The position numbers and the translations under genes are program-made. Of a stretch of 23,482 bases of DNA, positions 1-23,482 are shown in pieces. This DNA is from Candidatus Fermentibacteraceae bacterium (GTDB lineage: Bacteria; Fermentibacterota; Fermentibacteria; Fermentibacterales; JCC-6). The notes beneath the pieces were generated by a model. That model ran no database searches. It worked only from the letters and a program-made list of their open reading frames with translations, and was not told the origin of the DNA. The number at the start of each line of letters is the position of its first letter. Within the stretch, counting starts at the first letter, position 1. Location of the stretch: positions 38,720-62,201 of the forward strand of contig JAWLEP010000015.1 in assembly GCA_041686025.1 (NCBI GenBank), in the 5' to 3' direction.

Positions 1-208
1 AGACGGCTGCGCGGGAAGCCGGAGGATTGCCCGCAATGGCCGGAAGGGAGGCGGGCAACCGGAGGATCCCCGCTCCATTTCTCTATTCAGTTGCCAAGGA
101 TGGTGATATAGACGGCTGCGCGGGAAGCCGGAGGATTGCCCGCAATGGCCGGAAGGGAGGCGGGCAACCGGAGGATCCCCGCTCCATTTCTCTATTCAGT
201 TGCCAAGG
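1..208. repeat. Tandem direct repeat: two identical 99-nt copies (1-99 and 110-208), period 109 nt; may continue left of the window
   Basis: AGACGGCTGCGCGGGAAG...TTCAGTTGCCAAGG is read identically at 1-99 and 110-208. The following nucleotides remain partly similar (ATGGTGATATAGA vs CGGGGGATAGAGA). Confidence 0.95.
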
Positions 209-232
209 CGGGGGATAGAGAAATGGAGCGGG
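178..232. repeat. 18-bp perfect inverted repeat overlapping the tRNA-Gly 3' end
   Basis: CCCGCTCCATTTCTCTAT (178-195) is the reverse complement of ATAGAGAAATGGAGCGGG (215-232), with a 19-nt loop. Confidence 0.9.
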
Positions 233-299
233 AAACGGGACTCGAACCCGCGACTTCTACCTTGGCAAGGTAGAGCTCTACCAACTGAGCTATTCCCGC
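224..299 (-). tRNA. tRNA-Gly (anticodon GCC), CCA encoded
   Basis: Reverse complement GCGGGAATAGCTCAGTTGGTAGAGCTCTACCTTGCCAAGGTAGAAGTCGCGGGTTCGAGTCCCGTTTCCCGCTCCA is a 76-nt cloverleaf with anticodon loop TTGCCAA and a GTTCGA T-loop. Confidence 0.98.
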
Positions 300-320
300 T
301 CCTCTTCTCTTGCGGCCGGT

Positions 321-349
321 ATTATTCGGGTGGACGGCTTACTTGTCAA
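321..349 (-). promoter_or_regulatory. Putative sigma70 promoter for tRNA-Gly
   Basis: Minus strand TTGACA (349-344), 17-nt spacer, AATAAT (326-321), about 20 nt upstream of the tRNA. Confidence 0.65.
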
Positions 350-371
350 CCTTCTGCGGCGTCCCCGGACG

Positions 372-836
372 TCAACCTTCCCCCCGCCTGACCACCCAGG
401 CGTCGGAGAAACCCAGGTCCACCAGCTCGGGCAGCCGGGAGGCGGCCGAAGCCCGGTCGGGGAAGCTTCCCAGGCGCACCTTCCAGTACGCACCCTCCCT
501 GTCCACGTAGGAGGGCATGCCGGACTCCGCCGCCGCCGATTCCGCCACTCCCCTGGCGGTGGCCTCGTCATCCAGGGCCATTATCTGTATCGAGAAGGGC
601 CCGGAAGCGGCGGGGGCCTCCTCCTCGGGGGGTGGAGCGGCGGTATCGGAAGGGGCCGGGAGGTCGATGCTCACCACGCCGGCGAATCCCGCGAAGGGGT
701 CTCCCTCGTAGCCCGGCAGGTCGGTGTAGGCCTCCGGCCTCCCGGTCTCCCCGCCGGTGGTCTCGGGTCTGGTGGTCCCGGGACCGCAGCCGGCGGTAAG
801 CATGACCGTTACCAGAATCGCGCAGAGCAGTCTCAT
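372..836 (-). CDS. SPOR-domain lipoprotein (154 aa)
   Basis: The real start is ATG 836 (MRLLCAILVTVMLTAGC, lipobox LTAGC), overlapping the upstream stop (ATGA). The C-terminus FSIQIMAL...YWKVRLGSFPDRASA...LGFSDAWVV is a SPOR peptidoglycan-binding pattern. The longer ORF-track extension is a shadow frame. Confidence 0.85.
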   Translation of the reverse strand: MRLLCAILVTVMLTAGCGPGTTRPETTGGETGRPEAYTDLPGYEGDPFAGFAGVVSIDLPAPSDTAAPPPEEEAPAASGPFSIQIMALDDEATARGVAESAAAESGMPSYVDREGAYWKVRLGSFPDRASAASRLPELVDLGFSDAWVVRRGEG

Positions 837-1768
837 CTGTCCTCCTCCGCCGCTACGAAGGCGTCCAGCAGCGGCAGCATTATCTCGTGGTGGCCGGTAA
901 GACTGACAGTCTCTCCCCCCAGGGCTGCTACGGGCCTTTCCATAACATTCCGGCTGGGGCGGTAGTGCTGTATCATGTCCATGTTGGCCGCGGTCAGACC
1001 GGTGACGCCGGCGCCCAGGTTCTGCGCCGAGGTCAGGGCCTTGAGGAACGCCTCCGGCATCACCACCGCCGACCCGGCGTTGATCACCACCCCGCCGGAG
1101 AGCTTCGAGCACCTCTCGATCAGTGTGTCGAAGTCCCTCTCCGCAGCACTGCCCAGGTCGCCCCAGTCCAGTCGGGGATGGGGGTGGACGATGTCGCCCC
1201 CCAGAGCCGGGTGCACCGTCACCGGCGAGCCCATCTCCTCGGAGGCTGCCAGGGGGCTGGTGTCGGGGCTGCCGCCCTCCTCCAGGACCAGCATGCCCAG
1301 GGAGCGGCCCAGGCCGGCCTCCCTCTCCCGGGCCAGGCTCACGGCCCTGGCGTAGGCCTCTCCCGTCTCGGACCACATGCCGAAGCTGCCGTCTGCGATC
1401 CCCGCCTGCACGTCCTCGGACGTGGCCCCGTAGAGGGCCAGCTCCAGGTCGTGGATGGTCCCGGCGCCGTTGGTGGCCAGGCAGTCTACGATTCCCCGGC
1501 GCAGCCAGCGCACCAGCAGCGGGCCCAGGCCGCACTTGATCACGTGCCCACCGTACATCAGGAGCCTGGCCGCTCCCCCTTCCCGGGCCTGCAGCAGCCT
1601 GCGGGCCAGCAGGCGCATGCGCCTCACCGCCAGCACGTCCGGGAGGCCGTCCACGAACTCCCGCACCGGAGCGGAGGCGCTCCACTGGCCCGCCAGCTTC
1701 TCCGGTCCCACCCTGCTGAGGCGGTTGCTGAGGCTCTTCATTCTGAGGCCTTCCCTCTTGCTTCTCAA
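833..1768 (-). CDS. Deoxyhypusine-synthase-like NAD-binding fold protein (GSU2086-like family), function unknown
   Basis: Motifs GGHVIKCGL, LATNGAGTIHDLELA, GSAVVMPEAFLKAL, HYRP and GHHEIMLPLL. The TTG start overlaps the truA stop (TTGA) and has GGAGGT upstream. An alternative ATG lies at 1741. Confidence 0.7.
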   Translation of the reverse strand: MRSKREGLRMKSLSNRLSRVGPEKLAGQWSASAPVREFVDGLPDVLAVRRMRLLARRLLQAREGGAARLLMYGGHVIKCGLGPLLVRWLRRGIVDCLATNGAGTIHDLELALYGATSEDVQAGIADGSFGMWSETGEAYARAVSLAREREAGLGRSLGMLVLEEGGSPDTSPLAASEEMGSPVTVHPALGGDIVHPHPRLDWGDLGSAAERDFDTLIERCSKLSGGVVINAGSAVVMPEAFLKALTSAQNLGAGVTGLTAANMDMIQHYRPSRNVMERPVAALGGETVSLTGHHEIMLPLLDAFVAAEEDR

Positions 1769-2520
1769 GTCGATGCACCTCCCCTGCGGCCATCATAGTA
1801 CCTGACCTCCACCAGGGTCAGTCCCCCGGCGGGAAGCGAGGGCCCGGCCAGGCTCCTGTCGCCCGTCTGCAGTATCCGGCCCACGTCCCGGGGGTCGAGC
1901 CGGCCGCCTCCCACCCGCAGGAGGGTGCCTGCCCACAGGCGGACCATGCCCCGGAGAAACCGGTTCGCCGATATCAGAAAGGTCCATCCCAGGGCGTCCT
2001 CCACCACGGAAGCGGTGCGGACCACGGCCTCCCAGTCCCTGTTGCCGCTGCCCTCCTTGGCCATGCCCCGCCAGCCGTGCCGGCCCGTGCACAGGCCGGC
2101 GGCCCCGGCCATGGCCCGCGTGCTCAGCGGACCCGGGTGCACGTGGGCGTACCTGTCCAGAAGCGGATGCCTCTCCCGAAGCACCCGGTAGCGGTAGAGC
2201 CGCTCCACCGCGTCCCTGCGGGCGTCGAAGCCGGGATCCGCCTCCTCGGCGGAGACCACCGAAACGTCCCCGGGCAGCAGCCGGTCCAGCGATGACAGCA
2301 CCCTCTCCACCTCTTGCTCCGCCACGTCCAGGTGGGCCACCTGGCCCAGGGCGTGGACCCCGGCGTCGGTGCGGCCGGAGCCGTTTACCCGGATGGGGCG
2401 GCCGGTGAGCGTCTCCAGGGCCTTCTCCACAGTCCCCTGTACCGTGCGCCCCTCTGACTGAACCTGCCAGCCCAGGAAGTCGGTGCCGTCGTACTCCAGC
2501 GTCAGCCTCAGCCTGGGCAT
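1765..2520 (-). CDS. truA: tRNA pseudouridine(38-40) synthase TruA (251 aa)
   Basis: ATG 2520 MPRLRLTLEYDGTDFLGWQ, catalytic GSGRTDAGVHA, FDARRDA, ANRFLRGMVR, and C-terminal GLTLVEVRY. Confidence 0.95.
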   Translation of the reverse strand: MPRLRLTLEYDGTDFLGWQVQSEGRTVQGTVEKALETLTGRPIRVNGSGRTDAGVHALGQVAHLDVAEQEVERVLSSLDRLLPGDVSVVSAEEADPGFDARRDAVERLYRYRVLRERHPLLDRYAHVHPGPLSTRAMAGAAGLCTGRHGWRGMAKEGSGNRDWEAVVRTASVVEDALGWTFLISANRFLRGMVRLWAGTLLRVGGGRLDPRDVGRILQTGDRSLAGPSLPAGGLTLVEVRYYDGRRGGAST

Positions 2521-3104
2521 CACAGTCCCGCCAGGCCGGACAGGAAGAGCACCCAGCCCGCAGTTGCCGCCGCCGGGGCCCATCCGTCCGGACTGGATGG
2601 CTCCCCCCCGCCGGGCCTGGCCAGCACCAGCTCGCACAGGGCGGACTCTGCGGACTCGGCCACTCCACCGCCCTCCCTCCTCGACCGTCGGTACGCGCTG
2701 CGGACGGAGTCGGCGCTGGGACCCGCGGAGGCCAGCAGCAGGGCCAGCACCTCCAGGGGCTCTCCGACCCGGCCCAGCCTCCGGGAGAGGCTGGTGAGCA
2801 CACGTTCCATCCGGCAGGTGCCCAGCCAGCCGGCCATGGCCAGGCCGCAGGGCACCGCAGCCGCCCAGCGCAGGGAGCGCAGGACCAGAGCCGAATCTCC
2901 CGAGAGGAGCCCCAGGGCCAGGGAGGCCGCCGCCGGGGTCTCCAGGGCGGCCGCCCGCAGAAGCCAGCGGCGGCCCATGGAGGCCGATGCGGCCACCGGA
3001 AACAGAAGGTAGGCGGCCAGGAGGGGGGGGCTTACCAGGAAGGCCCCGACGGGTCCGGCCACCATGGCCGCCAGCAGCAGCAGGGTGAGGGCGCCGTCAC
3101 TCAT
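2520..3104 (-). CDS. Hypothetical membrane protein, possibly a degenerate EcfT/CbiQ-like component
   Basis: 194 aa with several hydrophobic segments. It is coupled to rluD upstream and truA downstream (TGATG overlap). The EcfT similarity is only topological and contextual. Confidence 0.6.
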   Translation of the reverse strand: MSDGALTLLLLAAMVAGPVGAFLVSPPLLAAYLLFPVAASASMGRRWLLRAAALETPAAASLALGLLSGDSALVLRSLRWAAAVPCGLAMAGWLGTCRMERVLTSLSRRLGRVGEPLEVLALLLASAGPSADSVRSAYRRSRREGGGVAESAESALCELVLARPGGGEPSSPDGWAPAAATAGWVLFLSGLAGL

Positions 3105-4074
3105 CCGTGTCGGCCCTCAGCCGCTTCTGGACCAGCCGGAACTCCAGGGGCGGAGCCGCCTGGAACTCCATCTCCTCGCCGGTGACCGGATGCTCGAAGC
3201 CCAGCGTCTCGGCGTGCAGCATCTGGTGCCGCGACAACCGCAGCAGGTCGGATACCAGCTCCCGGTTGCGGCGGGTGGACTCTATGCCCTTCGGATGGCA
3301 GCCGCCGTAGCGCCAGTCGTGGATTATGGGGCAGTCCTTGCACCTGGACATGTGCACGCGGATCTGGTGGGTGCGGCCGGTCTCCAGCCGGCATGCGATC
3401 AGCGCCCCCATGCGGTAGGCCTCAAGCGTCCGGTAGTTGGTTACCGCCCTCTTGCCGCCGTCCACCACGGCCATCCGCTTGCGGTGGACGGGGTCCCGGC
3501 CGATGGGAGCGTCTACGCGGTCCGATGGCGGGCGGGGGTTGTGCCACACCAGCGCCAGGTAGCGGCGCTTCACCGTTCTGCGGGCCAGCTGGAAGGACAA
3601 GCCCCGGTGGGTCTCGTCGTCCTTGGCCGCCATCATCAGGCCGGTGGTGTCCTTGTCCAGCCTGTGCACGATGCCCGGACGCATCTCCCCCCCGATGCCC
3701 GAGAGGTTGTCGCAGTGGGCCAGCAGGGCGTTCACCAGGGTGCCGCTGCGCCAGGTCCCCGAGGGGTGCACCACCAGCCCGGAGGGCTTGTCTATCACTA
3801 TCAGGTGACGGTCCTCGTAGGCCACGTCCAGGTCCATCTCCTGGGGGGCCAGGTCCACCGGCTGAGGGTCGGGGACGTCCAGGGTCACAACCTGGCCCTC
3901 CCTTACCCTGTGGGCCGGCTTCTCCACCACGATGTCGTCAACGGCGGCGTGGCCGTTGTTGATCAGGGTGCTGACGTAGCTCCTGCTCTCGGTGACCTCT
4001 CCGTGGGAGACTAGGAAGCTGTCCAGCCTGGCCCCGTCCTCCTCCTCGCTGACCGGGAAGCGGTATCGCTCCAA
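3097..4074 (-). CDS. rluD: RluA-family 23S rRNA pseudouridine synthase (RluD-like)
   Basis: N-terminal S4 domain (RLDSFL...SRSYV), IDKPSGLVVHP, catalytic GIVHRLDKDTTG, LETGRTHQIRVH and QMLHAETLGFEHP. TTG start. Confidence 0.92.
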   Translation of the reverse strand: MERYRFPVSEEEDGARLDSFLVSHGEVTESRSYVSTLINNGHAAVDDIVVEKPAHRVREGQVVTLDVPDPQPVDLAPQEMDLDVAYEDRHLIVIDKPSGLVVHPSGTWRSGTLVNALLAHCDNLSGIGGEMRPGIVHRLDKDTTGLMMAAKDDETHRGLSFQLARRTVKRRYLALVWHNPRPPSDRVDAPIGRDPVHRKRMAVVDGGKRAVTNYRTLEAYRMGALIACRLETGRTHQIRVHMSRCKDCPIIHDWRYGGCHPKGIESTRRNRELVSDLLRLSRHQMLHAETLGFEHPVTGEEMEFQAAPPLEFRLVQKRLRADTDE

Positions 4075-4075
4075 G

Positions 4076-4567
4076 CTACTCCGTGCGTTTGATCAGATGG
4101 TATCCGAAATCCGTCTCCACGATGCCCGAGACCTCGCCGGGCTCCAGGGAGAAGGCAGCCTCCTCGAAGGCGGGCACCATGCTGCCCCGGCCGAAGCTGC
4201 CCAGGTCGCCGCCCTGGGCGCCGGAGGGGCAGTCGGAGTACTCGATGGCCGCGTCCTCGAAGGTGAGGCTGTCGCCCTCTATCAGGCCGGAGAGCTCTTC
4301 GGCCAGCTGACGGGCCTCACCCTGCGACCTGGTGGCGGCGGCCCTGGCTGCGCCCTGGTAGGCGATGAGTATGTGGCTGGCCTTTATCATCTCCGGCTCC
4401 TGTTCCGGCTGCTGTGTGGTCACCGTCTGCTCCTGCTCCGCCGTCTCGGCTTCGGTCCGCTCCGCCTCTCCGCCGGCTTCGGGCTCCTCGCCGCCTCCGC
4501 ATCCGGCCGCGGCCAGCAGCAGAGCCATGCTCACAGCAGTCGCGCAAAGCACCAGTCTCCTTTTCAT
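4076..4567 (-). CDS. Parvulin-type peptidyl-prolyl cis-trans isomerase, lipoprotein
   Basis: Lipobox [37 protein letters not shown] and [10 protein letters not shown] are rotamase motifs. Confidence 0.93.
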
Positions 4568-4750
4568 CAGCGTTGTCTCCTTCCCCGTGGGATGTGGTGC
4601 GGCACTGTTTCCGCCGCACCTTCTTCCTCTCTCTCTCCCGGAGGTGCGTTCTTGACATGAACCCCGGGAATCCTATGGATAACGAGGAGTATAATAACTG
4701 TGCGAAAGCCCCATGCACATGACGAGCAACTGCTGAGAGGAGGCCCTTTG

Positions 4751-5953
4751 GTGGAAAGGGAAGAGGTATTTTCCTCCAGAGCCAGGGGAATGAAGAGGTC
4801 CGTCATCCGTGAGCTGCTCAAGCTCACCGCCAACCCGGAGGTGATCTCCTTCGCCGGAGGGCTTCCCGCCCCCGAGACATTCCCGGTGGACGAGGTCCGC
4901 GAGGCGGTCAACCAGGTGCTGGACGAGGAGCCCCATACGGCCCTCCAGTACGGCCCCACGGAGGGTGACGGCAGGCTGCGCAAGGACCTGGCCGAGGTGA
5001 TGGAGCGGGACGGAACCCCGGCCGACCCCGAGCGGATCCTGGTGACCACGGCCTCCCAGCAGGGCCTTGATCTGGTGGGCAAGATCTTCTTCGACCCCGG
5101 CGACACCTGCATAGTGGGCCTGCCCTCCTACCTGGGCGCCCTGCAGGCGTTCAAGAACTACGAGGGCGTTCCGGTGGGGGTGCCCCTGGACGACCACGGA
5201 ATGATCCCCGAGGAGCTTGTGAAGACGCTGGACCGCCTGGAGGGCGAGGGAAGAAGGCCCAAGTTCATCTACCTGGTCCCCGACTTCCAGAACCCCGCCG
5301 GGGTGACCATCCCCCTGGAGCGCCGCCGGAAGATCATCTCCATCGCCGAGGAGCGCGACTACCTGCTGATAGAGGACACGCCCTACAGGCAGCTCCGCTA
5401 CACCGGCGAGCACGAGCCCACCTTCCAGAGCCTGGCTCCGGACAGGGTGCTGTCGCTGTACACCTTCTCCAAGATCCTCCTGCCCGGCTTCCGGCTGGGC
5501 TGGGCCTACGGCCCCGACTGGGTGATCAACAAGATGGTGATGTCCAAGCAGGCCGTGGACCTCTGCACGCCCCCCTTCACCCAGGCCATCACCCACCGGG
5601 TGCTGGCCACCGGGGCCCTGTACAAGGGGATCGAGAACAACATCAAGCTCTACGGCAGGCGCCGGAAGCTGATGCTCGACCTCCTGGACAGGCACCTCTC
5701 GGACGTGGACGGCGTGAAGTGGACCAGGCCGGAGGGCGGACTGTTCCTGTGGCTGACCCTTCCTGCGGGGATGAACTCCGACGACATCTTCAAGGACGCC
5801 ATCGACCACAACGTGGCCTACGTCCCGGGCAGCGCCTTCTACCCCAACGCGGAGGACCACCAGGGCATGCGCCTGAACTTCTCCTACGCCTCCGAGGAGC
5901 AGATAGAGGAGGGCGTGAAGCGTCTCAGCGACCTCATCCACGAGCTGGTCTGA
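4751..5953 (+). CDS. PLP-dependent class I/II aminotransferase (LysN / 2-aminoadipate transaminase-like, MocR-type enzyme without HTH)
   Basis: GTG 4751 follows SD GAGGAGG. Motifs SVIRELLK, ISFAGGLP, ALQYGPTEG, PDFQNPAG, EDTPY, TFSKILLPGFRLGW (PLP Lys), PEGGLFLW and MRLNFS. Confidence 0.9.
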   Translation: MEREEVFSSRARGMKRSVIRELLKLTANPEVISFAGGLPAPETFPVDEVREAVNQVLDEEPHTALQYGPTEGDGRLRKDLAEVMERDGTPADPERILVTTASQQGLDLVGKIFFDPGDTCIVGLPSYLGALQAFKNYEGVPVGVPLDDHGMIPEELVKTLDRLEGEGRRPKFIYLVPDFQNPAGVTIPLERRRKIISIAEERDYLLIEDTPYRQLRYTGEHEPTFQSLAPDRVLSLYTFSKILLPGFRLGWAYGPDWVINKMVMSKQAVDLCTPPFTQAITHRVLATGALYKGIENNIKLYGRRRKLMLDLLDRHLSDVDGVKWTRPEGGLFLWLTLPAGMNSDDIFKDAIDHNVAYVPGSAFYPNAEDHQGMRLNFSYASEEQIEEGVKRLSDLIHELV

Positions 5954-5977
5954 CAGGCGGCAATGCCGTGAGTACGG

Positions 5978-6007
5978 GAGGGGCGGCGGAACTTCCCGCC
6001 GCCCCTC
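5978..6007. terminator. GC-rich hairpin between convergent genes, probable bidirectional terminator
   Basis: GAGGGGCGGCGG-AACTTC-CCGCCGCCCCTC forms a 12-bp perfect stem between the aminotransferase and glgC stops. There is no strong U-tract. Confidence 0.65.
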
Positions 6008-6025
6008 TCTCCATGCGAACGGAGG

Positions 6026-7288
6026 CTATATCTCGGCGCCGTCGGGGATGACGGCGTTCTTGTGGATCACCACGATGCCGTCGCGGATGTGGTAGCCCTC
6101 CCCTTCGCCCTCCGTCTTTCCCTGGCTGTTGCGAATCCTCACTCCGTCGCCGATGCGGGCGTTCTTGTCTATTATGGCCCCCTCTATGACGCAGTCACGG
6201 CCGATCCCCAGCCTGGGGAGGTTGGGCTCCTGCAGTCCCGGGTCGCTGTAATGCCCCTCCCAGTAGTCGGCTCCCATGTAAACGCAGTTGCGCAGCTGGC
6301 TGCCGGCGCGTATGCGGCCGCGCAGCCCCACTATGCAGCAATCTATCTCTGCACCCTGAAGGTCTGAGGCGTCGCAGATCACCGAGCTCCTGATGCTGCA
6401 GCTGTCGATCCTGGCGCCCGGCAGCGCCCTTGCCCTGGTGTACAGGGGCGAGAAGTTGCGGTACATGTCGAAGCTGGGATTCTCGCTGGCCATGTCCAGG
6501 TTGGCGTCGAAGAAGCTGGCGATGGTCCCGATGTCGGACCAGTAGCCGTCGAAGGGGTAGCTGAAGACCCTGTGGTTCCCTATGGCGTAGGGTATGATCT
6601 CGTGGCCGAAGTCGGTGTGGGTGGGGTTGGCGTCCAGCACCCCCCGCAGGACGTCCGGGCTGAACAGGTAGATGCCCATGCTGCCCAGGTAGGGCTTCTC
6701 TTCGGTCAGCCCCTCCTGGCTGCTCTTCAAGGGCTCCAGCTCGTGGGCATCGGGCTTCTCGTGGAAGTGCCCGATCCTCCCCTCCTCCGAGACCTTCATT
6801 ATGCCCATGGAGGTGGCCTCTGACGCGTCCACCGGCTTGGTGGCTATGGTGATCTCCGCCCCCGTCTCCCGGTGGTGCTCGATGAAGCGGTTGAAGTCCA
6901 TCCTGTAGAGCTGGTCGCCGGAGAGTATCAGCACCAGTCCGGGATTCAGCCCCATTATGTGGCGAAGGCTCTTCCTCACAGCGTCGGCGGTGCCCTGGAA
7001 CCAGTCGCGGTTGTCGAAGGTCTGCTCGGCGGCCAGGATGGACACGAAGCCGTTGTTGAAGCGGTCGAACCGGTAGGTCTGCGCCACGTGCCTGTTCAGG
7101 CTCTCGCTGTTGTACTGGGTGAGGACGAAGATGTGGCGGAGATGGTCGTTGACGCAGTTGGACACCGGAATGTCTATCAGCCGGTACTTGCCCCCTATGG
7201 GAACGGCGGGCTTGCTCCTGTGCATGGTCAGGGGAAACAGCCTGGTTCCCTTGCCGCCGCCGAGGATTACCGAGACCACCCTTTTCAT
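6026..7288 (-). CDS. glgC: Glucose-1-phosphate adenylyltransferase (ADP-glucose pyrophosphorylase)
   Basis: ILGGGKGTRLFPLT...SKPAVPIGGKYRLIDIPVSN, WFQGTADAVR, LSGDQLYRMD, FHEKP, SMGIYLF, DFGHEIIP, YWSDIGT, and a C-terminal beta-helix IIDKNARIG. ATG at 7288. Confidence 0.97.
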   Translation of the reverse strand: MKRVVSVILGGGKGTRLFPLTMHRSKPAVPIGGKYRLIDIPVSNCVNDHLRHIFVLTQYNSESLNRHVAQTYRFDRFNNGFVSILAAEQTFDNRDWFQGTADAVRKSLRHIMGLNPGLVLILSGDQLYRMDFNRFIEHHRETGAEITIATKPVDASEATSMGIMKVSEEGRIGHFHEKPDAHELEPLKSSQEGLTEEKPYLGSMGIYLFSPDVLRGVLDANPTHTDFGHEIIPYAIGNHRVFSYPFDGYWSDIGTIASFFDANLDMASENPSFDMYRNFSPLYTRARALPGARIDSCSIRSSVICDASDLQGAEIDCCIVGLRGRIRAGSQLRNCVYMGADYWEGHYSDPGLQEPNLPRLGIGRDCVIEGAIIDKNARIGDGVRIRNSQGKTEGEGEGYHIRDGIVVIHKNAVIPDGAEI

Positions 7289-7366
7289 AGCTGGACCCAC
7301 TCCTTCCGGAAGGTGATGACGCTGTATCTGCTCGGGCGCAAAGCATGGATATTATGGATCTCATAT

Positions 7367-7396
7367 TTGACGTTTCTTAAGATGGCGTTATATTCT
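7367..7396 (+). promoter_or_regulatory. Putative sigma70 promoter for the DUF2089 operon
   Basis: TTGACG (7367-7372) followed by TATATT/TATTCT (7389-7396) in an AT-rich intergenic region. Confidence 0.5.
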
Positions 7397-7422
7397 ACTT
7401 GAAGAAACTGGAGGTAGTGCTT

Positions 7423-7770
7423 ATGGATTATGGAAAACTCAGGTGTCCGGACTGCGGCAGGGCCATGGTCCCTACGTCCTGCAGCTGCTCGCACTGCGGC
7501 ATCACCGTGCAGGGCCGCTTCAGCCTCTCGCCGCTGGCCTTCCTCTCCCCCGAGGAGCAGGCCCTGGTGATAGCCTTCATCCGCAGCTACGGGTCCATCA
7601 AGAGGATCGGCGAAATACTCGGGGTCAGCCATCCCACGGCCCGCGGACGGATAGAGCGGCTGGTGGAGAGCATCAACCTGCTTATGGAGGCCCCTCCGGA
7701 GGCCTCCGCCGTCCTGGAGCTCCTGGAGCGGGGCGAGATCAGCTTCGACGAAGCCATGGAGAGGCTGTAG
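7423..7770 (+). CDS. DUF2089-family protein (zinc ribbon + HTH + SHOCT-like tail), putative regulator
   Basis: SD GGAGGT then ATG 7423. CPDCG...CSHCG zinc ribbon, GSIKRIGEILGVSHPTARGRIE HTH, and VLELLERGEISFDEAMERL. Confidence 0.88.
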   Translation: MDYGKLRCPDCGRAMVPTSCSCSHCGITVQGRFSLSPLAFLSPEEQALVIAFIRSYGSIKRIGEILGVSHPTARGRIERLVESINLLMEAPPEASAVLELLERGEISFDEAMERL

Positions 7771-7773
7771 GCG

Positions 7774-8031
7774 ATGAGGCCGGCATTTCTGCTCCTGGCG
7801 AGGTTCGGGAAGGTCACGCTGCCGCTGCCCTGGTTCGCGGTCTGGCTGGCCCTGCTTCCCCTGGCAGTCGCGGCCTGGCCTGTGGGGGCCCTGGGCAGCG
7901 CACTGGGATGGGGCCGGCCGTTCCGGCTTATGGCCCAGGCGCCCAGGCTGTGGCTGATCAGCTGTTGCCTCGGCGGGCTGAGCGTGCGGGTGAGAAGCGA
8001 TGACCGGCGGATCTGCTTCAGCTTTGTCTAG
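7774..8031 (+). CDS. Small hypothetical membrane protein (85 aa)
   Basis: Starts 3 nt after the DUF2089 stop; hydrophobic LPLPWFAVWLALLPLAV segment; fills the operon gap. Confidence 0.6.
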   Translation: MRPAFLLLARFGKVTLPLPWFAVWLALLPLAVAAWPVGALGSALGWGRPFRLMAQAPRLWLISCCLGGLSVRVRSDDRRICFSFV

Positions 8032-8081
8032 CGTCCCTGCTTCGTGCGGCATACGAACCCCAGACATGGAAAGGTAGGATC

Positions 8082-8486
8082 ATGGAAGAGTCCAGAAGGA
8101 AGATACTGGAGATGCTCTCGACGGGCAAGATCACGGTAGACGAGGCAACCGCCCTGCTGGAGCGGCTCGGCGAGGAGGGCGAGACCCCCGAGCCGGCCTC
8201 CGGCGGAGAGAAGAGAGAGGGCGGGATGCCCCGCTATCTCCGGGTGGTGGTGGACTCCAACGACGGCGACAAGGTCAACGTCCGGGTGCCCCTCAGCCTT
8301 ATCAGGACCGGGATCAAGCTCAAGGCCCTGATACCCCAGAACGCCGCCGACGCCATCAGCGAGAAGGGTTTCGACTTCTCCAACCTGTCCAAGCTTGATC
8401 TTGACGAGCTGGTGAACGCCCTGAAGGAGCTCAAGGTCGACGTGGACAGCGCCGACGGCGAGAAGGTGCGGGTGTTCACCGAGTAG
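8082..8486 (+). CDS. SHOCT-like domain protein (usual DUF2089 operon partner)
   Basis: EESRRKILEMLSTGKITVDEATALLERL (SHOCT-like/YvlB N-terminal) followed by YLRVVV..DGDKVNVRVPLSL..GEKVRVFTE; SD-like AAGGTAGGA. Confidence 0.82.
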   Translation: MEESRRKILEMLSTGKITVDEATALLERLGEEGETPEPASGGEKREGGMPRYLRVVVDSNDGDKVNVRVPLSLIRTGIKLKALIPQNAADAISEKGFDFSNLSKLDLDELVNALKELKVDVDSADGEKVRVFTE

Positions 8487-8579
8487 CGACGGCGGGCGGG
8501 GTTTGCGGTTCCCGCCGTGCAGGCTATGCTAGATTGCTCTGACCGCTGCCCCAAGAGACACCCCGGAGGTGACCCTACT

Positions 8580-9569
8580 GTGAAGCTGGCCATGCTGGGA
8601 CAGCCCGGCTGCGGCAGGACCACCCTGTTCAGGGCCCTGGCGGGAGACTCGGAGGCCGACCCGTCACGGCCGCTCACCGTCAAGGTTCCCGACCGGAGGC
8701 TGGAGTTCCTCGCCTCGGTGACCGACGCCCGAAAGACGGTCCACGCCACGGTGGTCTTCGTGGACGTGCAGTCCCCCGCCTTCTCCCCCCGCAACCTCTC
8801 GGCGGTGCAGGACGCCGCCGCATTTGTGGCGGTTGTGGACAACTTCGCCCTGGGCCATCCCGCCCGCGATCTGATGGAGGCGGAGGCTGAGCTCCTGTTG
8901 GCCGACCTGGCCCTGGTGGAGAAGAGGATGGAGAGGCTGCGCAAGGAGTCCCGCCGGGACAGCCCCGAGCATGCGGCCCTGGAGCGGGCCCGCGCCGCGC
9001 TGGAGGACGACCGCCCCCTTCGGACCGCGGAGGTCCCGGAATCGGACAGGCGGCTGCTCTGCGCCTACTCCCTGCATACCCTCAGGCCCCTCATGGTGGT
9101 CTCCAACCGTGGCGACGAGCCGGTCGCCGACGAGACGGAGCTCCGGGAGATGTGCGCGGACCGGGGCGCGGCCCTGCTGCCCATAGACGCCGCCTTCGAG
9201 CTGGAGCTCTCCTACCTCCCCGAGGAGGAGCACGGGGATTTCCTGGAGTCCATGGGCTACCGGGCCAGCGGCCTGGACAGGCTCATCTCCGCAGCCTACG
9301 GAACCCTGGACCTGGTGACCTTCTTTACAATTGGCGAGGACGAGGTAAGGGCCTGGCCCATCCGGCGGGGGAGCACCGCCCCCCAGGCCGCCGGCGCGGT
9401 GCACACCGACATGCAGAGGGGCTTCATCCGGGCGAAGGTCATACCGTTCGAGACCTACAGGGAGTGCCCCGACGAAGCGGAGCTGCGGAGCCGCGGAGAG
9501 GTCCGGCTGGAGGGCAAGGACTACGTGGTCCGGGAGGGCGATATCCTGGAGATACGCTTCAGTGTGTGA
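8580..9569 (+). CDS. YchF/OLA1-like protein with C-terminal TGS (DUF933) domain and degenerate G-domain (329 aa)
   Basis: GTG 8580 follows GGAGGT. VKVPDRRL, ELLLADLALVEKRMERL, LVTFFTIGEDEVRAW, AAGAVHTDMQRGFIRA and RLEGKDYVVREGDI are YchF signatures. The P-loop reads GQPGCGRT. Confidence 0.88.
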   Translation: MKLAMLGQPGCGRTTLFRALAGDSEADPSRPLTVKVPDRRLEFLASVTDARKTVHATVVFVDVQSPAFSPRNLSAVQDAAAFVAVVDNFALGHPARDLMEAEAELLLADLALVEKRMERLRKESRRDSPEHAALERARAALEDDRPLRTAEVPESDRRLLCAYSLHTLRPLMVVSNRGDEPVADETELREMCADRGAALLPIDAAFELELSYLPEEEHGDFLESMGYRASGLDRLISAAYGTLDLVTFFTIGEDEVRAWPIRRGSTAPQAAGAVHTDMQRGFIRAKVIPFETYRECPDEAELRSRGEVRLEGKDYVVREGDILEIRFSV

Positions 9570-9645
9570 CCAGGCCGCCATCGCAGTCCTGGCCATTTGC
9601 GCCTGCGGCTTGACCCCTGGGCAGTCCCCCGGATAGGGTCTGGGT

Positions 9646-12150
9646 ATGAGGCCGAACGGAGGAAGCCAGCAAACCCCCGAGCGAAAAGGTCCGCCCCCGG
9701 ACCGGGGCGACGGGCGCTCGCCGGACATACGCCGTGAGCTGGAGCGCCACATTCGCCTGGAGCGCACGGTAGCCGAGATCTCGGCCGGCTTCATCGGCCT
9801 GGACCCCGACGATGTGGACGGCGCCATAGACTCCGCCCTGGAGAGGATAGGCTCCTTCACCGGATCCGACAGAGCTTACGTCTTCCAGTTCGGCCCCGAC
9901 GGCCGCCATATGACCAACACCCACGAGTGGTGCGCCGAGGGCATCGAGCCCCAGATGGAGAACCTGCAGGGCGTACCGACAGAGGATATACCGTGGTGGA
10001 CGGGGGAGGTGCGGAAGCTCCACGAGATCGACATCCCAGACGTCTCCGATCTTCCGGAAGAGCGGGCGCGCCTCAGGGAGATCCTCCTGGCTTAGAAGAT
10101 TAGGTCTCTGCTGGTGTTCCCACTGGCCATCGGTGGGAAGGCAATAGGATTCCTGGGCTTCGACTCGGTCGGCTCCACCCGCACCTGGAGCGAGGACGCC
10201 AGGATGGTCCTCCGGCTGGTGGGGCAGACGATCTCAGCGGCCCTGGAGAACCGCCACATCCGAATGGAGCTGCGGAAGCAGCGGATCTTCCTGAAGAGCG
10301 TACTCGACGCCATTCAGGACGGCATCAGCGTCAGGGACACCGATTTTGTGGTGACCCACGTGAACGCCTGGATGGAGCGCAAGTACGCTGATCGGGGGCC
10401 TCTGACAGGCAGGAAATGCTACCGGGTCTTCCAGCAGCGGGACTCGGTATGCCCCTGGTGCCCGGCCGTGAAGGTCCTGGAGACCGGCCGGCCACAGAGG
10501 GGGGTCGAGGTCCCCTATCCCAGCGCGGACTCACCGCAGGGATGTCTGGAGCTGTCGGCCTTCCCCATGCGCGACTCCCGGGGCGATGTGATCGGCATCA
10601 TAGAGCACGTGAAGGAGATATCCGCCCGCAGGAAGGCGCAGCGGGAGCTGGAGCGCAGGCGCAAGTTCCTGGAAGGGGTGCTGGAGTCTGCCCCGGACGC
10701 CATCGTCACCCTGGACGACAAGCACCGGATCATCAACTGGAACCGTGGGGCCGAGGAGCTCTTCGGCTACACGGCATCAGAGGTCAGGGGCCGAAACATC
10801 GACGACATCATCACCTCCCCCGAGGTGGTGGAAGAGGCCAGGGAGATTACGGGCCGGGTTCTTTCGGGGGACAGGATCGGACCTCTGGAGACCGTCCGCT
10901 ACCGCAGGGACGGACAGCCGGTTCCGGTGCTTCTGGCGGGGTCTTCCATAACCGTAGACGACGAGGTGATCGGCGTGGTGGGCGTCTACACCGACCTCAC
11001 CGAGCGCAAGAGGATAGAGGCCAGGCTGGCCCGGCAGAGAAGGCTGGAGTCGCTGGGGACCCTGGCGGGTGGTATCGCCCACGACTTCAACAACCTGCTG
11101 AGCGGCATCTTCGGCAACATCTCCCTGGCGCGGTCGAAGCTGCCCGAAGACAGCCCGGCGGGCGATTACCTGGAGTCGGTGGAGAGGTCGATGGGCAGGG
11201 CGATCGGCCTTACGCACCAGCTGCTGACCTTTGCCAAGGGCAGCGACCCGGTGGTCGAACCCCTGGACACGGCCTCCGTGATCCGGGAATCCGTCGAGTT
11301 CCATCTGGCCGGAAGCTCGGTGAAGGCCGAGTACGACATCCCCGGCGACCTGCCACAGGTTATGGCCGATGGTCGGCAGATCGGAGAGGTGATATCCAAC
11401 CTGGTGATCAACGCGAAGCACGCCATGCCCGAAGGCGGAAGGCTGCTGGTCACCGCCAGGTGGCGGGAGGATTCGAATAGGGCCGAAGACCGGGGCTCCG
11501 GCTTGGTGGAGCTTTCGTTCAAAGACGATGGAGTCGGCATCCCGGAGCGGCTGCTCAACAGGGTGTTCGAGCCCTACTTCAGCACCAAGCAGGACGGCAG
11601 CGGACTGGGCCTGGCAGTAGTCTACTCCATCGTCTCCAAGCATGGGGGGTCTGTGGACATCGACTCCTCCCACGGCTCGGGAACGACGGTCACCATTCGG
11701 CTGCCGGCCGATGAAGGTGCGGCCATGCCGGGCAGGGCGAAGGATGGCGCAGACCGGGAGGAATCAGCGGCGAAGAGCGCCACGATACTGGTCATGGACG
11801 ACGATGAGGACGTACGGGACGTGGCCGAGGGGATGCTGAAAGCGATGGGGCACTCCGTAGACCTGGCGAAGAACGGCAGCGAGGCGGTAGAGATGTACGG
11901 CCGCAGGCTGGATGAGGCAAGACCCTACGACCTGGTGATACTCGACCTGACCGTCCCCGGCGGGATGGGCGGCAGGGAGGCCGCCTCCAGCATTCTCGAG
12001 ATGGACCCGAACGCGCTTCTTATAGTCTCCAGCGGCTACTCCGCAGACCCCGTATTGGCTCAATACCGGGACTACGGCTTCAGCGGCGTTCTCTCCAAGC
12101 CCTATGCCCTGGCGAACATGAGGAAGTCGGTGGCAGAGCTTCTGGGCTGA
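9646..12150 (+). pseudogene. Hybrid sensor histidine kinase (GAF-PAS-PAS-HisKA-HATPase-REC) interrupted by one in-frame TAG at 10093-10095
   Basis: ORFs 9646-10095 and 10114-12150 share a frame: ...REILLA*KIRSLLVFPL...GFLGFD is a continuous GAF domain. H-box AGGIAHDFNN, NLVINA, FEPYFSTK, GSGLGL, and receiver LVMDDD..VILDLT..KPY. It could also be a split gene, a readthrough gene or a sequence error. Confidence 0.8.
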
Positions 12151-12181
12151 GGGGGGACGTGACGGCGAGAGCGTGACAGAT

Positions 12182-13108
12182 CTACTCCCCGGACACCTCA
12201 ACACTCTGCAGGCTGCGGCGGTAGCGGCGCCACTCGTGGGTGATCTGGCTCACCTCGGCGGCCCCCAGGAAGATCACGCACAGCCAGTACAGCCAGAACA
12301 GGGTGGCCATGATGGCGGCCAGGGAGCCGTAGACCACGCCCCAGTCCGGCCTGGATATCGTCCAGGCGTAGAGCTCGGTGCCCAGCCATATGAAGGCCAT
12401 GGAGAGAACCGAGGCCATCAGGGCCTGCCCCCGGGATATCTTCCGGTTGGGGGCGGCCCAGTACAGGACCATGAGCAGCAGCAGGGAGAACGACGGGCCC
12501 AGCAGCCTGGCGGTTAGCCCGGTCATCAGCGGCCCGATCAGGGGCCACTGGGCCACGAACCTCCCCACCGGGGAATCCACAACGAACTGTGCCGCGGTGG
12601 TGAAAACGAAGGCGGCCACGAAGCAGAGGGCTATCAGTATGGCCAGAAGGAAGTCGTAGAGCTTGCCGAACACCACGTGCCTGCCCTCCGGTACGTCGAA
12701 TATGGTGTCCAGCGCCGTCCGTATGGTGCCGAACAGCCGGCTCACCAGCCACAGCAGGAACACCAGGCCCACGATTCCCGTGATCCCCGATATGCCGGAC
12801 TGATGCAGGAAGACCCGCTCCAGGTCCGTACCCACCCCCTCGGGCAGGAAGGGATTGGCATCGTCTATCCACTCCTGCAGCCCCTGCTGCAGCTCGGTGT
12901 TCTGCTGCAGAGCGATCCCGGACAGGGATATTATCAGAAGGCCGAGCGGCAGGACCGTCACCAGGATGTTGTAGGCTATGGCGGCGGCGGAGAAGAAGAC
13001 GTGATCGTTGTTCCAGCGGTTGTACAGGCGCTTCCACAGGTAGGCTGTGAATACCCGGAAGCCGCGGGGGAAGAGCCGGGAGAATGCCTCCAGGATTCTG
13101 CCCGGCAG
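12182..13108 (-). CDS. YihY/virulence factor BrkB family inner-membrane protein; start uncertain (probably CTG 13108)
   Basis: The frame continues upstream of GTG 12961 with RWNNDHVFFSAAAIAYNIL, the conserved YihY N-terminus. Also LYWAAPN and VYGSLAAIMATLFWLYWLCVIFLGAAE. No in-frame ATG/GTG/TTG exists upstream; GGAGG lies 10 nt before CTG 13108. Confidence 0.85.
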   Translation of the reverse strand: MPGRILEAFSRLFPRGFRVFTAYLWKRLYNRWNNDHVFFSAAAIAYNILVTVLPLGLLIISLSGIALQQNTELQQGLQEWIDDANPFLPEGVGTDLERVFLHQSGISGITGIVGLVFLLWLVSRLFGTIRTALDTIFDVPEGRHVVFGKLYDFLLAILIALCFVAAFVFTTAAQFVVDSPVGRFVAQWPLIGPLMTGLTARLLGPSFSLLLLMVLYWAAPNRKISRGQALMASVLSMAFIWLGTELYAWTISRPDWGVVYGSLAAIMATLFWLYWLCVIFLGAAEVSQITHEWRRYRRSLQSVEVSGE

Positions 13109-13133
13109 CGTACGGCGGCCTCCGGCAGCCAGC

Positions 13134-14969
13134 CTACTCCACCGTAACGCTCTTGGCCAGGTTCCTGGGCTTGTCCACGTCGCATCCCCGGGAAACGGCC
13201 ACGTAGTAGCTCAGAAGCTGCAGCGGGACCACCGAGAGCAGCGGCACCAGCGCGTCGGGCGCCTCGGGGATGTGGATGACCCAGTCGGAGACGCTGGCGA
13301 TCTCGGTGTCGCCCTCGGTGGCTATGGAGAGCACCCTTCCCTGCCTGGCCCTCACCTCGGCTATGTTGGAGAGGATCTTCTCGTAGGCGGCGTCGCGGAC
13401 GGCGATGGCGCAGACGGGCATCATCTCGTCGATCAGGGCGATGGGGCCGTGCTTCATCTCCGCCGCCGGGTAGCCCTCGGCATGGATGTAGGATATCTCC
13501 TTGAGCTTCAGCGCCCCCTCCAGGGCCACCGGGTAGTTGTAGCCGCGGCCCAGGTAGAGGAAGTTTCTGGCGTATGTGAACTCCCTGGCGATCTCTTCGA
13601 TCTTGGGGGAGTCCCCGAGTATCTGCTCCACCTTCTCCGGAATGGACATGAGCTCGCGGGTGAGCTCCAGGCCGCTGGCCCTGTCCAGCTCGCCCCTGGC
13701 CCTTCCGAAGGCCAGGGCTATCAGGGCCTGCACCATTACCTGGGAGGTGAAGGCCTTCGTCGACGCCACCCCTATCTCCGGCCCGGCGTGTATGTAGACT
13801 CCCGCGTCGGTCTCGCGGGCGATGGTGGAGCCCACCACGTTCACAACGCCGTATGCCCTGCATCCCTTGGACTTGGCAAGACGAAGGGCGGCCAGCGTAT
13901 CGGCGGTCTCCCCGCTCTGGCTGATCACGAAGACCAGTGTGCCGGGGTCCATCACCGGGTCCCGGTAGCGGAACTCGGACGCGTACTCCACCGAGACCGG
14001 TATCCGGGCCAGGCCCTCCATGAGGTACTTGCCTATCAGGGCCGCGTGCCAGGAGGTCCCGCAGGCGGTGATGATGATCCTGCTGACGGCGCGCATGTCG
14101 CTGTCGGTCATGTTCAACCCGCCCAGGTGGGCGGTGCCGCCGTCCAGGTCCAGCCTGCCCCGGAAGGCGTTCCGGAGCGACTCGGGCTGGCTGTTGATCT
14201 CCTTGAGCATGAAGTGGGTGTAGCCGTCCTTCTCGATGGTGGAGAGGTCCCAGTCCACGGTCTCGATGCGCTCCCGGAGCACGCCGGTGCGGCCGTTGTT
14301 GCTGGAGATCCCCCTGAGGCTCACCTCCAGCACCTCGCCCTCGTCCATGTAGATCACGTCCCGGGTGTGCGATACTATGGCGGCCACGTCGCTGGCCACG
14401 AGGTACTCCTTCTCCCCCACCCCCACCACCAGGGGGCTTCCGTAGCGGGCGGCCACCAGGGTGTCGGGCTCGTCGGCGGAGACCACGGCTATGCCGTAGG
14501 CCCCCCGGACCCTCCCCAGGGCGTCGCGTACCGCGGCGAACAGCTTCTTGCCCTTCGCCGCCTCCGAGCCCACCAGCTTGGCGATCACCTCGGAGTCCGT
14601 TTCGGAGTAGAACTCTATCCCCCCGGACTCCAGCTCCCTCCGGAGCTGGGTGTAGTTCTCGATTATCCCGTTGTGGACCAGGGCGATCCTGCCGCTGGCG
14701 TCCGTATGGGGATGGGCGTTCCTCTGGGAGGGCTCGCCGTGGGTGGCCCAGCGGGTGTGGGCGATGCCGCAGGTGGCGGCGTCCACCCCCTCGGGCCGCT
14801 GGCTGTCCAGCTCGTCCACCCGGCCCTTCTGCCGGCGCAGTATGAGGCCGCCGGTGCCCTGGAGGGCGTATCCCGCGGAGTCGTATCCCCTGTACTCAAG
14901 CCTCTTCAGGCCCGATATGAGCACGTCGAGCACGGGCCTCTCGCCTACGTAGCCAACAATTCCACACAT
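13134..14969 (-). CDS. glmS: Glutamine--fructose-6-phosphate aminotransferase (isomerizing)
   Basis: MCGIVG, LEYRGYDSAG, HTRWATHG, HNGIIEN, SQSGETADT, EIGVASTKAFT, ALKLKEISYIHAEG and DKPRNLAKSVTVE. Confidence 0.99.
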   Translation of the reverse strand: MCGIVGYVGERPVLDVLISGLKRLEYRGYDSAGYALQGTGGLILRRQKGRVDELDSQRPEGVDAATCGIAHTRWATHGEPSQRNAHPHTDASGRIALVHNGIIENYTQLRRELESGGIEFYSETDSEVIAKLVGSEAAKGKKLFAAVRDALGRVRGAYGIAVVSADEPDTLVAARYGSPLVVGVGEKEYLVASDVAAIVSHTRDVIYMDEGEVLEVSLRGISSNNGRTGVLRERIETVDWDLSTIEKDGYTHFMLKEINSQPESLRNAFRGRLDLDGGTAHLGGLNMTDSDMRAVSRIIITACGTSWHAALIGKYLMEGLARIPVSVEYASEFRYRDPVMDPGTLVFVISQSGETADTLAALRLAKSKGCRAYGVVNVVGSTIARETDAGVYIHAGPEIGVASTKAFTSQVMVQALIALAFGRARGELDRASGLELTRELMSIPEKVEQILGDSPKIEEIAREFTYARNFLYLGRGYNYPVALEGALKLKEISYIHAEGYPAAEMKHGPIALIDEMMPVCAIAVRDAAYEKILSNIAEVRARQGRVLSIATEGDTEIASVSDWVIHIPEAPDALVPLLSVVPLQLLSYYVAVSRGCDVDKPRNLAKSVTVE

Positions 14970-16315
14970 CAGCCGCTCACTACCTTTCGGAACCTCTGAA
15001 GCTCGGCGCGGACCGCGTCCGCGCTCGCATCCTCGCAGATCACCCTGATGACGGGCTCCGTCCCGGAGGGCCTCACGTGGGTCCAGCCGCTTTCGCGGCG
15101 GTACCAGAGGCCGTCCCTCGCGTCGTCCGGTTCTCCCAGAGCCTCTATCAGGTCAGGTCGAATATCCGAAAAATCCCCGTCGAAGGGTACCTTGTCCTTT
15201 ACCATGCTGTACCCGGGGAAGGACCCCGCCCAATCCGAGAGGGAGGTCCCGCGGGCATCCATCAGTGACAGCGTGTAGGCCATGGCCACTCCGCTGTCGC
15301 GCCCCAGGTGGAAGGAGGGGTCTATCACGCCGCCGTTGCCCTCGCCGCCGATGACGGCGCCGCGGCGCTCCATCTCCTCCACCACGTTGACCTCGCCCAC
15401 CGGGCTTCGAAAGACCTCCGCCCCGTGCCTGGCCGCGGCGTCTTCGGCCAGCCGCGACGTGGAGAGGTTCACGACAGCGCATCCGGGCCTCTCGCCCAGC
15501 ACGTAGTCGATGGCCAGGGCCACCGTGAGATCCTCGCCCATGACCCGGCCTTCGCCGTCCACCAGGGCCAGCCTGTCGCCGTCGGGGTCGAAGCCGAATC
15601 CCACGTCGGCGCCGGTCCGGCCCACCTCGGCCGCCAGCTCGTCCAGGCTTTCGGCGGTGGGCTCGGCGACCCTGGGAAAGCTGCCGTCCTCGCCGATGCG
15701 GGGGTTGATCACCCTGTGCTCCACCCCCAGCGCGTCCATCAGGGCCGGGGCGAACTCCGCCGCCGCTCCGCCGGTGACGTCCAGCACGGCCTTCAGCCGC
15801 CTCTCCGGCCTGCGCACCAGGGGCAGGTCCAGCACCCTGCGCACATGTCGCCCCACCGCTCCCGGAAGACCCTCGGGGGAGCAGGCCTCCGCGGCGCCCA
15901 GCCAGGACGGCCCGGCCTTCAGCAGCTCCATCAGCCTACTCCGGAGGTCGGCCCGGAGGAAAACCCCGTCGGGCCCCACCAGCTTCAGAGCGTTCCACTC
16001 CCCGGGATTGTGGCTGGAGGTTACTGCCACCCCTCCGGCAACGCCCTCCGCCATGGCCTCCAGCTGCACGGTGGGCGTGGGGACCACCCCCAGCATCACC
16101 GGCGTGCAGCCCACCGACATCAGCCCTGCGGCCACCGCGGACTCCATGGCCGGCCCGCTCTTGCGGGTGTCCCTACCCAGGACGATCCTGCCCGGGCCCA
16201 TCAGCCGGCCGAAGGCCGCCGCGTACTCCACTGCGTCGGTGACGGTGAGGGATCGGCCGAAGATGCCCCTGATTCCGGAGCCGCTTACTATCGGGCCGTG
16301 CATCGGATGCTCCAT
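14969..16315 (-). CDS. glmM: Phosphoglucosamine mutase / phosphohexomutase
   Basis: SGIRG, GRDTRKSG, phospho-Ser TSSHNP, metal loop DPDGDR, GGEGNGG and RPSGTEP. It is coupled to glmS by a TGATG overlap. Start is at 16315 or 16303. Confidence 0.85.
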   Translation of the reverse strand: MEHPMHGPIVSGSGIRGIFGRSLTVTDAVEYAAAFGRLMGPGRIVLGRDTRKSGPAMESAVAAGLMSVGCTPVMLGVVPTPTVQLEAMAEGVAGGVAVTSSHNPGEWNALKLVGPDGVFLRADLRSRLMELLKAGPSWLGAAEACSPEGLPGAVGRHVRRVLDLPLVRRPERRLKAVLDVTGGAAAEFAPALMDALGVEHRVINPRIGEDGSFPRVAEPTAESLDELAAEVGRTGADVGFGFDPDGDRLALVDGEGRVMGEDLTVALAIDYVLGERPGCAVVNLSTSRLAEDAAARHGAEVFRSPVGEVNVVEEMERRGAVIGGEGNGGVIDPSFHLGRDSGVAMAYTLSLMDARGTSLSDWAGSFPGYSMVKDKVPFDGDFSDIRPDLIEALGEPDDARDGLWYRRESGWTHVRPSGTEPVIRVICEDASADAVRAELQRFRKVVSG

Positions 16316-16325
16316 GTCGGGTAAG

Positions 16326-16401
16326 TGGAGCCGGCGATCGGACTCGAACCGATGACCTGCGCATTACGAATGCGCTGCTCTGCCAGCTGAGCTACGCCGG
16401 C
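16326..16401 (-). tRNA. tRNA-Thr (anticodon CGT), CCA encoded
   Basis: Reverse complement GCCGGCGTAGCTCAGCTGGCAGAGCAGCGCATTCGTAATGCGCAGGTCATCGGTTCGAGTCCGATCGCCGGCTCCA is a 76-nt cloverleaf. Confidence 0.98.
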
Positions 16402-16417
16402 TCCGGATTGACGTGCA

Positions 16418-16446
16418 ATTCTATGCCCCGCCGCCGGGCAAGTCAA
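16418..16446 (-). promoter_or_regulatory. Sigma70 promoter for tRNA-Thr(-glmM-glmS-yihY)
   Basis: Minus strand TTGACT (16446-16441), 17-nt spacer, TAGAAT (16423-16418). Confidence 0.75.
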
Positions 16447-16469
16447 CTTTTCGGGGAGTCGGCGCCGGG

Positions 16470-17096
16470 TCAGTTCAGAAGCGATCTCTCGGCCCCGTGA
16501 ATCGAGACGGAGAACCCCATGCTCAACGAGTAGTAGCTCAGGTCGAACTCCTCGGGAGGGTAGATTATCGTATCCGATCCGTCGTAGGTTGCCTCGTCGG
16601 TCTTCATGTCCATGAAGGACCTGGTGAAGCCCAGGGTTCCGGAGACCGGCCCCCAGAGGTCCACGGAAGCGCCGGCGGTGAGACCTATGCCCACGCTTCC
16701 CCCGTCCCCCTCCACAAAGCGTCCGAAGTCGTCGGTGCCCTGGTACTCTCCGCTGGCGTAGATGGCGCCGGGGCCGCCGTGGACCGACAGACCCGGCCGG
16801 GCCTCCCAGGAGACCACGGGCCATACCGAGAGGGCCCAGGCGCTGATCCTGCCGTCCCAGTCCTCCGGGCTGTCCTTTGCGAACCTCTCCGCCCGCAGGC
16901 GGAAGCCCAGAAGGCCGGGGGAGTCCAGGGCCAGCTCCCCTCCCCACGCGATGCCGGGGGTGAGGAAGCGGCTCTCGTACTGCTCCTCGTAGGGCGAGAG
17001 ACTGGCCGCGGTGGGACCCGCCGAGACCTCCAGGCCGGCAATGGCCAGGGCGGCGGCCGGGACCAGCGGCACCAGAGCAAAGGCCGCCAGCCGCAC
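16470..17096 (-). CDS. Putative outer-membrane beta-barrel protein (small 8-strand type)
   Basis: Signal peptide MRLAAFALVPLVPAAALA and amphipathic strands (GLEVSAG, WGGELAL, LSVHGGPGAIY, IGLTAGASV, YSLSMGFSVSI). The GTG start overlaps the upstream TAG. Confidence 0.6.
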   Translation of the reverse strand: MRLAAFALVPLVPAAALAIAGLEVSAGPTAASLSPYEEQYESRFLTPGIAWGGELALDSPGLLGFRLRAERFAKDSPEDWDGRISAWALSVWPVVSWEARPGLSVHGGPGAIYASGEYQGTDDFGRFVEGDGGSVGIGLTAGASVDLWGPVSGTLGFTRSFMDMKTDEATYDGSDTIIYPPEEFDLSYYSLSMGFSVSIHGAERSLLN

Positions 17097-17584
17097 TACT
17101 CGCCGCCCTTCACGGTCTTCCGAATGTGAGCCAGCAGGCCGCCGTCCTCCAGTATCTCCAGCATCTCGTCGGGAAGTGCGGGGAAGTCGAAATCCTCTCC
17201 GCCCACGGTGACCACGCCCCGCCCGGGGTCCACCTCCACCTCGTCACCGGGGCTGTAGGCTTCCACGGCCTCGGGGCTCTCCACCAGGAGCAGGCCCTGG
17301 TTTATGGCGCTGCGGTAGAATATCCTGGCGAAGGACCGGGCTATCACGGCCTCCACACCCACGTAGCGCAGCCCCACCGAGGGCTGCTCGCGGCTGGAGC
17401 CGCAGCCGAAGTTCCTTCCGGCCATCAGCACGTCCCCCGGCTGCACCTTCCCGGCGAACTCCGGGTCCAGGTCCTCCAGCAGGTGCTCCCTTATCTCGGG
17501 GCCGGTGGAGCACTTGTACGTGTACTTGCCCGGAAAGAGCAGATCGGTGTTGATGTCGTCGCGGTCGTAGTAGTGAACGGCCAT
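17096..17584 (-). CDS. 3-isopropylmalate dehydratase / homoaconitase small subunit (LeuD/HacB type)
   Basis: DDINTDLLFPGKY, AGRNFGCGSSREQ, IARSFARIFYRSAINQGL and ILEDGGLL. Confidence 0.93.
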   Translation of the reverse strand: MAVHYYDRDDINTDLLFPGKYTYKCSTGPEIREHLLEDLDPEFAGKVQPGDVLMAGRNFGCGSSREQPSVGLRYVGVEAVIARSFARIFYRSAINQGLLLVESPEAVEAYSPGDEVEVDPGRGVVTVGGEDFDFPALPDEMLEILEDGGLLAHIRKTVKGGE

Positions 17585-17585
17585 T

Positions 17586-18842
17586 CTAACGCACCTCCCT
17601 GGGGTCGGCTATGTAACCGGCGATGGCGGTGGCGGCCGCTGTCTCGGCGCTGCCCAGCCAGATCTCGGCCTCCTTCTCGCCCATCCTCCCCTGGAAGTTC
17701 CGGTTGGCGGTGGAGAGGCACCTCTCCCCCGGGGCCAGGGCCCCCATGTGGGCCCCCAGGCAGGGGCCGCATCCGGGCGGGATCACCATGGCCCCGGCCT
17801 CCACGAACCTGGCCAGGAGACCGGCCCGGTCGGCCTTGAGGTAGACCTCCCTGGAGGCGGGGCCCACTATCATCCTGACGTTCCCGTGCACCGGGGCCTC
17901 CCCCATTACGTCCAGGGCGGCCTCCAGGTCATCCAGCCTGCCGTTGGTGCAGGTGCCCAGGAAGACCTGGTCCACCTCTACCTTACCCAACTCGGAGATG
18001 GGTGCCACGTTGTCCACGTTGTGCGGCATGGCCACCACAGGCTCCAGCTCCTCCAGGTCGTACTCACGGACCTGGCAGAACTCCGCGTCCACGTCGCTCC
18101 ACATGGTCTGCGTGGCGTCCGGACCCCTGTTGCGCAGGTACTCCTGCGTGACCCGGTCCACGGGGAAAACCGCCAGCTTCGCCCCCATCTCTATGCCCAT
18201 GTTGGCCATGGTCATCCGGTCCGACATCCGCAGGCTGCCGATGGCGGGGCCGTGGAACTCCACCGCCATGTAGTTGGCGCCGTCGGCGCCCATGTCGCCG
18301 ATTATCCTCAGGATCAGGTCCTTGGCGGAGACCCTGCCCACCAGGTGCCCCGTCATCTCGATGGACACGGTGGGCGGCACCTTGAACCAGGTCTTGCCCG
18401 TGATCCACAGTCCCGCCGCCTCTGTCCGGTCGATGCCGGCGGCGAAGGCGTTGAAGGCGCCGTAGGTGCAGGTGTGGCTGTCGCTGCCCACGATAACGGC
18501 CCCGGGGGACACCAGCCCCATCTCGGGAAGGACCTGATGGCAGATCCCGGTCCCCGCGTCGTAGAAGTGCTCTATTCCCTGCTCCCTCACGAACCGCCGT
18601 ATCTTGGCGTGCCCGGCGGCGTTCTTGCTTGAGGCCGCCGGAACCACGTGGTCCAGCACGATGGCCAGCCTGTCGGGGTAGCGCACCCTCCCCCCCGGTA
18701 CGGTTGACTCGAACTTGTCTATGATGGCGGCGGTGTTGTCGTGGGTCAGGACGTAGTCGGGCTCCACGAATACTATGTCCCCGACCTCGAGGTCCCTCCC
18801 AGACTCACGGCCCAGTATCTTCTGGGCAAAGGTCTTACCCAT
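17586..18842 (-). CDS. 3-isopropylmalate dehydratase / homoaconitase large subunit (LeuC type 2/HacA), [4Fe-4S]
   Basis: LDHVVP, GICHQV, GSDSHTCTYGA, GTCTNGR, CGPCLG and STANRNFQGRMG. Confidence 0.95.
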   Translation of the reverse strand: MGKTFAQKILGRESGRDLEVGDIVFVEPDYVLTHDNTAAIIDKFESTVPGGRVRYPDRLAIVLDHVVPAASSKNAAGHAKIRRFVREQGIEHFYDAGTGICHQVLPEMGLVSPGAVIVGSDSHTCTYGAFNAFAAGIDRTEAAGLWITGKTWFKVPPTVSIEMTGHLVGRVSAKDLILRIIGDMGADGANYMAVEFHGPAIGSLRMSDRMTMANMGIEMGAKLAVFPVDRVTQEYLRNRGPDATQTMWSDVDAEFCQVREYDLEELEPVVAMPHNVDNVAPISELGKVEVDQVFLGTCTNGRLDDLEAALDVMGEAPVHGNVRMIVGPASREVYLKADRAGLLARFVEAGAMVIPPGCGPCLGAHMGALAPGERCLSTANRNFQGRMGEKEAEIWLGSAETAAATAIAGYIADPREVR

Positions 18843-18897
18843 GCCTTGGCTCCCTCCGAACGGTTCGCGGCTGCAGACCCGGCATACTGTAGACCGA

Positions 18898-18926
18898 ATT
18901 ATACATCCGGTTCCCCCGACAGTGAA
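18898..18926 (-). promoter_or_regulatory. Putative promoter for the hydro-lyase operon
   Basis: Minus strand TTCACT (18926-18921), 17-nt spacer, TATAAT (18903-18898). Confidence 0.6.
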
Positions 18927-18941
18927 GTAGGGTCCCGCCGG

Positions 18942-18959
18942 CCGGGTTCCGGAACCCGG
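18942..18959. promoter_or_regulatory. 18-bp perfect palindrome between divergent promoters, candidate operator
   Basis: CCGGGTTCCGGAACCCGG is its own reverse complement. Confidence 0.45.
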
Positions 18960-18961
18960 GG

Positions 18962-18990
18962 TTGAGACCGGGCGTTCCCCGCCGTAGTAT
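18962..18990 (+). promoter_or_regulatory. Putative promoter for the FAD oxidoreductase
   Basis: TTGAGA (18962-18967), 17-nt spacer, TAGTAT (18985-18990). Confidence 0.55.
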
Positions 18991-19037
18991 CGTCAGACAC
19001 CGCGAGAGCAACGGAGGACCCGCGCCAGAGGGGGCAG

Positions 19038-20507
19038 ATGCGACTTCTGAGGGGCCGCGAAGAGGTGGCCGAGCAGGCGGCCGACCTCCTGGCCGACGAG
19101 AGCAGCCTCTCGGGAGGCTGGGCGGTGGAGGCGGCCTGGCCGGCGAACCCGGAGGAGGCCTCCGGCTACCTGCGCGACCTTGCCCGTCGGGGGATCCCCG
19201 CCACACCTTCCGGTGCCCTCACCGGAATTGCCGCCGGGGCGGTCCCGGAGGGGGGAGCCGTGTTATCGACCTCCCAGATGAAGAACATCGAGTACCTGGG
19301 GGACCGGCTGCTGCGGGTGGGAGCCGGGGTAACCCTCGACGAGATAGACCGGTACCTGGCCCGGCAGTCGCTCCCCCTCTTCTACCCCCCGGACCCCACG
19401 GAGACCACCGCCAGCATAGGCGGCACGCTGGCCACCGACGCCTCCGGGTCGGACAGCTACCTCTACGGCTCCACCAGGCACTGGGTGGAGGCGGCGGAGA
19501 TGGTCCTCCCCGACGGGGAGCGGCTGAGCCTCTCCCGGGGCGACCGCACGTTCCGTGAGGGCTCCTGTGACGTTCCCGGAGCGGGCCCGGTGCGGCTGCC
19601 CGAAACCGTCCGGCCGCCGCTGCCCAAGAACGCCGCCGGCTACTGGATCAGGCCCGGGATGGACCTGGTGGACCTGCTCATAGGCTCGGAGGGAACCCTG
19701 GGCGTGTTCACAGGAGCCACGCTGGTCCTGCGGCCGAAGCCCCATTCCCTGGTGGACCTGGCCGTCTTCCCCCAATCGATGGATGCTTTCTGGGACCTCT
19801 TCGATTCGCTGCTGGCCGTGGAGTCCCGGGTCAGGGCGGTGGAGATGATGGACGGCCCCTGCATCGACCTCCTGCGGCGGCATCCCCCCGAGGGTCTGCC
19901 GGAGCTCCCGGAGGCCGCCGCCGTGCTGCTGCTGCGGGCGGAGGCGGAGGACGAGGCCGGCCTGGACGCCCTTCTGGAAGAGCTGGACGGGGTCCTCTCC
20001 GCCGCCGGCATCCCCCTGGACGAGACCTGGGGCGGTTTCGAGGAGACCGAGCACCGCCGCATGGTGGAGCTTCGGCACAGCCTGCCGGAGACGGTGAACG
20101 AGCTGGTCTCCCGGGCCAGGCGGGACGATCCTGCGGTCCACAAGCTGGGCTCCGACGCCGCGGTGGACGCCGCCGCCGCGCGGCAGCTCTACCAGGGAAC
20201 CCGCGACATCCTGGAGGACATGGAGCTCCCCCACCTGGTCTTCGGCCACGTGGGCCAGGGCCACCTGCACGCAAACGTAATCCCCCGGAGCCGCCGGCAG
20301 CTGGAGGCCGGAGAGGCCGCCATGCGACGCATAGCGGCCCTGGCGGCCGGTATGGGGGGCACCGTCTCCGCCGAGCACGGGCTGGGCCGGCTCAAGGCCT
20401 CCTTCCTTGAGCTCATGCTGTCTCCCGAGGAGCTGGCGGGCATGCGCGATATCCGCCGAGCCTTCGACCCCCACGGCCTCCTCTGCCCCGCGGTGACGTG
20501 GGCCTAG
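19038..20507 (+). CDS. FAD-linked oxidoreductase, D-2-hydroxyacid dehydrogenase / GlcD family (VAO/PCMH fold)
   Basis: SGALTG, FYPPDPT, SIGGTLATDASG, KNAAGY, LIGSEGTLG, and C-terminal FGHVGQGHLH and AEHGLG metal/catalytic motifs. Confidence 0.92.
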   Translation: MRLLRGREEVAEQAADLLADESSLSGGWAVEAAWPANPEEASGYLRDLARRGIPATPSGALTGIAAGAVPEGGAVLSTSQMKNIEYLGDRLLRVGAGVTLDEIDRYLARQSLPLFYPPDPTETTASIGGTLATDASGSDSYLYGSTRHWVEAAEMVLPDGERLSLSRGDRTFREGSCDVPGAGPVRLPETVRPPLPKNAAGYWIRPGMDLVDLLIGSEGTLGVFTGATLVLRPKPHSLVDLAVFPQSMDAFWDLFDSLLAVESRVRAVEMMDGPCIDLLRRHPPEGLPELPEAAAVLLLRAEAEDEAGLDALLEELDGVLSAAGIPLDETWGGFEETEHRRMVELRHSLPETVNELVSRARRDDPAVHKLGSDAAVDAAAARQLYQGTRDILEDMELPHLVFGHVGQGHLHANVIPRSRRQLEAGEAAMRRIAALAAGMGGTVSAEHGLGRLKASFLELMLSPEELAGMRDIRRAFDPHGLLCPAVTWA

Positions 20508-20884
20508 GCCGGCCGGTCCGCGGACCCCGCGCCCGGGAGGGGGCCTGCCGCTTCGCCTCCGGCGGGATAAGGCTGGAGCCGGGCTCGGATCCGGCGGAGG
20601 CGGCGGAGCTGCTGGTTCGCCGGCTGAAGATGCGAAAGGCCAGCCACGTCAGCTGGGCCTGCCGCACCCGCTCGGACGGCCGCACCGACGAGGCCAAGAG
20701 CGACGGCGGCGAGAGCGGCGCCGGAAACGTCATACTGGAGGTGCTCCGGAAGGCGGCCGCGGAGAACGTCCTGGTGGCGGTGGCCCGCTGGTACGGCGGC
20801 AAGCACCTGGGCGGCCTGCGCTTCCGCGTCTACAGCAGGCTCACCTCGGGAACGCTCCGGAGGCTCCGCAGACCTTCCTCCTAG
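20498..20884 (+). CDS. YigZ/IMPACT-family (UPF0029) single-domain protein
   Basis: KASHVSWACR, SDGGESGAG and NVLVAVARWYGGKHLGG. The start is uncertain (GTG overlapping the previous gene). Confidence 0.8.
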   Translation: MGLGRPVRGPRAREGACRFASGGIRLEPGSDPAEAAELLVRRLKMRKASHVSWACRTRSDGRTDEAKSDGGESGAGNVILEVLRKAAAENVLVAVARWYGGKHLGGLRFRVYSRLTSGTLRRLRRPSS

Positions 20885-20885
20885 C

Positions 20886-20915
20886 TTGCGTCACCTCCCC
20901 CCCTCCCCCTATCTT
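20886..20915 (+). promoter_or_regulatory. Possible promoter for the riboswitch leader
   Basis: TTGCGT (20886-20891), 18-nt spacer, TATCTT (20910-20915), ending about 7 nt before the riboswitch P1. Confidence 0.4.
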
Positions 20916-20921
20916 CGCTCC

Positions 20922-21094
20922 GTCGGCAGCGTCAGGGAAGCCGGTGAGAGTCCGGCGCGGCCCCGCCGCTGTAACCGGGAGCGAAACCGCTGGTTCAAGC
21001 GCGCCGAAGGCGCGGTTGATACGCCATTCTCGGACCCGTCCGGGGAGAAGGCGCGGTAGTAGTCGGCCCGGAAGCCAGAAGACCTTCTGCCGAC
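20922..21094 (+). ncRNA. Cobalamin (B12) riboswitch
   Basis: Core AGGGAAGCCGGTGAGAGTCCGGCGCGGCCCCGCCGCTGTAA, peripheral GCCA...GAAGGC and B12 box GAAGCCAGAAGACCT. The closing stem is GTCGGCAG (20922-20929)/CTGCCGAC (21087-21094). Confidence 0.93.
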
Positions 21095-21173
21095 TCCTTG
21101 ACGTCACCTTCGCGGGGGGGTGCGGAAGACGGGGTGTCTACTGCATTCAATCGCGGCAGAGCAGGGAGGACGC

Positions 21174-22364
21174 ATGGGCGCACTTCTACTGCTGCCGCTG
21201 TCACTGATCTCGGCCGGCCGGGCCTGGGTAATAAACGGTGACAGCCTGGGCTACGCCGACCTCTCCACCGGCTACGTGGAGCAGGGGGCGCTGGAGCTGG
21301 CCACCTATCCCAACGATCTGACCCTTCACGGCGACTACCTCTACGCGGTGTGCTCCGGCTCGGACGGGCAGGCGCTGCAGCGCATCGATCCGGGCACCAT
21401 GGAGGTGGAGGACCTGGCCATAGGCACCGGATACAACTGCTGGTCGTCGCTTCCCCTGGACGACGGGCATCTGGCGGTATCCGCCGCCCTGGCGGACAGG
21501 GTGGTTATCGTCAACACCGCGAGTTTCACCGTGGAGAGCGAGATCGAAGGCGTGGGGCCCAACCCGGAGGGGATGTGCCTCCGCGGCGACAGCCTCTGGG
21601 TGGCCTGCGGCGGCTGGGGCGCAGACGACAACCTGGTGGTGGTGGACCTGGCAGCGGGGGAGCCGGTGGACACCGTCGCGGTGGGCGTCAACTGCCAGTC
21701 GGTGGCCTGGGACGGAGCAGACGAGCTGGTGGTGGTCTGCAGCGGCGCCTACGGCTCCGGAGAGGGGTCGGTGTCCTTCGTGGACCCCCAGACCATGCAG
21801 GAGACCGAGTCCGTTGCGGTGGGGGGCTTTCCATCCACGCTGCAGATCCGCGGAGGCCGCGCATACGCAGGCGACGGCTGGGGACCGGGGGTCTACGAGG
21901 TGGACGTGGAAACCCACGAGGTACTGCACGACTCCTCCGACCCGCTCTGCCCCGGAGGGACGGGCTTCGGCCTCGACGGCGGCGGCGCCCTCTACGTCTC
22001 AGATGCCGCGGGGGGTGCGGTGACGGTCTACGACGGGGATATGGAGCAGCTGGAGGCGTACCTCTTCTCCAGCCCGACCGCCGTCGCCGTATCCGGCACC
22101 CTGACCGGGGTGGGCGGACCCGGGCCGCAGACGCCCTCCCGGCTGTCCGCAACGCCCTGTCCCGCAGTGAGCACGGTGCGGATAACGGGGGCGGACCCCG
22201 ACGAGCCGGTCATGGTGACCGACCTCGCGGGCCGGGTGGTCGCCCGGGAGCCCTCCGGCCCCGAAGGAACGGCCATCCTGACCGTCTCGGGCCTGGGCAG
22301 CGGGGTCTACCTGGTCCGCAGCGGCCGGGCCTCCACCCGTCTGGTTGTGCTGGGGGGGCGGTAG
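21174..22364 (+). CDS. Secreted YncE/BtuG-like beta-propeller with C-terminal T9SS type-A sorting-like domain (396 aa)
   Basis: SD GGGAGGA then ATG 21174, with a short signal peptide. It has repeated ~40-aa blades (YPNDLTLHGDYLYAVCSG; NPEGMCLRGDSLWVACGG; NCQSVAWDGADELVVVCSG) and the tail TPCPA...VTDLAGRVV...LGSGVYLV...RLVVL. Confidence 0.8.
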   Translation: MGALLLLPLSLISAGRAWVINGDSLGYADLSTGYVEQGALELATYPNDLTLHGDYLYAVCSGSDGQALQRIDPGTMEVEDLAIGTGYNCWSSLPLDDGHLAVSAALADRVVIVNTASFTVESEIEGVGPNPEGMCLRGDSLWVACGGWGADDNLVVVDLAAGEPVDTVAVGVNCQSVAWDGADELVVVCSGAYGSGEGSVSFVDPQTMQETESVAVGGFPSTLQIRGGRAYAGDGWGPGVYEVDVETHEVLHDSSDPLCPGGTGFGLDGGGALYVSDAAGGAVTVYDGDMEQLEAYLFSSPTAVAVSGTLTGVGGPGPQTPSRLSATPCPAVSTVRITGADPDEPVMVTDLAGRVVAREPSGPEGTAILTVSGLGSGVYLVRSGRASTRLVVLGGR

Positions 22365-22365
22365 C

Positions 22366-23202
22366 ATGACCCCGGGGATTCTGGTCCTGCTGGCGGTCCT
22401 GGCCCAGGGGGGCGACCCCTGGGCCGACTGGTCGGAGCTGGTGGAGTACGGGGAGGGCGCCGGCTTCGGCCAGGAGTATTACCCCGGCAACATCCTGGGT
22501 CCCCCCGATCCCGGGGCCACGCCGGAGGTCCCCTCCAGCAGCCCCGAGGAGCTGCTCACCCTGGGAGAGGACGGCTGGGTGGTGCTGGAGTTCACGGACA
22601 ACGTGGTGACCGACGGCCCCGGGCCCGACCTCACCGTCTTCGAGAACGTCATGGAGCTGGGGGGCGGCGACTACTTCCGGGAGTGCGCCTTCGTGGAGGT
22701 GAGCCAGGACGGCCAAACCTGGACCCGCTTCCCCTGGGACCCCCAGACACTGGAGGGCCTGGCGGGGGTGTGGCCCACCACGGGAGAGGACCCCACCGAC
22801 CCGGAGGTCTCCGGCGGCGACCAGTTCGACCTGGCCGACCTGGGCCTTCCCTGGATCACCCACGTCCGGCTGGTGGACTGCGGGGCGGAGGTGGAGGACG
22901 ACGGCCTCTTCGACCTCGACGCCGTGGTGGCCGTCCACTGGGAGACGGCCGTGGAGACTCCGTCAACGGCCGGCCCCGTACTGCGGGCAGGCTCGCCCTT
23001 CCGCTCCAGCCTGACGGTGGAGGTCTCATCCCCCGGTCTGCTGCGGATCTTCTCCGCTGACGGCAGGCTCCTTCAGAGCATGCGTCTGCCTTCCGGGGCC
23101 TCCAGCCTGGATGCCTCTTGCCTTTCCGCCGGATGCTGCCTGCTGCAGTTCGTTCCCGAGGGTTCGGCGGCAGCGGATTGCTGCAGAGCGGTGAAGCTCT
23201 AG
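22366..23202 (+). CDS. Secreted acidic cell-surface protein, BtuH-like domain, with C-terminal sorting-like tail (278 aa)
   Basis: ATG lies 1 nt after the previous stop. Motifs LGPPD, LTLGEDGWVVLEF...DGPGPDLTVFEN...E.AFVEVSQDG..W, GGDQFDLADLG...HVRLVD and FDLDAV, with tail SPFRSSL...IFSADGRLL...LSAG...AVKL. Confidence 0.75.
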   Translation: MTPGILVLLAVLAQGGDPWADWSELVEYGEGAGFGQEYYPGNILGPPDPGATPEVPSSSPEELLTLGEDGWVVLEFTDNVVTDGPGPDLTVFENVMELGGGDYFRECAFVEVSQDGQTWTRFPWDPQTLEGLAGVWPTTGEDPTDPEVSGGDQFDLADLGLPWITHVRLVDCGAEVEDDGLFDLDAVVAVHWETAVETPSTAGPVLRAGSPFRSSLTVEVSSPGLLRIFSADGRLLQSMRLPSGASSLDASCLSAGCCLLQFVPEGSAAADCCRAVKL

Positions 23203-23232
23203 ACCGCCCGGGCCGACCCCGTGGGCCGCAGA

Positions 23233-23262
23233 TTGACCCGACCATCGTCTCGGCAGTATTCT
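23233..23262 (+). promoter_or_regulatory. Putative promoter for the last (partial) gene
   Basis: TTGACC (23233-23238), 18-nt spacer, TATTCT (23257-23262). Confidence 0.45.
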
Positions 23263-23361
23263 CACCTTGTCTTGAGCAGCAGCTGATCCGGCCCCTGGGG
23301 GCCGGTAGGCTATCAGGGGCTTCCGCAGCGAAGCCCGTAAGGAAAGAGGAGGGTTCCCCGC

Positions 23362-23482
23362 ATGTACACACCGTACACTTTCTTCTACGGCATTTGGCTC
23401 TTCGTCATAGGCGTTCTCGCAGCGCCCAACATCATCATTTCCCGCAAGCCCGAAGCCAAGGAGTGGATCGACAAGCTGGTTC
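23362..23482 (+). CDS. Hypothetical membrane protein, 5' part (runs off the window; absent from the ORF track)
   Basis: SD GAGGAGG then ATG 23362: MYTPYTFFYGIWLFVIGVLAAPNIIISRKPEAKEWIDKLV..., open to the window end with strongly biased codons. Confidence 0.75.
   Translation, partial: MYTPYTFFYGIWLFVIGVLAAPNIIISRKPEAKEWIDKLV

Follow-up and report, generated by a model that had tools for sequence, protein, structure and literature searches.

To our knowledge, accessory B12 binders have been characterised solely as lipoproteins of gut Bacteroides. For the seven-bladed propeller BtuG2, the accessible text of one preprint identifies Trp194, Tyr239 and Trp272 as corrin-pocket residues and describes a negatively charged binding face (bioRxiv 10.1101/2022.11.17.516869). 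The corresponding text on BtuH2 assigns Asn399, Phe401 and Glu406 to a nucleotide-loop and metal site (PMC8941943, PMC13616437). BtuJ and BtuG are described as holding B12 with its lower ligand outward and BtuH as holding the opposite side, with a BtuJ to BtuH to BtuG transfer proposed in the available portion of the source (PMC12751083). Among the main texts of open articles that we searched, we found no paper on T9SS-tagged B12 binders; the accessible text of PMC13616437 and PMC12751083 does not mention T9SS, nor does PMC5763382 mention B12 or secretion.

The window analysed here (the whole stretch of DNA, 23,482 nt) carries a riboswitch-led pair of genes that is a real, conserved new variant of this accessory relay and includes an unannotated family, which we call mini-BtuH; B12 binding by both proteins is predicted. 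Its features are as follows.

20910..21105, + strand: cobalamin riboswitch aptamer (RF00174; Rfam, 73.3 bits, model positions 1-189)
21105..21169, + strand: expression platform (hairpin 21105-21122, competing longer hairpin, SD)
21174..22364, + strand: ORF1 (P0001), 396 aa, with predicted signal peptide, BtuG-like propeller and T9SS-type CTD
21219..22097, + strand: seven-bladed beta-propeller, ORF1 residues 16-308 (AlphaFold model, BtuG2 alignment)
22140..22361, + strand: T9SS type-A-like sorting domain at the C-terminus of ORF1 (scores under the curated cut-offs)
22366..23202, + strand: ORF2 (P0002), 278 aa, with predicted signal peptide, mini-BtuH domain and T9SS-type CTD
22408..22941, + strand: mini-BtuH domain, ORF2 residues 15-192 (VIA Z 13.9 to 7biz; hhalign 96%, E 4.7e-9)
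22972..23199, + strand: ORF2 C-terminal T9SS type-A-like beta-sandwich (profile and structure matches)
23233..23262, + strand: sigma70-like promoter (TTGACC-18-TATTCT) ahead of the following ORF, whose ATG is at 23362

The cobalamin riboswitch that the preliminary description had placed ahead of two genes 1 nt apart was borne out, with RF00174 matching over its full length (73.3 bits, E 1.3e-16; gathering threshold 31.5 bits) from a start 12 nt before the 20922 given there. Behind the aptamer, the loop of the hairpin at 21105-21122 carries GCGGG, complementary to CCCGC within the aptamer (20962-20966), a pairing that would correspond to the kissing loop of class I riboswitches. This hairpin and a longer one reaching to about 21155 are mutually exclusive, both are conserved among the 23 Fermentibacterota loci folded, and an SD (GGGAGG) lies at 21164-21169. 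Constrained folding yielded an SD switch in the expected direction at none of these 23 loci, and no terminator was called.

Upstream starts at GTG for ORF1 (414 aa) and at TTG for ORF2 (285 aa) were ruled out, homologs and the SD favouring ATG for both genes. Downstream, the sigma70-like site at 23233-23262 (one found versus 0.1 expected in shuffles) likely marks the end of the two-gene unit. The ORF that follows at 23362 is interrupted by the contig end; its counterpart in a same-genus genome is a hydrophobic protein of 145 aa, a length that argues against a transporter, and in other genera it is not the downstream neighbour of ORF2, the neighbours there being variable. With neither btuB nor btuFCD found within the riboswitch-ORF1-ORF2 unit, the earlier statement that a new promoter follows the pair and leaves it free of transporter genes was upheld. 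Among contigs from RNA runs of a related strain (mostly 90-95% alike), those of one run cover much of the locus; such contigs cannot show transcription or co-transcription.

The host genome (2.7 Mb, 67% GC, 94.75% complete) holds exactly two cobalamin riboswitch matches, the second of which, on contig C10, lies upstream of a TonB receptor with weak BtuB matches and a lipoprotein propeller. This type of receptor was present in 60 of 61 genomes of the class, and a propeller followed it at all 21 class loci examined, with a strict lipobox regex matching in 14 and a Cys visible by eye after the hydrophobic stretch in the other seven. Because a conventional lipoprotein BtuG is kept beside btuB, the predicted secreted pair would add to the BtuB lid rather than replace it. 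The same genome encodes 13 B12-binding domains over cut-off and two PF01497 proteins; CobS was not found in it (controls positive in 9 of 14), and DUF4465/BtuJ, positive in a single one of the 61 class genomes, is absent.

Thirty loci, spread over 29 of the 61 class genomes, carry a full-length ORF2, which is therefore dispensable or unassembled in the remaining 32 genomes. At 28 of these 30 loci the ORF2 homolog has a riboswitch no more than 2 kb upstream, the two exceptions being at contig ends, and ORF1 has one upstream at 28 of 29. The order riboswitch-ORF1-ORF2 is kept at 26 loci; at two others (G034 and G051) the genes point away from each other behind separate riboswitches, one overlapping a truncated match. 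Close homologs of the pair carry the names Ca. Aegiribacteria, Sabulitectum and Fermentibacteria, which places the host most probably in Fermentibacterota. From the ORF2 matches in GTDB we kept the best 80 of 368, of which 63 lie outside the class, in KSB1, Calditrichota, Ignavibacteria, Bacteroidota, Zixibacteria and others. Within this set of the best 80 of 368, 33 of 50 genomes and 7 of 13 further loci outside the class have a riboswitch at a distance of up to 7 kb upstream; of the 17 genomes without one, 11 had less than 3.5 kb of upstream contig. Chance proximity would be well under 1% at one or two riboswitches per genome, although related genomes are not independent. The riboswitch association of homologs is found both within and beyond the class, in keeping with the earlier reading.

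Outside the class, again among the best 80 of 368, a TonB receptor accompanies ORF2 homologs at 40 of 63 loci and a propeller at 49, the propeller and ORF2 domain are fused (BtuGH architecture) at 16, and the ORF2 protein bears a CTD at 41; three loci (L060, L061 and L065) show the gene order of the window and then the receptor directly. By comparison, no TonB receptor was found at 17 class loci with flanks of up to 6 kb. The T9SS tag is widespread: most relatives across FCB phyla carry it inside btuB operons, and the lineage-specific feature in Fermentibacterota is detachment from btuB. The proposal that the binders had been re-routed through a CTD and uncoupled from the transporter locus accordingly holds for the uncoupling, with btuB-like genes elsewhere in the host, and for the presence of T9SS-type tails; the tagging is not peculiar to these two genes, and the host retains a lipoprotein BtuG beside btuB at its other riboswitch.

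This class-wide detachment would also suit a surface reservoir or denial function, in which each protein would bind corrinoids on its own account, as a store or to keep them from neighbouring cells, with no direct hand-off to BtuB-BtuG. Since the genes are divergent with separate riboswitches in G034 and G051, ORF1 and ORF2 need not act as a unit, and BtuJ1 has been described as a reservoir. The domain fusions and the TonB co-location seen elsewhere among the best 80 of 368 point instead to coupled delivery, and we regard independent storage or denial as unlikely.

The case for corrinoid capture begins with ORF1, whose AF2 model is a seven-bladed propeller (residues 16-308) with a small C-terminal sandwich (pLDDT 87). 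Both Foldseek and VIA ranked an archaeal surface-layer YVTN propeller first (1l0q, VIA Z 32.7) and BtuG chains next (VIA Z 30.1-30.8, with a lactonase tied), and hence the fold alone does not discriminate. The pocket residues do: W148, Y193 and F219 align with Trp194, Tyr239 and Trp272 of BtuG2 (numbering shifted by +45, as derived from the ranges matched in 8baz and in full-length 8bmx_D), W148 being invariant and the other two present in at least 90% of 27 ORF1-family sequences. When the PDB was searched with the profile of these 27 sequences, the top nine matches were BtuG2/BtuG3-type chains (E 2e-10 to 1e-9); the BtuG family HMM, DUF5074, gave ORF1 12 bits, under its cut-off of 27.2. The propeller is acidic (44 D/E versus 6 K/R), which, judged from composition, appears in line with the negatively charged face of BtuG2. 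The seven-bladed fold, the profile matches and the pocket positions together confirm the earlier assignment of ORF1 as BtuG-like. In a quick propeller tree, for which 10 of the 15 rows for ORF1 and 10 of the 20 for the lipoprotein were kept, ORF1 and the lipoprotein BtuG of the host formed separate clades (support 99 each); the grouping of ORF1 with CTD-bearing propellers of other phyla had a support of only 80, and we therefore claim no order of events.

The N-terminus of both proteins is a short, Cys-free hydrophobic segment, judged by eye to be a signal peptide. Cys first appears at residue 60 of ORF1 and at residue 107 of ORF2, and a lipobox regex matched none of 26 ORF1 homologs and none of 63 ORF2 homologs, in agreement with the initial view of two secreted proteins lacking a lipobox.

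Residues 15-192 of ORF2 are covered by no Pfam or NCBIfam family, and their fold was resolved by the wide VIA search only. Among 48,161 chains, the ORF2 model (pLDDT 92) matched BtuH2 best (7biz, Z 13.9, rmsd 3.0 over 148 aligned residues), followed by 8blw_B, the BtuH domain of BtuG1 (Z 13.5, rmsd 2.8); the next same-domain match after the BtuH domains reached Z 9.2, and CBM32 and PAPP-A scored about 9. With the whole ORF2 model as query, Foldseek placed PAPP-A at the top and 8blw 17th, leaving 7biz unlisted. Single-sequence and profile searches of the PDB with ORF2 found no BtuH, and the ESM Atlas gave unnamed clusters only (scores ≤0.88). The LIC_13355 family, a weak match (E 0.004), was considered and rejected; its paper mentions neither cobalamin, B12 and riboswitches nor TonB.

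Canonical BtuH domains were collected by motif, and an alignment of 36 out of 80 loci so listed was confirmed against 7biz (E 5.5e-110). Profile-profile comparison (hhalign) with this alignment gave a probability of 94% for the ORF2 family and 96% for the ORF2 domain alone (E 4.7e-9), whereas none of 20 shuffled controls exceeded 1.35%. N94 and E106, present in every one of 185 ORF2-family domains, align with Asn399 and Glu406 of BtuH2, and position 96, which aligns with Phe401, is Phe in 115 of 185 and Met in ORF2 itself. The likeness fades beyond this region: the C-terminal half aligns weakly (6% probability), a segment of ~90 residues with His476, Tyr510 and Trp511 has no aligned counterpart, nor has the metal-site Asp522, and Gln333 does not align with the conserved Gln of ORF2. 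Going by position only, the invariant D183 and D185 may correspond to Ser582 and Glu584. BtuH contacts the corrin amides through His476, Tyr510, Trp511 and Trp577 in a domain of ~270 aa, and this set was not recovered in the ~180-aa ORF2 domain, which is acidic (38 D/E versus 3 K/R) and 12-16% identical to BtuH.

Because its C-terminal half aligns weakly and the His476/Tyr510/Trp511 segment is missing, ORF2 is a compact relative of BtuH and not a canonical one, which refines the BtuH-like identity first suggested: it belongs to a shorter, separate family without part of the corrin-contacting surface. This family comprises 834 clusters at 50% identity (E≤1e-30), counted with a profile that includes the CTD and so inflates counts at weaker E. 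A canonical BtuH profile, run with no positive-control genome, matched none of the 61 class genomes.

The missing segment and low identity, along with many invariant acidic residues and the CBM32 and PAPP-A matches at Z about 9, could also mean that only ORF1 binds B12 and that ORF2, having lost corrin binding, is a CBM32-like metal-binding helper, for instance an anchor or a protein that binds cobalt or glycans. We consider this rather improbable, as the two residues invariant across the family align to the B12-phosphate metal site of BtuH and, in several Ignavibacteria and KSB1 genomes, no gene separates the ORF2 homolog from the riboswitch (99-481 nt).

The C-terminal tails are divergent. 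That of ORF1 scores under the cut-offs of TIGR04183 (18.4 versus 23 bits) and PF18962 (17.1 versus 27 bits), many of its homologs carrying precomputed PF18962, and ORF2 alone has no CTD HMM match. Among 105 ORF2 family members, 39 match PF18962 at E≤0.1; the tail of the ORF2 model aligns with solved T9SS CTDs at VIA Z 8.6-10.2, best with that of mirolase (8qb1, Z 10.2, rmsd 1.5), and the ORF2 profile (A2) matches the CTD structures 8glj and 8glk. The tails resemble type-A sorting domains, as had been proposed, by family and structural matches, although not at the level of the curated cut-offs. Away from the locus, and alongside the btuB-like gene, the host encodes the components sought: SprA and PorV exceed their cut-offs, PorV at four loci, and PorU-like genes come just short (best 418.8 bits versus 420). 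It also has 80 matches to CTD models (E≤0.01). Of 63 genomes tested, 57 have SprA, among them all nine of the Fermentibacterota class, and five of the six SprA-negative genomes carry ORF2 homologs without a CTD match. GldN was found in none of the nine Fermentibacterota genomes, its control giving weak sub-cut-off matches in two Bacteroidetes genomes only, and GldM was not found in the host, in searches that matched nowhere, controls included. The export apparatus of Fermentibacterota may therefore depart from a canonical T9SS and may be divergent or reduced. That the tails are not export signals in this phylum, leaving the proteins as periplasmic B12 buffers or ORF1 as an alternative BtuB lid, would fit the undetected GldM and GldN and the sub-threshold CTD scores, but is highly improbable in view of the nine SprA-positive genomes, the PorV, PorU-like and CTD complement of the host, the CTD-less homologs in SprA-less genomes and the Cys-signal propeller that already follows btuB at 21 of 21 loci.

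We therefore return to corrinoid capture for uptake, and think it quite likely that the unit is a riboswitch-led, two-gene satellite of B12 uptake whose products are predicted to be exported by a T9SS-type SprA/PorV route and to capture corrinoids, beyond the outer membrane, for a separately encoded BtuB-BtuG importer. From known riboswitch biology, low B12 would turn the unit on. The proteins would then pass through Sec, be recognised by their CTDs, and be released or attached to the surface by a PorU-like enzyme. Judging by pocket residues and acidic surfaces, ORF1 would bind the corrin as BtuG does, with the lower ligand outward, and ORF2 would bind the nucleotide-loop side at the metal site in the manner of BtuH. 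Such opposite binding faces could permit a hand-off from ORF1 to ORF2 to lipoprotein BtuG/BtuB, the most speculative step. As no BtuJ is present in the host, the simplest reading places ORF1 in the position of BtuJ: secreted ORF1 would capture the ligand, ORF2 would flip the exposed face, and lipoprotein BtuG would load BtuB. A wider proposal, which we offer tentatively, is that mini-BtuH is a widespread corrinoid-binding family (at least 834 clusters, no Pfam entry) that grips B12 by a surface unlike that of BtuH and that, in Fermentibacterota and together with a secreted BtuG, forms a lipid-free G to H to G relay delivered by SprA, PorV and PorU without a recognisable GldM/N motor.

The pair extends the BtuG/BtuH strategy to uncultured FCB lineages of sediments and digesters, gives a large unannotated domain family a testable function, and indicates that the binders are separable from the transporter and can be directed by a T9SS-type tail. 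Should the two proteins be set free into the medium, they would affect corrinoid sharing in anaerobic communities. As small soluble domains, they suit in-vitro tests of B12 hand-off from BtuH to BtuG and of the minimal BtuH core.

Compared with BtuG2 and BtuG3 of B. thetaiotaomicron (8bmx, 8baz, 8okv), ORF1 is likewise seven-bladed, acidic and riboswitch-led, with W/Y/F at the positions of Trp194, Tyr239 and Trp272, but at ~17-21% identity it lacks the lipobox, lipid anchor and linker hinge, bears a T9SS-type CTD and lies away from btuB. ORF2 shares with BtuH2 (7biz) and with the BtuH domain of BtuGH/BtuG1 (8blw) the fold, the N-terminal half by profile and the positions of Asn399, Phe401 and Glu406, and BtuGH-like propeller fusions occur among its relatives; it differs in having ~180 rather than ~270 residues, in the absent His476/Tyr510/Trp511 segment, and in a CTD that takes the place of the lipid anchor. 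With T9SS type-A cargo (the CTDs of mirolase, PorZ, FspA and NucA) the pair has in common a C-terminal beta-sandwich (matched at Z 8.9-10.2) and a host with SprA, PorV and PorU-like genes, whereas GldM and GldN were undetected in Fermentibacterota and the cargo is a predicted vitamin binder. Finally, as far as the available text on the B. thetaiotaomicron BtuJ to BtuH to BtuG-BtuB relay goes (PMC13616437, PMC12751083), both systems employ accessory extracellular binders, here predicted, under cobalamin riboswitches; the Fermentibacterota version does so without BtuJ, in a different phylum, with non-lipoprotein binders encoded in a separate, transporter-free operon.

Outside the module formed by the cobalamin riboswitch, ORF1 and ORF2, the window held the following features:

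window 13134-16315, 17096-18842 and 6026-7300 (all three on the - strand), 227-299 and 16329-16401: genes for GlmS, a phosphohexomutase, LeuC/D-like proteins and ADP-glucose pyrophosphorylase, judged by eye to be ordinary housekeeping genes, and two tRNAs
window 19038-20884 (+): upstream of the riboswitch module, genes for an FAD-linked oxidase and for YigZ/IMPACT

Among the loci tested, the YigZ gene adjoined the module in the same genus only, and it is not part of the module.

Elsewhere, ORF1 and ORF2 homologs were found to be transcribed divergently, each preceded by a separate riboswitch, at locus L274 (G034:C8:5653-8900) and on G051:C180; the ORF1 homolog of genome G034 was broken into two frames. 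In genus g7, the riboswitch ahead of the secreted pair scored 85-103 bits, and that preceding btuB scored 24-31 bits, under the gathering cut-off of 31.5 bits (e.g., G018:C19:179546-179688). One g7 genome, G032, had five riboswitch matches, and a riboswitch there (L277, G032:C173:1756-7490) heads a gene run resembling, by eye, the salvage genes cobU/cobS/cobQ/cbiB.

Outside Fermentibacterota, the longest mini-BtuH ORFs of Kapaibacterium-like genomes (L098:5695-6759, L099, L103 and L106) open with a DUF5522 domain (Pfam match shown for L098) and sit with a TonB receptor gene on one side and a propeller gene on the other; no riboswitch turned up in the upstream part of the contig. Mini-BtuH homologs lacking a CTD match were found in Binatia, Sumerlaeota, Myxococcales and Planctomycetes (L087, L088, L093, L097, L111, L113 and L116), several being still riboswitch-led, and dockerin-type tails were seen on some relatives.

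SprA was found in 57 of the 63 genomes tested; the Fermentibacterota among them, and most of the other FCB genomes outside Bacteroidota, had it without detectable GldN:

G000:C27:6853-10542, C11 and C13 (genome of the window); G004 (single contig): SprA present, GldN undetected

Besides SprA, G000 encodes PorV, several PorU-like proteins and 80 CTD matches. This pattern possibly reflects a T9SS that is motor-less or divergent.
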